Source: Candidatus Woesebacteria bacterium (lineage in GTDB: Bacteria > Patescibacteriota > Microgenomatia > UBA1406 > HO2-37-13b). From it: 64,000 bases of DNA. The stretch lies in contig JAGOSW010000001.1 in assembly GCA_018062135.1 (NCBI GenBank), positions 3,210 through 67,209 of the forward strand. Reading direction: 5' to 3'. Positions 1-64,000 of this stretch are shown piece after piece. The translations under genes were made by a program, and so were the position numbers. The notes under the pieces are model-generated. The model was not told where the DNA came from, did not search any database, and was given only the letters and a program-made list of their open reading frames with translations. Numbering within the stretch: the first letter of the stretch is position 1; each line of letters begins with the position of its first letter.

Positions 1-138
1 TGCATCATACATGTATTCAGAACATGTGGGTTGAAATCGACACACTGATTGTCCCGGAATAAACATTTTTCTAATTGGATTGTCGATGAGTTGGGATTTT
101 TGATAAAAACTGATAAGTTTTAGTAGGGCGTTTTTCAT
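1..138 (-). CDS. yidD: membrane protein insertion efficiency factor YidD, N-terminal part (CDS runs off the window edge)
   Basis: Not in the ORF track because there is no stop in the window. Manual minus-strand translation from ATG at 138 gives MKNALLKLISFYQKSQLIDNPIRKMFIPGQSVCRFQPTCSEYMYDA, which carries the CRFxPTCSxY signature of the YidD family. Confidence 0.75.
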   Translation of the reverse strand, partial: MKNALLKLISFYQKSQLIDNPIRKMFIPGQSVCRFQPTCSEYMYDA

Positions 139-216
139 AACTTGATTATACTTCACACCACTTTGAATTTAAAAGTAACTCATAGTATAATTAAATCTTC
201 GTTTTTCATAAGACTC

Positions 217-1587
217 ATGGCTTTAACAGAATATCAGGGCACACCACCCACAGCCGACAACAAACTAGGTTTACTTAATACCATTAGGTTGGGAGTAGGA
301 CTAATGGGTGATGAGCCTCTAGAAGGTATTGAAAACATAGTTGATGCTCATGGGAGACAACTAGAAATAAATGTTTTAGGTAAGAGCGCGGTTTTAATTG
401 CAAATGGTACAGATGCAAGAACTGTTTTGGTTGATGAAGCTGACTCAACATCTAAAGACACACGAGATATGGATGTTTTCCGTGGAGTATTTGGCAACTT
501 TATACTCACCAGACCAGATTCCCAAGATTGGCGTCCCTTTAGAGCAGTAGCTCAACCAGGGTTCGATCGAGATCATACAGCTATTTATACTGGAATAGTA
601 AGAGAAGAGGCAGAGAGCTATGCGGCACATTTGGCCGAGCAAGCTGAAGGAGGATCAGTGGTTGTGGACGACTTACATGCGGATCTAACCGAAGTAACTG
701 CTCGCATAATATCAAGAGCGCTTTTTAGCCACAATCTTTCGGCAGAAGAAGTTATTCAGTTACGTGAAGCTATGAGGGTTTCGCTTAGTGCGGCGAGCGA
801 AGGAGTTCAAACAGCTGGATTAAGTTGGCGTTTAAGAGCCTTAACCCCAAGTCGCAATAGAGAAATTGAAGCAGCTAAAGCGAGATTGCAGGGATTTGCG
901 CAAGATCTCATAGATAGAAGGGTTTCCGCCGGAGTAAAAGGTGATTATCACGACATGCTAGATATGTTTTTAGCTGCTCATCAATCAGATCCAGAGAACT
1001 TTGACGATGGTTGGTTGCGAGATGAGGTGGCGGGATTTTTTGGTGCAGGTCATGACACTACAGCAAGTGCAGTTTTATTTACTTTAAGTAATGTATCGGG
1101 CTTACATGACGAGGCGTTAGAAGAACAATTACACATAGAGGCAGTTGACCCATCAAATGTTGGAGGACCTCAAATGACAACTGCTGTATTCAAAGAAACC
1201 TTACGTCGAAATCCGCCAATATGGCTTTTCGGGAGACGTGCAATAGAACCAATAGAGTTGCGTAATGGACATATTATCCCACGTAATGCAACTATAGGAA
1301 TTAGCCCTTATCTTATTCATCGTGATCCTGATGTATGGGAGGATCCCACTAGATTCGATCCAATGCGATTTACTAATGGATTTCGCCCTCAATCAGGTTC
1401 GTATATTCCTTTTGGTATGGGTGCGCGCTCGTGTGTTGGTGCTTCACTTGCGGCGGTAGAAGGGCCTATGATATTATCGGATCTATATAAACAATTCCCT
1501 CATATCGAAGTCGCTGCAATAACCACTAGCCCCGCTGCTATTCAAAGACCGAATAATCCTTTACGAGCCCAGTTTTATCTGCGATAA
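217..1587 (+). CDS. cytochrome P450
   Basis: I-helix FGAGHDTTAS, K-helix ETLR, and heme-thiolate loop FGMGARSCVGASLA (FxxGxRxCxG). The track ORF starts at TTG 142. ATG at 217 (MALTEYQG) is the more plausible start. Confidence 0.9.
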   Translation: MALTEYQGTPPTADNKLGLLNTIRLGVGLMGDEPLEGIENIVDAHGRQLEINVLGKSAVLIANGTDARTVLVDEADSTSKDTRDMDVFRGVFGNFILTRPDSQDWRPFRAVAQPGFDRDHTAIYTGIVREEAESYAAHLAEQAEGGSVVVDDLHADLTEVTARIISRALFSHNLSAEEVIQLREAMRVSLSAASEGVQTAGLSWRLRALTPSRNREIEAAKARLQGFAQDLIDRRVSAGVKGDYHDMLDMFLAAHQSDPENFDDGWLRDEVAGFFGAGHDTTASAVLFTLSNVSGLHDEALEEQLHIEAVDPSNVGGPQMTTAVFKETLRRNPPIWLFGRRAIEPIELRNGHIIPRNATIGISPYLIHRDPDVWEDPTRFDPMRFTNGFRPQSGSYIPFGMGARSCVGASLAAVEGPMILSDLYKQFPHIEVAAITTSPAAIQRPNNPLRAQFYLR

Positions 1588-1601
1588 GATACAATATAAG
1601 C

Positions 1602-2351
1602 ATGAAATGCACTATCATAACGCTCTTTCCGAATATGTTTCGGGGATTTCTTGAAGAAAGTATCGTCCAAAGAGCACAGGAAATGGGAAAAATTGAAATT
1701 GAATTTGTTAACCCACGAGATTTTACTTTCGATGCTCATAAAACCGTAGATGATCGTCCATTTGGCGGCGGCGCTGGTATGGTTATGATGGTTGAGCCAA
1801 TTTCACAAGCAATAAAAAGCGCAAAAACTGAAAACAGCTATGTTGTAGGTACCTCTGCTCGTGGAAAAACCTTCACTCAAAAAATGGCACAAGAATTTTC
1901 TGATAAAGAACACTTAATTATCCTTGCTGGTCATTATGAAGGGTATGATGAACGCGTTCGAGAGCTCCTTGATGACGAAGTTTCTTTAGGAGATTTTATT
2001 TTAACGGGAGGAGAACTTGCCGCGGCATGCATTATAGATGCTGTCGCAAGGCTCCAAAAAGGCGTGTTGAAAAAAGATGCGGCTACGGAAGAAGAAAGTT
2101 TTTTCACTGTCGCCATTGACGAAATAATGAAAGCAGTAGGTGATGATTCTCTATTAGAAGCAATGAAAAAAAATGGTGCAACAAATATTCAATTACTTGA
2201 ATATCCTCAATATACCCGTCCGCAAGATCATGGGGGAAGAGTGGTTCCAGACGTACTCGTTTCTGGCGACCCAAAGAAAATTAGAATATGGCAACTGCAA
2301 CAAGCCTACGCAATAACAAAAAAAGCTCGACCAGATCTGCTTACTTCATAA
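1602..2351 (+). CDS. trmD: tRNA (guanine37-N1)-methyltransferase
   Basis: N-terminus ITLFPNMF, motif DDRPFGGGAGMVMMVEP, and a YTRP-containing C-terminal domain, all typical of TrmD. Confidence 0.95.
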   Translation: MKCTIITLFPNMFRGFLEESIVQRAQEMGKIEIEFVNPRDFTFDAHKTVDDRPFGGGAGMVMMVEPISQAIKSAKTENSYVVGTSARGKTFTQKMAQEFSDKEHLIILAGHYEGYDERVRELLDDEVSLGDFILTGGELAAACIIDAVARLQKGVLKKDAATEEESFFTVAIDEIMKAVGDDSLLEAMKKNGATNIQLLEYPQYTRPQDHGGRVVPDVLVSGDPKKIRIWQLQQAYAITKKARPDLLTS

Positions 2352-2387
2352 CAATTATTTAATTGTCATACCGTACTATGCCAGTAT

Positions 2388-3104
2388 ATGACATCTACAC
2401 ATTTTTCCCTTTTAGACATATTTTTTCCGAAGCTGTGTTTTAACTGCAGAGTTATTGGCTCGTATCTCTGTGCAAAGTGTAAAAAGAAACTGCAATATGT
2501 CTCGAGCGATATTTGTCCTTACTGTGAAAAAGAAAGCGGATATGGATTGGCTCACGGAACTTGTCGTCGGCTATATGGATTAGACGGAGTGCTAAATGTA
2601 TTTTATTACGACGAAGTTTTTCAAAAGGTTTTAAAGGCAGTTAAATTCAGACGAATTAGAGGTGGAGTTTCAGCCCTTATTGACAGCATTCCAGAAGAAT
2701 TTTGGAAGAGACTTTTGGCAACTAGTGAAATCTTCTACAAAAATGCAGAAATACTTGCAGTTCCGCTGCATAGAAAAAGACTTATAGAGAGAGGATTTAA
2801 TCAGTCAGAAGATTTCGCACATGCATGCGCCATTATGTTGCAAAAAGACGTAACAAACATTGTTGCAAGAAATCGATATACCCAACCACAATCACAACTT
2901 TCATCTGCAACAGAACGATATCTAAATATTCAAAAAGCTTTTTCTCTTAATCCTCGAAAACTGTTGCCGGAGAAAGTCATCATTATTGATGATGTGTGGA
3001 CAACGGGTGCCACAATTCGCGAAATAGCATATACGTTAAAATATGCAGGTGTTGAGAGGGTCTATGCAATAACCTTATCTCGAAGAGCCCACGCACAATA
3101 TTAA
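2388..3104 (+). CDS. comF: ComF family phosphoribosyltransferase-like protein
   Basis: N-terminal Cys-pair zinc finger (CFNC..CAKC..CPYC) and C-terminal PRTase motif VIIIDDVWTTGAT. Confidence 0.85.
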   Translation: MTSTHFSLLDIFFPKLCFNCRVIGSYLCAKCKKKLQYVSSDICPYCEKESGYGLAHGTCRRLYGLDGVLNVFYYDEVFQKVLKAVKFRRIRGGVSALIDSIPEEFWKRLLATSEIFYKNAEILAVPLHRKRLIERGFNQSEDFAHACAIMLQKDVTNIVARNRYTQPQSQLSSATERYLNIQKAFSLNPRKLLPEKVIIIDDVWTTGATIREIAYTLKYAGVERVYAITLSRRAHAQY

Positions 3105-3129
3105 TATTAGTGCTATAATCAATTCTGGT

Positions 3130-4107
3130 ATGACTCAACGCATAGAGATATCCTGGAAAACGATCGTATTCACTGTTGTCTTTCTCATCGGATTGCAAGC
3201 ATTATGGATTGTAAAAGAGCTCATCTTCACTCTCTTTTTAGCATTCATATTCATGAGCGCGCTCAAACCAGTAGTAAACAAACTTACAAAACGTGGTATT
3301 CCCCGTACTGCTGCATCCTTTTTAGTATTGGCTTCTACGGTAGCGTGGCTTATTTTTGTATTAGCCTTTATTCTTCCTCCAATAGTAACGGAGAGTATTT
3401 CGTTTTTGACAAATCTTCCAACTCTATTAATCGAGGCATTCCCGTTTTTTGAAAAAATATTTACAGCAGAATCTGCGATAAGATTCTTCCCGAACATTCC
3501 TCAAAATATATTTAAAATCGCGAGTGGACTATTCTCTAATGTCTTTTTCATAGTATCGCTTATTTTCTTTACTTTCTATTTCTTGCTCGAAGAAATATTC
3601 CTACAGAAGTTTTTGCAAAAAATAATGTCACATCAGGAAGCAAAGAAAGTTACTGAATTTACACAGAAACTTGAGTTGCGTATGGGTGCATGGATGAGAG
3701 GCCAACTCATTTTAATGTTGGTTATAGGATTAACAACGTATATCGGGCTATCAATTTTAGGAATACGTTATGCGCTTTCATTAGCTGTGGTGGCTGGGTT
3801 GCTCGAAGTTATTCCTATTATTGGTCCCGTTGTATCAAGTATTCCGGCGTTTTTAGTAGCTTCAGCGACCTCTACGTTCTCTGGAGGAACAACAATTATC
3901 CTGTATCTTCTTATTCAGCAACTTGAGAACAATATTCTTGTTCCCTATGTAATGAGTAAAACAGCAGGAATTAATCCTATAATGACGCTCATTGCGCTTT
4001 CAGTCGGAGGAAGCCTTGCTGGATTATTGGGGGCGATTCTTGCAGTACCAGTAGCAGTTGTCGTCGAAACAGTTGTATCGGAATATTTCGATAGGCGTAG
4101 TTCATAA
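3130..4107 (+). CDS. AI-2E (PerM/YhhT) family transporter
   Basis: Polytopic membrane protein with the characteristic LLEVIPIIGPVVSSIPA segment. TATAAT lies at 3114-3119, 10 nt before the ATG. Confidence 0.8.
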   Translation: MTQRIEISWKTIVFTVVFLIGLQALWIVKELIFTLFLAFIFMSALKPVVNKLTKRGIPRTAASFLVLASTVAWLIFVLAFILPPIVTESISFLTNLPTLLIEAFPFFEKIFTAESAIRFFPNIPQNIFKIASGLFSNVFFIVSLIFFTFYFLLEEIFLQKFLQKIMSHQEAKKVTEFTQKLELRMGAWMRGQLILMLVIGLTTYIGLSILGIRYALSLAVVAGLLEVIPIIGPVVSSIPAFLVASATSTFSGGTTIILYLLIQQLENNILVPYVMSKTAGINPIMTLIALSVGGSLAGLLGAILAVPVAVVVETVVSEYFDRRSS

Positions 4108-4141
4108 TTTCTTTTTAATTTCTCCACTGTACCATGCTTCT

Positions 4142-5689
4142 ATGGTATCTAAGATTCATACTGCAACTATTGTCGGAATTCAAGTTATTGCCGTTACTGT
4201 TGAAACGGATATTGCCGAGCGTGGCTTCCCCCAATTAAAGATCGTAGGATTGCCTGGGAAGTCTGTTGAGGAGGCAAGAGAGCGAGTGCGCACTGCGCTC
4301 ATTAATGCCGGTTATGAAATTCCTGCGAGGAGAGTAGTCGTTAATCTCGCACCAGCGGATGTGCCAAAGCAGAGTTCTCGATTTGATCTGCCGATAGCTG
4401 TTGGAATTTTAGCAGCTCAAGGACTCATCGATGGTAAAGTGGTAGAGAAGTCGCTTTTTGTTGGCGAGATTTCTTTAAACGGCGAAATTATGCCCGTAAG
4501 CGGCATAATGCCCATTCTCGATTTCGCGCGTCAACGAGGGTTTTCTGATGTATATATTCCGATACAAAATAGCAGTGAAGCATTATTTGCGGGGACCGAA
4601 ATGAATGTGTATGGCGTTCATTATTTAGCAGAAGTAATACTACATTTGCAAAAGAGTCGTCCCATGATCCAGATTGCAATTGAGGAACTTATGTTGAGCG
4701 AGTCCCTAAATGAAAATATCGTAAAAGAAAATGACTTCGTTCATATTAAAGGTCAATATCACGCAAAAAGAGCACTCGAAATCGCTGCCGCCGGCGGCCA
4801 CAACATTATCTTAAGAGGTCCGCCGGGCACTGGAAAAACTATGCTTGCCAAAGCATTTGTATCGATATTGCCACCATTGACCGAAAGCGAAAAAGTTGAT
4901 ATCGCCAAGATCCAATCAATAATGTTCGGTGGTAAAGGCGATAATCTTTCTATATCGCGCGCGTTCCGCGCGCCCCATCATACAATTTCCCGCGCCGGTA
5001 TGATTGGCGGCGGCGCGGATCTTGTCCCTGGCGAAGTAACCCTAGCCCATCGAGGCGTCTTATTCCTTGACGAATTTCCAGAATTCCCTCGCTCGATTAT
5101 AGAAGCACTTCGCCAACCATTAGAAGATGGCACAGTAACAATAACTAGAGTCCATGGCTCCGCGACGTACCCGTCGCGGTTCCAGCTTATTGCCGCAGCA
5201 AATCCCTGTCCTTGCGGCTACTCAGGAAATAAAGAAAAACGCTGTACGTGCATAGGTCGGCAAGTTGCCAACTACAATAGGCGTTTATCTGGTCCTATCC
5301 TCGATCGTATTGATCTTCATATTTCTGTACCAAATATCCCCGAAGAAGATCTATTACGCTCAGATATTGATACAGAACCTACTGAGAAAATTAGAGCACG
5401 TGTTATTGTTGCTAGAAAACTCCAACTTGAACGTTTCTCTTCTCTTCCCGGCATTCGTTATGTAACAAACGCCGAAATGACCACTCAAAACGTGAAAAAA
5501 TTTGTGCAACTTGAACCCAACGCTCGTTCATTCCTCACTAATGCTTTTCAAAAACTTCATTTCTCACCTCGGTCGTATTTTAAAATCCTGAAAGTCGCCC
5601 AAACCATCGCCGACCTTGAAAATAAACACTCAATATCTCAACAAATAATTGCAGAAGCAGTGCAGTATCGGTCCTTTCTCTATAAGTAA
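4142..5689 (+). CDS. comM: YifB/ComM family Mg-chelatase-like ATPase
   Basis: N-terminal Lon-protease-like domain, Walker A GPPGTGKTM, Walker B LFLDEFPEF, and a Cys cluster CPCGYSG..CTC. Start moved from the track's 4058 to ATG 4142 (MVSKIH), which removes the overlap with the preceding gene. Confidence 0.9.
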   Translation: MVSKIHTATIVGIQVIAVTVETDIAERGFPQLKIVGLPGKSVEEARERVRTALINAGYEIPARRVVVNLAPADVPKQSSRFDLPIAVGILAAQGLIDGKVVEKSLFVGEISLNGEIMPVSGIMPILDFARQRGFSDVYIPIQNSSEALFAGTEMNVYGVHYLAEVILHLQKSRPMIQIAIEELMLSESLNENIVKENDFVHIKGQYHAKRALEIAAAGGHNIILRGPPGTGKTMLAKAFVSILPPLTESEKVDIAKIQSIMFGGKGDNLSISRAFRAPHHTISRAGMIGGGADLVPGEVTLAHRGVLFLDEFPEFPRSIIEALRQPLEDGTVTITRVHGSATYPSRFQLIAAANPCPCGYSGNKEKRCTCIGRQVANYNRRLSGPILDRIDLHISVPNIPEEDLLRSDIDTEPTEKIRARVIVARKLQLERFSSLPGIRYVTNAEMTTQNVKKFVQLEPNARSFLTNAFQKLHFSPRSYFKILKVAQTIADLENKHSISQQIIAEAVQYRSFLYK

Positions 5690-5757
5690 TCTTGTTTTTT
5701 TTAAGTAGCTATGATATAGTATCAGCTGTATCATATGAAAAAGGAGGAACTAAACAG

Positions 5758-6897
5758 ATGCCAGCGAAAAAATTAAAGACCACTGCGCTTAAAATCGAGC
5801 CTGCTAAAGCTAAAACTGAAAAACCTGCAAAGGTTACCCCAACAAAAAAGGCAACTTCAATGGCCGACTTATTGGGCATGAAGCCACTAACTCCCCCAAA
5901 GAAAGGGGCAATAGTACAGGCAAAAATTGTTGATCTTACAAAAAAAGGTATTTTATTTGATATAGGATGGAAATCCTATGCTGTTTTGGGCAGTATTGAA
6001 GCCCACGATCTTGGCTCTTATCTTCCTTACCTTACCTCAGGCGACACAGTTCCTGTAAAAATTGTAGTTGAAGAAGCAAAAGATGGCTTCCCAGTAGTTT
6101 CTATGCGCACATTCTTCGAAGATGGTAAGTGGAATATTTTGATTGAAAAGCATAAAAATGAAGAAGAAATTGAAGTTATCTGCGGCGAATATGGAAAAGG
6201 CGGCGTATTTATCGAATTCATGGGAATCCGCGGTGTTATTCCAAAGATTCAACTTACAGAAGAATTTTTGCGTGATCCGGAACAACTTATTGGAAAGAAA
6301 ATAAAAGTAAAAGTTCTCGAAGTTGACCGTGAAAAAAATCGCCTTGTTGTATCCCAAAAAGCTTCTGTCCTCAATATTTCATATAAAGACATTAAGAAAA
6401 AGTTTGATGAAGTCGAAGTTGGGAAAGTTTACAAAGCAAAAGTTATCGGATTTTCTGATTTTGGTGTCTTCTGCGAAGTCAACAAGATCGAGGGTCTTAT
6501 TCATATTTCAGAAATATCCTGGCAAAAAGTCAGTAATCCACGCAAGTATCTTAATGTTGGAGACGATATTGATGTCATGGTCGTCGAAAAGAACGATGAT
6601 AATCTTAAATTAAATCTTTCTATCAAAAGACTTGAAAAGGATCCTTGGGAAAGTATTGAAGAGCGCTATCCAAAAGATAAAGAAGTTAAGGGTGAAATTG
6701 TACGAAAAGAAAAATATGGTTACATTGTTAGACTTGAGCCAGGAATCGAAGGACTTATTCATATATCTAAGGTAACTGGACATGAAAGTATAGAAATTGG
6801 AAAGCCAATTGTTGTGTATATTGAGAAAATCGATGTGCGCCAGCGCCGCATTAGCCTCGTCTTCGCTCTTGTGGACAAGCCAGTTGTATACAGATAA
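5758..6897 (+). CDS. rpsA: S1 RNA-binding domain repeat protein (ribosomal protein S1-like)
   Basis: Repeated S1 motifs (G.V..V..fG.F.e...ieGLIHISE). AAGGAGG at 5741-5747 precedes ATG 5758. The N-terminal extension is Lys/Ala-rich. Confidence 0.8.
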   Translation: MPAKKLKTTALKIEPAKAKTEKPAKVTPTKKATSMADLLGMKPLTPPKKGAIVQAKIVDLTKKGILFDIGWKSYAVLGSIEAHDLGSYLPYLTSGDTVPVKIVVEEAKDGFPVVSMRTFFEDGKWNILIEKHKNEEEIEVICGEYGKGGVFIEFMGIRGVIPKIQLTEEFLRDPEQLIGKKIKVKVLEVDREKNRLVVSQKASVLNISYKDIKKKFDEVEVGKVYKAKVIGFSDFGVFCEVNKIEGLIHISEISWQKVSNPRKYLNVGDDIDVMVVEKNDDNLKLNLSIKRLEKDPWESIEERYPKDKEVKGEIVRKEKYGYIVRLEPGIEGLIHISKVTGHESIEIGKPIVVYIEKIDVRQRRISLVFALVDKPVVYR

Positions 6898-6904
6898 TCT
6901 TTTC

Positions 6905-6933
6905 TTGACTTTAGACCTTCTTGTTTATATAAT
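6905..6933 (+). promoter_or_regulatory. near-consensus sigma70-type promoter for the 5S rRNA
   Basis: TTGACT (6905-6910), a 17-nt spacer, then TATAAT (6928-6933), ending 7 nt before the first base of the 5S rRNA. Confidence 0.6.
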
Positions 6934-6940
6934 GGACTCT

Positions 6941-7052
6941 TGCCTTGGTGATTTGAGCGTCTTGGAACCACCCCTTCCCATTCCGAACAGGGCCGTGAAA
7001 CGAGATAGCGCCGACAATACTTACAACGGGACGATAGGTCATGGCCGAGGCA
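6941..7052 (+). rRNA. rrf: 5S ribosomal RNA (stand-alone, not linked to 16S/23S in this window)
   Basis: Contains CCACCCCTTCCCATTCCGAACAGGGCCGTGAAAC...AGCGCCGA, which matches the conserved 5S core. Helix I closes between TGCCTTGG at the 5' end and CCGAGGCA at the 3' end. A T7 run follows at 7053-7059. Confidence 0.9.
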
Positions 7053-7101
7053 TTTTTTTATTGCCATAAATCATTTTTCTGAGGCCAAAAGAACGTTCGT
7101 G

Positions 7102-7107
7102 TATAAT
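7102..7107 (+). promoter_or_regulatory. -10 box (TATAAT) 8 nt upstream of the ATG at 7116, giving a leaderless-type architecture
   Basis: The sequence reads gTATAATatacatacATG, with no Shine-Dalgarno between the box and the start. Confidence 0.45.
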
Positions 7108-7115
7108 ATACATAC

Positions 7116-7688
7116 ATGCCTCACACACTAATTAAACGTCATCATAATCACATACTGGCGAAAGAGCGCCACACACGCTATCTGAATTCCTTCAGTGTGT
7201 ACCCAAAGACGCGATTCGAGTCACAAAACGACGACGAACATATTATTCTTCTTTTAAGAGCCCACCCAATAACCTTTATTCCTTGGATTGCTACTGCTGT
7301 TGGTGCGTTTTTCCTACCCATACTTTTAAATTTTATTCTTCCCGAGTTTCTTACAGTCGCGCAGGTCCTTTTTCTTAATGTTTTTTGGTATAGCGGATTG
7401 ATTACATACGTATTTCTTAATTTGTTGCTGTGGCTTTTTAATGTAGGTATTGTGACAGATCAACGAGTACTAGATGTCGACTACTTTAATATAATTCAAA
7501 AATCAGTTAACGCGACCACTCTTGAGGAAGTATCTGATGTTGGTGCGAAGACAAATGGCTTTATCCGCTCACTGTTTAACTATGGCGATGTCTTAGTGCA
7601 AACAGCTGGCCCTGCCTCTGATATCGATTTTCGTGCAGTTCCACAGCCTGCAGAAGTAGTAAGTATTATTAACGAGATGATGCACTAA
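7116..7688 (+). CDS. membrane protein, bacterial PH (YdbS/YdbT-like) domain
   Basis: Two TM helices followed by a small soluble domain. The layout resembles the bPH_2 family. Homology was not verified. Confidence 0.55.
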   Translation: MPHTLIKRHHNHILAKERHTRYLNSFSVYPKTRFESQNDDEHIILLLRAHPITFIPWIATAVGAFFLPILLNFILPEFLTVAQVLFLNVFWYSGLITYVFLNLLLWLFNVGIVTDQRVLDVDYFNIIQKSVNATTLEEVSDVGAKTNGFIRSLFNYGDVLVQTAGPASDIDFRAVPQPAEVVSIINEMMH

Positions 7689-7689
7689 A

Positions 7690-7914
7690 ATGATAGATTT
7701 ATTTTTAAATGGCGATATTTTTGGGCTTTTTATAAAGCTTTTTGGTGTTGTCTTGGGAATTCTTTATATGTTCTTTTGTATTATTCTCATTCGCCAGCTT
7801 GGTACTATGCGAAAAACGTTGTCGATTAATGATGGGGGTATTTTAGATCTGATAGCTTATATTCAGGCTCTGCTTGCAGCATTCCTTGTGTTTTATGCCC
7901 TGTTTATACTATAA
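7690..7914 (+). CDS. small membrane protein (2 TM)
   Basis: A 74-aa hydrophobic ORF tightly coupled to the preceding gene (1-nt gap between the stop codon ending at 7688 and ATG 7690). Confidence 0.5.
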   Translation: MIDLFLNGDIFGLFIKLFGVVLGILYMFFCIILIRQLGTMRKTLSINDGGILDLIAYIQALLAAFLVFYALFIL

Positions 7915-7925
7915 ATAGAGTATAC

Positions 7926-9746
7926 ATGTGGGAATATAGTATCTATTTGGGTAATGAATCCGACTCAATTCATGTCGATTTTGTCTCGACAGATAATCTT
8001 TTTGTTGTTGCTTCGATCGAAAATTCTATAGAAAAAGAGGCATTTAAGGGGTTATTTGAGAAGGTGCGCGACGCAGTTGCTGCGGAGCGCGTGCATAATC
8101 TCGCTGCTTTTGAAAAAGTTATTGATCGCGAGTTTAAAATAGTTGAAAAAAATCCTGGTTTTGCTCTTGCAGCTTCGCTTTCTGTTGAAAACGTACTGTA
8201 CTTAGTTACACGCGGAAATGGCACGGTTTATATTGATCGAGGTCCAATTTTTCAGAATTTAGTTTCTGGTGATAATACGGCCTCTGGTTTTTTGCAGGAA
8301 AATGATGTTATTGCTCTGACGACGGGAAGTTTCATGAACCGCATAACACCCCCTACTCTACAGAGATTCATTCAAGGCAAAACACCTCAAGAAATTGTGG
8401 AAGCAGTAACACCTGATCTAAAAGGAAATGATGACACGGGGCTTATTGCGCTTTTTAGTCGTCATCATGTCAGGGAGGCCGCAGAGGAAACGATGGAGGA
8501 GAGGGAGGCAGAAGAAGAACTAGAATATCAAGTTATTCCACCACCAAGTGAAGCCCCGATGTATGCAACTCCAACGCAACATGTCGTTGCAGAAAAACCA
8601 CAGCCGAACTTTTCTTTAAAGAGCCTTTTAGCAGGTATCCGCCCGGGCAGCTCAATGGGAAAGAAGGTGACATTTGCGCTTCTTATTATTTTGGTGGGAA
8701 TTTTTGTATGGAGTGTTGTGTTGGGCGCTCAGAGAAGGCAAAAAAACACCTTTATTAAAAAAGTTGAAGCGCAATCATTATTAATTGACTCCCAACTAGA
8801 AGAGGCTTCGTCATTAACGACGACAGATGTAGACAGGTCTTTGGAGCTTTTAGCATCAGCAAAGCAGTCGTATGAGGCTCTAAATAAAGAGGCAGTCGAA
8901 AAGAAATTAAGCGATTTGGACCAGCTTGCATCGATAAAGGTCAAAATCGCGGAATCAGAAAAATCTATTAAGAAAGAAGAAGAAACAGCATCAGAAGAAT
9001 TTTATGATCTAAACCTTATAGAAAAGGGAGCGGAGGCAAAGAAAATGTATTATGACGGGACGACGCTCGCGTTGTTGGATAGTGAAAATGCAAAAGTGTA
9101 TCTGCTAGATCTTGCAAAGAAGTCAGTCGTGACGCGCAAAGACGGAAAAATGGCAGATGGCGTATTCGTCGCTTTACATCAAGACGAGCCATATATTTTT
9201 AGTAGCACTGATGGTGTTTTTAGAACAACAAAAGAAAAAACAGATGTTTTGATTGAGAAAGACGAAGAATGGGGAAGTATTAAAGATATGTGGATGTATA
9301 ACGGCAATATTTATATAGTCGATGCAGGAAAAGATGAGATATATAAATATCTGGTCGCTGAAGGTGGATATTCTGCAAAAAATTCGTACGTAAAGTCAGG
9401 TCAAGCTGATTTGGCTAAGGCAGGAGCTATGGCAATCGATAGATCCGTATATGTAATTAATGGTTCTCGAATATTAAAGTATGAATCGGGAAGCAGCGTA
9501 GATTTTACGGTGAAAATTCCTGGCGGTGATGACATTGTGTTTGACGACATCTATACGAGTGAAGATATAGACAATGTATATTTGTTAGATAAGGAATCAA
9601 AAAAGATTTTCGTTGTTTCGAAAGAAGGAGAGTTTCTAAAACAAGTAACCGCATCTACAATTGCTTCCACAACTGATTTTGTGGTTGATCAAACTGAAGG
9701 GATTTTGCTTCTCGTAAAAGATAAGATTGTGAAGATTGTTGAATAG
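7926..9746 (+). CDS. hypothetical membrane-spanning protein (N-terminal cytoplasmic domain, acidic linker, one TM, coiled coil, C-terminal repeat/propeller-like domain)
   Basis: Long uninterrupted ORF of 606 aa. TM segment VTFALLIILVGIFVWSVVLGA. C-terminal repeats of the Y(L/I/V)(L/V)D type. No family recognised. Confidence 0.7.
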   Translation: MWEYSIYLGNESDSIHVDFVSTDNLFVVASIENSIEKEAFKGLFEKVRDAVAAERVHNLAAFEKVIDREFKIVEKNPGFALAASLSVENVLYLVTRGNGTVYIDRGPIFQNLVSGDNTASGFLQENDVIALTTGSFMNRITPPTLQRFIQGKTPQEIVEAVTPDLKGNDDTGLIALFSRHHVREAAEETMEEREAEEELEYQVIPPPSEAPMYATPTQHVVAEKPQPNFSLKSLLAGIRPGSSMGKKVTFALLIILVGIFVWSVVLGAQRRQKNTFIKKVEAQSLLIDSQLEEASSLTTTDVDRSLELLASAKQSYEALNKEAVEKKLSDLDQLASIKVKIAESEKSIKKEEETASEEFYDLNLIEKGAEAKKMYYDGTTLALLDSENAKVYLLDLAKKSVVTRKDGKMADGVFVALHQDEPYIFSSTDGVFRTTKEKTDVLIEKDEEWGSIKDMWMYNGNIYIVDAGKDEIYKYLVAEGGYSAKNSYVKSGQADLAKAGAMAIDRSVYVINGSRILKYESGSSVDFTVKIPGGDDIVFDDIYTSEDIDNVYLLDKESKKIFVVSKEGEFLKQVTASTIASTTDFVVDQTEGILLLVKDKIVKIVE

Positions 9747-9769
9747 TACTAACAAATACGGCCTGCATT

Positions 9770-9949
9770 TTACCTATCTTTGTCTCTAAACCACTCAATT
9801 GAGTTTTTGGGCGCAGGCACTTGGTATTTTGACTCGTCATCATCCTCAATACTTTTCATAATAAGGTGGCGAATGTATTCGGACATGGTCACTCCAAGCT
9901 GTACGCTCATATTCACTTTTATCTGTGTTTGTGAAAGCTTGGTTCCCAT
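9770..9949 (-). CDS. small ribbon-helix-helix-like protein (59 aa), absent from the ORF track
   Basis: Manual translation gives MGTKLSQTQIKVNMSVQLGVTMSEYIRHLIMKSIEDDDESKYQVPAPKNSIEWFRDKDR*. The strand-helix pattern (IKVNMSV.LGVTMSEYIRHLI) is CopG/Arc-like. The upstream sequence is TATAATTAAGGACCC-ATG. Confidence 0.45.
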   Translation of the reverse strand: MGTKLSQTQIKVNMSVQLGVTMSEYIRHLIMKSIEDDDESKYQVPAPKNSIEWFRDKDR

Positions 9950-9998
9950 GGGTCCTTAATTATACCCCTATTGATGGGTCAAATTAAGGACCCTTTTT
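9950..9998 (+). terminator. perfect 12-bp inverted repeat (GGGTCCTTAATT / AATTAAGGACCC), 20-nt loop, followed by T5
   Basis: Arms at 9950-9961 and 9982-9993, with TTTTT at 9994-9998. The left arm is complementary to the Shine-Dalgarno of the small minus-strand ORF. Confidence 0.4.
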
Positions 9999-10037
9999 AG
10001 AGCGAACGTAACGAATGGTCCATCCGTCGCGTGCAGC

Positions 10038-11798
10038 CTACTTTACTGTTACTGATTTAGCAAGATTTCTTGGCTTATCTGGATCTGCTCCGCGGCCGAT
10101 TGCGCAGTAATAGCCGAGGAGCTGGCCGACAATAATGTTGCCCAAGATTGTTAACGGTCCTAAATCGGGTGTGATAATGGTCGTATCAAATTCTGATGCT
10201 TCAAAAGGAGCGATGCCTATAATGCGACCGCCGCGTGCCTTAACTTCTGCAGCAGAAGCACGCACTTCGCTTTCGTAGCCATCATGCGCTCCTAAGACGA
10301 TGCATGGTGTACCTTTATCTATTAAGGCAATGACGCCATGCTTTAGCTCTCCAGATGAGAAAGCCTCGCCATGGATATAGCTCGTTTCTTTTACCTTTAG
10401 TGAACATTCCATGGCAGCAGGATACTGGAGATCCTTACCTAGAAAATATATATGTTCATTCGTAAGTAAATTCGCCGCAAGCTGTGTTATGTCGTCGACA
10501 GTTTCTTTAGTAAGCCAGGATTTAAGCTTACCCCCTGCCTCGACAATCTCTTGGCGTAAGTCCTTTGGTTTATCTCCGCAAAGACCAGCAAGTCTATACA
10601 TTGTTGCTAATTGTGCAGTGAATGCTTTTGTCGAGACAACAGCAATTTCTGGCCCACTTCCAACCATAAGTGCGACGTCGCTTATGCGCTCGAGCGTTGA
10701 ACCCCGTGCATTTATCGCTGAAATAATTTTTGCACCTTTCTTCTTAGCCTTCTTTACAGCTATTAGCGTGTCAGCTGTTTCACCACTCTGCGATATCGTG
10801 ATGAGAACGGTATGCTTATCAGCGAACTCAATTGTTGAAGCCGATTCATATGCACCACACATTTCAGACGCAACACCATGTTGTGCAAGCATATACTTTG
10901 TAATGAGCGCGCAAAAACCAGCAGATCCGCAGGCGGTAATAATAACTTTTTGCGCATTCTTAACTAAATCTGCCGCCGCTATCAGCTCGTCGTCATTAAT
11001 CTTTGCTGTCTTTGGGATAGTGACGAGCTGCTCCATGATCTCTTTGAGCATATAATGGGAGTAACCGCCTTTTTGAGCCTCTTCTGCTTCCCAATCGATT
11101 GTTGTGGGCACTACATGAAGTGTTTTTTTTGAGGCAATATTGAAAACTTCGCAACCCTTCGCACTTATTATTGCTCCTTGTCCATCATCAAGAAAAACAA
11201 CATCTTTTGTGTATTGCAAAAAGGCAGTAACATCTGAACCAATAAAATATTCATCTTTGCCGATTCCTACAATTATCGGCGATCCGTCACGACATACGCC
11301 AATCTCGCTTGTTTTAAGATTGAGAACGCAGATTGCATTAGATCCAGCCAACATGCTAAATGTTTTGCAAAGTGCCGACTTAAAATCTAAGTCGCGCATG
11401 TTCTTCTCAATAAGATGCGCAATAACCTCCGTATCTGTCTCAGAAACAAAGGTATTGCCTTCAGCGATAAGTTGAGCTTTTAGCTCCTGGTAATTCTCAA
11501 CAATGCCATTATGGACGACGGCAATGGTCTCATCCGCATTAAGATGCGGGTGCGCATTTAACTGTGTGACACCCCCATGGGTCGCCCAACGTGTATGGCC
11601 AATGCCAATATTGCTGTTGGGCAGCGTTGTCTCAGCGTCACCAATCTTTCCAACTTTCTTCTCTACAGCGATTTTCTCACCTTTTCCAACTGCAATACCC
11701 CAGCTATCATAGCCGCGATATTCAAGCGTTTTTAACCCTTCTAAAATCATTTTCGGACTGTCCTGACGGTTTCCAACGTATGCAAAAATTCCACACAT
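10038..11798 (-). CDS. glmS: glutamine--fructose-6-phosphate aminotransferase (isomerizing)
   Basis: Ntn start MCGIFAYVG, two SIS domains, full length of 586 aa, and a typical C-terminal end. Confidence 0.97.
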   Translation of the reverse strand: MCGIFAYVGNRQDSPKMILEGLKTLEYRGYDSWGIAVGKGEKIAVEKKVGKIGDAETTLPNSNIGIGHTRWATHGGVTQLNAHPHLNADETIAVVHNGIVENYQELKAQLIAEGNTFVSETDTEVIAHLIEKNMRDLDFKSALCKTFSMLAGSNAICVLNLKTSEIGVCRDGSPIIVGIGKDEYFIGSDVTAFLQYTKDVVFLDDGQGAIISAKGCEVFNIASKKTLHVVPTTIDWEAEEAQKGGYSHYMLKEIMEQLVTIPKTAKINDDELIAAADLVKNAQKVIITACGSAGFCALITKYMLAQHGVASEMCGAYESASTIEFADKHTVLITISQSGETADTLIAVKKAKKKGAKIISAINARGSTLERISDVALMVGSGPEIAVVSTKAFTAQLATMYRLAGLCGDKPKDLRQEIVEAGGKLKSWLTKETVDDITQLAANLLTNEHIYFLGKDLQYPAAMECSLKVKETSYIHGEAFSSGELKHGVIALIDKGTPCIVLGAHDGYESEVRASAAEVKARGGRIIGIAPFEASEFDTTIITPDLGPLTILGNIIVGQLLGYYCAIGRGADPDKPRNLAKSVTVK

Positions 11799-11859
11799 AA
11801 TAGTAATAGTTAAAATAATAATGAGAATCGCACAAAAAGATCAGTTCATAGAAGAAAAC

Positions 11860-12023
11860 GCGGTACGCTGTGTATATGCTTTCGTATCCTTTCAGTTACC
11901 TGAAAGCTTTAAAAGCTTATTTAAGGTCGACAGCTTGGTTTCGACCTGAGGGCACCCGCAGATTATTCGCTAACCCCCTCCTCGTATCCCTTCCATCTTG
12001 CGATGAAGTCGGGCCACACGCTT
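11860..12023 (-). ncRNA. glmS ribozyme (GlcN6P-dependent self-cleaving riboswitch) in the glmS 5' leader
   Basis: The minus strand reads AGCGUGUGGCCCGACUUCAUCGCAAGAUGGAAGGGAUACGAGGAGGGGGUUAGCGAAUAAUCUGCGGGUGCCCUCAGGUCGAAACC.... This matches the conserved glmS core as I recall it (A/GCG cleavage-site context, GGAAGGGAUACGAGG, GGUUAGCGAA, GCGGGUGCC). It lies directly upstream of glmS. The ends are approximate. Confidence 0.85.
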
Positions 12024-12111
12024 TAAAAGTTTATTTCACCCAGACGTATTGTCAGGGAACGATTAATGTCTACCGTAGTTGTATTGTAGGACCAAAGGGG
12101 AAGTAAGTCAA

Positions 12112-12744
12112 TTATTCGGTAGGATATGTAGGTTGTGGATCGATTGGAATAATAGGTCCAGAAGATGTCGGTTGTGGCCTTGACGTTGGTGTGGCAGTCG
12201 GATAATATCTTCCTGTTGGATAGGTTGTTGGGTATGGTCGTGATGTTGGAGTTGGCGTTGATGCTGGCGTTCCTGTCGGCCCCCATGGATATGTAGGTGT
12301 TGGTAGCGGACCACCTGGTGTAGATGTAGGCATTGGACATCGATTACACATGTCGGCCATGAAATATCCCATGGACTGAATATTGCTTCTGATTTGATCA
12401 AGTTTTTCGCACGTAGTTAGTCCTGCTTGTGGTGCAAAAGCAGTATTCGGGCCTCCAGTAGGTTGTGGTGGACAATTAAGCTCTTTCTTAATTGAATCAA
12501 TATCTGCATGAGAGAACTCTACGTATTGTTGATATGAATCACATGAAATTGGCTCTCGGAAATTTGGATCGAGCGTATCCGCTCTTGGTGCCGTGTTAAT
12601 TTGTGTTTCTGATGTGCCGACTTGAGTAGAAACAGTAATTAGAAGATAGGTGAGAAGAACTAGGAAGCCAACTATAGAGAAAATTGCCCACTTGCTTCTC
12701 AATAAGCCAGTGTGAAGATTTTTTACATGGGCATCATTTTCCAT
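12112..12744 (-). CDS. membrane-anchored secreted protein with Cys-containing domain and Pro/Thr/Tyr-rich C-terminus
   Basis: N-terminal TM segment WAIFSIVGFLVLLTYLLITV, six Cys, and a C-terminal PTxTP/YP low-complexity tail. Chosen over two overlapping alternative-frame ORFs. Confidence 0.65.
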   Translation of the reverse strand: MENDAHVKNLHTGLLRSKWAIFSIVGFLVLLTYLLITVSTQVGTSETQINTAPRADTLDPNFREPISCDSYQQYVEFSHADIDSIKKELNCPPQPTGGPNTAFAPQAGLTTCEKLDQIRSNIQSMGYFMADMCNRCPMPTSTPGGPLPTPTYPWGPTGTPASTPTPTSRPYPTTYPTGRYYPTATPTSRPQPTSSGPIIPIDPQPTYPTE

Positions 12745-12765
12745 TATTTATTTAGAATAGAGTAT

Positions 12766-13779
12766 TTAAAGGACATTTGCAAGTTGGCCTACAACGTCAA
12801 CAACCCGGTTTGAGTAGCCCCATTCATTGTCATACCAGCCGTAGCACTTTACAAAAGTCCCGTTTAGAACGGCAGTATAGTGTGGGTCGAAGGTACACGA
12901 TGCAGAAGCACCAATGTAATCGGCAGAAACAAGCTCGTCTTCTGCATAGTCAAGAATATTTTTAAGGTCACTACCTGCGTGTTTTTTAAAGGCTGCATTA
13001 ATTTCATCAACAGTAACAGGTTTTTTTAGTATTGCAGTTATGTCTGTAATAGAGCCGCTAGGAGTAGGGACACGGAAAGCCATGCCACCCATATGGTCGG
13101 CATGCAAATCGGTTACCTTACATACTGCGTCCGAAGCTCCTGTCGTCGTTGGAATAATCGAGACAGCGGCCGCGCGGCTGCGCGTAAACTTATCTGCAGG
13201 ATTATCAACCAACATCTGCGAACTCGTATATGCGTGAATCGTCGAGATAAACGAGGTCTCAACTCCAAATTCATCCTGCAAGATCTTCATCATAACCGCC
13301 GCGCAATTTGTTGTACATGACGCGTTCGAAATAATATCTGAGCCTTCCCAGTCGAACGCATCGCTATTAACCCCCATGACCACATGGGGAATAGTCTCAT
13401 CTTTCGCGGGAACCGTTAAAATAACTTTCTTTACTGTCCCGCGCAAATGCTTTTTTAAATCCTCTCTTGTTTTAAATACGCCAGTACAGTCGATTATGAC
13501 TTCTGCACCAGTCTCTTCCCAAGGAATTTCTTCTGGATTGCGAATGTTGTAGGCCTTTATGAAGCGTCCACTTAAAGAAATACCATCTTCCACTTTCTTT
13601 ACTGGCTTATTGAATGTGCGATAGGTGGAATCGTATTTAAGTGAATATGCGAGTTGTGCTGGAGTAGTTTTCGAGGTGTTAATAGCAACCAACTCAAAGA
13701 AGTCCTTCTCTGAAGCGATGCGAGCGATTGCTCTTCCGATACGACCAAATCCATTGAGACCAACCTTAATCTTCTTCAT
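12766..13779 (-). CDS. gap: type I glyceraldehyde-3-phosphate dehydrogenase
   Basis: NGFGRIGR Rossmann motif and the active site SNASCTTNC. Confidence 0.95.
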   Translation of the reverse strand: MKKIKVGLNGFGRIGRAIARIASEKDFFELVAINTSKTTPAQLAYSLKYDSTYRTFNKPVKKVEDGISLSGRFIKAYNIRNPEEIPWEETGAEVIIDCTGVFKTREDLKKHLRGTVKKVILTVPAKDETIPHVVMGVNSDAFDWEGSDIISNASCTTNCAAVMMKILQDEFGVETSFISTIHAYTSSQMLVDNPADKFTRSRAAAVSIIPTTTGASDAVCKVTDLHADHMGGMAFRVPTPSGSITDITAILKKPVTVDEINAAFKKHAGSDLKNILDYAEDELVSADYIGASASCTFDPHYTAVLNGTFVKCYGWYDNEWGYSNRVVDVVGQLANVL

Positions 13780-13793
13780 AAGAAGATTATATA

Positions 13794-14513
13794 TTATTCT
13801 GCGGCTGGTTTTTCTTCGTCTGCTTTATCACTACCTTCGGCAGGAGCTTCTCCAGCTGGAGCCTCAGCACCTTCGCCTTCAGTTGCTTCACCTTCAACAA
13901 TAGCTGCGTCAGTTTCTGGCTCAAGTGATTCTTCTTTATGTTCAGCAATACGGATAATGACTGTTTCTGCTTCATCAGTGATTGTATAGTTGCCGGCTTT
14001 CTTTAAGTCAGAAACTTTTACCTCATCACCAATTTCTTTAAGATGAGAAATGTCTATTTCTATCTCTTGTGGCATATCGGTTGGGAGTGCCTCAACATAG
14101 AGCGAATTGACAAGAGTCATCATGTCACCCTTATTTTGTGCAACTGCCTCAGATTCGCCAATAATAATTACTGGAACTTGAGCTTCAAGTTTTATACTAA
14201 GATTGACCTTTTTAAATTCTGCATGAATAAACACATCCGTAACTGGATCGGTCTGGACATTTTGAATCATTGAAGGAATTTCTTCTTTGTCGACGGCGAG
14301 GTATATTACTTGTGTAAGACCAGCAGCTTGAAGAGCTTTTTTAAACTCTTTACCATCAATTTGGATTGAAATTGAAGCTAAATCTTTTCCATATACATTT
14401 GCTGGAAGTTTGCCTTCTGCACGTACATTTCTAGCTTTTTTTCCAAGTCGATCTCTTTTTTCGACGGTTAGGAGAATTTTATCGTGGGTTTTCTTTGTAT
14501 CTTTAGCTGCCAT
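13794..14513 (-). CDS. rplY: 50S ribosomal protein L25 / general stress protein Ctc form
   Basis: N-terminus R...GK..AR..R..GK.PA..YG and a two-domain Ctc length with an acidic C-terminal tail. Confidence 0.88.
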   Translation of the reverse strand: MAAKDTKKTHDKILLTVEKRDRLGKKARNVRAEGKLPANVYGKDLASISIQIDGKEFKKALQAAGLTQVIYLAVDKEEIPSMIQNVQTDPVTDVFIHAEFKKVNLSIKLEAQVPVIIIGESEAVAQNKGDMMTLVNSLYVEALPTDMPQEIEIDISHLKEIGDEVKVSDLKKAGNYTITDEAETVIIRIAEHKEESLEPETDAAIVEGEATEGEGAEAPAGEAPAEGSDKADEEKPAAE

Positions 14514-14520
14514 AGTTTTT

Positions 14521-16797
14521 TTATTCTTTTATAAATTGCAAGACAAATATTTTGTCTGTTGATAAGGAGCTATTGTAGCCTACTGCATTGTTTTTTGCAA
14601 GGCTCTTAAAGTTTTGATCAGTAATAAACATATTGTTCGGAAAATACACTTCAAATGTGAAATCACTATTAAATGCGCCAATTTGTTTTTGGATAACAAC
14701 CTGGTATGTATTTTGCCCCGTAATCGCCTTTGACTTTAGTGCATACGTCACATTTACATATGATGATGAAGAAGGTTGAACTTCAATAAGCATGCCGAGA
14801 ATCTTAAAGAAACCTGATTTTGTCTCGTCATAATCTTCCACTACGACGCCATCAATATCAATGCTTTCAATTTCGGCGTCGTTAGGAAGATAAAGCTGAA
14901 AGTAGTTTGTATATTTTCCTCCAGGAAACTGGTCGGCAGCTGATTTATTAGTAAAATTAATACTCAGTTCATTTTTTACTGAACCATCGCGATCAAATCG
15001 GGAAGTCAGATGCATAAACTTACTTACAAAGTAATTCGCTTTGTTTACTCCCAGGTTCGCGTCTACAGGAAAGATGTGATTAATAATACAATTGTCTTCT
15101 TCTGTTGTGCATTGCGGATAGACTGTTTGGCCAGACCAATGTAATCGCTCAATATCTCTTTGGAATGCTGCATCCTTCATAAACATTACAGCATGCTTTT
15201 CATCAAAAGATTTACGAAGACCTTTGGCGAGTAGAGCAGGCGACGCATCTTCTAGTTTTAAGAAAAGCATCTTTCCGATAGACGAAAGATAGTTTTTCTT
15301 TTGTTTTGAACCTGGAAAGAAGTCTTTTTCCGTTTGAGCTTGGGTTTTTAAGTAAAAATTGTCTTTATTTATAGTTTCTTCAAAATCTGGAACATAGACA
15401 TCGCCGAAAGCTTCGAGAATATACGTCATCGCAGTTGTGGTTATACCCATGGCACCATCGAACTCCCCTATTTGGAGCTCCTTATCAAGAAAATATTCTG
15501 CGGTTTTTACATTCTGTTCGAAGTCCGGGCTAAAATTTGAGTCGCGAAGAAACCAATGGGGCTGACCAAGGTGTAATCTTATTGCCTTTGGAGGCTCTAT
15601 ATGGGCTACCAGTTGACCATCGGCATCATACACATCATAAATCTTAAAATCTTTCAGCGAATAATGGTCAAATGAAACATGGGCAAAAGATCCAATAAAG
15701 CCGCCACCTGGCCTTATTTCCATATTGTTATAGAAGAAGATAATGTAGCTTTTTGTTCCGTCTTTTGCCAAGAGGGAATCTGCATGTGTCATAAGAACGC
15801 GCGCAGTTTCTAGGTAATTATGAATATCACTAAAGCGCGCCTGGATTTTCTTTACTTTTTCGTTCTCAAAAGTAAGCGTATCTTTGATTGACCCCGAGGA
15901 TCTATACAAAATTTCTATTTCTTCATTTATGCGTGTTATGTGACTTTCCATAGTCGCAATATCTTCAGGAGTTTTTTGGGTTTTTAAAAGTAATGTAAAA
16001 AGTGTTCGCGCATCATCCTTTGCTATTAACGCGGTTTCTGCGAACTCATAGCCGTTTTTTTGAACTTGGATAAGGTTCTCAGGTGTTAGAGTGAAAAAGA
16101 GAAACGATAACAGTGGCCTTGACACTGCATACGACTGTTCGGTAAGTTTTAAGAATGGTTTTCCTTGTCTGAGTAGTTGCTGTGCCTTTACGATTTGCTG
16201 TTTTTCTAATGCTTGACCAGCCTTATATAAAAAATACCCAGAAACTCCCATTGGAAGAATAAAGAATGTCTCAATAAGCAGTATGAATAGCACCGCTGCA
16301 ACAACCCAACGTGCTTTAGTCATTCGTGGTGGTGTAAACACAAAGCGCTTTTTCTTTTCAGTCACCGGTTTTGCTTTTAGTGTTTTTTCTAAGTTGAGCC
16401 CTTTTTCTCTCGACGTTGTTGTCGCAAACCACACAATTTTATCAATATATTCACCATGTGATTCGTCCGGATCGAGATTAATTATTCTTAAACTTGTGTA
16501 CTCATCGGTTCGTGCGAGTTCAACCAAATGATTAAAAGTGTTTGTTTCATGCGTAATAACAACAATATTTTGGTGTCTATTCGCTAATTGCTTAAAAAAT
16601 GAGCGACCAAATTCCTTGTCATAGAAAACAAATACATATGTGTAGGGTTTTAAACTTTCTGGAAGTTCTTCGACCTCATTAACAGAAGTACCAAAACGCT
16701 TAAGATGATCGACCAAAGCAATAAGAGCTGGAGTTTGTTTTGTGCGTACAAATAGAGCCAATGGTCCATCGGATTGTTCTTCGGTGACAAAATACAT
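14521..16797 (-). CDS. DUF4012 domain-containing membrane-anchored protein
   Basis: Motif NNMEIRPGGGFIGSF is typical of DUF4012. One TM (WVVAAVLFILLIETFFILPMGV). 758 aa. Confidence 0.75.
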   Translation of the reverse strand: MYFVTEEQSDGPLALFVRTKQTPALIALVDHLKRFGTSVNEVEELPESLKPYTYVFVFYDKEFGRSFFKQLANRHQNIVVITHETNTFNHLVELARTDEYTSLRIINLDPDESHGEYIDKIVWFATTTSREKGLNLEKTLKAKPVTEKKKRFVFTPPRMTKARWVVAAVLFILLIETFFILPMGVSGYFLYKAGQALEKQQIVKAQQLLRQGKPFLKLTEQSYAVSRPLLSFLFFTLTPENLIQVQKNGYEFAETALIAKDDARTLFTLLLKTQKTPEDIATMESHITRINEEIEILYRSSGSIKDTLTFENEKVKKIQARFSDIHNYLETARVLMTHADSLLAKDGTKSYIIFFYNNMEIRPGGGFIGSFAHVSFDHYSLKDFKIYDVYDADGQLVAHIEPPKAIRLHLGQPHWFLRDSNFSPDFEQNVKTAEYFLDKELQIGEFDGAMGITTTAMTYILEAFGDVYVPDFEETINKDNFYLKTQAQTEKDFFPGSKQKKNYLSSIGKMLFLKLEDASPALLAKGLRKSFDEKHAVMFMKDAAFQRDIERLHWSGQTVYPQCTTEEDNCIINHIFPVDANLGVNKANYFVSKFMHLTSRFDRDGSVKNELSINFTNKSAADQFPGGKYTNYFQLYLPNDAEIESIDIDGVVVEDYDETKSGFFKILGMLIEVQPSSSSYVNVTYALKSKAITGQNTYQVVIQKQIGAFNSDFTFEVYFPNNMFITDQNFKSLAKNNAVGYNSSLSTDKIFVLQFIKE

Positions 16798-16822
16798 AGT
16801 TTAAGTATAATATGTAGAACAT

Positions 16823-17293
16823 ATGGCACAAATAGTACCCCTTTCATCATATCAGGCTTTGCCAGGTAAGACCGTTGCGATAAGCGGTTGCTTCGATATT
16901 CTCCATATTGGTCACATTCGTTTTATAGAAGCTGCACGCAAGAAGGGCGACCTTCTTGTAGTCTTGCTCGAGAGTGACGATTTCATAGCTAAGTATAAAA
17001 TGCGTAAACCGTTTCATAATCAAGCAGAGCGCGCCGAACTTTTGAGCCACATCAGAGAGGTGGACGTTGTTGTGTTGCTCCCCTTTATGACCAAAGAATT
17101 AATGTATATCGACATGTGGAAAAAAGTATCACCAGCAATCATTGCACTTACTGCCGGAGACACATATCTTAACGAGAAGATTGCCCAGGGGACAGAAGTA
17201 GGTGCTAAGGTTGTCGAAGTCACTCCTTTGATTAAAGGAAAATCGACGACTCTTGCACTCACCTTTAATCCAATTAGAAGTGTTCTCGATTAG
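16823..17293 (+). CDS. cytidylyltransferase-like (adenylyl/cytidylyl-transferase) family protein
   Basis: HxGH nucleotidyltransferase motif GCFDILHIGH. 156 aa. Confidence 0.8.
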   Translation: MAQIVPLSSYQALPGKTVAISGCFDILHIGHIRFIEAARKKGDLLVVLLESDDFIAKYKMRKPFHNQAERAELLSHIREVDVVVLLPFMTKELMYIDMWKKVSPAIIALTAGDTYLNEKIAQGTEVGAKVVEVTPLIKGKSTTLALTFNPIRSVLD

Positions 17294-17294
17294 A

Positions 17295-17558
17295 TTAAAA
17301 CGGAAGTAGTCCTTTTGACTTTGCGATAAATACGCCGGACTGAAGAAGGAATAGTACTGCAATAAGAAAAAGTGTTTTTATAATACCCCGTTTAGTTACG
17401 CGCGCTTCCTCGACATCCTCTGCAGAAAGAATTATGGATGAGGTTTTCTTTTCAGATGGCTTTGCAGGAGATTGTTTCATCACTGCTTGCACTGTTTCTG
17501 GTTTCTTTGTCAGCTTTAGTGAAGTTTTTACTTTTTGTTTTCTCGTTTTTCGTGCCAT
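17295..17558 (-). CDS. small Lys-rich membrane protein
   Basis: An 87-aa ORF with a basic N-terminus and a C-terminal TM. No homology recognised. Confidence 0.45.
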   Translation of the reverse strand: MARKTRKQKVKTSLKLTKKPETVQAVMKQSPAKPSEKKTSSIILSAEDVEEARVTKRGIIKTLFLIAVLFLLQSGVFIAKSKGLLPF

Positions 17559-17612
17559 GCATCTATTCTATCACACAGAATTTCATTGACACCCAAGCTG
17601 AAACCATATACA

Positions 17613-18074
17613 ATGATTTTCATCATGACACTCCTATACGGTGCACTGGGACTGGCTTTTCTTTGGTTGGGAGCGTTGAGCTTTTTTGTATTTCGCGCTG
17701 TGAGCCATTATAAGAAACTCTCAAGTCGCACCGGTTCAAAAAGCATTGACGCAATCCTTGACGACATAGTAGACCAACATGTTTCAAACGAGAAAGACAT
17801 TACTCTTCTAAAAGAAGGCATTGTGACACTTGAAACCCAGGCAAAGAAACATTTACAACGCGTTGGATTTGTAAAGTTCAATCCTTTTGATCGCGCCGGA
17901 GGAGAACAGAGCTTTGTGCTCGCACTTCTTGACAGTAATAATACTGGCATAGTAAAAACTTTTATGTACACCCGCGAAGGAGTTAGAATCTACGTGAAGC
18001 AAGTTCTCTTAGGAAAACCTGTAGAATATGAGCTTTCTGATGAGGAAAAAGAAGCCATCAGGCTGGCTCAATAA
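17613..18074 (+). CDS. DUF4446-like membrane-anchored protein
   Basis: N-terminal TM followed by FNPFDRAGGEQSFVLALLD. Start moved to ATG 17613 from the track's 17535. Confidence 0.55.
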   Translation: MIFIMTLLYGALGLAFLWLGALSFFVFRAVSHYKKLSSRTGSKSIDAILDDIVDQHVSNEKDITLLKEGIVTLETQAKKHLQRVGFVKFNPFDRAGGEQSFVLALLDSNNTGIVKTFMYTREGVRIYVKQVLLGKPVEYELSDEEKEAIRLAQ

Positions 18075-18118
18075 AACTTATTGTTGAAAATTATTAAACA
18101 TTTTTATACCATTCAACC

Positions 18119-19288
18119 ATGAACAAAAAATTTGTTTTTGTGGCAGCTTTTCTTACTTATTGTATATCCCTTTATTTTTCTTACAGTTTCTTTACCGGTA
18201 ATTCTTCATCTGGAAGTCTAAGAATAATGAATCAGGGTGGAACTGATAAGGTAGATGTAACTCAAGCTGTGGCTGATGGAGAAGAACAAATTCCTGGAAA
18301 ACTTACAGAGGAATGCCCTCTTAACGGACTAAAACTAACAGAAACTCATAAAAAACGATGGGAAGCTCGACGCCCAATGGGCATCATGATAGAAAACCAT
18401 CTTGAAGCACGACCACAGTCTGGCCTTACTTCTGCTGATGTAGTCTACGAATTTGTCGCCGAAGGTGGCATTACACGATTCCTAACTATGTTTTACTGTA
18501 AGGATGCACGATATGTTGGTCCTGTGCGATCTGCACGTGTGTATTTTGTAGAAATGGTTCGTGGATATGGTAATAATCCTCTCTACGTTCATGTAGGTGG
18601 TGCTAATCATCCTGGAAAAGCAGACGCACTAGGAATGATTTCAAAGTTAAAATGGGCAGGTTACAATGATCTAAATCAATTCTCAGTACCATTCCCTATT
18701 TTTGCACGTGACTATGAAAGGTTGCCTGGAGTTGCCACAGAACATACGATGTATTCCTCAACGCAAAAACTTTGGAAGTATGCGGCTGACAAAAGAAAGC
18801 TCGCTGCAGAAGATGAAGACGGCGTAAAGTGGGACGAGGATTTTGAAACCTGGGAATTTAAAGATGGTAAAGCATCAAGTAGTCCTACAGCTCCAAAAAT
18901 CTCCTACGACTATTGGGAAGGTCGCGCAGATTATGCAGTAAGCTGGAATTATGATGCGGCTACAAATACGTATAAAAGATTTCAAAATGGCAAGCCGCAT
19001 GAGGATAAAAATAATAAAAAACAACTTTACGCATTCAACGTAGTTGTCGCGTCAATGAAAGAGTCTCCTGCAAATGATGGTTACGATGGAGGGCATCTGT
19101 TATATAAGACATTAGGCTCAGGGAAAGCAGTTGTATTCCAAAATGGTGAAGCTGTTGAGGGCACATGGAAGAAACCAAAAGAAGAAGACATGATTCGTTT
19201 TTTTGATAAATCCGGTAAAGAAATAGAACTTGTGCGGGGTCTTACCTGGGTTTCTGCTATACCTGAAGGAAACGAAGTTACATATTAA
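18119..19288 (+). CDS. DUF3048 (YerB-like) domain protein, secreted/lipoprotein-like
   Basis: Signal anchor plus RPQSGLTSADVVYEFVAEGGITRFLTMF, characteristic of DUF3048. Confidence 0.75.
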   Translation: MNKKFVFVAAFLTYCISLYFSYSFFTGNSSSGSLRIMNQGGTDKVDVTQAVADGEEQIPGKLTEECPLNGLKLTETHKKRWEARRPMGIMIENHLEARPQSGLTSADVVYEFVAEGGITRFLTMFYCKDARYVGPVRSARVYFVEMVRGYGNNPLYVHVGGANHPGKADALGMISKLKWAGYNDLNQFSVPFPIFARDYERLPGVATEHTMYSSTQKLWKYAADKRKLAAEDEDGVKWDEDFETWEFKDGKASSSPTAPKISYDYWEGRADYAVSWNYDAATNTYKRFQNGKPHEDKNNKKQLYAFNVVVASMKESPANDGYDGGHLLYKTLGSGKAVVFQNGEAVEGTWKKPKEEDMIRFFDKSGKEIELVRGLTWVSAIPEGNEVTY

Positions 19289-19293
19289 GATCT

Positions 19294-19869
19294 ATGCTGC
19301 AAGAAATTATTCCGTCTAAAACTAGACGAAAGATTCTGTCGCTATTCCTCAATAACGTCGATGAGGCGTATCATCTACGTCGTATCGGGAGAGAAGTTGA
19401 AGAAGAAATAAATGCGGTAAAAAGGGAGCTTGATATATTAGAAAAGGCAAAAATTCTCAAAAAAGAAAAGCGGCTGAACAAATCAATTTACGTCATTAAT
19501 CAAAAACATTTATATTTTGACGAACTTCTTAAGCTTCAAGCCAAACATAATACTATTGCAACAGAATTAAGAAAGAGCTCCTCACTGTTAGGAAAAGCAT
19601 ATTTTGTTGCAATGTCATTAAAATTACAGCGTAAAGCAGAGATTAGCGAAAGTGAGGTTTATATGGTTTTTGTGGGAACAATCGTAGCAGCAGAAGTGCA
19701 GAAAATAGTGCAAGCCGCACAAACTGAGTACCCATTTGATGTGAACTATACTATAATGCCAAAAGATGAATTCGAATATAGAAAAAGAAAAAACGACCCT
19801 TTTATTTGGAAGTTTCTTAAAGAGCCAAAAGTTATGTTAGTTGGTGACGAAGGCGATTTCATGGCATGA
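19294..19869 (+). CDS. hypothetical protein, possible N-terminal winged-helix domain
   Basis: A 191-aa ORF overlapping the secD start by 4 nt (ATGA coupling). The N-terminus RRKILSLFL..YHLRRIGR resembles wHTH. Confidence 0.55.
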   Translation: MLQEIIPSKTRRKILSLFLNNVDEAYHLRRIGREVEEEINAVKRELDILEKAKILKKEKRLNKSIYVINQKHLYFDELLKLQAKHNTIATELRKSSSLLGKAYFVAMSLKLQRKAEISESEVYMVFVGTIVAAEVQKIVQAAQTEYPFDVNYTIMPKDEFEYRKRKNDPFIWKFLKEPKVMLVGDEGDFMA

Positions 19870-21251
19870 AAAAAATACCTTTTGGCGCCATATTTTTTGT
19901 TATTCTTGTTTGTCTTACACTGCTTATAGATCTTCCAACTAATCAAAGAGTTAATTTTGCTGTGGGTCCACTAAAAGTTGATCGTGTCATAAGCCCTCCA
20001 AAGATCGACTTTACCCTCTTTGGTAAAAGATTTGAACGTACATTTGAAACAAAACTCGGATTAGACCTGCGTGGAGGAAGTCATTTGCTTTTTGAAGCTG
20101 ACATAAAAAATGTCCCCGCAGCGGATGTTGAGGGCGCATTAGAATCAGCACGAAATGTTATAGAGCGAAGAGTAAATTTTTATGGCGTGTCCGAGCCACA
20201 AGTTCAAACAATAAAGAATAAAGACACGTATCGTATTTCAGTCGATTTACCTGGTATTGAAAGTGTTGATCAGGCGATTAAATTAATTGGCCAAACTGCG
20301 CAACTTGAATTTAAAGAAGAAGGAACCGCATCTGCGGAACTTCAGCAAATCGCGTCCCAGTCGCCACAACTTGCACTTATTCTTTCCTTAAATAAGCCTA
20401 CGGGTTTGAAAGGTACCAATGTTAAAAAAGCGACGGTAGAATTTGGTCAGGGAACTGGCCAGAATCTTGGCGCACCTTCGGTGCAACTTACTTTTGATAG
20501 TGAAGGAGAAAAACTCTTTCAAGAAATCACGAAAAGAAATGTAGGAAAACAAGTTGGTATTTTTCTTGATGATCAAATATTATCCGCGCCAAGTGTTCAA
20601 CAAGAAATTAGTGGAGGCACGGCAATTATTACTGGCCAATTTACTCTCGAAGAAGCAAAAAGCCTTGCCCTATCAATAAATTCTGGAGCGCTGCCCATTC
20701 CGATAAAGCTTATTGAGCAGCGCACAATTGGACCCAGTATTGGTCAGGAAGCAATAGAGAAGAGCGTTTTTGCTGGGGGTGTTGGATTGGTTTCAGTTGT
20801 ACTCTTCATGATCCTCTATTATGGTAAATTTGGCGTTATTGCAACGATGGGACTTGTATTATATGGCCTTTTCTCTTTCGCTATTTTCAGAATTATTCCG
20901 ATCGTCTTAACGCTTCCCGGAATCGCCGGATTTATTTTATCGATCGGAATGGCAGTTGATTCTAACATTCTTATTTTTGAAAGAATTAAAGAAGAGATGC
21001 GTAAAGGAAAGCCGTTTGATGTCGCAGTACGTCTAGGCTTTGGTAAGGCTCTTGATGCAATAAAAGATGCGAATGTCGCCACGCTACTGGTGGCGTTTAT
21101 TTTATTCAATCCGTTGAACTGGAGTTTCTTCCCACAATTTGGTCTTATAAAAGGTTTTGCATTGACGCTTTCGATTGGTGTACTCACGAGTTTATTTACC
21201 GGTATATTTATCACACGTCGTTTGCTTGAGTTCTTTATTAAAAAACCATGA
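19866..21251 (+). CDS. secD: protein translocase subunit SecD
   Basis: LGLDLRGGS motif, a periplasmic domain, and a C-terminal 6-TM bundle with MAVDSNILIFERIKEE. Confidence 0.92.
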   Translation: MKKIPFGAIFFVILVCLTLLIDLPTNQRVNFAVGPLKVDRVISPPKIDFTLFGKRFERTFETKLGLDLRGGSHLLFEADIKNVPAADVEGALESARNVIERRVNFYGVSEPQVQTIKNKDTYRISVDLPGIESVDQAIKLIGQTAQLEFKEEGTASAELQQIASQSPQLALILSLNKPTGLKGTNVKKATVEFGQGTGQNLGAPSVQLTFDSEGEKLFQEITKRNVGKQVGIFLDDQILSAPSVQQEISGGTAIITGQFTLEEAKSLALSINSGALPIPIKLIEQRTIGPSIGQEAIEKSVFAGGVGLVSVVLFMILYYGKFGVIATMGLVLYGLFSFAIFRIIPIVLTLPGIAGFILSIGMAVDSNILIFERIKEEMRKGKPFDVAVRLGFGKALDAIKDANVATLLVAFILFNPLNWSFFPQFGLIKGFALTLSIGVLTSLFTGIFITRRLLEFFIKKP

Positions 21252-22096
21252 TTAATTTTCTAAAATACACAAAATTATATTTTGCACTTTCAGCAGTCGT
21301 TATTGCTATTGGCATGTTTACCCTTTTTTCGAAAGGACTCAATCTCTCAATAGATTTTACAGGTGGAAGTATGTTGGAGTACTCATTTGAAAAAGATATT
21401 ACAACTGATGAAATACAAAAAGTCTTTAACGATAAAAGTATTGAAGTTTCTTCAATTGCTACACAAGGACCAAAACGCGTCATCTTAAGAGCTGAGGCGC
21501 TTTCGGAAACTCAAGAAGTCGATGTCCGCACAGCACTTAGTGCAAAACAACTACGTTTTGATTCGGTAGGACCAGTTTTAGGGCTCGAAACGATTCGTAA
21601 AACATTTTATGCATCTGTAGTCGCCGTATTCGGCATTCTTCTATATATAAGTTTTACGTTTAGAAAATTGAGTTATGGTGTCGCAGCAGTCACTGCGCTT
21701 TTGCATGACTTGCTTGTTTTGTTTGGCGTATATGCAATTTTAGCTCGCTTTGGTGCAGAGATTGACACACTATTTATCACTGCAGTATTAACGACAATGT
21801 CATTTTCGGTACACGATACGATTGTTATGTTCGATAAGATTCGCGAATATAAGAAGACGTCTGGATTGGGAATTGAGGTTTTGGCGAACAAAGCTTTGAC
21901 AGAAACAATTGTACGTTCGGTAAATAATTCTCTAACAATTATTCTAATGCTTGTCCCACTCACACTTTTTGGCGGCGACGCAGTAAGATTCTTTGCAGCC
22001 GCACTTTTGATTGGTACGATTACAGGAACATATTCTTCTCCCTGTATTGCGACGCCACTTCTCGTCTTATTGGAAAGGCGTCGAAACAGCCGCTAG
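21248..22096 (+). CDS. secF: protein translocase subunit SecF
   Basis: GLNLSIDFTGGS motif and HDTIVMFDKIRE. Overlaps secD by 4 nt. Confidence 0.92.
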   Translation: MINFLKYTKLYFALSAVVIAIGMFTLFSKGLNLSIDFTGGSMLEYSFEKDITTDEIQKVFNDKSIEVSSIATQGPKRVILRAEALSETQEVDVRTALSAKQLRFDSVGPVLGLETIRKTFYASVVAVFGILLYISFTFRKLSYGVAAVTALLHDLLVLFGVYAILARFGAEIDTLFITAVLTTMSFSVHDTIVMFDKIREYKKTSGLGIEVLANKALTETIVRSVNNSLTIILMLVPLTLFGGDAVRFFAAALLIGTITGTYSSPCIATPLLVLLERRRNSR

Positions 22097-22342
22097 CTTT
22101 AAATCCGGAACATCTTCAGGCGTCATATATTGACGCTCTACAACTCCTGACCTGGGAAATACTTCTGTAACGATTGGAGTTGGTGTTGGTGCATTGGTCA
22201 TTGCATCGAAAGGAGAAGAAATCGGCTCCGGCTGGCGGAACGCAAAAAATATTACAGCAGCAGCAAGAGGGATATCAAGCCACCAAAGGATTTTACTTGC
22301 GGGGTCTTCATCATACCCGTCTATGGGATCATGATCTGGCAT
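22067..22342 (-). CDS. small hypothetical membrane protein
   Basis: A 91-aa ORF with one TM (ILWWLDIPLAAAVIFFAF). The only substantial ORF in this gap. Confidence 0.4.
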   Translation of the reverse strand: MPDHDPIDGYDEDPASKILWWLDIPLAAAVIFFAFRQPEPISSPFDAMTNAPTPTPIVTEVFPRSGVVERQYMTPEDVPDLKLAAVSTPFQ

Positions 22343-22385
22343 CAGAAGTATTATACATCAACCTTTCATTTGCTATACTTTGGGC

Positions 22386-23246
22386 ATGGATGAAGACAAA
22401 TATAAGGCGGTCTGGCTTTCTTACTCGTCACTGAGCGATTTTACCGCATGTCCACGCGCATATTACTTTGCAAATGTATACAAAAATCCACTGAGTGGAA
22501 AAAAAATCGCGATCATTAATCCTTGGCTTTCTTTGGGGCAGGCTGTACACAGCACATTAGAATCACTCTCAACGCTTCCCGTTGAAGATCGGTTTGAGAA
22601 GTCGTTGGCATTACGTTTTGAGGAAGATTGGAAAAAAGTAACAGGAAAACAAGGGGGTTTTTTATCAGAAGCACAAGAAAAAACGTTTAAAGAAAGAGGA
22701 ATTCAGATGATTGCAAAAGTTGAAGAAAATCCTGGACCCTTGTTAAATAAGGCGATCAAGACAAAAGAAGATTTACCAAATTATTGGTTTTCAAAAGAAG
22801 AAGGAATGGTTTTGTGTGGAAAAATTGATTGGCTTGAGTATCTTGAAGAAGAAGACGCAGTTCATATTATTGATTTCAAGACGGGTCGCCGTACCGAAGC
22901 AGAAGGCTCGTTGCAACTGCCCATTTATTATTTGTTGACGACCAATATCCAATCTCGACCTGTGAAGAAAATGAGTTACTGGTATCTTGATGAGAGCAAT
23001 CCGCTCGATTTAGAAAGCGTCAATCTTCCCGATGTAAAAAACGCCGAAAAAGAAATAATGGAAATTGCGAAACGCATAAAACTAGCTAGGCAGTTGAATC
23101 ACTTTAAATGTGCCACCGATGAAAAAAATGGATGTATTCATTGTGCGCCGTACGAAGCCATTACAAAAGGTAAAGGAGAATTTGCTGGTATTAATATTTA
23201 TAATCGAGAGGTCTATCTTTTATCGAGCGAAGCGACGAGTCTTTAA
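22386..23246 (+). CDS. PD-(D/E)XK nuclease family protein (Cas4/AddB-type with Cys4 cluster)
   Basis: GKIDWLEY...HIIDFKTGR (D..D/ExK). One N-terminal Cys (TACPRAYYF) plus C-terminal CATDEKNGCIHC. TATACT at 22374-22379 lies 6 nt before ATG 22386. Confidence 0.78.
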   Translation: MDEDKYKAVWLSYSSLSDFTACPRAYYFANVYKNPLSGKKIAIINPWLSLGQAVHSTLESLSTLPVEDRFEKSLALRFEEDWKKVTGKQGGFLSEAQEKTFKERGIQMIAKVEENPGPLLNKAIKTKEDLPNYWFSKEEGMVLCGKIDWLEYLEEEDAVHIIDFKTGRRTEAEGSLQLPIYYLLTTNIQSRPVKKMSYWYLDESNPLDLESVNLPDVKNAEKEIMEIAKRIKLARQLNHFKCATDEKNGCIHCAPYEAITKGKGEFAGINIYNREVYLLSSEATSL

Positions 23247-23247
23247 A

Positions 23248-23499
23248 TTACGCAGTTTTGCTTCCTTTATTCTTACGAAAACGGTTTAGGACTATTTGAG
23301 CAATTGTTAATCCGACGGCTGATGCAATGCCACTTTTCTTACTTTGAAATACATGGGCCGCTTTTGCAACAAAACTAGATTTAAATACTTTGATTTGATA
23401 TCTGACGTAATACACAAGAATAAGGCATGTAATGGCAATGCCAATCCATAAAACCATAGCAACAATACCAATTGTGTAGAAGATTGACTCAAGTGTCAT
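23248..23499 (-). CDS. small membrane protein
   Basis: An 83-aa ORF with two hydrophobic helices. Confidence 0.45.
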   Translation of the reverse strand: MTLESIFYTIGIVAMVLWIGIAITCLILVYYVRYQIKVFKSSFVAKAAHVFQSKKSGIASAVGLTIAQIVLNRFRKNKGSKTA

Positions 23500-23523
23500 A
23501 TAGAAATATTATATCATTTTAGC

Positions 23524-23529
23524 TATAAT
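23524..23529 (+). promoter_or_regulatory. -10 box (TATAAT) 8 nt upstream of ATG 23538
   Basis: The sequence reads agcTATAATcacatcacATG, with no SD. Confidence 0.45.
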
Positions 23530-23537
23530 CACATCAC

Positions 23538-24215
23538 ATGAGAAAGGAAGTGCTTTTATTATTATTCATTGTTGCATTCGCTGGTATAGTCTATTTATTA
23601 ATATCATCCAGCGAATCATCGTTACAAAATAACATGCAATCAAAAAAGAAGACAACACAACCATCTGAAGAAGTTACAATGCCAACAGGCTCTGCGAAAG
23701 TTAAAAAAAGTTACCCAGCGGCTCCAAAAATGACGATAGACACAGCTAAAAGCTATACGGCGACACTTAAAACCAATATGGGCGACATGGTAATTGCACT
23801 TGATGTAAAAAATGCTCCAAAGACTGTCAATAATTTTGTGTTTCTCGCGCAAAAAGATTTTTATGATGGCACGATTTTTCATCGTGTAATTAAAGATTTT
23901 ATGATTCAGGGGGGGGACCCAGATGGTATTGGAACAGGAGGACCAGGATACCAATTCGAGGATGAAATTAACGCAGCACAAGTATTTAATAAAGCCGGGC
24001 TGCTTGCAATGGCAAACTCTGGTCCGAACACAAATGGCTCACAATTCTTTATCACGCAAAAAGAAACTCCCTGGCTAACAGGTAATCACACAATTTTTGG
24101 AGCAGTCACAAAAGGAATGGATATTGTAGATAAGATCGCTCTGACAGCCACTGGTAATAACGACAAGCCGCTAAAGGATGTCATTATTACAGATGTGGTA
24201 ATAGAGGAGAAATAA
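23538..24215 (+). CDS. peptidylprolyl isomerase, cyclophilin type, membrane-anchored/secreted
   Basis: FHRVIKDFMIQGGDP and GLLAMANSGPNTNGSQFFIT motifs. N-terminal TM. Confidence 0.93.
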   Translation: MRKEVLLLLFIVAFAGIVYLLISSSESSLQNNMQSKKKTTQPSEEVTMPTGSAKVKKSYPAAPKMTIDTAKSYTATLKTNMGDMVIALDVKNAPKTVNNFVFLAQKDFYDGTIFHRVIKDFMIQGGDPDGIGTGGPGYQFEDEINAAQVFNKAGLLAMANSGPNTNGSQFFITQKETPWLTGNHTIFGAVTKGMDIVDKIALTATGNNDKPLKDVIITDVVIEEK

Positions 24216-24223
24216 TCCAGGTA

Positions 24224-24853
24224 ATGCGTATTGAAACATTAATTTTAGGCGAGCTAAAGACAAACTGCTATTTGCTTATCGAAAGAGACAGGTGCCTCTT
24301 GATAGATCCGGCTGATTCAGCGGATTTTATTCTTGAAAAAATTGTGCGCGAGAATCTTACATTAATGGGAATTCTCGCGACACATGGACACTTTGACCAC
24401 ATTTTATGTGTAGGAGAAATTCAACTTTCTTTGCCCGTTCCCTTATACATCGATAAGAACGATGAATTTTTAGTTAAAAGATTGAACAAAACTGCTGCGC
24501 ATTTTCTTGGGTATGATCCGACAGCGGTCGAACCGTTGAAAAAAACATTCTTTCCTGATGGTGATGAGGATATTGGCATGGATCCGTTTTCCTTTCGGCT
24601 TATTCATGTGCCGGGTCATACGCCGGGGAGCGTCGCATTTTACTTTCCAAGAGAACAAGCTATCTTCACAGGCGACACGCTCTTTAAAGATGCGATTGGG
24701 CGCACTGATTTGTCTTATTCTGATAAAAAGGAATTGAGAAATTCGTTGGCAAAATTATGGAAACTTCCTGAAGAAACTTTTGTGTATTCTGGCCACGGGG
24801 AAGAAACTACAATTGGTGAGTCAGCTCCTCTAAGAGAGCTTTTCGCTCATTAG
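24224..24853 (+). CDS. MBL-fold metallo-hydrolase
   Basis: THGHFDH motif and HVPGHTPGS. Confidence 0.88.
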   Translation: MRIETLILGELKTNCYLLIERDRCLLIDPADSADFILEKIVRENLTLMGILATHGHFDHILCVGEIQLSLPVPLYIDKNDEFLVKRLNKTAAHFLGYDPTAVEPLKKTFFPDGDEDIGMDPFSFRLIHVPGHTPGSVAFYFPREQAIFTGDTLFKDAIGRTDLSYSDKKELRNSLAKLWKLPEETFVYSGHGEETTIGESAPLRELFAH

Positions 24854-26156
24854 GGAGGTTTTTTTCAACAACTTTTTCGAAAAGATCGTCGAGTATTTTT
24901 CCAATTTCTGGTCCTGGTTTTATATTGAGTTCTTTCATCACATCATGGCCAGAAATTTTTAGATCGGTTACCGTAAATGGTTTTTTCTGTACCTCAATAA
25001 GTCTTCTTTTGAAAAGATCTGTGCGCCAAGAAGTCGGTGTTGCGCCACCTCCTATCCGATCTCCTGTGCGCAACGCCATCATATCCTCAAGATTTTCACG
25101 TCCAATAGTTCGAATAAACCGTCGTAGTGCGCTATCTGTCTGGTTTTCGACAACAGAAAACATATGGTGACGCACAAGAATAACAAGTTTTTCTTTCTGC
25201 TTTTTCGAAAGTCGAAAGCGATCTGCAATTTTTTCTGTTTGCATGGCACCCACTTTTTCATGATTATAAAAAGTTATGGTGCCCGTTTCTTTATCTTGCG
25301 AAACTGTTTCTGCTTTTCCTATGTCATGCAGCAGCGTCGCAAAGCGAGTAATAGGATCTTGTGATGGGCAGTTTCGCAAAGCCTCAACAAGATGTGTTCC
25401 CACATCAAACACATGGTGTCTTCCTGGACTTTTTTGTTCGATGCCAAAACACGCTTCTAATTCCGGAAGAATATATTTCAACAATCCGACTTGTTTTAAA
25501 AACAAAATGCCATCTGCGGGATGATCACTTTCTAGAATTTTAAAGAACTCATCCCTGACTCTTTCCCCAGAAATAGATGTAATACGTTCCGCATGTTTTT
25601 CGATAGCGCTGCGCGTACTATCGTCGATCAGAAATTCTAGCTGTGTTGCAAAGCGAATTGCCCGCATAAGACGCAGCGCGTCCTCTTCGAAACGCTTATC
25701 TGGATCACCAACAGCTCTGATCAGTTTTTTTTCCAAGTCTTTCACCCCTTCAACGTAATCAAGAATTTCTTCCCCATCAGTCGCGAGGGCATTAATCGTA
25801 AAATCGCGTCGTTGCACATCTTCTTCCAAGCTGTCAGACCAATCTATCTTATCTGGATGCCTGTTATCAGAGTAAGAACTTTCCTTTCGGAATGGGGTGA
25901 CTTCTGTAAGAATTTTTTCATCTTTGTGCTGTATGATTGTAGTCACGGTACCGAAATCGTTCTCGCAAAAAGACTGTGGGAAGAGAGTCATTATTTGATC
26001 AGGCGTTGCATTTGTCGTAAAATCCCAATTATGTATTGGTCGGTCCATAAGTAGATCACGAACAGGGCCACCTACCACATAAATAAGATAACCGTTTTCA
26101 CGGAATATCTTCATAAAATCCATAATTGGCTGCGGTAAAGGTTTGGGCAATTGCAT
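24807..26156 (-). CDS. cca: CCA tRNA nucleotidyltransferase with HD domain
   Basis: VGGPVRDLLM...DFTT polymerase-beta head, RRDFTINA, and HD motif LLHDIGK. Confidence 0.85.
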   Translation of the reverse strand: MQLPKPLPQPIMDFMKIFRENGYLIYVVGGPVRDLLMDRPIHNWDFTTNATPDQIMTLFPQSFCENDFGTVTTIIQHKDEKILTEVTPFRKESSYSDNRHPDKIDWSDSLEEDVQRRDFTINALATDGEEILDYVEGVKDLEKKLIRAVGDPDKRFEEDALRLMRAIRFATQLEFLIDDSTRSAIEKHAERITSISGERVRDEFFKILESDHPADGILFLKQVGLLKYILPELEACFGIEQKSPGRHHVFDVGTHLVEALRNCPSQDPITRFATLLHDIGKAETVSQDKETGTITFYNHEKVGAMQTEKIADRFRLSKKQKEKLVILVRHHMFSVVENQTDSALRRFIRTIGRENLEDMMALRTGDRIGGGATPTSWRTDLFKRRLIEVQKKPFTVTDLKISGHDVMKELNIKPGPEIGKILDDLFEKVVEKNLPNERKALLEELTHQL

Positions 26157-26173
26157 AGCGATATTTTACTACA

Positions 26174-27859
26174 ATGGACATAAAAATAAACATCAAGCAG
26201 AAAATAGATGCAGCTATTTCCCCCGAAACATTCGTGCAACTTTTATTAAAAGAGCGCGGTATAGAGGATATCGCAGATTTCATGCAGCCTCCGCATCCAT
26301 CTACGATTCCGCTACCCTTTTTCTTTAAAGAAAAACCCTCATTTAAAAAAGATTGGGCGGCAGTTATTACATTACTTAAAAAAATTCATGCAAGCGGCGA
26401 AACTATTGTTGTTTACACAGATTATGATGCCGATGGCGTAACGGGAGGCACTATTTTATGGGAAGCGCTGCATAAGCTTGGTTTTAAAACGATGCCTTAT
26501 ATTCCCGATCGAAAAAAAGAGGGCTATGGATTTTCAGAAATCGGCCTTGATCATGTTAAGAAAGAATTTAACCCGGCGCTTATTTTCAGTGTAGATCATG
26601 GTATTGTCGCACACAAACAAATTACGTATGCAAAAGAGAAGTTGGGGATACCGATTGTCGTCACCGATCATCATCAAATGCAAGAAATAGAGCCTCAAGA
26701 CGCTCTGGCAGTATTTCATGTCACTTCATTATGCGGTAGTAGTGTCGCTTATTTTGTCGCGAAAGAATTAGCGAAAGAATTTGGCGCTCCCGGAGAAGAA
26801 AATGGAGGCTTGCAAGAATTTAAACGAGATTATATAGCTCTAGCCGCCACAGGAACAATCGCTGACTTAGTGTCGCTGACGGGAGTATCGCGAAGCGTTG
26901 CAAAGTATGGACTTGAAGCATACTCTTCTTCTGTCCGTTATGGTCTGCGCCACATACTAAAACAAGCAGGACTTGATGGAAAGCCGATAACACCCTATGA
27001 GGTCGGCTACATAATCGCTCCGCGCATTAACGCATTCGGGCGACTTGATCATGCGCTTGAGGCAATGCGATTACTATGCACAAAATCATATGCAAAAGCA
27101 GTGGAATTGGCCGCAAAAGCAGGGACTATAAATAAAACGCGCCAGGATCTTGTGGGTGTTGCACAAAAAAAAGCGGACAAGTTAGCGGACAGCGAGAAAA
27201 AGATAATAATTGTCCGCGATGATAGTTGGGAAGAAGGCATTATCGGTCTTATTGCAGGAAAGCTCATGAACAAACATAGTAAGCCAGTCATTGTTATGAC
27301 AAGATCAAATGGCCATGCAAAAGCATCGGTGCGATCAATCCCGGGCGTCGATATAACAAAGTTTTTGACGTCAAAAGAAATAAGAAAGCACTTAACAAAC
27401 GTCGGTGGGCACGCAGCAGCTGCGGGATTTTCGATTCCTTTAGAAAATATTGACGAATTTACAAAAGCTGCTCAAGCAAAAGCCGAAAAAGAAATTACAA
27501 AAGAAATGATGCGACCAGTTATCAACGTAGATTTTGAAGTTCCTATTTCGTTCGTAACGATGGATTTAGTGAAGAAGCTTTCACAACTCGAACCTTTTGG
27601 CATGGGAAATCCGCAACCTAATTTTATCGTAGAAGGAACTATAAAAGATCTTATGCCTTTTGGGAAAAAGAAAGAATATGTCCGTATTAATATGTTTGAT
27701 GGTGATATGTCATTTCTTGAAGTCACTTTTTTTGATAAACCACAAGTCCCTTTAAAAATCGGTGATACGATTCGGGCAATTTTCACTTTAAAAATTGATA
27801 CCTGGGGTGGTAAGATAAAACTTGCTGCCATGGGACGTCATGTAAGCAATAAAGTATAA
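26174..27859 (+). CDS. recJ: single-stranded-DNA-specific exonuclease RecJ
   Basis: DHH motifs DYDADGVTG, VTDHH and GGHAAAAG. Confidence 0.9.
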   Translation: MDIKINIKQKIDAAISPETFVQLLLKERGIEDIADFMQPPHPSTIPLPFFFKEKPSFKKDWAAVITLLKKIHASGETIVVYTDYDADGVTGGTILWEALHKLGFKTMPYIPDRKKEGYGFSEIGLDHVKKEFNPALIFSVDHGIVAHKQITYAKEKLGIPIVVTDHHQMQEIEPQDALAVFHVTSLCGSSVAYFVAKELAKEFGAPGEENGGLQEFKRDYIALAATGTIADLVSLTGVSRSVAKYGLEAYSSSVRYGLRHILKQAGLDGKPITPYEVGYIIAPRINAFGRLDHALEAMRLLCTKSYAKAVELAAKAGTINKTRQDLVGVAQKKADKLADSEKKIIIVRDDSWEEGIIGLIAGKLMNKHSKPVIVMTRSNGHAKASVRSIPGVDITKFLTSKEIRKHLTNVGGHAAAAGFSIPLENIDEFTKAAQAKAEKEITKEMMRPVINVDFEVPISFVTMDLVKKLSQLEPFGMGNPQPNFIVEGTIKDLMPFGKKKEYVRINMFDGDMSFLEVTFFDKPQVPLKIGDTIRAIFTLKIDTWGGKIKLAAMGRHVSNKV

Positions 27860-27866
27860 TAGCCAT

Positions 27867-29264
27867 ATGAAGAAAACATGGATTAGCGAAACACCAGGAC
27901 TTGTTGGAAAAACCGTCGAACTATACGGCTGGGCACAGACCGTAAGAGATCATAAAAAAGTAGTTTTTATCGATTTGCGTGACTCAACAGGATTTGTGCA
28001 GGTTGTAGGAAACGAAGAGCTCTCCAGTATAACTTCAGAATCTGTCATTTATATTAAAGGCCTCGTTAAAGAAAGACCCGCACATATGGCCAACGATAAA
28101 ATTCTGACAGGATCTATTGAAATTGAAGTCCAAGAGCATCGCGTTATCTCTGTCAGTAAGCCACTTCCCATGCCGATCGACGACGACGGTTATAAGATTG
28201 ATGAAGAAATTCGCAATCAATATCGTTATCTCGATCTTCGACGATTGCGCATGGCAGACAACATAAAAATGCGCAATAAAGTTGTCTCATTCATAAGACA
28301 CTTTTTAAGTGAACGACGTTTTACAGAAATAGACACGCCAATATTGACAAAGACTTCTCCAGAAGGAGCGCGAGACTTTATTGTCCCCTCACGATTACAA
28401 CCTGAAAAATTTTATGCACTTCCACAATCACCACAACAATACAAACAATTATTGATGATTGCGGGATTTGAGCGCTACTTTCAAATTGCTCGATGTTTCC
28501 GTGATGAGGACCCACGAAAGGATCGCGCATACGGGGAATTTTCACAGCTAGACATGGAGATGTCTTTCGTTGAACAAAATGATATTTTAGAGCTTGTTGA
28601 AGAGCTTTTTACCAACATGATTAAGGAGCTGTTTCCAGAAAAACATATCACGCAATCACCATGGCCACGCATCTCACATAAAGAAGCAAAGGAAAAATAT
28701 GGAAACGATAAACCTGATTTAAGAAAAGACCCCAATGATCCTCATGAATTAGCATTTGCATGGGTCTTAGATTTCCCACTTTTCACAGAGCAAAGCTCTG
28801 AAGATTTCTATCATGGCTCTGGAAATGCAAAGTATGCACCATCGCACCATATGTTTACCGCACCACATCCAGATGATATTCCACTGCTAGAGACCGATCC
28901 GCTGAAAGTTCGTGGACTACAGCATGACTTGGCTCTAAACGGATTTGAAGTTGGCGGGGGAAGTATCCGCATTCACCAACCAGAAGTTCAAAGCAAGATT
29001 TTTGATTTGATCGGATTTTCTGAAGAACAAAAAGCTCGTTTTTCTGATATGCTCGAGGCCTTTACGTATGGAGTTCCTCCACATGGCGGAATTGCTCCAG
29101 GCATCGATCGTCTTCTTATGGCTTTGCTCGGCGAGCCTTCAGTTAGAGAAGTAATTCCGTTCCCTGCATCTGCAAGTGGAAAAACTGCCGTAATGGATGC
29201 GCCATCAACTGTTGAACAAAGCCAACTTGATGAACTTGGAATCCACATAAAAACAAAAAAGTAA
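27867..29264 (+). CDS. aspS: aspartate--tRNA ligase, bacterial-type sequence but lacking the GAD insertion domain
   Basis: FYALPQSPQQYKQLLMIAGFERYFQIARCFRDEDPRKDR, GGGSIRIH and GIAPGIDRL. Only 465 aa. Confidence 0.93.
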   Translation: MKKTWISETPGLVGKTVELYGWAQTVRDHKKVVFIDLRDSTGFVQVVGNEELSSITSESVIYIKGLVKERPAHMANDKILTGSIEIEVQEHRVISVSKPLPMPIDDDGYKIDEEIRNQYRYLDLRRLRMADNIKMRNKVVSFIRHFLSERRFTEIDTPILTKTSPEGARDFIVPSRLQPEKFYALPQSPQQYKQLLMIAGFERYFQIARCFRDEDPRKDRAYGEFSQLDMEMSFVEQNDILELVEELFTNMIKELFPEKHITQSPWPRISHKEAKEKYGNDKPDLRKDPNDPHELAFAWVLDFPLFTEQSSEDFYHGSGNAKYAPSHHMFTAPHPDDIPLLETDPLKVRGLQHDLALNGFEVGGGSIRIHQPEVQSKIFDLIGFSEEQKARFSDMLEAFTYGVPPHGGIAPGIDRLLMALLGEPSVREVIPFPASASGKTAVMDAPSTVEQSQLDELGIHIKTKK

Positions 29265-29268
29265 ATGC

Positions 29269-30225
29269 ATGCCAAAGAAATCACATAAAAAGACAGCCGT
29301 AACATTTGGGCAACTTCGAATAGTATTTTATCTTTTCTTCATAAGCGGTCTTCTTCTTTTTTATCCAGGAACGGATTATTACACAAATGTTTTTGCTTTT
29401 AATCGGGAGCTATTTACAGAAAATAATAAACTAGACGAAAATTTTACTCCCCAAGATATTCCGTATGTGCGCGACAATAATATTAAACCACTTGTGAGCG
29501 CACAAGGCGTTTATATTATCGATCTTGCAACAGCGACGCCGCTATTCGAAAAAAATAAAGACTCGCAATTTTTTCCGGCGTCGACAGCAAAAATTATTAC
29601 CGCGCTAGCAGCGCGAGATATATACGATCTTGATCAAGTTATAGAAGTTAAGCGCCTTTTTACAGAAGGACAACTTGCAGATTTAGTATTAGGAGAAAAA
29701 CTCACTTTTGAAAATGTCTTATATGCAACACTTATTCACTCAGGAAACGACGCTGCATATGTACTCGCTGATAATAACCCAACTGGTTATGCGGCCTTTG
29801 TTAAGCAGATGAATGCAAAAGCCAAAGAGCTCGGCATGACCCATTCAAGTTTTTCTAATCCTGCCGGCCTTGATGAAGCAGCGCAATTTTCGACCCCTTA
29901 CGATCTATCGCTTGCAGGCCGAAAATTGCTCCAAGACAAGGAGTTATCAAAAATAGTTTCAACAAAAAGCATTACGATTTCTGACGTCGAATTTAAAAAC
30001 TTCCACGCCCTGTATAATGTCAATCAGCTCCTCGGCAAGATTCCTGGCGTAGGCGGATTGAAAACGGGAAAGACGGAACTTGCTGGAGAAAATCTTATTA
30101 CTCTTTATAAGAATGGTGATCGTGCATATCTCATTGTTCTTATGAAAAGTGAAGATCGCTTTAAAGATACGGAAGGAATCGTAACATGGATTCAAACAAA
30201 CATCGCATATGAAGAAAATAATTGA
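29269..30225 (+). CDS. D-alanyl-D-alanine carboxypeptidase (serine peptidase S11)
   Basis: SxxK (PASTAKI), SxN (HSGND) and KTG (LKTGKT) motifs, with an N-terminal anchor. Confidence 0.85.
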   Translation: MPKKSHKKTAVTFGQLRIVFYLFFISGLLLFYPGTDYYTNVFAFNRELFTENNKLDENFTPQDIPYVRDNNIKPLVSAQGVYIIDLATATPLFEKNKDSQFFPASTAKIITALAARDIYDLDQVIEVKRLFTEGQLADLVLGEKLTFENVLYATLIHSGNDAAYVLADNNPTGYAAFVKQMNAKAKELGMTHSSFSNPAGLDEAAQFSTPYDLSLAGRKLLQDKELSKIVSTKSITISDVEFKNFHALYNVNQLLGKIPGVGGLKTGKTELAGENLITLYKNGDRAYLIVLMKSEDRFKDTEGIVTWIQTNIAYEENN

Positions 30226-31141
30226 TGTAAAACATCTCATAAAACGCTACAAAAAAACAGAAATTAACGCAGTTGACGATGTCTCCTTTTATGTAGAAGA
30301 AGGAGCGTTTTTCTCATTACTTGGCCCAAACGGCGCAGGAAAAACAACAATTCTTTCTATTTTAAATACGACGCTAACAAAAACTTCAGGTTCTGTAGAA
30401 ATTGCAGGATATGAATTAGAAAAAGATCCGGGAAAGATAAGAAAAAATATCGGCGTTATTTTCCAGAATCCAAGTTTAGATATGAATCTTACCGCTGAAG
30501 AAAACGTGCGCATCCACGCGAATTTATATGGCTTGTATCCTTTCAGACCAGCGTATGCGCTCATGCCAAATGGCTACAAAAAGAAAGTAAAAGAATTATC
30601 CGATGTTCTCCAAATTTCGGAAGACATGTTTAAGCCAGTCAAAACATTTTCTGGAGGAATGAAAAGAAAGCTCGAAATTATTAGAAGTCTCACACACAAT
30701 CCTCGCGTGCTATTTCTTGATGAGCCGACGACGGGACTAGACCCAATTAGTCGCAAAGGTCTATGGGATTATCTCCAAGACGTTCGCGAAAAAGAAAAAA
30801 TAACTATTTTTTTGACGACACATTATCTAGAAGAAGCAGAAAGATCTGATTATATTTGTGTTGTAAATAAAGGAAAGATTGTGAGTCAAGGTTCGCCGGA
30901 AGAAATTAAGAAAAACTTAATTGAGGCGTTTATTACTGTCGATGCAAAAGATCGCGAAGCATTAAAAAAAGAACTCGAAAAAAGAAAGTTGAAAGTTTCT
31001 GAGAAGGGACCGTTCAAAATTACAATGGGAAGAAAAACTGCACATGAAATATTAAAAATGATTGAAACGCCGCTCACTGATGTGCAAGTGCACACACCAA
31101 CATTAGAAGAGGCGTATGTCGAAATTATTAACAATGCTTAA
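30209..31141 (+). CDS. ABC transporter ATP-binding protein
   Basis: Walker A GPNGAGKTT, signature FSGGMKRKL and Walker B VLFLDEPTTGLD. Confidence 0.93.
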   Translation: MKKIIDVKHLIKRYKKTEINAVDDVSFYVEEGAFFSLLGPNGAGKTTILSILNTTLTKTSGSVEIAGYELEKDPGKIRKNIGVIFQNPSLDMNLTAEENVRIHANLYGLYPFRPAYALMPNGYKKKVKELSDVLQISEDMFKPVKTFSGGMKRKLEIIRSLTHNPRVLFLDEPTTGLDPISRKGLWDYLQDVREKEKITIFLTTHYLEEAERSDYICVVNKGKIVSQGSPEEIKKNLIEAFITVDAKDREALKKELEKRKLKVSEKGPFKITMGRKTAHEILKMIETPLTDVQVHTPTLEEAYVEIINNA

Positions 31142-31907
31142 TACAATATTAGCGATCGCATACAGAGATTTAATAAAACTTTTTCGTGATCGCACGAGAA
31201 TTCTTGCGAGTCTTGTATTTCCCGTTGTATTTATTGGTGCATTAGGAGGAAGTCTACAGTCAAACTGGGGAGATGAAACTGGATACAATCTACTGGTTTT
31301 CGTCTTTACCGGAGTTTTTGGACAAACGATGTTCCAATCAACTGCCTCCGGTATAATTTCATTAGTTGAAGATAGAACAAATGATTTTAGTCAAGAAATG
31401 TTTGTTGCTCCCGTTTCACGAACTGTAATATTACTGGGTAAAATTTTAGGCGAAACGCTCGTTTCATTTGCTCAAGGAATTGCAATTCTTATTTTTGGTT
31501 TAATTATTGGAGTGCCTTTATCTGCGCTGCAAATTCTTATGCTTATCGGCGCAGCACTTATTATGAGTTTCCTTGGCGGAGCTTTTGGCATTTTGGTTTT
31601 GGGAAACGTGAGTAATCAGCGAACTGCGAACCAAATCTTCCCCTTTCTCCTCTTTCCACAGTTCTTTCTTGCCGGAGTTTTTAGTCCAATAAAGGATCTT
31701 CCATGGTACTTATTTATCCTTTCACGCATATCACCCATGACCTATGCGGTCGACTTGGGTCGCGCTGTGTATTACTGGGGAAAGCCTGAATATAGTAAGG
31801 TCGTCCTCTTCAATCCACTCGTTACATTAACCATAATTACCCTCATCTTTGTGGTTTTCCTGTCCATAGGAACCTATCTTTTCACAAAGAACGAAGCCGA
31901 CAGATAA
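31116..31907 (+). CDS. ABC-2 type transporter permease
   Basis: Six-TM ABC-2 topology following the ATPase. An alternative start at ATG 31134 would give an 8-nt overlap. Confidence 0.82.
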   Translation: MSKLLTMLNTILAIAYRDLIKLFRDRTRILASLVFPVVFIGALGGSLQSNWGDETGYNLLVFVFTGVFGQTMFQSTASGIISLVEDRTNDFSQEMFVAPVSRTVILLGKILGETLVSFAQGIAILIFGLIIGVPLSALQILMLIGAALIMSFLGGAFGILVLGNVSNQRTANQIFPFLLFPQFFLAGVFSPIKDLPWYLFILSRISPMTYAVDLGRAVYYWGKPEYSKVVLFNPLVTLTIITLIFVVFLSIGTYLFTKNEADR

Positions 31908-32031
31908 CTTTGCATTCGTCTTAAAACTATCTCATAGTTGTTTTCTAAAGGACTTATGATATAATGTTGATCTAGTTTTTCCACCGGTCCACAGTAGTGG
32001 ACCATCAGCCACCTGAAAGGGGCACCCGACC

Positions 32032-32238
32032 ATGCAGCAGGACGACTTGGATCCGACGACCCGCACCGATGACGAGGACGAGGGCACCGGCACCGGCGCC
32101 GGCGCGAGCGCGGCCGACACCGGTAGCGACCTGGCCACCGATGCCCGCCCGGCCGAGGAGGACACCGTGGTCGACGACCGCGAGATCGGCGGCGAGGGCG
32201 GCGAGGCCCTGAGCGGCATCGAGGGCACCGGCTACTAG
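32032..32238 (+). CDS. small highly acidic protein (68 aa) encoded in a high-GC insert
   Basis: An ATG preceded by GAAAGGGG. Nearly all codons end in G or C (GAC, ACC, GGC, GCC, GAG...), which supports this frame over the three overlapping ORFs in the track. No family recognised. Confidence 0.55.
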   Translation: MQQDDLDPTTRTDDEDEGTGTGAGASAADTGSDLATDARPAEEDTVVDDREIGGEGGEALSGIEGTGY

Positions 32239-32292
32239 GCGCCCGGCGCCAGGTGGAACTATACTGCTCAGCGCAATAGCGCAGAGCAAACT

Positions 32293-32324
32293 AGTCGGGC
32301 GGGGGAACCAACCCCCGCCCGACT
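32293..32324 (+). terminator. GC-rich perfect 13-bp hairpin (AGTCGGGCGGGGG-aaccaa-CCCCCGCCCGACT) at the 3' edge of the high-GC insert
   Basis: Read directly from the sequence. There is no U-tract, as is common for terminators of high-GC bacteria. Confidence 0.5.
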
Positions 32325-32539
32325 GCCATTACTCTTCATTAATCCTCAAATGCTAGAATATAGCTTCCCATACGAGTCGCATGCACTTTCTGTGAGGGCT
32401 TTTTCAAATGCGGGCCGAAGGCCCTCTCTTATCTTTATCTACTGTATTTTAGGTACTTCAAAATCGTATTAAACTGTATTACAAATTTCATACACTGTAT
32501 GACGGTTTTGACTGAACTATAAAGAGTATGCAAAGAGGT

Positions 32540-32869
32540 CTAGTCAATTTCTTCATCAAATTGTCCAGCATCCTTCGTGGTAGCAATCGAATTCGCAATG
32601 AGTTGTGAGAGTAATGTAACATCTTCAAAATGTTTCTTTAACTTATACTGGTTTATTTCAGCTTTGTCTTGAGCAGACATATCTCGTTGTCGCCTTAGAA
32701 CCTTTTCTCTATAAAGATGAAGAAGATATCGAAAAAATTCACTTTTACTTGCAAACTTTTTCTCGTTGACTACTTGCTCTACATACTCATTTAAATACTT
32801 AGGAAGGGAAATACTGACGACTTTACTTCGGCGAGAATTCTTATTTATGATCATACTCATGTATGACAC
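32540..32869 (-). CDS. ribbon-helix-helix (CopG/Arc-like) domain protein
   Basis: VVSISLPKYLNEYVEQVV...FASKSEFFRYLL is an RHH strand-helix-helix pattern. 109 aa. Confidence 0.6.
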   Translation of the reverse strand: MSYMSMIINKNSRRSKVVSISLPKYLNEYVEQVVNEKKFASKSEFFRYLLHLYREKVLRRQRDMSAQDKAEINQYKLKKHFEDVTLLSQLIANSIATTKDAGQFDEEID

Positions 32870-32906
32870 ATACTACCGAACATATATGAAAAATTAATTA
32901 GTCGTT

Positions 32907-33986
32907 TTAGGGGGCAGCTTTTGCAGAATCTGTCGCTACATACATATTAGTAACCGCAGGCACGTAGGCAGCAAAGTTATTATCTCCTAAGAAAACGTAG
33001 ACAGGTTGGAAGAAATCTTGATACAGTTCAGGCTCGTAATATCCTAAAAACATTTGGCGCACCGTAATTTTATTTGAATTTTGCCCCGCTGACACAATCG
33101 TACCTTTGCCGCTTGCCAGCTCTTCCCATGCTTCATCACCCGTTTTCACAGGATACATATTTCCAGCTGGATTCTTTTCAAAGTATTTAATTTGGGCTTT
33201 TACAACGCGCCCAATAACACCCTTGCTTCCTTGTTGTGCAAAGACCATAACGACATAATTCTGACTATTAAAATACTTTGGCACTACAACTGGAAATCCA
33301 GAAACATCGGGTGGGAAATAATCAATTTCCACCACGTTTGCATCCTCAATCTTCTCGACAACAGTATATTCTTTTGTCACCGGCTCATAACGCAGATATA
33401 TGATATGCTCTTTGCCCTGCGCTAATCCATCTGGAAAACGATCCATTCTTCTTAAAAATGCTTTAGCTTGCTCCGAGATAACTTGTTCCGGCGGAATTGT
33501 TGAAGAGTTAAATATATCTGGTTGTGTCTCAAGCTTTGTATCAAAAGTAAAATTAAAATTGCGAATATCGACATCAAGCTTTTGAGTCGCGTTCTCAAAA
33601 GATGCTGCAGTTCCATTTAATGAGTATTTTTCCTCACTAGTATTAAATCCCACTGCTTTCGCCATCAGCAAAATATTTTGGACATAGCCAAAGCGAGTTG
33701 ATGGCGGAGGAATGTAAAAGATATCTGCAGAACGGGTCGCCGTCGTTGGGCGACCCTCGATATTATCAATAGTAAATTCTGGACTTGGCGGATATTCAAC
33801 TTTAACACTAAAATTGATTGGTGTAAGTTGTCCAAAGGCTGGTACGAATACTGTCTGGACGGGACGAGAAGTTAATGATTTTACTCCAAGTGAAATAATC
33901 ATGAAAAAAAGTACAAAAAGAATAAGGCCTAAAACGGCAATAGGACCAAATTTTCGAAGGTAATATGAGAACTCGCTGAGCGACAT
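32907..33986 (-). CDS. hypothetical membrane-anchored extracytoplasmic protein
   Basis: Long ORF. Start moved to ATG 33986 (MSLSEFSYY...), removing the overlap with gltX. TM segment FGPIAVLGLILFVLFFMIISLGV. Confidence 0.7.
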   Translation of the reverse strand: MSLSEFSYYLRKFGPIAVLGLILFVLFFMIISLGVKSLTSRPVQTVFVPAFGQLTPINFSVKVEYPPSPEFTIDNIEGRPTTATRSADIFYIPPPSTRFGYVQNILLMAKAVGFNTSEEKYSLNGTAASFENATQKLDVDIRNFNFTFDTKLETQPDIFNSSTIPPEQVISEQAKAFLRRMDRFPDGLAQGKEHIIYLRYEPVTKEYTVVEKIEDANVVEIDYFPPDVSGFPVVVPKYFNSQNYVVMVFAQQGSKGVIGRVVKAQIKYFEKNPAGNMYPVKTGDEAWEELASGKGTIVSAGQNSNKITVRQMFLGYYEPELYQDFFQPVYVFLGDNNFAAYVPAVTNMYVATDSAKAAP

Positions 33987-34009
33987 GTATAGATTATAGA
34001 TTAAATTGC

Positions 34010-34015
34010 TATAAT
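34010..34015 (+). promoter_or_regulatory. -10 box (TATAAT) 6 nt upstream of the gltX ATG, predicting a leaderless mRNA
   Basis: The sequence reads gcTATAATacacacATG. Confidence 0.45.
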
Positions 34016-34021
34016 ACACAC

Positions 34022-35437
34022 ATGATCCGCACACGTATCGCACCGTCCCCAACAGGTTTTCCACATATCGGCACCATATATCAGGTGCTTTTTGACTATG
34101 CTTTTGCGAAAAAAAATAATGGAAAATTTATTCTCCGCCTTGAAGACACTGATAGAGCGCGCTTTGTCGAAGGAGCCGAAGAGGTGATCTATAAGTCGCT
34201 CGATTGGTTCGGTCTCTCAGAAGACGAAAGCACGCGCAAACCTGGTGAATATGGCCCTTATAGACAATCTGAACGCCTCGACATATATAAAAAGTACGCG
34301 GAAGAGCTTGTAGAAAAGGGCCATGCCTACTATTGTTTCTGCACAAAAGAACGTTTGGAAGCAATGAGAGAAGAGCAGCAGAAACAAAAAGCCCTACCAA
34401 TGTATGACAAGCATTGCAGAAATTTGCCTGCAGACGAAGTCAAAGCAAATCTAGGCAAAGAAATTTCCTACGTCATTCGCATGAAAGTCCCCGAAAATAG
34501 ACAGGTTATCTTTCATGATTTAATCATTGGAGATATCGAATTTGATAGCAATACAATTGATGATCAAGTCATCTTAAAAGCCGACGGCTTTCCTACGTAT
34601 CATTTAGGTGTCGTCGTCGATGACCATTTGATGGAAATTACTCATATTTTCAGAGGAAAAGAATGGATACCCTCTACGCCAAAGCATGTGCTACTTTATG
34701 AATTTTTCGGCTGGGGAATGCCAGTCCACGCACACCTTCCCCTTATCCTGAATGACAAAGGCCCGGGCAAATTAGGAAAGCGTTTCGGCCATGCTTCAGT
34801 AGACTTCTATAGAGAAGCGGGTTTTCTTCCTAAAGCAGTTCTGAATTATCTTTCGAACATTGTATGGAATCATCCCGAAGATAAAGAGATTTATTCTCTT
34901 GAAGAATTCATTGAGGTGCTTGATATTGAGAAAGTAACATCCCAAGGGGCGCGCTTTGATTTACAAAAATTAACGTGGATGAATGGGGAGTATATTCGTG
35001 CAATGGAAACAGAAAAGCTTGCAGATATGATTCATACATTTATGACGGAATATAAAGTTGGCGACTATTCTCTCGATTTAGTAAAAAAGGTGACACCATT
35101 TATTCAAGAAAGAATAAAAACGCTACGCGAATTTGATGAGTATGCCCGATTCTTCATAGAGCAACCCCGGGAGTTGTCTGGAGCGTCACCGCTTTCCGCA
35201 GAAGAATTAGAGTTACTAAAAAAAATTCACGGCGCGTTGGAAGGCATTGCTGAAGAATCATGGAATCTCGAGACCTTAAACACAGAACTTCAGAAACTCG
35301 CAGAAAAAGAAGAGGTTGGTTTTGGCAAATTCTTTATGCTTATTCGTCTTGCCATTACTGGAAAAAAAATCACTCCTCCAATAAATGAGTCTCTCGCTAT
35401 CCTAGGGAAAAGTGAGACATTAGCACGACTTTCCTAG
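34022..35437 (+). CDS. gltX: glutamate--tRNA ligase
   Basis: RIAPSPTGFPHIGT (HIGH) and KLGKR (KMSKS-type), with a typical class I catalytic core. Confidence 0.95.
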   Translation: MIRTRIAPSPTGFPHIGTIYQVLFDYAFAKKNNGKFILRLEDTDRARFVEGAEEVIYKSLDWFGLSEDESTRKPGEYGPYRQSERLDIYKKYAEELVEKGHAYYCFCTKERLEAMREEQQKQKALPMYDKHCRNLPADEVKANLGKEISYVIRMKVPENRQVIFHDLIIGDIEFDSNTIDDQVILKADGFPTYHLGVVVDDHLMEITHIFRGKEWIPSTPKHVLLYEFFGWGMPVHAHLPLILNDKGPGKLGKRFGHASVDFYREAGFLPKAVLNYLSNIVWNHPEDKEIYSLEEFIEVLDIEKVTSQGARFDLQKLTWMNGEYIRAMETEKLADMIHTFMTEYKVGDYSLDLVKKVTPFIQERIKTLREFDEYARFFIEQPRELSGASPLSAEELELLKKIHGALEGIAEESWNLETLNTELQKLAEKEEVGFGKFFMLIRLAITGKKITPPINESLAILGKSETLARLS

Positions 35438-36922
35438 CAGTAAATCTGGATTCACAGGAACCGGATAATTTCCATCAAAACACGCAGTGCAGAAACCATT
35501 CTCTCTTCCACCCAATCGTGAGCCAATGCCAACCATTTCTTGCGTATCCATATATGCAATCGAATCAGCCCCAAGAATTGCTGCTATGTCTGCCTCCGTG
35601 CGTCCTTCAGCAATAAGTTCTTCATTCTCACCCGTAAAATCAACTCCATAAAAACAACCGTGTTTAATCGTTGGTGATGCGCTTCGTATATGTACTTCTA
35701 GGGCTCCAGCATCACGGCACATTTTTACCAGTTTTGTCATAGTTGTGCCACGCACAACAGAATCGTCAACTAATACAATTTTTTTTCCTTTTACAATTCT
35801 TTCGACAACGGTGAATTTTTCAGCAACAGCATCGCTTCGACCATCTGGGAGAATAAAAGTACGTCGTACATAATGATTGCGTAGAAACCCTTCTCGCGGT
35901 TGTAAATCCATTTTATCAATCTCATCAGCCGAATAGCCTTCTTGCATGAGGTGATGCATGATTGCTGCAGAATACCCTCGTGCCGACGTGGTTCCCGATG
36001 AAGGTATAGGAACAATAACATCAGGGATAAAGCCATCGGCAATATCTCTATTTGCTAATGCTTTTCCACATTCCTCTCTAAATTTATCAACTCTTATGCC
36101 ATCAAATTCACTTCCAGGGCTTTGAAGGTATACATGCTCAAAGATACACGTCGCTGGTTTTACTTCTGGGAAATCTATAGGAATTTCTGTGATGCCATTT
36201 TGGTCAATGCGAAGACATTGGCCGCGTTTAACTTCAACAATAGTTTCAGAATCATCAACATACTGAACAAACGCCATTGTTTCTGAGGCTGCTACGAAAC
36301 CGTTGCCATCTCGTAGCGGCGCATAATGGAGCGGTCTAAATCCCCACGGGTCCCGCACAAGATATAATGCGCCAGTTTCTCGATCAGCAACTGTAAGGCT
36401 GAACGCGCCTTCGGCGCGAGGTAAGACTGCCTGTAGGCGCTCTTCAATAGTCTGCTCTGGTTTTGCGTTGAGCGCTTTATGCAAAACATGGGTATCTGAA
36501 GACAAAACAGCCCGCTCGTCTTCGTCTAGTTCGTCTAAAAAGCTGAGCGGATTCGTAATATTTCCATTATGAGCTGTGGCGACCCTATCTCCTTCATCGC
36601 AAAATGGTTGCCACGCATCGGGACCTCCTGACGTTGAATAGCGATCATGTCCTAATGCAATATTAACATCAGCATCTGCTACGATAATTCCAGCGGCATT
36701 ATCTCGGACGATTCCTTTATTACGATACGCACTGATAGTTCCATCCGGAAGAAATCCCACAACGCCAACACCTTCTTCACCGCGATGATTTTGAGCTGCT
36801 AAGGCTGGAATAAGCGTAGACATAGGAGCAGGAGTATCAAAATAAAACGCAGCAACAGCACAATTATGTCGAATCCCTTCAAAGGGTTCGTGTGCCGCGA
36901 TATCACTCTCGGCTAAAGCCAT
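35420..36922 (-). CDS. purF: amidophosphoribosyltransferase
   Basis: Ntn glutaminase domain (..NCAVAAF, HNGNITN) and PRTase motif IVLVDDSVVRGTT. Confidence 0.92.
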   Translation of the reverse strand: MALAESDIAAHEPFEGIRHNCAVAAFYFDTPAPMSTLIPALAAQNHRGEEGVGVVGFLPDGTISAYRNKGIVRDNAAGIIVADADVNIALGHDRYSTSGGPDAWQPFCDEGDRVATAHNGNITNPLSFLDELDEDERAVLSSDTHVLHKALNAKPEQTIEERLQAVLPRAEGAFSLTVADRETGALYLVRDPWGFRPLHYAPLRDGNGFVAASETMAFVQYVDDSETIVEVKRGQCLRIDQNGITEIPIDFPEVKPATCIFEHVYLQSPGSEFDGIRVDKFREECGKALANRDIADGFIPDVIVPIPSSGTTSARGYSAAIMHHLMQEGYSADEIDKMDLQPREGFLRNHYVRRTFILPDGRSDAVAEKFTVVERIVKGKKIVLVDDSVVRGTTMTKLVKMCRDAGALEVHIRSASPTIKHGCFYGVDFTGENEELIAEGRTEADIAAILGADSIAYMDTQEMVGIGSRLGGRENGFCTACFDGNYPVPVNPDLLLGKSC

Positions 36923-36924
36923 AA

Positions 36925-37791
36925 TTACGAAAAGTTTGTAATCCAGTGCTTGTCTGATTCAACAGTCAGATCCAGAAAAACTTTACGATTTGTTGCTGTT
37001 TCCAATTCCTTTCGTGACATAGAGCCAATTTCTTTAATGCGCCTTCCACCTTCGCCAATCAGCATCTTTTTATACTTATCTGTAGTTGTTAAAATTCGCG
37101 CCCTAACATATAGCATGCCGTTATCCCGATCTGCAATCTCGTCAATAAGCACAGTTGTTGTATAAGGAACTTCTTTTCGTGTGCGAAGAAAAACTTTTTC
37201 GCGAATTAATTCTGCAAGAAAAATCTTTCCATCAATATTTAATGCAGGATACGTATATTCTTCCTTCTTAACCAGTGGGGTATCCCTTTCTGGCATTTTC
37301 TCAAAAATAGCCTCGAGCAGAGTTTTTAAATGCATTTTTTCAAGCGCTGAGACCTTAATAACCGTATCGAATTCATCTTCTAAAAATTTATATAGCGGGA
37401 GGAACGAAGGTTCTTCCACATCGATCTTATTTATGACAAGAATTTTCGGAATGTTAAATTTTCGCACTATGCCCAGTACGCGTGATTCTTCGTAATCGCG
37501 TGTTCTTGTGTGGTCAATGACATATAAAACCAAATCAATGTTTCCCTCAAAGGGCTCCATTACTTTTTGGTTTATTTTCTTTGAGAGCGCATCTGTGGCT
37601 TTACGAAAAATACCTGGCGTATCAACAAAGACAATTTGTCCTCTTTCGTCTTCGTACAATCCCTGAATCGGAAAACGCGTTGTCTGGGGTTTTGGCGATG
37701 TTATTGCGACTTTTTGGCCAATGAGATTGTTGACGAGTGTTGATTTGCCAACGTTTGGTCGGCCAATGAGCGCTACTGTACCTGCTTTCAT
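36925..37791 (-). CDS. era: GTPase Era
   Basis: G1 GRPNVGKST, G3 DTPG, G4 NKID and a C-terminal KH domain. Confidence 0.95.
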   Translation of the reverse strand: MKAGTVALIGRPNVGKSTLVNNLIGQKVAITSPKPQTTRFPIQGLYEDERGQIVFVDTPGIFRKATDALSKKINQKVMEPFEGNIDLVLYVIDHTRTRDYEESRVLGIVRKFNIPKILVINKIDVEEPSFLPLYKFLEDEFDTVIKVSALEKMHLKTLLEAIFEKMPERDTPLVKKEEYTYPALNIDGKIFLAELIREKVFLRTRKEVPYTTTVLIDEIADRDNGMLYVRARILTTTDKYKKMLIGEGGRRIKEIGSMSRKELETATNRKVFLDLTVESDKHWITNFS

Positions 37792-37869
37792 TGTGGATAT
37801 TGTATCATTTACATGTAGTTTTATACTAGGGATTTATCCTTTTGTGGTAAAATAAACTCAACTTTAAAT

Positions 37870-37940
37870 TGGGGGATCGTTCAATGGCAGGACAACAGCC
37901 TTTGGAGCTGTTTATCGGGGTTCGAATCCCTGTCCCCCAG
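37870..37940 (+). tRNA. tRNA-Gln (anticodon UUG), CCA not encoded
   Basis: Manual cloverleaf. Acceptor UGGGGGA/UCCCCCA. U8. D-loop with GG. Anticodon stem ACAGC/GCUGU with loop CU-UUG-GA. T-arm CGGGG-UUCGAAU-CCCUG. Discriminator G. Confidence 0.85.
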
Positions 37941-38031
37941 CAAAATAGGACTCGAACTGGAGCATGACAAAAAGATAGTGTATGCTAGTTTGTGTAGGCC
38001 TGTGGGAAGAAGTTACGTTCTAAGAAGCCAA

Positions 38032-38526
38032 ATGTTAGGAGATATAAAACCGACACTTTCATTTAATCTATTCTTTAACAGGGATAGACACCAACCAGAA
38101 ATCAAGTTCTATACGGAGCATAATAAAGGAAAGCTATTATACTTTGTCAAGAATATCAGCAAGTACTCAGCATATCAAATACACATTTACTCATATGAGG
38201 ATCACTATCAGGAAGTCGCTCTTCAGTTCATAGCACAGGCTGGAGATGTTCTTGAACCGGGAGAAACAAAAAAAGCAACTTCATATATAGAGTATCCCTT
38301 TGTTGGATGTATGTCGTATAAGGAATATTGGGTTGAGTTTAGTGATGCTGAAGGCAACCATTATAGGTATTCCTCAGGTTCAGACAATAGCGGTATCGAG
38401 CTTGCAAATGTTAAAAAGCTGAAAAAAAGGACAAAACATATAACAACAGGAATAAGGAAGAAGAATAGAATAAAAACCCTTCTATCAAGTTTCATGTATA
38501 AAATTAGATATTTGACAAAAATTTAA
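38032..38526 (+). CDS. hypothetical protein (islet ORF A)
   Basis: The track ORF starts at GTG 37978, and ATG 38032 is more plausible. Basic C-terminal tail. No family recognised. Confidence 0.5.
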   Translation: MLGDIKPTLSFNLFFNRDRHQPEIKFYTEHNKGKLLYFVKNISKYSAYQIHIYSYEDHYQEVALQFIAQAGDVLEPGETKKATSYIEYPFVGCMSYKEYWVEFSDAEGNHYRYSSGSDNSGIELANVKKLKKRTKHITTGIRKKNRIKTLLSSFMYKIRYLTKI

Positions 38527-38536
38527 ATGCTAAAAC

Positions 38537-39331
38537 ATGGGTAAATCAGTGGACAAGGAAGAGATTAATCAAACAAGTAGTACTCAACCTTCCAAAATAT
38601 CAGATGCTCCAATGTATCCAAGAATTAGAAACAGATTCATTGCAAAACTTCTTGATTCTATCGACAAAGATTGGGATGACTTAACAAAAGAATCTTCAAA
38701 AGCTAAAAAGGACAAGGTAGAATTATCTTTCCATAGACTTAAAGAAGCGCTGGTGAAGCTGGACTATCGATTTTTCGAGCTTTATCAGGCGGAAGAGATC
38801 TTTGATCAATTGGATGAATCAGAAATGGGCGAACCATTACATTATTTACAGATTTACTATGTAGACAAAGTTGAAGCATTTCATCAACAAATATATGCAA
38901 CTATCTCAACGCTTATATTGGTGTTAAACCATGTAGGTATTGAGAATGATTTCGTACAGCATCCAATACATAGTGTAAAAAAGTTTTTAGAGTTCATTGG
39001 CGATCATAAGTCATTTAGATACAGAAGCACAATCCAGAATCAAAAAAGCTTGTTAGAAAGTTCAGTTGACTTTAGATCAAAGTTTATTGATCATCCACAA
39101 CAGCACCTGTTACATGATTGGGCAACATTTAGAGCAAATGATGAAGCTTTCTTGATTTTCTTTATAAGAAAGGGAAATGAGGTCTATTTTATCGACCCAA
39201 CAATTCATCCATCTGATGCAGAGTTTAAACCACCAATTAACTGTGGTAAAGATTATTACATTCCACCAAGTCCTCTGGACACTCTGAAGGCATGTCTTTC
39301 ATTAGTTAAACATCTACTTGATATCGAGTGA
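38537..39331 (+). CDS. hypothetical protein (islet ORF B)
   Basis: A 264-aa ORF, helical by composition. No family recognised. Confidence 0.6.
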   Translation: MGKSVDKEEINQTSSTQPSKISDAPMYPRIRNRFIAKLLDSIDKDWDDLTKESSKAKKDKVELSFHRLKEALVKLDYRFFELYQAEEIFDQLDESEMGEPLHYLQIYYVDKVEAFHQQIYATISTLILVLNHVGIENDFVQHPIHSVKKFLEFIGDHKSFRYRSTIQNQKSLLESSVDFRSKFIDHPQQHLLHDWATFRANDEAFLIFFIRKGNEVYFIDPTIHPSDAEFKPPINCGKDYYIPPSPLDTLKACLSLVKHLLDIE

Positions 39332-39342
39332 GTCCTATACAT

Positions 39343-39369
39343 AGGCGTTCGAATCCCTACTCCCCAGCA
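39343..39369 (+). repeat. degenerate direct copy of the 3' end of tRNA-Gln (att-like remnant)
   Basis: AGGCGTTCGAATCCCTACTCCCCAGCA aligns with tRNA positions 37916-37942, CGGGGTTCGAATCCCTGTCCCCCAGCA. By manual alignment 22 of 27 positions are identical. Confidence 0.6.
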
Positions 39370-39477
39370 GAGTTGCTATGAGTATCAAGCATCAAATAGT
39401 AGATGAAATGCTTCTTAGATTATGATATCAATCTATCCTCAGTACCTCAATTCTATCTTTGATATAATCAAGTCGCT

Positions 39478-40281
39478 ATGCACGCATTTAGAACAAGAAT
39501 AACTGATTTGCCTCGCACATATATCCTATACAGAATTAAACACAGATATTACTTACTCTGTTGGTTAGAGCATGGTATTGATGAATCAATGTATATCTGG
39601 TTTGATGACAACATTGACAATTCATGGGAAGTTACCGCTAAACACTCGCAAGATGAAATTGATGGTAAAGTAACAATTGAATTGACACAACAAAAGTATA
39701 AGATTTATGACCCTCATTTGTCTTGGCACCCCTCAGGAAAAGTACATGTAAGTGGTTATAACGAAGCAGGTAGGATGAAGGAAAGACTTATTGCAGATAA
39801 GAAAGCTGCATCATTGCAGGATATTTCTAATGGCCAGACAGTACCATTTTCCCAAATTGTCTTTCCGACAGTAAATTTTCGGAATATGTTTACATTCATG
39901 GGAAAAGGACTTCCTGAAATTATTTCCAAGAATAAGTATTATGTGGTGATAAATAGGAAGGGTCATAAAATCAATAATTCCGGTGCTAAAGACGAAGCCT
40001 ACATCATTATTGATGATGATATTATCCCCAAAGGCAAGAATCTGAGTATCGATTTCTGCATTCATGACAAAAAGGTAGTAGCTGAGCCGATCGGAAATCT
40101 GAATAGGAATTTAATTTTTTCTGAAATTGTTAGTTCACATAAAGACATGACCCAGAATGCATTTGGTTTACGATTATTTTACTCAGATGTTGAATATGAC
40201 TTGAAAAAGGTTAAGGGCTTAATTGCAACTTGTTTTAACCAAGAATCTTATGATCTATTTCAGCTATCAAGAGCTAGATAG
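39478..40281 (+). CDS. hypothetical protein (islet ORF C)
   Basis: A 267-aa ORF. TATAAT lies 9 nt before the ATG. No family recognised. Confidence 0.6.
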   Translation: MHAFRTRITDLPRTYILYRIKHRYYLLCWLEHGIDESMYIWFDDNIDNSWEVTAKHSQDEIDGKVTIELTQQKYKIYDPHLSWHPSGKVHVSGYNEAGRMKERLIADKKAASLQDISNGQTVPFSQIVFPTVNFRNMFTFMGKGLPEIISKNKYYVVINRKGHKINNSGAKDEAYIIIDDDIIPKGKNLSIDFCIHDKKVVAEPIGNLNRNLIFSEIVSSHKDMTQNAFGLRLFYSDVEYDLKKVKGLIATCFNQESYDLFQLSRAR

Positions 40282-40344
40282 TTAAGTATTAGCCTATCAA
40301 CCTCCGAACTTTTCACCTTAGATTTCATCCTGTACAATATTACT

Positions 40345-42033
40345 ATGGAACTATACCTAATGATTTTTGCTGGCGTAATTATTTATGGCGTTCTTAGTAG
40401 CAGAAAATCAAAAGGGATTACTTACACGGATCAATCGGGTGAAAAGAAGACCGAGTCATTGCAGCGTAGAAAGTCTAGAAAATTTCTTACGGTTAATAAA
40501 CCTGAAGGTTTTAACATCACTCCTGAAATAAGGAGCATTTTAGATCTGATGGATAATACCAAGCAGAACGTTTTTCTAACCGGAAAAGCTGGTACTGGAA
40601 AATCAACACTCCTCAGGCACTTTCGTGCTACAACAAACAAGAATCATGCTGTTGTTGCACCAACGGGTATTGCTGCAATTAACGTTCAAGGACAAACCAT
40701 TCATTCATTCTTCGGATTCAGAATTGGGGTCACACTGGGTTCGGTACGACCTGTGAGTTATGAAAAGTTAAAGGTAATACGGAATCTTGAAACCTTGATT
40801 ATAGATGAAATATCTATGGTAAGAGCAGATTTATTAGATTGTATTGATAAGGCTTTACGGATAAACCGCCGTAACACATTGCCATTCGGAGGAGTACAAG
40901 TTATTGCAATAGGTGATCCTTATCAACTCCCCCCTGTTGTAACAGCATCGGAAGAAAAATTTATTCAAAGGACTTACGGTGCTCCACATTTTTTTAACGC
41001 GATGAGCTATAAAACTAGTAACTTTACTACACGAGAGCTGACGAAAGTTTATCGTCAGAGCGATGGTGTCTTTATTGATATTCTTAATGCAATTAGAACT
41101 GGGGATCACAGTGAGAGTCATATTAACCAATTAAACAGCTTGACTAGATCTAATCGGCCAACTGATTCATCAATAAAACTGGTTACTACTAATAATATGG
41201 CACAGATGATAAATCAGTCACAACTAGATTTGATACAATCAGAAGCCGCACACTACAGTGCTCAGGTATCAGGCAACTTTTCTGAAAAAGCTGCCCCAAC
41301 AGCAATTGACTTGTATCTTAAGGAAGGGGCACGAGTAATGCTACTAAATAATGATAGGGAAGGTCGTTGGGTGAATGGTGATGTCGGTTTAATTATAGGA
41401 CTGAGTAAGTCATCGGTCAAAGTAAAGTTTGAAGACGGAACATATGAAGATGTTGAACCTAATATTTGGGAAAATATTCAATTTGAGTTTGACGAAGAGA
41501 CTCAAAAAATTGAGCCAGTTATAGTAGGAAAATTCGTTCAACTTCCGGTTAAGCTTGCCTGGGCAGTTACGATACATAAATCACAAGGTAAAACATACGA
41601 ATATGTTCATATTGATTTTGGTTCGGGAACCTTCGCTCCTGGTCAAGCTTATGTTGCATTAAGTAGAGTAACTTCTCTTAACGGCCTTTCATTTGAAACT
41701 CCCATATTACCTAATGATGTGCTAATAGATAAAGCTGTGAAAATCTTCATGGTGCCCGAACTCATTAAAAAGAAGGTTACTAGTTTAGTAGATAAGGAGG
41801 ATGTAGATATAGCAAGAGAGCAAAAGCAAGACGATATAGCAAAATCAGATATCAACAAACTCAAGTTTTTTATCCAAAATGCAGAAAGATATGCGACCGG
41901 CACAAAAAAATCTAAGGAAAAGGTCGAGCATTCGATCAAGGTCTTTAATGCGATGAAAAACAATCTTTCAGATGATGAAATCAAAGATTTTGAATCTGCA
42001 CTTAAGCGTTACAAAGGAAAATTACTAAGTTAA
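40345..42033 (+). CDS. Pif1/RecD-like SF1B DNA helicase with N-terminal hydrophobic segment and C-terminal charged extension
   Basis: Walker A GKAGTGKST, Walker B IIDEISMV, GDPYQLPPV and TIHKSQGKTYEYV. The N-terminus LYLMIFAGVIIYGVLSS is TM-like. Confidence 0.85.
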   Translation: MELYLMIFAGVIIYGVLSSRKSKGITYTDQSGEKKTESLQRRKSRKFLTVNKPEGFNITPEIRSILDLMDNTKQNVFLTGKAGTGKSTLLRHFRATTNKNHAVVAPTGIAAINVQGQTIHSFFGFRIGVTLGSVRPVSYEKLKVIRNLETLIIDEISMVRADLLDCIDKALRINRRNTLPFGGVQVIAIGDPYQLPPVVTASEEKFIQRTYGAPHFFNAMSYKTSNFTTRELTKVYRQSDGVFIDILNAIRTGDHSESHINQLNSLTRSNRPTDSSIKLVTTNNMAQMINQSQLDLIQSEAAHYSAQVSGNFSEKAAPTAIDLYLKEGARVMLLNNDREGRWVNGDVGLIIGLSKSSVKVKFEDGTYEDVEPNIWENIQFEFDEETQKIEPVIVGKFVQLPVKLAWAVTIHKSQGKTYEYVHIDFGSGTFAPGQAYVALSRVTSLNGLSFETPILPNDVLIDKAVKIFMVPELIKKKVTSLVDKEDVDIAREQKQDDIAKSDINKLKFFIQNAERYATGTKKSKEKVEHSIKVFNAMKNNLSDDEIKDFESALKRYKGKLLS

Positions 42034-42069
42034 ACTGTAATAAATAATTCTGATATTATCAGCTAAAGC

Positions 42070-43299
42070 ATGACTAAAAAATTTAACCAGTGGTTGTTAC
42101 CTTTATTTTTTGTTCTCCTATTTATCCTCATCAGATCAATATACTTCGACAATCTCTTCAACTTCGTCTACGACCAAGTATCCTCATCAACAGAAATCTT
42201 AAAATTATGGAGGACTAAATCAATCTCCCTCCTTGGTCCGCCAATGTCGTTTACCGTTGAACATCGCCAAGTTTTCTTTGGAGGATTCTCGTATCTCATG
42301 CAATTCGTGTTTCTCGCCATCGGCAGCTTTGACCCCTTCCTTTCGACATACGCGTTTATGGTATTTAGTGCACTCATGATCTTTCCACTGTACTTTGGAA
42401 CCAAAAGACTCATAAATCAAACAGCAGCTATAATCATGGCAACGCTCTATACACTACTTCCATATTTCATCGAAAGTACCTCTTCAATGTGGAATCCATA
42501 TTTTATGTTTAGTCTTTTTCCTCTGATTGTCTATCTCATGGGATTATTCAAAACGAAAAAATCACCATGGCTTTTCCTATTTCTTTCCATTCTCGGAGGC
42601 ATATGTTTTCAACTTCATTACTTATTCATATTTGCGTGGGTCGGCATCGGCGTGTATTATTTCTTTGTCGAAAAACTTTCTCGAAAATTTCTAGCAATTT
42701 TCATTCTCGGATTTGCTATCGGTATAGCGAATCTTATGCTTTTTGAAGTTCGCAATAATTTTTATCTTTTACAAACACTCTGGATTTATGTGACGCACCC
42801 GAGAAATGTTTCACAGCATTGGATTGCTCCTTACTACATTTTGAGCGAAGTATTTTTCGCTATTCTTGCTGGACTTTCGATCTTTAGAAAAAGATTAAAC
42901 AATACGATGGTCGTGGCACTTTTTATTGTTCTTTTGCTCATGAGCATTCCATACATAACCACTGATGCTAGAGAGAGGAGTTATCCAAAAGATTGGTACT
43001 ACGAAGACGATATTGAGGTTTACAAAATTATTAAAGACAATCTTCCTACTTATCAGGATGTAAACATTTTTGAATTTTATGATGCAACCGGAAACGTTCC
43101 TAAGTATTTTCTAAAACTAGATAATGTTTTATTAGACTACGATGACTACTATGGAAACAAGTATCTGTATGTTTCCTATAAAGATGATCAATTTATGAAA
43201 AATGCAGCGTATGAAGTCGCAAGCTTTAATCCATCAAGAATCGTCAAAACCTGGAAAATAAATGATGTGTACAATCTCTTTTTGTTAGAAAGACTGTAA
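42070..43299 (+). CDS. polytopic membrane protein, possibly GT-C/ArnT-like glycosyltransferase
   Basis: About 9 TM helices plus a C-terminal soluble domain. The family assignment is tentative. Confidence 0.55.
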   Translation: MTKKFNQWLLPLFFVLLFILIRSIYFDNLFNFVYDQVSSSTEILKLWRTKSISLLGPPMSFTVEHRQVFFGGFSYLMQFVFLAIGSFDPFLSTYAFMVFSALMIFPLYFGTKRLINQTAAIIMATLYTLLPYFIESTSSMWNPYFMFSLFPLIVYLMGLFKTKKSPWLFLFLSILGGICFQLHYLFIFAWVGIGVYYFFVEKLSRKFLAIFILGFAIGIANLMLFEVRNNFYLLQTLWIYVTHPRNVSQHWIAPYYILSEVFFAILAGLSIFRKRLNNTMVVALFIVLLLMSIPYITTDARERSYPKDWYYEDDIEVYKIIKDNLPTYQDVNIFEFYDATGNVPKYFLKLDNVLLDYDDYYGNKYLYVSYKDDQFMKNAAYEVASFNPSRIVKTWKINDVYNLFLLERL

Positions 43300-43304
43300 C
43301 TGCC

Positions 43305-43341
43305 TAGCTGCCGGCAACTTACTCTGGAGTGCCGGCAGCTA
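43305..43341. terminator. perfect 12-bp hairpin between convergent genes (TAGCTGCCGGCA - 13 nt - TGCCGGCAGCTA)
   Basis: Read directly. It lies between the stop at 43299 (+) and the stop at 43349 (-). Confidence 0.6.
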
Positions 43342-43348
43342 CTTATCA

Positions 43349-43864
43349 TTAGTGCATTTCCATTCTCATTCTCATCTTATGACCTTTCCCGAACCCTGCT
43401 AAGTAGGAAGGATCAATATCATTTTGTCGTGCCCAATTCTCAAGCTCGTCTCGGCGTTTTTGCATTTTAGCCTTGCGTTCTTGTGGTGTCATATTTTTTA
43501 ACTCATCAAAGTGCGTTTCTCTTTGACTAAAAAGTTCGTTATGTTTTGCTATCAAAAGCTTCTTCTGCGCCTCAGTTAGCTTTCCATCCTTAACAGCCTG
43601 AGAAAGCATATCTTGATATCGAGATTCCATTTCGGCTCTTCTATCCGAATGAATTTCGTCAAATGCTTTTTGCACTTTATCTTCGCTAACGCCTAGCTTC
43701 TGAGAAAGTGTCGAAACAATAGTATCCTTTTCTAACCCATAAAAGGAAGCATTGACATTGTTTACGCTGACCGCTATGATACCTAAAAGTGCGAAACTTG
43801 TAAGTACGTATACTACTTTTCTATTAACTTTAGGACTGACTTTTGTGTGTGCTTGTTTCTTCAT
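43349..43864 (-). CDS. secreted helical protein, Spy/CpxP-like (LTxxQ-type), Met/His-rich C-terminus
   Basis: Signal anchor, KLTEAQKKLLIAKHNEL, and the tail GHKMRMRMEMH. Sits next to the two-component system. Confidence 0.55.
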   Translation of the reverse strand: MKKQAHTKVSPKVNRKVVYVLTSFALLGIIAVSVNNVNASFYGLEKDTIVSTLSQKLGVSEDKVQKAFDEIHSDRRAEMESRYQDMLSQAVKDGKLTEAQKKLLIAKHNELFSQRETHFDELKNMTPQERKAKMQKRRDELENWARQNDIDPSYLAGFGKGHKMRMRMEMH

Positions 43865-43925
43865 TATTTTTCACCTCCTTTCATAACAATAAGGTGAAGT
43901 ATATGAAGCTTGTCTGAAAAATAGC

Positions 43926-44939
43926 TTAAGAAAGTATGCGTTTTTTAGGTAGTCGCACGGTAAATGTTGATCCTTTTTTTACTGTGCTTTCGACAGATAT
44001 GGTGCCTCGATGTTTTTTTACCATATGTTGAGCGATGGAAAGGCCAAGTCCATACCCTGACGCGTCAGCATAAGTACGTGCATCATCTGCTCTATAAAAC
44101 CTGTCGAATATATGTGGAAGATCTTTTTTTGCAATACCGACTCCCGTATCGCGAACTTTTATAATGACGAAAGTTCGCGACTTCTCAACAGAAAGTGTAA
44201 TGCTACTTTTCTTTGGTGAGTATTTTATAGCGTTTTCCAAAAGAATAACGAAGAGGTTTGTGATTTCGTCTTTTACTATTTCAGCTGATGCATCTGAGCT
44301 TTTTTCTAATGTGATTGCGATAGATTTTTTCTTTGCAAGTGTTTTAGTTTTTTTGATTGCACTTTCTAAGACGTTTGTAATAAGACTATCTTCAAATAGT
44401 TGATCTGGTAATGGCTTTTGTAGCAGGGCTAATTCTAACAATGATTCTGTTAATTTTTGCAACCTGTTTACTTCGTACATGCTCTCTTTGATTATTATTC
44501 GTGCATCTTTTAATGTGCTTTTTTTACTTCTATCAAATACTTCAAAGGCCGTTTTTAAAGATGTGAGTGGGGTTTTAAGTTCATGTGAGGCATCAGAAAT
44601 AAATCTGCTTTGCTCGATCATCATTACGTGGATTGGGTTAAGCGTCTTCCCTGATAGTACCCATGCAAATATTCCCGACATAGCCAAAATTACGCCATTG
44701 AGATACATAAGATTAAGAGTAAGATGTTTCCGCGCTTCATCTATAAAACTTAGTTCGAGAATAAGGGGCGCCATATCGCGCATCTCAATTTGCCTATTGA
44801 TGCGAGCTTTTTGTCTTGATTCAATTACGCGGAGTTCATTTATTTGAATTTGATATATTGCTGCCGAAAAAAAGATGCTGATGATCATTATCATCAAAAC
44901 ATACCAGAGTGTTAATTTTACGCGTGCTTTGTAAAACAT
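43926..44939 (-). CDS. sensor histidine kinase
   Basis: H-box SHELKTPLT, N-box LLENAIKYS, G1 DTGVGI and G2 GYGLGLSI. Two N-terminal TM helices. Confidence 0.9.
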   Translation of the reverse strand: MFYKARVKLTLWYVLMIMIISIFFSAAIYQIQINELRVIESRQKARINRQIEMRDMAPLILELSFIDEARKHLTLNLMYLNGVILAMSGIFAWVLSGKTLNPIHVMMIEQSRFISDASHELKTPLTSLKTAFEVFDRSKKSTLKDARIIIKESMYEVNRLQKLTESLLELALLQKPLPDQLFEDSLITNVLESAIKKTKTLAKKKSIAITLEKSSDASAEIVKDEITNLFVILLENAIKYSPKKSSITLSVEKSRTFVIIKVRDTGVGIAKKDLPHIFDRFYRADDARTYADASGYGLGLSIAQHMVKKHRGTISVESTVKKGSTFTVRLPKKRILS

Positions 44940-44954
44940 TATATTTTCACTTTT

Positions 44955-45611
44955 TTACGAAGTAGTTTTATAACCAAAACCTCTAATTGTTTTTATAAGG
45001 TGATGCCCAATTTTTTGCCGAATATTCCTAATATTAACTTCAACAGTATTCGGCAAGATATCAGCATCGAAATTCCATACATGATCGATTATCTCTTGTT
45101 TGGAAATAATTTTTTCAGGATTCCTCATAAAATATTCAAGAATTGCATATTCTTTTTTAGATAAATTGACATTCTTATCTTTTCTTTTTACGACTTGATT
45201 ATTTGTATTAATTTCGATGTCACTTAATCTTAATTGCGCTAGTAGTGTCTTGCTTGGTCTACGAGAGAGAGCTCTTATGCGGGCAATAAGTTCGTCAAAG
45301 GAAAACGGTTTTGCGAGGTAGTCGTCTGCACCAATGTTTAATCCATCAACTTTATCTTGTATCTGCGACTTTGCTGTAAGCATTAATATCGGTGTAAAAA
45401 TGTGATTTTTGCGAAGTTCAGCACAGATTTTCATGCCATCCATACTAGGGAGCATTCTATCAAGCAGAATGATGTCATAGTTCTCGGTCGAGGCCATGTC
45501 ATAGCCAATAAGACCATCATATGCAACATCTACTGCATAACTTTCTTGTTCGAGTCCCTTTTTGATGGTGTCGGCAATACGACGTTCATCTTCAATACAC
45601 AATATTCGCAT
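44955..45611 (-). CDS. OmpR-family response regulator
   Basis: Receiver domain (ILLDRMLPSMDG, LTAK) plus a winged-helix output domain (RGFGYK). Confidence 0.93.
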   Translation of the reverse strand: MRILCIEDERRIADTIKKGLEQESYAVDVAYDGLIGYDMASTENYDIILLDRMLPSMDGMKICAELRKNHIFTPILMLTAKSQIQDKVDGLNIGADDYLAKPFSFDELIARIRALSRRPSKTLLAQLRLSDIEINTNNQVVKRKDKNVNLSKKEYAILEYFMRNPEKIISKQEIIDHVWNFDADILPNTVEVNIRNIRQKIGHHLIKTIRGFGYKTTS

Positions 45612-45669
45612 ACATATATTATACGTCTATAGCTGAAAACTAGCTGAAAGTCGTTTTCCGTACCTCAGC

Positions 45670-45999
45670 ATGATACAATATACAGACAATATGACAAAAT
45701 ATTACGAGGTACACGTAACCGCAAAAGATGAAGATCAGGCAAATGCGATTCTTAACGCGATTCTGCAAAAAAAAATTGCGACTGGAGGATTGATGTTTAT
45801 TACACCTGCACGTTTTCTTTGGAAAGAAAAATTAGTCGATCTACAATATTTTACAATCACGGCTTTTACCGTCGAAAAGAATAAGCAAGCAATCATCGAC
45901 GAAGTAAAAAAAGTAACGCACGAAGACTTGCCTATGATTTGGTTTACCGAAATTGATGGTAATGAAGAGCTTCTGGCCTGGATAAACGAGATGGTATGA
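45670..45999 (+). CDS. CutA1-like divalent-cation tolerance family protein (tentative)
   Basis: About 105 aa with the pattern ..Y.W...l....E......T.......i...v...H.YE.P.i. An alternative start exists at ATG 45691. Confidence 0.5.
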   Translation: MIQYTDNMTKYYEVHVTAKDEDQANAILNAILQKKIATGGLMFITPARFLWKEKLVDLQYFTITAFTVEKNKQAIIDEVKKVTHEDLPMIWFTEIDGNEELLAWINEMV

Positions 46000-46478
46000 A
46001 ATTGATTTTACTCATATTATTTAGCTTTCTTCTCATTCTCTTATTTGTAGTAATCTTTTTTGGACTCATTCGCACATATATTGTCCAACATAACGCAAAC
46101 CAAAAAGAGTTCTTGTCAGGGAAAATTCCTAAAAGTATGCCTGATGGATTTTATAAGGGATCAATAGGGGATATAAAGGTGCCTTGGATGGGAAAGCGGT
46201 TTGACAGTAAAAAATCGAGAGGGATTAATAGATTTGTTGATGAAAAAGGGAAATCTAACGAAAAGTACCCATTCACCACATACGTGGGAAATGGCCTCCA
46301 AGACAAAGATTTTAAGGTGTTTAAGATTGACTATGGAGTTAATAAGAGTCCTTGGTGGATAAAATACATTCTTGATGAAGTAGTAGAAACAGCTTCAGGT
46401 CAATACCTTGGAAAGGTGCATGTGACAATTCTGCCAGGAATTCCACTTACTCTTGGCTATTTTCGTTTAGAGAAATAA
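45996..46478 (+). CDS. hypothetical membrane-anchored protein
   Basis: A 160-aa ORF with an N-terminal TM, overlapping the preceding gene by 4 nt. Confidence 0.5.
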   Translation: MKLILLILFSFLLILLFVVIFFGLIRTYIVQHNANQKEFLSGKIPKSMPDGFYKGSIGDIKVPWMGKRFDSKKSRGINRFVDEKGKSNEKYPFTTYVGNGLQDKDFKVFKIDYGVNKSPWWIKYILDEVVETASGQYLGKVHVTILPGIPLTLGYFRLEK

Positions 46479-48033
46479 CAGGAATAGTAAACAGCTTATC
46501 TTTTAATAGTATTTTTTGTGAATCTGAAATTGTTTTCACTTTGTCTTCATGAACATATACTTTTGATGGTTTATTAAGGTGATGAAGTTGCACATATGAG
46601 GATAGTAGTACCTGATTTAGTCTATTTCTAAACACTTGATCGTGAGAAGAAATATCTGGTATCACTATAAATTCAGGAGGATTTTGTGTGATAGTAGTGA
46701 CAAAGTTCTCTTCATACTCAGGGATAGTCGTTATCCAAGGGTAATATTCAAGAACTTTAGTTGCCATATGAATATCTGCAACCCAATAAACCAATGGGTC
46801 ATTCTCAAAGACAAGTAAACGGTCGGTAGGGCTCTTTAATATTTTAACTACTCCACCATGTGTTTCTGATTCTGAATAAAAAATATAGTGCTGTTCAGTA
46901 ATGAAGGGCTTTGTCGAATAAAAAATTGGAAATGCTCGATATATCCAGCCAGTAATGCCAATAAAAAGAACAAATGAAACCGAGATAAATAATCTGTTAG
47001 ATTTAAAATTATTCTTTATTGCTTCAAATATAAGATACATTGCCGTAGCCAGCATTGCTCCAAACTGTGGAAGAAGATGAAAATTGTCGAATGTTGCAAA
47101 ATCGGTACGAGTATTAAGCAGTAGAAGTGGAAGTAAAATAATCGCCCCATACTCTTTTTTATTCTTCAACCAGTCTAATCCAAAGATCAAAAGTATAAAG
47201 ATGCTGCCAGAAAAAAGAAGCTTAATTGGCGTGTAAGGCGGTAGAAATGAGAGTATAGGCAACATTACAACATTAAATACCGATTGTTTACCTGCTTGGG
47301 ATGGGAGAAAGTAGCGAGTATTGTAGACAATGGTTTCACGTAAGTAATCAGATAATGGTGTTATAACAAATAAGACTATTGTGCAAGCAAAGAAGGGAAG
47401 AAGGATGTAGAGTAATTTGCGGTGATTTTTTCTGAAATACCATATGAATAAACTCAAGGTAAGTAGAACAAAGGGCCATAGTGGTAATAGTGAGAAGGTA
47501 ATGAGAAAAAAACTTATGGAAAGTATACATATGTGCAGTGATGTAAGATGTTTTTTATTTACTACCAATTGAATAAGCGATACGCATACAAAAACAACAG
47601 GATATACGGCAAGTGTTTCGGCAAGAAGTTTCTCGCCTGAAAGAAGATACTTGCTCATCTCGAAGAGTGCCATAAAGAAAACCATTGGCAGACCAAAAAA
47701 TGCAATCAGGAGCAGTTCCCATACGGCTGCATAAATAAATACAGCATCGCGTTGTCTGGATATGTAATTAAAAAGGTTATCGGGTTTGGAAATTGCCTCG
47801 GTAAGTGAGCTGTAATAGTAAACCAATGGTTGGTGGTTAAAGTGGATGTCTTTATATAGTTTTGTTCCGTGAAGGGCAAGGTGTCCACCTACCATGTGTC
47901 CCACTTCATCGCCCATACGGTTTGTGTGAGCGAAGTTATGTGCAGAAAGACCCATGACAAAGAGGAATAGTAGTGTGAGTATGATAACCACATACGATTT
48001 CATATTAATGAATACTACATTTTTTGATATCAT
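46447..48033 (-). CDS. polytopic membrane protein, possibly GT-C-type glycosyltransferase
   Basis: 528 aa with more than 10 TM helices and a C-terminal soluble domain. The family assignment is tentative. Confidence 0.55.
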   Translation of the reverse strand: MISKNVVFINMKSYVVIILTLLFLFVMGLSAHNFAHTNRMGDEVGHMVGGHLALHGTKLYKDIHFNHQPLVYYYSSLTEAISKPDNLFNYISRQRDAVFIYAAVWELLLIAFFGLPMVFFMALFEMSKYLLSGEKLLAETLAVYPVVFVCVSLIQLVVNKKHLTSLHICILSISFFLITFSLLPLWPFVLLTLSLFIWYFRKNHRKLLYILLPFFACTIVLFVITPLSDYLRETIVYNTRYFLPSQAGKQSVFNVVMLPILSFLPPYTPIKLLFSGSIFILLIFGLDWLKNKKEYGAIILLPLLLLNTRTDFATFDNFHLLPQFGAMLATAMYLIFEAIKNNFKSNRLFISVSFVLFIGITGWIYRAFPIFYSTKPFITEQHYIFYSESETHGGVVKILKSPTDRLLVFENDPLVYWVADIHMATKVLEYYPWITTIPEYEENFVTTITQNPPEFIVIPDISSHDQVFRNRLNQVLLSSYVQLHHLNKPSKVYVHEDKVKTISDSQKILLKDKLFTIPVISLNENSQE

Positions 48034-48039
48034 TTAGCT

Positions 48040-49329
48040 ATGACCTGGAATGGTATATACGTCGTAACTGACCCCACTTGGGGTGATAACGGAAAAGGAA
48101 AAATTGTCGATCTTCTCGCGGACCGCGCCGAAATGTCAATTAGATATAATGGCGGGCCGAATGCAGGACATACAGTCCGCAACGAACATGGCGAATTTAA
48201 GTTTCATTTAATGCCTTCAGCTATTTTTAATCCTCAGGCAGTATGCGTTCTTGCTGATGCCGTGGTTATCGATCCAAAAACACTCGCCGAAGAAATTATT
48301 GCCATTCGAGAAGCAGGCATAGAAATTACAGCAAAAAATTTAATGATAAGTCGCGCCGCGCATATGATTATGCCGTGGCATAGAGACAGGGATAATCTAC
48401 GAGAAACTGTGCGCGGCGAAGGAAAGATTGGTACGACGGGCCGAGGCATCGGGCCGACGTACGCAGATCGTACGGAACGTGTTGGCTTGCAGATGAAAGA
48501 TTTAATCGCTGCTGATTTTGAGAAACGACTTGAAACAGAAATGGCTTGGCAAGAAAAACTTGTCGCATTGATGCGCAATGATGATTTTACGTATGATAGA
48601 AAAGCTGTTATGAAAGAACTTATGGAAGCGCGAGAAATTCTTGCACCTTTAATTACTGATGTTATGCCCGTGATTGAAGAATATTATTCTGGTGGAAAAA
48701 GAATTTTAGGTGAAGCAGGTCAAGGAACGCTGCTCGATCTTGATCGTGGTACCTATCCGTATGTAACTTCGAGTCATCCGGGTATTGTGGGTTTTACCCT
48801 AACGACAGGGATTCCTCCGCGAAGTGTTGATAGGGTAATTGCGGTTACAAAAGCATATACCACGCGCGTTGGCGAAGGTCCTCTTCCAGCGGAATTGCTT
48901 GATGCTGATGGAGAAAAAATAAGGGAAGTTGGACATGAATATGGAACAACAACTGGCCGTCCACGTCGCTGTGGGTGGTTGGATATTCCTGCGTTACGAT
49001 ATGGTGTGCAAGTTGCGGGAGCAGACGAGTTAGCGTTAACGAAGATTGATGTGTTTGATGATTTTTCAGAAGTAAAAATATGTGTTGCGTATGAAATTAA
49101 TGGGAAGCGTTATGACAAAATTCCAAGTGTTGATATTGATTTTCTTAAAGGAGCGAAGCCTATTCTTGAAACAATGCCTGGATGGAAATCGCCTACTTCG
49201 GCAATACGTGCATTAAAAGATATGCCAAAAGAAGCTCAAGCATATATTAATAAAGTCGAAGAACTTGTAGGAAAAGATATCTCAATCGTATCAGTGGGTC
49301 CTGCAAGGGAAGAGACGATGTATAAATAA
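48040..49329 (+). CDS. purA: adenylosuccinate synthase
   Basis: WGDNGKGKIVD P-loop, GTTGRGIGP and TKIDV. Confidence 0.96.
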   Translation: MTWNGIYVVTDPTWGDNGKGKIVDLLADRAEMSIRYNGGPNAGHTVRNEHGEFKFHLMPSAIFNPQAVCVLADAVVIDPKTLAEEIIAIREAGIEITAKNLMISRAAHMIMPWHRDRDNLRETVRGEGKIGTTGRGIGPTYADRTERVGLQMKDLIAADFEKRLETEMAWQEKLVALMRNDDFTYDRKAVMKELMEAREILAPLITDVMPVIEEYYSGGKRILGEAGQGTLLDLDRGTYPYVTSSHPGIVGFTLTTGIPPRSVDRVIAVTKAYTTRVGEGPLPAELLDADGEKIREVGHEYGTTTGRPRRCGWLDIPALRYGVQVAGADELALTKIDVFDDFSEVKICVAYEINGKRYDKIPSVDIDFLKGAKPILETMPGWKSPTSAIRALKDMPKEAQAYINKVEELVGKDISIVSVGPAREETMYK

Positions 49330-49668
49330 TTAACTCTCCTTTTTACTTTCTTTCTGAATAGTCTTCCAGTGATATGCATATAAAGGAAGTCCTACGAGAA
49401 GCATAGAAATTGCTCCAGAAAGCTCTCTTTGACGTTGGCGTTGCGATTCTTTATCTTGGCGAGCCTTTTCTTTTGCCTCATCAACTTCTACGGTCTTTCC
49501 ATCAGGTGTTGTCGTGATTGGTCCTGCATAGTATTCATACTTATCTGCGTCTTTAAAGACGAAAACTTTTATGCCGAGATCAACGATACGAACGGTGCCG
49601 ATAACGACAATAAGAAGTCCAATAAAAGAAAAGAGATACAAATAAATAAGACGGATGTTGATTTTCAT
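49330..49668 (-). CDS. hypothetical 2-TM membrane protein
   Basis: A 112-aa ORF with two hydrophobic helices flanking a charged loop. Confidence 0.55.
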   Translation of the reverse strand: MKINIRLIYLYLFSFIGLLIVVIGTVRIVDLGIKVFVFKDADKYEYYAGPITTTPDGKTVEVDEAKEKARQDKESQRQRQRELSGAISMLLVGLPLYAYHWKTIQKESKKES

Positions 49669-49701
49669 AAGGTAAGTATAAAGGATTTTTTAAAAGATGT
49701 G

Positions 49702-49718
49702 AGAAACGGCAATTGATT
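49702..49718. repeat. left arm of perfect 17-bp inverted repeat AGAAACGGCAATTGATT
   Basis: The exact reverse complement occurs at 50832-50848. Together the arms bracket the high-GC cassette. Confidence 0.85.
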
Positions 49719-49934
49719 TTCTGTGTTCCTAACATCAACTTCGGCAGCCAGCCGCTGGTCGTGGCCACAAGTGGCCCCGGGCCGTCGTAGACGGCATTGG
49801 TCGGTATGTTTCCGACCAGCGGCTGGACTGCCTGGGGGTTAGTACCCCGTGAAGGTGATTACCGGCTCACGCCGGCAGCGCCGCAGAGCGGCGCTCAAGG
49901 ATGCCCTCAAAGGGCGTCTAAGTGTATGAGGTTG

Positions 49935-50585
49935 TTAGAGCTGCAGCTGCTGGCGGGTCGCCGGCTGCCACATCATCGCGATCTCGTAGCCCAGCAGGTA
50001 CTGCCGCAGTGCGCGCAGACGGTGGTGGCCGGTGGCCGCCATCGCTGCTCCGCCCATGTTGGCATCGTCACGCCACGCGAGGTGGCCGTCGGTCCACGTC
50101 TCGTTGGTGGCCGCCATGTACTGGCAGCCGGGTGGATTGAAGGTCGTCGCAACGCCGTAGGCCAGGTGCCGGCTGCCGGTATTCGTGCTGTAGTTGGCGA
50201 TCAGTTGCTGCCGCTCATCGTTGCGCCAGACCGTCGTCGCCCAGTTGTGGCCGTTGAAGCCCTTCGCGCTCGCGATGCCGATGCCGGTGTACCCCGCGCT
50301 GGCCATCTGCTGCGCCGTCGTCTGCCCGTTGTCCATGGCGATGGCCTGTTGCGTCTGGCCGTCGTGGCCGTAGCTGCGCAGCAGAACCATCTGGTTCGGG
50401 TTGAGGTTGGAGTCGGTGTTGAGCGCGATCAGCTGGTCAGCAGCACTGCCGACGTTGTTGATCGTCGCCACGTTGTGGTCACCAGAGACAGCGTTCGCCG
50501 CCGCCAGGTTGGCCGGGCGGCTGAACGCACCAAGGAACATGATCGCGATCGCGATCGGAACGGTCCATCGGAGGAAGCGTTGCAA
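49935..50585 (-). CDS. secreted protein of unknown function, encoded in high-GC (Actinobacteria-like) codon usage
   Basis: TTG start at 50585 with GAGGGA 7 nt upstream. Nearly all codons end in G or C. Signal peptide MQRFLRWTVPIAIAIMFLGAFSRPANLAAANA. Chosen over the plus-strand ORFs in the same DNA. Confidence 0.7.
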   Translation of the reverse strand: MQRFLRWTVPIAIAIMFLGAFSRPANLAAANAVSGDHNVATINNVGSAADQLIALNTDSNLNPNQMVLLRSYGHDGQTQQAIAMDNGQTTAQQMASAGYTGIGIASAKGFNGHNWATTVWRNDERQQLIANYSTNTGSRHLAYGVATTFNPPGCQYMAATNETWTDGHLAWRDDANMGGAAMAATGHHRLRALRQYLLGYEIAMMWQPATRQQLQL

Positions 50586-50831
50586 GAGGTATCCCTCACT
50601 TTGTCTTCGCGTAGATGGGTTGGTCTCTCCGTCAGGTGACGGGAGGTGGGGAACTGCGGACGATGCGACTAGGCGATCAGGGCGGTCCCCGGATCATGTA
50701 CTTCTGCCTCCTTTCATGGTGGCAAGCTTGGATGGATAGACACTGACGCCCAAGGTAGCTGGTCAGTAGAGCTCTAAAGACATTTTTATAATATCCCTAA
50801 AATTCTACTAACCAACTTTCAAATTTCTAAT

Positions 50832-50848
50832 AATCAATTGCCGTTTCT
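50832..50848. repeat. right arm of perfect 17-bp inverted repeat (AATCAATTGCCGTTTCT)
   Basis: Exact reverse complement of 49702-49718. Confidence 0.85.
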
Positions 50849-51003
50849 GTCAAAGAACTATGAGTAATAATGCTGGCAGTACACGGCTTTTGCGTACGCC
50901 CTCACTCTTTTCTCAAGGTGTAAAAAAATTTACTATCGGTAGTATAGGCCCGCTTTGGGCACATGTCAATATACCTAATTTTTCCAGCTGTTATACTTTC
51001 TCT

Positions 51004-51207
51004 ATGCCCCAAGATACCAATGAAGCAATTGAACGAGCAAAAGACGGAATAGAAGTTCTTAACGAATACCGAGATCCTACTCCAGCAGTCGCAGCAGATT
51101 CATCTTCATTACTTTCATCACCCCTCTTTCTGTACTCAATCTACGCCCTTTTTTTTATAATAATCTCTATAACCGTCTTATATATTCGCTTTAAAAACAG
51201 CACATGA
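51004..51207 (+). CDS. small membrane protein upstream of dsbB
   Basis: ATG 51004 (MPQDTNEA...) follows a TATACT box. C-terminal TM. Overlaps dsbB by 4 nt. The track ORF starts at 50860. Confidence 0.45.
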   Translation: MPQDTNEAIERAKDGIEVLNEYRDPTPAVAADSSSLLSSPLFLYSIYALFFIIISITVLYIRFKNST

Positions 51208-51611
51208 TTTTATATATCGCGTGGCTTCAATCAATCGTCGCAACACTTGGAAGTCTTTATTTTAGTGAAGTAATGAAGTTTCCACCTTGTGTACTCTGTT
51301 GGTATCAGCGCATCTTAATGTACCCACTTGTTTTTATTCTCGCCGTTGGCATGGTTAGAAAAGATAAAAAAGTCTATACATACGTTCTGCCATTAAGCAT
51401 TACGGGTCTTTGCATAGCTCTGTATCATAACTTACTTTATTACCAAATCATTCCGGAAAGCCTCGCGCCTTGCGTTAGTGGCGTATCTTGTACAACAAAA
51501 TTCATTCAATGGTTTGGCTTTGTAACAATTCCACTTTTATCTTTAATCGCGTTCACCGTTATTACAATCTGTATGTTAGTTACCTGGAAGAGTCTCGAGA
51601 AATCGAAGTAA
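51204..51611 (+). CDS. dsbB: disulfide bond formation protein B (DsbB/BdbC family)
   Basis: Four TM helices, CVLCWYQR (CxxC in loop 1) and a second Cys pair CVSGVSC. Confidence 0.85.
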   Translation: MILYIAWLQSIVATLGSLYFSEVMKFPPCVLCWYQRILMYPLVFILAVGMVRKDKKVYTYVLPLSITGLCIALYHNLLYYQIIPESLAPCVSGVSCTTKFIQWFGFVTIPLLSLIAFTVITICMLVTWKSLEKSK

Positions 51612-52163
51612 TGTAGCAGCAGAACGATCTTCTTTCACAGAACCATTAAGAGCCAACTTTTTTGCTTCCGCAACAGAAACCCATTTTATTTTTATATTTT
51701 CTCCAAGTTCTAAGTGTTGCCCTTCTGGATCTTCCGTATATTTTGTAATGACAAAGTAATACAGGTCCCAAATTACTGACGCTCCACACGTCGAAAGAGA
51801 AAACAACTTCGCATCATCTGCAATAATGCCGACTTCTTCCAAAGCTTCTTTTTTAGCAGCGTTTTTAGCTTTTTCTAGCATTTCATCGCCACTCGTTAAA
51901 AACGCATGATATTCTTCGAGAGAATCACAGACTTTTCCTCCAGGCAAGCGGATATCCCAATCTCGTATTTCACTTCGATATTCTTCTATAAGCAGAATTT
52001 TCCCCTCGGGCGAAGTAATAATAAGTCTTGTTCCTGGAGCACGGCGAGCTTTTTCGTAGATAACTTTTTTGTCGCCGATTTTAAATGTCATAAGTACAAC
52101 CTCAAACATTCGCCCTGAATAGACAATTTCTTCTTTTATGAATTCAGGCAGTGTGTTATTCAT
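51576..52163 (-). CDS. NUDIX hydrolase
   Basis: Nudix box GGKV(x)...AAKKEALEEVGI. Confidence 0.85.
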   Translation of the reverse strand: MNNTLPEFIKEEIVYSGRMFEVVLMTFKIGDKKVIYEKARRAPGTRLIITSPEGKILLIEEYRSEIRDWDIRLPGGKVCDSLEEYHAFLTSGDEMLEKAKNAAKKEALEEVGIIADDAKLFSLSTCGASVIWDLYYFVITKYTEDPEGQHLELGENIKIKWVSVAEAKKLALNGSVKEDRSAATLLRFLETLPGN

Positions 52164-52252
52164 AATACGTAAGTATAATGAACGAAAACCGATAATAAAT
52201 GGTATAATTAACTTTTCCTTCTTACATTATTCTAAGCACGGAAAAATATTTT

Positions 52253-54082
52253 ATGAAATCAATACGAAATATTGCTATTATTGCACACGTTGACCATGGA
52301 AAAACAACCTTGGTCGATACGCTTTTGAAGCAAACAAAGACATTCCGCGATAATCAAAAAGAAATGTTCCAGGATCTTATCATGGATTCAGGCGATCTTG
52401 AGCGCGAAAAAGGAATTACGATTCTCGCAAAAAATACGTCAATTTTTTACGAAGACACAAAAATTAACATTATCGATACCCCAGGCCACGCAGATTTTGG
52501 TGGCGAAGTTGAGCGAGTTCTTAATATGGCCTCTGGTGCCATTTTACTCGTTGATGCTGCAGAAGGTCCACTTCCCCAAACAAGATTTGTACTAAAAAAA
52601 GCACTCGAAAATCATCTCAAAATCATTTTAGTTATTAATAAAATCGATAAAAAGGATGCACGACCACTCGCTGTGCGTGCAGAAGTAGAGAACCTCTTTT
52701 TAGAGCTCGCACATGATGAGAGCGCCCTCGATTTCACGACTCTATATGCAGTCGGGCGTGATGGGAAAGCTTTTTATGAACTTCCTGAAGACTATCTTAA
52801 AACTGAAGATGCAACATTAAAACCGCTTTTCGACACAATCCTCAAAGAAATTGAAGACGTTTCGGGCCCAGTTGACGAGCCATTCCAAATGCTTATTTCA
52901 ACTCTTGATCAAGACGACTATGTTGGCAAACTTTGTATTGGAAAAGTTACCCGTGGTGTGTGCGCATTAGGGCAAACCATCTCACTTGTTGAAGAGGGAG
53001 TCGTAAAAGGCACATATAAAGTAACAAAACTTTATACTTCAACTGGTCTTATAAGAGAGCCAGTTGAAAAAGTATCAGCAGGCGATATTATTGCAATCGC
53101 AGGTATTCCTGAATTGACTATTGGTCAGACAATTACTGACCCAGCTACACCTGAGTCGCTTCCAACAATTTCAGTAGAAGAACCAACCCTAAAAATTACC
53201 TTAGGACCAAACACCTCACCTTTCGCAGGTCGTGAAGGAGAATTTACCACGAGTCGACAAATTAAAGAACGCCTTTTAAGAGAGAAGGAGATTAACCTGG
53301 GTCTCCATATTGAAGACGATACCCAATCAGTAAATTTTATAGTTTCTGGTCGCGGAGAACTCCATCTTTCGGTTCTGATTGAAACAATGCGTCGCGAAGG
53401 ATTCGAAATGCAAGTTTCAAAACCAGAAGTTCTATACAAAGAAATTGATGGAAGAACATGCGAGCCATTCGAAGAAGTAACAGTTGATGTCGCGCCTGAT
53501 TTTGTGGGTGCTGTTAATGAAGAAATGGGTAAGCGCCGTGCAGCAATGCAAAGCATGCATAATGAGCTTACTGGAACATCACGACTTGTATTCAAAATAG
53601 CTTCTGCAAATCTTTTAGGTATTCGCAGTACGTTAATGACGAAAACCCGAGGAACTGCGGTAATGTCGAGCTACTTCTTAGGCTATGAGCCAAAAGAGGG
53701 TGGTAGTTTAGAAACTCTTCGTGGTGGCGCAATGATTGCGACCCAAACTGCTGTTTCTACAACATACGGAATATTAAATGTACAATCTCGCGGATCATTA
53801 TTTATTGCTCCAGCAGTGCAGGTATATGAAGGAATGGTTGTTGGCGTCAGTTCACGCCAAGATGATATGGAAGTAAACGTTTGTAAAGTAAAAAATCTAA
53901 CAAACAATCGCTCACGTGGTGAGGGTGTAACTGATGGTTTAACACCGCACGTCATTATGACGCTTGAAGAATGTTTAGATTTCTTAGGAGATGATGAACT
54001 TCTCGAAGTAACACCAAAAACTCTTCGTATTCGCAAAAAATTCCTTAAAGAAGCCCAGCGCCGCGTTTCTGGAAGAAAGTAA
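52253..54082 (+). CDS. typA: translational GTPase TypA/BipA
   Basis: [17 protein letters not shown] and NKID motifs. The 609-aa length and domain order match BipA. Confidence 0.96.
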
Positions 54083-54097
54083 GCTATACTACTCAAT

Positions 54098-54574
54098 ATG
54101 AGCGATGAAGACTTCATGAAAGTTGTCCTTCAAGATGCGCAGAACGCAAAAGATTCAGGAAATCTCCCCAGTGCCACGATTCTTGTAAAAAATGGTGAAA
54201 TTATTGCTCGTGGCATTAGTCATGTTGGATCCGATATGGATCCTTCTGCACATGGCGACATCATGTGCATACGATCTGCATGCAAAACACTTAATACTTT
54301 AGACCTTTCAGGATGTATTTTATATACATCAATAGAGCCGTGCTCAATGTGTCTTACGTGTGCAAGCTGGGCGAATATTTCTAAAATAATCTTTGGTGCA
54401 TATAAAGAATTTATTGCAAGCAATTCATATTTATTAGATGGATATCATGCAAAGGATTTTGGAAAGAAACTTGTATCGCTTAGTGGAGAAACTATTGAAA
54501 TCCGAGGAGGCGTAATGGGCGACGAATGTCGCGTTCTCATGGATAACGTTGAAAACTGGATGCCAAAGGTATAA
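54098..54574 (+). CDS. CMP/dCMP-type nucleoside/nucleotide deaminase (TadA/guanine-deaminase-like)
   Basis: Zinc motifs H-G-D (where HAE is usual) and PCSMC. Confidence 0.8.
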   Translation: MSDEDFMKVVLQDAQNAKDSGNLPSATILVKNGEIIARGISHVGSDMDPSAHGDIMCIRSACKTLNTLDLSGCILYTSIEPCSMCLTCASWANISKIIFGAYKEFIASNSYLLDGYHAKDFGKKLVSLSGETIEIRGGVMGDECRVLMDNVENWMPKV

Positions 54575-54631
54575 AAAACAAAACCACAGACAAGTTGCCT
54601 ATGGCTTTGTTTAACGGCATGATGTTGAAAG

Positions 54632-54847
54632 TTATTTCTTTTTCTTTGCTACTGTTTTCTTCTTAGCTACGACTTTCTTTTTAGGCGCTACTTTCTTTAC
54701 TATTTTCTTGACTGCTGCTTTAAGTCCTGTAGCCTTCTTAACCACTGACTTCTTTAATGTTTTCTTTGCTACTGTCTTCTTCTTAGCTACGACCTTCTTC
54801 TTTGCTACTGTTTTTTTAGCTGTTGTCTTTTTCTTTGCTGCTGGCAT
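54632..54847 (-). CDS. Lys/Ala-rich histone H1-like basic protein
   Basis: A 71-aa ORF built from repeated KKKTVAKK / VVAKKK units. AGGAGGGG lies upstream of the ATG. Confidence 0.6.
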   Translation of the reverse strand: MPAAKKKTTAKKTVAKKKVVAKKKTVAKKTLKKSVVKKATGLKAAVKKIVKKVAPKKKVVAKKKTVAKKKK

Positions 54848-54957
54848 GTTGTATCCCCTCCTTTCATTGAATTAACTATTCCTTAATTTAAGCATAGAGA
54901 GATTTAGAGAAAAAACAATACATCAAACTACATCGCATGTATTTTTAACCTCGAAAA

Positions 54958-56181
54958 TTATATCTTGATAAGCAATCCTGCGAGCACTGCTCCGACACCG
55001 AAGACTGCGAAGATCAGAGCGATTGTTAGTGAGTTCTGAGCAAGTCCAGTTTGTGGTAACGTCGGCTGCGTCGTAACATTTGGTCTGGTTGGTGATGGCG
55101 TATTAGTGACGTTTACAATAACTATGTCAGTTGGTGTAGGCGAGCTAATACTCGTTGGCGCTGGAGTTGCAGTTGGCGGATTATAGCTGCATGCGTTAGA
55201 TTGTTTTGCTGAGCTAGCTCCACATTCTTCATTAACTGCTTCAACAAAACATCCATATGAATGTCCTGCGATAGCCGTAAATGTTGCTTTTGTTCCTGTA
55301 ACTTTCTTGTTTGGATTATAGCCGTCTATTGGAAGACCTGTTGATTCATCACGGATAGTGACGAGATAATAACCTGCGCCTGATGACGCGTCCCAGGTGC
55401 ATTGTGCAGCTGATTCACTACAAGCTAGAGCTATATTCGTGACCGCATTAGGAATTGGACATGTTGTCGGGGTTGGTGCTGGCACTGTTGGGGTTGCGCT
55501 TGGTGTTACAGTAGCTGTCGGTGTTAAGGTCGCTGTTGGTGCTGGGGTAAAGGTCGGCTGGCCGGGTAATATCGTAGGTGTGGCTGTTGGTGTAAGTGTC
55601 GTCGTCGGTGTGAGCGTTACTGTTGGCGTTAATGTTACGGTAACCGTTGGCGTAAGGGTTGCTGTTGGTCCACAAGAAGGGTCGCCTGGATTTTGACATG
55701 CTAATGAACCGTCAGCTTGTTTTATACATTGCATATCATCTGCGCAACGAGGAACGGGTTGATCTTCTTCACATGGCTCACATAGACCAGGAAGTGGTGG
55801 GGTTGGCGGGGGTGTTCCCGACGGCGCTACACATATAATTGGTTCACTTCTCTTCTTACAGGATAAATCATCTGGGTTAATAATTTCACAATATACGGGA
55901 ATAGGGAGTGTTCTCGGGTCTAGATCTCTAAATGTATATGAAGTACCACTCGATACGGGTTGTTCGCCAATCACGTTACCTGAGCCATCAACGAGTCTTA
56001 TGATATAGGTTCCTTCTGTTTCCCAATTACAAGTAATTTGCTTTAGAGGAATAGCAACTTCTTCAGCTTCATTCTTTGTCGTTTGGCGTTCTTGCACAAA
56101 AATCATACCGATCACAAGTGATGCGACAAGAAATATGAGTCCTGCGACTAATCCAATTGTTTTCTTCCTTTGATTATTCAT
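54958..56181 (-). CDS. surface protein: N-terminal TM/signal, two Cys-bracketed Ig/FN3-like modules, Pro/Thr linker, LPQTG sorting signal
   Basis: The C-terminus TLPQTGLAQNSLTIALIFAVFGVGAVLAGLLIKI is an LPxTG motif plus a hydrophobic segment plus a basic residue. Confidence 0.75.
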   Translation of the reverse strand: MNNQRKKTIGLVAGLIFLVASLVIGMIFVQERQTTKNEAEEVAIPLKQITCNWETEGTYIIRLVDGSGNVIGEQPVSSGTSYTFRDLDPRTLPIPVYCEIINPDDLSCKKRSEPIICVAPSGTPPPTPPLPGLCEPCEEDQPVPRCADDMQCIKQADGSLACQNPGDPSCGPTATLTPTVTVTLTPTVTLTPTTTLTPTATPTILPGQPTFTPAPTATLTPTATVTPSATPTVPAPTPTTCPIPNAVTNIALACSESAAQCTWDASSGAGYYLVTIRDESTGLPIDGYNPNKKVTGTKATFTAIAGHSYGCFVEAVNEECGASSAKQSNACSYNPPTATPAPTSISSPTPTDIVIVNVTNTPSPTRPNVTTQPTLPQTGLAQNSLTIALIFAVFGVGAVLAGLLIKI

Positions 56182-56182
56182 A

Positions 56183-57724
56183 TTATATTGCTGGCTGGTC
56201 TACACAAACTCCCGAAATAGGTGGTATGACACAAGCTGGCAGATCTCCTCCTGGCGGCGGATTGCCTGGTGGGTTGCCAGGAGGATTTCCCGGCGGATTT
56301 CCTGGTGGGTTACCTTCGGTACAAGTGATTCTAATTCGCTTAGTACAGCTCTTGGCATTTCCACATTTCAGTCTAACGTCGTAACTTCCACCATCAGGAT
56401 ACTTATAAAAATGGTCTTCACCATCAGGTGTTCCTATGATCTGATCTATTCCATTCTCAGCACCTCTGAAATCATCATCATATCCTAATTCGCCACCGTT
56501 CTGGCCAGTGTAAGACTTAAAATGAGTTTCAGCATTGATTCGTGGACAACTATTTTGTGGTACCACATAACATTCTTGATCAGGATCAACATCAGGATAG
56601 TTTCCATCTGGGTCACCTGGGCAGCCATCATTTGGATTATCAGGATCATCAATTATTTCGGGTGGAATACATTGGCTAGAACAGCAGATGTTTTCTTGAG
56701 GCATGTTTGGACAGACTGGTCTATTTTCTGGATCATCCTTAAATTCTACGTTTACTTTATAACAACGACATTGATCACCGCGAGCTTGATGGAGACGGAA
56801 CCTAGCTCCTTCGTTATAATCTTCCCCTGCCTTTATGAGCGCCTCAGCACATTTTATACTGCTTCCATAGCGATCAAAGTAACTATCACTGTCATCAGTA
56901 TTAAGTGGAATAGGGGTAAGATCTGGCTGGCCAAAACACGAATCATTATTATATGCTCTAAACTCAATCTTTTTTATATCAGCACAACTCATGGTTTTGC
57001 CACATTCGCCTAAAAATTCAATTGTAAGTCGACCAATTATAAGATCTTTTATATCAGGGCTTTTTACATTTGGTGGTGTTAATGTTGGTTGTTGTGCATC
57101 TTTTGGTTCTTCATAATCGAGTTTTACTTCAACCTTTGTACAGTCTTTACATGTAGGTCCTGAACCACCTCCTGGACCGTCAGGACCAGTAGGGCCAGTG
57201 GGGCCACCTGGACCATCGGGAGGAGGAGTAGTACCACCTGATGGAGTATCGCCATCCGGCGGAGTACATACTAAAGAGGTGTTTTTTGTGTCGGTTGCAG
57301 TTTTGCTTCCACATGCATTTGTTACTGTTGCAGTAACTTTAACATCACATGTATATGTGCCTGTAAATTGAACTTCAACACTCTCCTGAATGTTCGTGGA
57401 AGGTTCTGTAGGGATAATCTCTCTTTCTCCCGAAGTAGCTGAGTATAAACCAGTTGTGCCATCAGAATTCGAAGTACTATCCGTTGAGCTGGAAACAGTA
57501 ACAACATATGTAAAAGGAACAGTACTATCTACTGTAAATTTACAAGTCACCATTTTTAGTACACCAACCGGGCAGCTATTAGCAGCCCTATTACGAATAT
57601 CAATACGGCCACTTACAAGCATGAGCCCTGCAAAAATACCACCGACAATAACAAAAAGAAGCAACATAGCAATTGCTATCTTTTTTGTATCGTATTCTTC
57701 TCTAATTTTATGTAAGTCAAACAT
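56183..57724 (-). CDS. Cys-rich surface/secreted protein with Gly-Pro-rich segment and GNPP x5 repeat
   Basis: Start placed at ATG 57724, directly after the upstream stop (the track has 57754). TM segment IAIAMLLLFVIVGGIFAGLMLV. Many Cys. Confidence 0.7.
   Translation of the reverse strand: MFDLHKIREEYDTKKIAIAMLLLFVIVGGIFAGLMLVSGRIDIRNRAANSCPVGVLKMVTCKFTVDSTVPFTYVVTVSSSTDSTSNSDGTTGLYSATSGEREIIPTEPSTNIQESVEVQFTGTYTCDVKVTATVTNACGSKTATDTKNTSLVCTPPDGDTPSGGTTPPPDGPGGPTGPTGPDGPGGGSGPTCKDCTKVEVKLDYEEPKDAQQPTLTPPNVKSPDIKDLIIGRLTIEFLGECGKTMSCADIKKIEFRAYNNDSCFGQPDLTPIPLNTDDSDSYFDRYGSSIKCAEALIKAGEDYNEGARFRLHQARGDQCRCYKVNVEFKDDPENRPVCPNMPQENICCSSQCIPPEIIDDPDNPNDGCPGDPDGNYPDVDPDQECYVVPQNSCPRINAETHFKSYTGQNGGELGYDDDFRGAENGIDQIIGTPDGEDHFYKYPDGGSYDVRLKCGNAKSCTKRIRITCTEGNPPGNPPGNPPGNPPGNPPPGGDLPACVIPPISGVCVDQPAI
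56249..56315 (-). repeat. imperfect 12-nt tandem repeat (x5) encoding GNPPGNPPGNPPGNPPGNPP
   Basis: The plus strand reads cctggcggcgga ttgcctggtggg ttgccaggagga tttcccggcgga tttcctggtggg. Confidence 0.7.
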
Positions 57725-57725
57725 A

Positions 57726-58175
57726 TTATTGTGGTACTTGTGAACTACACCCATCTGGACAAATTATTTGGATATTACTAATATTTATCGTCGGTTCTTC
57801 TGGAAGAGGGCACACTGACGGGGTAGGCGTAAGAGATGGCTCATTCACGGGTGTCGTTGGTATCGGTCCTTCGGTAATGACCGGTTCTGGCGACGGTGGT
57901 AGTATAACGGTAATATTTTTACAGCAAACTTGAATGCTTGAGTTGTCGCCACCTGTGCCAGTATCTCCTCCGATAATATTAACAAGTTGCTTGTCAGTAC
58001 CTAAACATGAAGCTTGATCAGTGACAAACCCTCCATCGATTTGGCATTGTTGCGCACCGTCAGCAAGTTGTGCTTTCGTTCCAGACTGTTGTGGCTTGCT
58101 AACTGTTAGTACAGAGATTACCAATAGCAAGATAAGTACGACTAATCCAGAAAGAATAACAGGTTTACTTTTCAT
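57726..58175 (-). CDS. small Cys-containing secreted protein, N-terminal anchor
   Basis: A 149-aa ORF with TM segment VILSGLVVLILLLVISVLT and a Pro-rich linker plus C-terminal Cys motif. Confidence 0.6.
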   Translation of the reverse strand: MKSKPVILSGLVVLILLLVISVLTVSKPQQSGTKAQLADGAQQCQIDGGFVTDQASCLGTDKQLVNIIGGDTGTGGDNSSIQVCCKNITVILPPSPEPVITEGPIPTTPVNEPSLTPTPSVCPLPEEPTINISNIQIICPDGCSSQVPQ

Positions 58176-58250
58176 AATAAAAACATACAGCTCAACGCCT
58201 TTAGATACATATTAGTATGTTGCAGAAATAAGTGCAAGTTTAACTCTAGT

Positions 58251-58997
58251 TTAGAGAATTAATCCTAACGTTATGACAATAAATCCGACAAGAATAACAG
58301 AAAGTACTGGCAGCGAAGCTATTCCACCAGTTGTTGGTAGTGTTGGATTTGAAGCCGCCTTTGGTGTAGATGTTGCTTGACCAGGCTTTGGTGTATTTGT
58401 TGCATTGACAATGATTATGTCTGTTGGTGTTGGCGTTTTGCTTGGTGTAACGTTTGGTGGGAGCGTTGGGCTCGGTCCTGTAGTTGGTGTTACCGTTGGA
58501 GAAAGTACGCCGGTGGGTGTTATTGATGGAGTAAGGGTACTTATTGGTGTTGGACTAGAAATGAGTGTTGGCTGTGGTGAAGATGAACATGAAGCCGACT
58601 TTTCATCACTGGTCGTACCACAATCATTATTAGCGACAACGGTACAAGTATAGGTTGTGCCAGATTCTGGAGTGTGGGTCACGGTTATTTTATCTGTACC
58701 CGAGCTTGCTGGAATATCGCCTTCTTTTACTATCGTGCCGTCACCCTCTTTAATGCTGTAATGATATGAAACACCTGGTTCACGGGTCCATTTACAAATA
58801 AAGCCATTCGCTGGACAGTTTGGTCCAGAAAGCGGGACACCTTCACCTTCATCTGCTCGCTTCGCGGGATTCTGAACTTGGTTTACAAGAAAATAACCCA
58901 CAATCATTGCCACGAGTGTGAAAGCAAGGATTGCCAGGATTGCCCCTGTCTTTTTATTTAAACCTGTACTGGATTCTATGGTGTGTGCTGCTTTCAT
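58251..58997 (-). CDS. surface protein: Cys-bracketed Ig/FN3-like module, Pro/Thr linker, LPTTG sorting signal
   Basis: The C-terminus NPTLPTTGGIASLPVLSVILVGFIVITLGLIL. The module CKWTREPGVSYHY...TYTCTVVANNDCG is paralogous to modules in 54958-56181. Confidence 0.75.
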   Translation of the reverse strand: MKAAHTIESSTGLNKKTGAILAILAFTLVAMIVGYFLVNQVQNPAKRADEGEGVPLSGPNCPANGFICKWTREPGVSYHYSIKEGDGTIVKEGDIPASSGTDKITVTHTPESGTTYTCTVVANNDCGTTSDEKSASCSSSPQPTLISSPTPISTLTPSITPTGVLSPTVTPTTGPSPTLPPNVTPSKTPTPTDIIIVNATNTPKPGQATSTPKAASNPTLPTTGGIASLPVLSVILVGFIVITLGLIL

Positions 58998-59776
58998 TGT
59001 GTTATTGCTTCTCCATCACATAGGAGACATTGGACTTCTATATCAAGTTTTGGTTTTACACATGCTACTGGTGTCGGCGATGGGGTAACAGTGACGGTTA
59101 CACCCGGCTTTGGTTTACAACAATATAGGTTATTCGCACATTTTCCAGCCGGGTTAGCTGCTGGCGGTGGTGTTTCGCATTCATTTAAGGGAATGCATTG
59201 GTTTGGATTTGGGCAAGTTGCAATAGGTGCGATGGTTGGAGTCGGTGTTGGCGCTTCAGAACAAGATACCCATTGGCCATCTCGATAGCGTAATAATTGA
59301 AATTTAGACTCAGAGCGACATTCCCAGCACGTACCATCACTACAAGGATTGCCTTTTGGTTTACATTCTCCATCGGCAGGAGCCTTACATCCTTTGCCAT
59401 CATAACCACTCTCCCATGGGCAACAACCAGCAGTGCATACCATTCCAATCTGATCAAGACGTGCTTTATACTTCGCCCCGTCATTACAAGATAACAATTG
59501 GATACTTGCATCATCTGAAAATGTGCTTACCTCATCGGATCCTTCTTCAGGTAACGGGCTAGGTTGACTTACTGGAGTGCTTGGCGTCATAGATTCTTGA
59601 GGCGCTGGTTTAACAGATGAATTATTAAGATAGAAGAGTACGCCCAATATAAGCGCCACCATAACAAGAAGCCCAAGAATTATGAGGGCAACTTTATTTT
59701 TAGCAGTAAATGAAGATTCCCTTTTCGGAATTACATCATCTGGCAAAGGTGTGAAATGTGTTGGATTATCAGCCAT
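58994..59776 (-). CDS. Cys-rich secreted protein, N-terminal anchor
   Basis: A 260-aa ORF with more than 20 Cys and TPTPT linkers. Overlaps the next gene by 4 nt. Confidence 0.7.
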   Translation of the reverse strand: MADNPTHFTPLPDDVIPKRESSFTAKNKVALIILGLLVMVALILGVLFYLNNSSVKPAPQESMTPSTPVSQPSPLPEEGSDEVSTFSDDASIQLLSCNDGAKYKARLDQIGMVCTAGCCPWESGYDGKGCKAPADGECKPKGNPCSDGTCWECRSESKFQLLRYRDGQWVSCSEAPTPTPTIAPIATCPNPNQCIPLNECETPPPAANPAGKCANNLYCCKPKPGVTVTVTPSPTPVACVKPKLDIEVQCLLCDGEAITQ

Positions 59777-59818
59777 ATCGATATACTATTGTGCTGAAAT
59801 TTCTTTCGTAATGCAAGC

Positions 59819-60712
59819 TTACATAAAAAGTCTTTTCTGTTTCACATATAGTGTCATAAGATTGGCGGTAAGAATAGTAGTTATAAAAGGCTCTGCAACA
59901 AACCGAATTAATATTGTCGAATATGCGAATAAAGCAGCCCCAGATAAAAGGCCAATAACCACGTGTTGAGTGGGCAGCGCCGGGGAGGTTTTTGGCTCAG
60001 GAATCATTATGAGTGCAAGGAATGCGACTGAATTGAAGAATGCCTGAGTAACGATTTGGATTGTTTCAGCAGGCTGTTGTGATACGACTATATTGTAGGT
60101 AAAAAAGCAGAAAATATACGTCAGGAAAAAAGTTGCAGCATAATTAAATTTTCTAAATGCCCGAGTAAAGTAGAGGCAACCTAATAATAAGATTGATGCA
60201 ACAGCGATATTAAGAATTGGTACATGCGAAAGAAACTGTTGTTGCATATCGGCGCCCCACCAAGAGATAAGTAATGAGTCGGGTGCAAGTTTTAGGGCGT
60301 ACAATGCCTTGCTTACATAAAGCGCAAAGAAAAGTCCAAATGCAGTTGGATTGAATATGGGCAGATTCATAAACTTAAAAAAATATTTTCCGATGAAAAT
60401 GCCGACAAAGGCCAGGATAAACATCAACGGTGGATTTGTCGGATGAATAAGGAGATACACAAGTATGGAGCTAATGCCAATGTTAAATGGATTGACTGTC
60501 TGAATCTTTAACACATATCGCGCGATGTAGTAAGAAAGAAATCCTAAGCCGCCGCATAGAGCAAAGTTAACAAATAGCGCAGTTTTTTCCTGCGGTTTTT
60601 GTGCGCCAACATAGAGATCCCACGTGGATATTGCCATAAATGCTAGAAGAAAAAGGAAAAATTGGAAGAGAGGATTCTTAACATTGGCGAACTTTTTTAT
60701 CTCCGACAACAT
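59819..60712 (-). CDS. RnfD/NqrB-family-like integral membrane protein
   Basis: LLIHPTNPP......IFNPTAFG and IMIPEPKTSP, which corresponds to the FMxTDPVTSP flavinylation region of RnfD/NqrB. Confidence 0.7.
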   Translation of the reverse strand: MLSEIKKFANVKNPLFQFFLFLLAFMAISTWDLYVGAQKPQEKTALFVNFALCGGLGFLSYYIARYVLKIQTVNPFNIGISSILVYLLIHPTNPPLMFILAFVGIFIGKYFFKFMNLPIFNPTAFGLFFALYVSKALYALKLAPDSLLISWWGADMQQQFLSHVPILNIAVASILLLGCLYFTRAFRKFNYAATFFLTYIFCFFTYNIVVSQQPAETIQIVTQAFFNSVAFLALIMIPEPKTSPALPTQHVVIGLLSGAALFAYSTILIRFVAEPFITTILTANLMTLYVKQKRLFM

Positions 60713-60761
60713 ATAGTTTTGTGTATAATAACGTTACTTACAATTTTACACATAATTGATC

Positions 60762-61205
60762 ATGAATAGTAAAAATCTCGCAATGGGCCTCATCGTTCTT
60801 GCCGTAATAGCCTTAGCCGTATTTACATTAGGAAGTAAGCCAACAACTCAAAAAACCGAAACCCCTACACCAACAACAGCCGAAGTGCAGGTTGATGCAA
60901 AAACCGAATACAAAGATGGCACATATGAAGCAATAGGCAACTATACCTCACCAGCTCAGAAGGAGGAGGTTGCTATTTCACTTACCCTAAAAGATGGCTT
61001 GGTAACAGACGCAACATTTGAAGGAAAAGGAGTCCATGAAATATCAAAAAAAATGCAAGGAAAATTTAAAGAAGGCTTTACAGAAGAAGTTGTTGGAAAA
61101 CCGCTTGACGAAATTGCGCTTACTGTTGTAAACGGCTCTTCTTTAACTCCAAAAGGATTTATGGAAGCGGTAGAAAAGATAAAGGTAGAAGCCCAACAGT
61201 CATAA
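60762..61205 (+). CDS. FMN-binding domain protein, membrane-anchored/extracytoplasmic
   Basis: YKDGTYEA...Y.....V...L..G.I and C-terminal VVNGSSLTPKGF, which resembles the D.xSGAT flavinylation site. ATG at 60762. Confidence 0.65.
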   Translation: MNSKNLAMGLIVLAVIALAVFTLGSKPTTQKTETPTPTTAEVQVDAKTEYKDGTYEAIGNYTSPAQKEEVAISLTLKDGLVTDATFEGKGVHEISKKMQGKFKEGFTEEVVGKPLDEIALTVVNGSSLTPKGFMEAVEKIKVEAQQS

Positions 61206-61206
61206 A

Positions 61207-62079
61207 ATGGCCGATCTGGAATGTTCATTCGATTCGATGGGAACATCCTGGCATATTACAGTCTGGGATGATATCCCCGAACCGACATTTAGAGCCTTAG
61301 AGCAAACTATTCGTGCATACTGTTCTATATTTGATCATACATATTCACGTTTCATTAAAGACTCTTTTATATCACAACTTGCCGATAAAACAGGTGTGCA
61401 AGAGGTTCCTCCAGATTTCACACAGATTTTAAGAATGTACGAAGATTTATTTAAAGCGTCGGGTGAAAAGTTCACGCCACTCGTCGGAAATACTTTGAGT
61501 GATATGGGTTACGATGCGACCTATTCTTTACAGCGAAAAAAGTCAGTCCGACCTGTTCCACATTTCCTAAAAACAATCGCAATCATTGATGATCGACATA
61601 TTGATATAACTGAGAAAGTCACAATTGACATTGGTGCAATTGGAAAAGGTTTTGCCGTAGATGCGCTCGCAAACATTTTAGAATTAAGAGGAGTAACTCA
61701 CTATTTAGTAGATGGAAGTGGTGATATTCGTTATAGAGGACCAGGTCCTATAAAGGTCGGACTTGAGCATCCGCTAGACGTAAAGAAGGTAATTGGAAGT
61801 ATCGATTTTAGTTCTGGAGCAATGTGCGGCTCTGCGACAAATAGACGTTCGTGGCAAGGCCAACACCATATTATCGATCCACATACTATGTCGTCTACAA
61901 CGGACATTATCGCAGCGTGGGTTATTGCTGATACAGCGGCTCTTGCAGACGGACTTTCAACTGCATTATTTCTCTGTACTCCAGAACAATGTGAAAAAGA
62001 TTTTTCTTTTGAGTATTTGCTGTTGAATAAAGACCTAAAAGTAAAGAGATCTGCTGGTTTTAATGCTGAGCTGTATTAA
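61207..62079 (+). CDS. apbE: FAD:protein FMN transferase (ApbE family)
   Basis: MGTSWHITVWD, DIGAIGKGFAVD and HHIIDPHT motifs. Confidence 0.88.
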   Translation: MADLECSFDSMGTSWHITVWDDIPEPTFRALEQTIRAYCSIFDHTYSRFIKDSFISQLADKTGVQEVPPDFTQILRMYEDLFKASGEKFTPLVGNTLSDMGYDATYSLQRKKSVRPVPHFLKTIAIIDDRHIDITEKVTIDIGAIGKGFAVDALANILELRGVTHYLVDGSGDIRYRGPGPIKVGLEHPLDVKKVIGSIDFSSGAMCGSATNRRSWQGQHHIIDPHTMSSTTDIIAAWVIADTAALADGLSTALFLCTPEQCEKDFSFEYLLLNKDLKVKRSAGFNAELY

Positions 62080-62097
62080 AACTTGTATAATCGATGT

Positions 62098-62640
62098 ATG
62101 CGATATGTATCGTTCATAATAATCATTATTCTAGTGTTCGCTGGGTTAATGTATTACTTTTCATACGGAAGACTCCACAATAAGATCGAACCACGTCTTA
62201 ATATTACCTATCAAAACAGACCAACTTTAAGGTCGGATGTAAACATCATTAATGAACCCACAGGTGAATTGCCTTTAGAAGCCGAATCAGGAGGACAATG
62301 TGCGAATCTACCAAAGAAGCAAGATGTTCATGCACTTTATGTAAAGAGCGTTGCTAAAGATTGCGGCGCCTTGAATGATAATGAAGCTGTTATGGATGAA
62401 GCTGAATCAAAAAATGTTTTGAGATGCCTAGAAAATAGTATTACTGCTGGTCAATGCAGTAATAATAAAGCGTTTTTTACATTGCAGGGTTTTGAAGGAG
62501 CATCAGAAATATTTTTAGAATCGAAAGACTGCCTTTTAAATATAAAGAAATGGTCAACAACATCGCCATCTTGTGGATATTCTGAAGAATCTTGCGAAAA
62601 TATATCAGAAAAGTTTCCGTTCACTCTATGCGATATATAA
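62098..62640 (+). CDS. hypothetical membrane-anchored Cys-containing protein
   Basis: TATAAT at 62086-62091 lies 6 nt before ATG 62098. N-terminal TM. 8 Cys. Confidence 0.5.
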   Translation: MRYVSFIIIIILVFAGLMYYFSYGRLHNKIEPRLNITYQNRPTLRSDVNIINEPTGELPLEAESGGQCANLPKKQDVHALYVKSVAKDCGALNDNEAVMDEAESKNVLRCLENSITAGQCSNNKAFFTLQGFEGASEIFLESKDCLLNIKKWSTTSPSCGYSEESCENISEKFPFTLCDI

Positions 62641-62669
62641 AGATCATCATTGCCCAAATTCTTGGATAC

Positions 62670-63467
62670 ATGGTTTCTGTATTTTTAATCCAGAACGTAT
62701 TTTTGGGTCCCGTTCCAACAGTGCGCGCCGAATTTATTCATGAAGTGCAAGCGTTTCCATCGACGGCGCGCGAATATGTAGTGGCGATGCCTGCAAAATT
62801 AAAGAATATTGTATCGGGCATAAAGGCGAAAAAAGAACGTGCCTCTAAGACGCCGCCGCCTTGGGTTTTTGAACCTTTGCCAGGCGAAGTTATCCCTACG
62901 ACTTCAGGCCGATATACCGGTCCAACGAGAGGTCCGAGAGAACCGAGTCCCTTGCCAACAAATCGCCCAGGCGAACAGGTTCCTCCTTCTCAGCCAGGAC
63001 AACCTCAACCCACAGAACAACCGGAGCGAATTCAGCCAACGCGCGCACCGCAGCCAACGCGGCCGCCGGCGCAGCCTACGTCTGCCCCGGCTAATCCTTC
63101 TGCACTCGAACAAGAAATGTTGACGATAATTAATCAGCGCCGCAAGGCGGCCGGACTACAAGAGATGTCTCTTGATGGTCGTCTAACTGATGCATCTCGT
63201 GGGCATAGTCAATACATGTCTGGCGGCAGAGGGCGATGTGGACATGTTGGCGCGAGCGGTTCGTCTCCTTTTGATCGCGCCAAAACCGCAGGATATAATG
63301 GCCAAGTTATTGGCGAAACAGTTGCGTGCGGCTATACCAGCGCCCAAGCGGCTGTCGATGGATGGTGGTCAAGCCCGCCACATAAAGCTATTCTTATGAG
63401 CCAAAACGGCCGCCAGATCGGATTGGGGTGGTCGAATAATTACCAAACCGCACTCGTTGCGCGATAA
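62670..63467 (+). CDS. CAP/SCP (YkwD-like) domain protein with Pro-rich linker
   Basis: Start moved to ATG 62670. C-terminal domain NQRRKAAGL...HSQYM...GE..A.G......V.GW..S..H...IL. Confidence 0.82.
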   Translation: MVSVFLIQNVFLGPVPTVRAEFIHEVQAFPSTAREYVVAMPAKLKNIVSGIKAKKERASKTPPPWVFEPLPGEVIPTTSGRYTGPTRGPREPSPLPTNRPGEQVPPSQPGQPQPTEQPERIQPTRAPQPTRPPAQPTSAPANPSALEQEMLTIINQRRKAAGLQEMSLDGRLTDASRGHSQYMSGGRGRCGHVGASGSSPFDRAKTAGYNGQVIGETVACGYTSAQAAVDGWWSSPPHKAILMSQNGRQIGLGWSNNYQTALVAR

Positions 63468-63504
63468 CTAACGAACTAACGACTCTAATTTAGTACTATA
63501 TAGT

Positions 63505-64000
63505 ATGCAAAATATTGAACACTTGAACGCAATAACCCGCCGTCTACGCGTGCATATTTTAGAATCGACCACAAAAGCCGGCTCTGGCCATCTAACCTCA
63601 TCACTATCCGCCGTAGAATTAATGACTGTCTTAATGTTCGGCGGTTATTTTCGCTACTTTATCGATAATCCAAAGCATCCAAACAATGATCGCCTCATTT
63701 TCTCAAAAGGCCATGCATCGCCTCTTTTCTACAGTCTTTGGGCAACTTCAGGTGCTTTTCCAGCAGAAGAATTATTAACACTTCGTGAATTTGGCAGTCG
63801 ACTTGAAGGGCACCCTACGAACGCATTCCCCTATACCGAAGTGCCGACTGGATCGCTTGGACAAGGTCTTTCAATAGGCCTCGGCATGGCTCTAAATGCC
63901 CAGTACTTAGATAAACTTCCTTACAAAACATATGTGCTTCTTGGCGATAGCGAGCTCGCAGAAGGCTCTAATTGGGAAGCAATGGAAGTTGCAGCTTATT
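63505..64000 (+). CDS. tkt: transketolase, N-terminal (TPP-binding) part; CDS runs off the window
   Basis: Not in the ORF track because there is no stop in the window. Manual translation gives MQNIEHLNAITRRLRVHILESTTKAGSGHLTSSLSAVELM...GHAS...LEGHP...GSLGQGLSIGLGMA...LLGDSELAEGSNWEA. Confidence 0.9.
   Translation, partial: MQNIEHLNAITRRLRVHILESTTKAGSGHLTSSLSAVELMTVLMFGGYFRYFIDNPKHPNNDRLIFSKGHASPLFYSLWATSGAFPAEELLTLREFGSRLEGHPTNAFPYTEVPTGSLGQGLSIGLGMALNAQYLDKLPYKTYVLLGDSELAEGSNWEAMEVAAY

What the first reader, a model, noticed from the sequence alone, without database searches (positions are those of the whole stretch)
54958..59776. Five-gene operon of paralogous Cys-rich, Pro/Thr-linker surface proteins, two with LPxTG-type sorting signals, with no sortase in the window
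Five tightly packed minus-strand genes (58994-59776, 58251-58997, 57726-58175, 56183-57724, 54958-56181) have gaps or overlaps of 0-4 nt at three of the four junctions; the fourth (58176-58250) is a 75-nt gap. All five encode proteins with an N-terminal TM or signal anchor.

A recurring module is visible in three of the proteins:
- CKWTREPGVSYHY...TYTCTVVANNDCG.
- CNWETEGTYII...
- CTWDASSGAGYYLV...SYGCFVEAVNEECG.
- CKFTVDS...TYTCDVKVTATVTNACG.
This looks like a disulfide-bracketed Ig/FN3-like fold (C-x-W/F ... Y-x-C-x-V ... N-x-x-CG).

Two proteins end in LPQTG or LPTTG plus a hydrophobic tail, which is a sortase substrate signature. The other three end in a shared Cys motif (ACVKPKLDIEVQCLLCDG, VCPLPEEPTINISNIQIICPDG, ACVIPPISGVCVDQ). 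One carries a Gly-Pro-rich stretch (GPGGPTGPTGPDGPGGG) and a GNPP x5 tandem repeat.

Together this looks like a multi-component, disulfide-stabilised surface structure (adhesin, pilus or host-attachment apparatus) of a type I cannot name. A DsbB gene is present at 51204-51611, and two more Cys/Pro-rich secreted proteins lie at 12112-12744 and 62098-62640.
Basis: partly seen in the sequence, partly recalled or inferred. Interest (0 to 1): 0.65.

Follow-up and report, generated by a model that had tools for sequence, protein, structure and literature searches.

The report
Wall-anchored surface protein chain operon
Five neighbouring genes of an uncultivated ultra-small bacterium (Microgenomates) encode cysteine-rich surface proteins that look built to plug into one another in gene order, the last one in each chain being fixed to the cell wall. 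If that is right, it is a previously undescribed way of building a cell-surface fibre.

Summary
Five tightly packed minus-strand genes (G1-G5) encode exported Cys-rich proteins, and G2 and G5 end in LPxTG plus a hydrophobic tail. The recurring module is a fibronectin-III-like sandwich. The cluster is confined to Microgenomates (4 of 185,579 species genomes) and all five genes are kept wherever the locus is fully covered. The window has no sortase, but a diverged version of the cluster (L017) has a class-F-like sortase directly upstream.

New finding: every cluster follows one grammar.
- The first protein carries only a C-terminal Cys-bracketed strand (the "clasp").
- Middle proteins carry an N-terminal FN3-like module lacking strand A, plus a clasp.
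- The last protein carries such a module plus the sortase signal.

A 2-Cys clasp always precedes a 4-Cys module. A 3-Cys clasp always precedes a 5-Cys module. This held in 14 of 14 adjacent gene pairs, 5 of them examined after the rule was written down. The sums are always even, although most single proteins have odd Cys counts.

Best reading (about 50%): an ordered, disulfide-locked, strand-complemented chain anchored by sortase, with variable "cargo" domains in G1 and G4 that differ sharply between strains. The assembly is inferred, not shown.

The parts
58994..59776 (-). G1, chain A initiator. Conserved cytoplasmic N-terminal peptide (HFTPLP), one TM segment, a 16-Cys ectodomain in two parts, a Pro/Thr linker and a C-terminal 3-Cys clasp. 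It has no FN3-like acceptor module.
   Evidence: It has 19 Cys in every full-length orthologue. The L002 orthologue is reduced to N-peptide + TM + linker + clasp.
59018..59062 (-). G1 clasp, C-VKPKLDIEVQ-C-LL-C (Cys 239, 250, 253). Proposed donor strand with a CxxC.
   Evidence: It is conserved in all orthologues and in Roizmanbacteria P0036 (ACILPKVKVTVECLTC).
58251..58997 (-). G2, chain A anchor. Signal/anchor segment, a 5-Cys FN3-like module without strand A (aa ~61-140, 58578-58817), a Pro/Thr stalk, the conserved TPTDIIIVNATNTP strand, LPTTG (58326-58340) and a hydrophobic tail.
   Evidence: (weak PKD).
57726..58175 (-). G3, chain B initiator/cap. Signal/anchor segment, one 4-Cys knot (orthologues have two), a Pro/Thr linker and a 3-Cys clasp C-PLPEEPTINISNIQII-C-PDG-C (57747-57812).
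56183..57724 (-). G4, chain B middle subunit. It contains a 5-Cys FN3-like N-module (57266-57574), an 18-Cys beta-rich core and a PKD-like domain (about 56315-56587). It ends with a GNPP repeat linker (56255-56299) and a 2-Cys clasp C-VIPPISGV-C (56204-56233). The core and PKD part is hypervariable between strains.
54958..56181 (-). G5, chain B anchor. It contains a 4-Cys FN3-like N-module without strand A (55828-56043) and a 6-Cys knot, followed by a Pro/Thr linker. Then come a complete 6-Cys FN3 module with a Cys-bracketed strand A (55183-55461), the TPTDIVIVNVTNTP strand, LPQTG (55045-55059) and a hydrophobic tail.
51204..51611 (+). DsbB-family disulfide oxidoreductase. It is a likely oxidative-folding helper and is syntenic with the cluster in this clade. 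The Roizmanbacteria version of the cluster has VKOR nearby instead.

Best explanation
The locus encodes two ordered, heteromeric cell-surface protein chains: G1->G2 and G3->G4->G5.

Proposed steps:
- All five proteins are exported by Sec and oxidatively folded (DsbB lies nearby).
- G2 and G5 are attached to peptidoglycan through their LPxTG signals by a sortase encoded elsewhere in the genome.
- The N-terminal FN3-like module of G2, G4 and G5 lacks the first strand (A) and the Cys that bracket it.
- That strand is supplied in trans by the Cys-bracketed C-terminal 'clasp' of the protein encoded by the gene immediately upstream, and the joint is locked by intermolecular disulfide(s).
- Each chain therefore has a cap that only donates (G1, G3), middle subunits that accept and donate (G4), and a wall-anchored base that only accepts (G2, G5).
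- The strain-variable Cys-rich domains of G1 and G4 are the displayed 'cargo', most likely adhesive or recognition surfaces of an organism presumed to live attached to other cells.

What is shown: gene structure, FN3-like and PKD-like folds, conserved sorting signals, sortase linkage in a relative, the domain grammar, the Cys covariation and the strain hypervariability.

What is inferred: sortase processing in this genome, signal-peptide cleavage, clasp-to-module docking, the disulfide lock and the adhesive role.
For: 1. Fold. The AF2 model of G5 gives a six-strand N-module and a seven-strand C-module. Foldseek matches FnIII tandems and single domains. The G4 model matches strings of Ig-like sandwiches, and the G4 profile hits PKD repeats of giant adhesins.

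2. Sortase link. LPxTG is conserved in every orthologue. In L017 a class-F-like sortase (Pfam PF04203, precomputed hit; NCBIfam class F 6e-42, 142.9 bits, below the curated cut-off of 166) lies directly upstream on the same strand as the G1/G3-like, G4-like and G5-like genes.

3. Grammar. In six complete chains from five lineages the order is donor-only, then (acceptor+donor) repeated n times, then acceptor+sorting signal.

4. Cys covariation.
- The complete module is [C-strandA-C]+4 Cys.
- A 2-Cys clasp is always followed by a 4-Cys module.
- A 3-Cys clasp (with an extra CxxC-type Cys) is always followed by a 5-Cys module that keeps its own second Cys.
- This held in 14 of 14 adjacent pairs, 5 of them in lineages fetched after the rule was noted.
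- Among G4-like proteins alone, clasp type varies and the next module co-varies (6 of 6).

5. Parity. 12 of the first 14 Cys-containing proteins counted (window, L017, L018, Roizmanbacteria) have odd Cys totals. Cluster totals are even in all 7 complete clusters. Pairing a clasp with the protein's own module gives mixed parity.

6. Reduced G1. The L002 G1 is cut down to anchor + linker + clasp.

7. Strain comparison. Against a 97-100% identical background, divergence is confined to the G1 and G4 cargo domains (41-83%), while modules, clasps and anchors stay conserved.

8. Redox helpers. DsbB or VKOR lies near the cluster in two lineages.
Against:
- The AF2 models are low to moderate in confidence (mean pLDDT 55 and 61). 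The G4 clasp is modelled at pLDDT about 33.
- HMMs of the three clasps and of the G5 strand A do not detect one another (E > 1), so the claim that the clasp is a detached strand A rests on pattern, position and Cys bookkeeping only.
- Lineages are few and partly non-independent. For G4-like proteins alone the perfect association has P of about 0.07.
- Modules were classified partly by eye, and the automatic regex misassigned two cases.
- G2 has no positively charged tail after its hydrophobic segment.
- No sortase was seen in this genome's 64 kb window.
- The G1-type initiators look like uncleaved membrane anchors, which would tether chain A at both ends.
Confidence: 0.5

Rival explanations
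1. The products are independent surface proteins. G2 and G5 are ordinary sortase-anchored FN3 stalk adhesins. G1, G3 and G4 are separate membrane-tethered or secreted Cys-rich proteins, and the C-terminal Cys motif is just an intramolecular cap. The genes cluster because of duplication and co-regulation, not assembly.
For: Only G2 and G5 are clear paralogues. The motif HMMs do not cross-hit. Nothing shows physical contact. The whole neighbourhood is syntenic in the close relatives, so co-conservation within the clade is weak evidence.
Against: This reading does not explain several observations. Exported proteins keep odd Cys counts while cluster totals are even. Clasp type co-varies with the next gene's module type. 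The donor / acceptor+donor / acceptor+anchor order recurs in five lineages. G1 can shrink to anchor + clasp only.
Confidence: 0.25
2. The same contacts form, but the function is structural. The chains are membrane-to-wall tethers or envelope scaffolds: the initiator stays in the membrane through its N-terminal helix and the last subunit is bound to peptidoglycan. They are not outward-projecting adhesive fibres.
For: G1-type initiators have a long, conserved cytoplasmic N-peptide (HFTPLP / NYTPL) and lack the post-TM 'NRAA'-like motif that the other proteins carry. Chains would then be fixed at both ends.
Against: Strain-level mosaicism and hypervariability in G1 and G4 are more typical of exposed recognition surfaces. 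G3-type initiators do carry the putative cleavage-site motif.
Confidence: 0.12
3. It is a divergent member of the recently described Pam pilus system of CPR bacteria: Ig-like pilins polymerised by donor-strand exchange with membrane-anchored PapD-like chaperones.
For: The Pam paper reports homologues in Microgenomatia, Ig-like folds, paired Cys, an FnIII x2 anchor protein (PamR) with a C-terminal TM helix, and strand donation (bioRxiv 10.64898/2026.03.03.709456).
Against: The operon has no PapD/FimC-like two-domain chaperone and no ATP-synthase neighbourhood. [quoted passage not shown] Sortase signals are not described for Pam. No Pam structure appeared among the Foldseek hits. Pam sequences could not be compared directly.
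Confidence: 0.05
4. It is a classical Gram-positive sortase-polymerised pilus, with pilins joined by isopeptide bonds made by a pilus-specific sortase.
For: An operon of LPxTG proteins with Ig-like domains, with a sortase gene adjacent in L017.
Against: Only 2 of the 5 proteins carry LPxTG. There is no CnaA/CnaB or SpaA-type domain hit and no YPKN pilin motif or E-box. The linked sortase is class-F-like, not class C.
Confidence: 0.03

Closest known systems
Sortase-anchored LPXTG surface proteins of Gram-positive bacteria (MSCRAMM-type stalk adhesins)
   Same: N-terminal export signal, Ig-like (FN3/PKD) domains, a Pro/Thr-rich wall-spanning stalk, a C-terminal LPxTG plus hydrophobic segment, and a sortase gene adjacent in a relative.
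   Different: The host is a CPR bacterium (Microgenomates). The charged tail is absent (G2) or a single Lys (G5). The anchored proteins carry an N-terminal module lacking strand A. They are always preceded by a gene whose product ends in a Cys clasp. No Pfam or NCBIfam model reaches its cut-off.
Type V pili of Bacteroidia (FimA/Mfa1; protease-mediated strand exchange)
   Same: Five-gene clusters with tip, shaft and anchor roles. A C-terminal donor strand of one subunit replaces the N-terminal strand of the next once the N-terminal membrane anchor has been removed (PMC13655056; PMC8512630). This is the closest mechanistic analogue of the proposed clasp-to-N-module docking.
   Different: Type V pilins are lipoproteins of diderm bacteria, are processed by gingipains, form homopolymeric shafts and have no covalent lock. 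Here the chains are short and heteromeric, their order follows gene order, disulfide locks are proposed, and a sortase provides the anchor in a monoderm-like envelope. There is no sequence or fold-level homology.
Pam pili of CPR bacteria (bioRxiv 10.64898/2026.03.03.709456)
   Same: CPR-specific, Ig-like folds, strand donation without a trans-envelope machine, paired cysteines, and an FnIII-containing anchor subunit.
   Different: No PapD-like chaperones are present. Domain order and donor position differ. The anchor is a sortase signal rather than a plain TM helix. The genomic neighbourhood differs. Homology could not be tested.
Chaperone-usher pili (Pap/Fim/Saf)
   Same: Ordered heteropolymers of incomplete Ig-like subunits completed by a neighbour's strand. 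SafDAA-dsc was the top, but weak, Foldseek hit for G4.
   Different: In those systems the donor is an N-terminal extension and the missing strand is the C-terminal G strand. They need a periplasmic chaperone and an outer-membrane usher, neither of which is present here.
Sortase-anchored cellulosome scaffolds (cohesin-dockerin)
   Same: A wall-anchored base protein, with other subunits attached through a small C-terminal docking module. This comparison rests on my own knowledge and is an analogy only.
   Different: Dockerins are Ca-binding helical modules, not Cys-bracketed strands. No cohesin or dockerin is detected in the five proteins.

Membership tests
LPXTG sortase substrates | C-terminal LPXTG-type pentapeptide | tested here: met
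   G2 has LPTTG and G5 has LPQTG. Orthologues keep LP[TVS][TS]G and LPQTG. Distant relatives have LPQAG, LPKAG, LPVSG or PPQAG.
LPXTG sortase substrates | Hydrophobic segment followed by a positively charged tail | tested here: inconclusive
   The hydrophobic segment is present in both proteins. The tail is a single Lys in G5 (…LLIKI) and absent in G2 (…LGLIL). Pfam Gram_pos_anchor scores 15.5 bits, below the 20-bit cut-off.
LPXTG sortase substrates | A sortase encoded in the same genome | not testable with these tools
Indirect support comes from the class-F-like sortase adjacent to the homologous cluster in L017 and from the literature. Sortase is reported as near-ubiquitous in Microgenomates (PMC6744442), and a complete Microgenomates genome encodes one (PMC7143001).
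Fibronectin type III / PKD Ig-like domains | Seven-strand beta-sandwich matching FnIII structures | tested here: met
   The G5 model matches FnIII domains in Foldseek at E 1e-5, TM about 0.7 and rmsd 2.2 A to single domains. Module pLDDT is about 80-88.
Fibronectin type III / PKD Ig-like domains | Sequence match above the Pfam gathering threshold | tested here: not met
   PKD scores 17.9 bits against a 23.5-bit cut-off for G2, and PKD_4 scores 10.9 bits for G4. The G4 profile does hit PKD repeats in other proteins.
Sortase-polymerised Gram-positive pili | Pilin subunits all with LPXTG, CnaA/CnaB-type domains, a pilin motif and a class C sortase in the operon | tested here: not met
   Only 2 of 5 proteins have LPxTG. 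There are no SpaA or Cna hits. The linked sortase in L017 is class-F-like.
Pam pili (CPR) | PamA/B-type pilins (9-strand NTD + linker strand + truncated Ig CTD), membrane-anchored PapD-like chaperones and an ATP-synthase neighbourhood | tested here: not met
   The operon has no two-domain chaperone-like protein, and the window neighbourhood holds ApbE, CAP, BipA and DsbB. Sequence and structure comparison with Pam proteins was not possible.
Donor-strand-complemented fibres (general principle) | An incomplete Ig-like fold in one subunit completed by a strand of the neighbour | tested here: inconclusive
   In favour: the six-strand G5 N-module against the seven-strand C-module, the domain grammar, and the Cys covariation in 14 of 14 pairs. 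Missing: a multimer model or an experiment. The clasp and strand-A HMMs do not cross-hit.

The most novel reading that the evidence does not exclude
This would be a previously undescribed class of bacterial surface fibre, confined so far to Microgenomates (CPR). It would consist of short heteromeric chains whose subunit order equals gene order. Each joint would be a 'split FN3 domain': the Cys-bracketed first strand sits at the extreme C-terminus of subunit n and the rest of the sandwich at the mature N-terminus of subunit n+1. The joint would be locked by one or two intermolecular disulfides. When the acceptor keeps its own second Cys, a CxxC in the clasp compensates. The last subunit is fixed to peptidoglycan by a sortase. 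Recombining, strain-variable Cys-rich domains in the cap and middle subunits would provide host or partner recognition.
Probability: 0.45. Interest if true: 0.85.

Novelty: new variant of a known kind. Interest (0 to 1): 0.72.

Why it matters
CPR/Patescibacteria are thought to make up a large share of bacterial diversity and are thought to live attached to other cells, yet the molecules on their surface are almost unknown. The first CPR-specific pilus (Pam) was described only in 2026.

This locus would add a second, mechanistically distinct solution. It would combine sortase anchoring, typical of Gram-positive bacteria, with strand complementation, typical of Gram-negative and Bacteroidia pili, and add a disulfide lock.

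The sequence rule (2-Cys clasp to 4-Cys module, 3-Cys clasp to 5-Cys module, order equal to gene order) makes sharp predictions. These can be tested with recombinant proteins without culturing the organism.

The hypervariable G1 and G4 domains are candidates for host-specificity determinants. A self-assembling, covalently locking split FN3 pair could also be useful as a protein-engineering tool.

Tried and rejected
- Pfam and NCBIfam on all five proteins gave nothing above cut-off.
- Profile searches of PDB sequences with the G4 and G5 alignments returned only Pro/Thr-linker noise.
- HMMs of the G1, G3 and G4 clasps and of the G5 strand A, run against all 628 six-frame segments of the window, each found only itself. 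There is therefore no statistical sequence evidence that the clasps are homologous to strand A or to each other.
- Sigma-70 promoter and intrinsic-terminator scans gave no more sites than shuffled controls, so they say nothing about operon structure.
- A sortase was sought in the window by TLxTC motif, by Pfam on about 55 ORFs, and by phmmer and tblastn with the L017 sortase. All were negative.
- The search for related loci on metagenomes with broad G4-like alignments failed because no stretch was conserved enough. A degenerate DNA pattern for RLHQAxGxxCRxY returned 33 stretches, only 2 of them true: L024, another strain of the window species, and L033.
- Correlation between clasp length and the N-module pre-strand length, computed by hand from the spacings, was r of about 0.5 with n = 10. 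It is not significant and was dropped.
- The 297-aa RnfD-like gene upstream was considered as a sixth operon member. It was rejected because L002 has three unrelated genes inserted between it and G1, and the other lineages lack it.
- The proteins at 12112-12744 and 62083-62640 were considered as further members. They were rejected because they share no similarity beyond the linker.


Full report
**1. The observation**

The five minus-strand ORFs are present as described. They are G1 58994-59776, G2 58251-58997, G3 57726-58175, G4 56183-57724 and G5 54958-56181.

- A longer G4 ORF starts at 57754, but the orthologue alignment favours 57724.
- G1 and G2 overlap by 4 nt. G3/G4 and G4/G5 are 1 nt apart. 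G2-G3 are separated by 75 nt.
- Each product has an N-terminal hydrophobic segment. G2 and G5 have a second one after LPTTG and LPQTG.
- The GNPP repeat (period 12, 3.8 copies, 56255-56299) and a G/P-rich repeat are real.
- DsbB at 51204-51611 is confirmed.
- No Pfam or NCBIfam model reaches its cut-off on any of the five proteins. The only hits are weak: PKD for G2 and G4, and Gram_pos_anchor for G5.

**2. Organism and distribution**

Window gene content and the homologues place the locus in Microgenomates (OP11, CPR). The G4 orthologue P0019 is from 'Microgenomates bacterium OLB23'.

The family is very narrow:
- 9 G4 homologues were found among 5.8 billion clustered proteins.
- In a profile scan of 1.84 billion representatives, 4 clusters scored below 1e-30 and 29 below 1e-3.
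- 4 of 185,579 GTDB species genomes carry it, one of them a closed 938-kb chromosome.

All five genes are kept in every locus that covers the region: L001, L002, L003/L004, L005, L006, L009, L012 and L024. The whole neighbourhood is syntenic in these close relatives, so co-conservation within the clade is only weak evidence. In L002, however, three unrelated genes were inserted upstream without disturbing the cluster.

**3. Folds**

AF2 models built from shallow alignments are low to moderate overall (mean pLDDT 54.7 for G4 and 60.7 for G5). The G5 modules reach about 80-88.

- G5 matches tandem and single fibronectin type III domains in the PDB (E 1e-5, TM about 0.7, rmsd 2.2 A to single domains).
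- G4 matches strings of Ig-like sandwiches: SafDAA-dsc, SiiE and complement MG domains, all at low TM.
- The C-terminal part of the G4 profile hits PKD repeats of giant adhesins.
- The G2 module and the G5 C-module are clear paralogues. The G4 and G5 N-modules are distant relatives (hhalign P 8e-5 and 1.7e-4) with the same Cys framework and spacing.
- G1 and G3 lack the module. They carry small Cys knots instead.

**4. Sortase**

The window has no sortase. This is not an anomaly. Sortase is reported as near-ubiquitous in Microgenomates (PMC6744442), and a complete Microgenomates genome encodes one (PMC7143001).

The sorting motifs are conserved. In a diverged version of the cluster (L017, GCA_964508775.1) a sortase gene lies directly upstream, on the same strand, of a G1/G3-like, a G4-like and a G5-like (LPQAG) gene. 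Its best NCBIfam match is class F (6e-42, 142.9 bits, below the curated cut-off of 166), not the pilus-specific class C.

**5. The new regularity**

I compared the window with diverged clusters in five further lineages:
- Roizmanbacteria L014-L016
- L017
- L018
- L020 and L021

The same grammar recurs in all of them.

- The first protein of a run has no FN3-like module. It ends, after a Pro/Thr/Gly linker, in a Cys-bracketed strand at the extreme C-terminus (the 'clasp').
- Middle proteins start, 3-15 residues after a conserved post-TM '...RNRAA'-like motif, with an FN3-like module that lacks strand A. They also end in a clasp.
- The last protein starts with such a module and ends in the sortase signal.

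Six complete chains fit this grammar, with lengths 2, 3, 2, 3, 4 and 4.

The only complete modules are the C-modules of G5-like proteins. They have six Cys arranged as [C-x12-C]-x4-6-[C-x-W ... Y-x-C ... C-G ... C]. The N-modules come in two types:
- A 4-Cys type, which lacks the whole [C-strandA-C] unit.
- A 5-Cys type, which lacks the first Cys and the strand but keeps the second Cys. Its first Cys-to-Cys gap (5-9 residues; 6 in G2) fits the complete module's second gap of 4-6, not its first gap of 12.

Clasps also come in two types:
- 2-Cys: C-x8-10-C.
- 3-Cys: C-x10-16-C-x0-3-C, usually CxxC.

In all 14 adjacent gene pairs a 2-Cys clasp precedes a 4-Cys module (4 cases) and a 3-Cys clasp precedes a 5-Cys module (10 cases). 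Five of these pairs, in L020 and L021, were examined after the rule had been written in the notebook (entry 5).

Further support for the rule:
- Among G4-like proteins alone the clasp type varies, and the downstream module co-varies (6 of 6, P about 0.07). Over all pairs P is about 0.001 if independence is assumed.
- The sums 2+4=6 and 3+5=8 are even. Pairing a clasp with its own protein's N-module gives mixed parity.
- Most of the individual exported proteins have odd Cys totals (window: 19, 5, 7, 25, 16), while every complete cluster total is even: 72, 78, 60, 26, 60, 62 and 70.
- In the L006 G5, the Cys of 'QCTW' and of 'YxCFV' were lost together, as expected for a strand B to strand F disulfide.
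- The L002 G1 is reduced to N-peptide, TM, linker and clasp, so the clasp is the indispensable part.

**6. Interpretation**

The simplest reading is that the clasp of subunit n supplies the missing first strand of subunit n+1 and is locked to it by disulfide(s). Under this reading there are two chains, G1->G2 and G3->G4->G5, each ending in a wall-anchored base.

Three tested approaches gave no support:
- The clasp and strand-A HMMs do not cross-detect.
- The G4 clasp is modelled with very low confidence.
- No multimer prediction could be run.

I therefore put this model at about 0.5.

**7. Variability**

Two other strains of the window species (L011 and L024) are 97-100% identical in flanking genes, G2, most of G5, the G4 N-module and the clasps. 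Identity falls sharply elsewhere:
- 58-68% in G1 59300-59520
- 77-90% in the G3 knot
- 41-83% across G4 56230-57250

At the protein level the L011 allele of G4 is a mosaic. It matches the window allele for aa 1-150 and the allele of another species (P0018) for aa 250-470. Connectors are conserved and cargo domains recombine, which fits exposed recognition surfaces.

**8. Comparison with known systems**

- It is not a classical sortase-polymerised pilus. Only two proteins carry LPxTG, there are no Cna/SpaA domains, and no class C sortase is linked.
- It does not show the defining parts of the Pam pilus, namely PapD-like chaperones, the Pam pilin architecture and the ATP-synthase neighbourhood. 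Direct comparison with Pam sequences was impossible.
- The closest mechanistic analogue is the type V pilus, in which a C-terminal donor strand replaces the N-terminal anchor strand of the next subunit. The proteins, envelope, processing and covalent lock are all different.
- As a category, the locus is a sortase-anchored Ig-like surface-protein system with an apparently new assembly logic.

**9. Verdict**

The assembly itself remains an inference.

Noticed in passing
window 59300-59520 (G1), 56230-57250 (G4); loci L011, L024: Near-identical strains (97-100% nt identity in flanking genes) differ by 17-59% in these two segments. The L011 G4 is a mosaic of the window allele and the allele of another species.
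   Followed up: yes
window 59819-62079: A 297-aa multi-TM protein has a faint RnfD/NqrB hit in an orthologue. It lies divergent to a 149-aa FMN-binding-like protein (weak PplA match) and an ApbE flavin transferase. This could be an extracytoplasmic flavoprotein or electron-transfer module. It is syntenic with the cluster in the close clade only.
   Followed up: partly
window 142-1587: A cytochrome P450 (Pfam 8.8e-49) in a CPR genome, which is unusual for organisms described as obligate fermenters with minimal metabolism.
   Followed up: no
G2-G5 and all distant relatives, 5-15 aa after the N-terminal TM segment: A conserved post-TM motif (RIDIRNRAA, VQNPAKRADE, TTKNEAEE, QNRAE and similar) is shared by otherwise unrelated exported proteins of these lineages. 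It may be a lineage-typical signal-peptidase or processing site. The G1-type initiators lack it and carry a conserved cytoplasmic HFTPLP / NYTPL peptide instead.
   Followed up: partly
window 55090-55130 (G5) and 58370-58410 (G2), approximate: A conserved hydrophobic strand, (S/T)PTPTDI[IV]IVN-x-TNTP, with an invariant N-x-T sequon lies about 20-25 aa upstream of LPxTG in both anchored proteins and in Roizmanbacteria and P0009 relatives. A PMT_2-like glycosyltransferase is at 42070-43299, and a PMT-like gene lies next to VKOR in the Roizmanbacteria locus. This may indicate stalk glycosylation or another docking strand.
   Followed up: no
window 57726-58175 (G3): The window's G3, and that of its conspecific strain L024, lacks the second 4-Cys knot present in the orthologues of the other species (7 versus 11 Cys). 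This is a recent domain loss that preserves the clasp.
   Followed up: partly
window 54632-54847: A 71-aa Lys/Ala-rich histone-H1-like protein lies immediately downstream of G5. It is conserved in synteny, with a variable middle (68% identity in one 120-nt window between strains).
   Followed up: no
loci L008, L009, L010 (CAZTOA010000007.1, OZ246401.1, CAZTFB010000002.1): Three public MAGs carrying this Microgenomates cluster, one of them a closed 938-kb chromosome, are titled 'uncultured Gammaproteobacteria bacterium'. These are probably mislabelled records.
   Followed up: no
L018 5405-7329: In one distant lineage the chain cluster is preceded by two proteins with PilX/minor-pilin-like N-termini and followed by a subtilisin (Peptidase_S8) and a secreted nuclease.
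   Followed up: no
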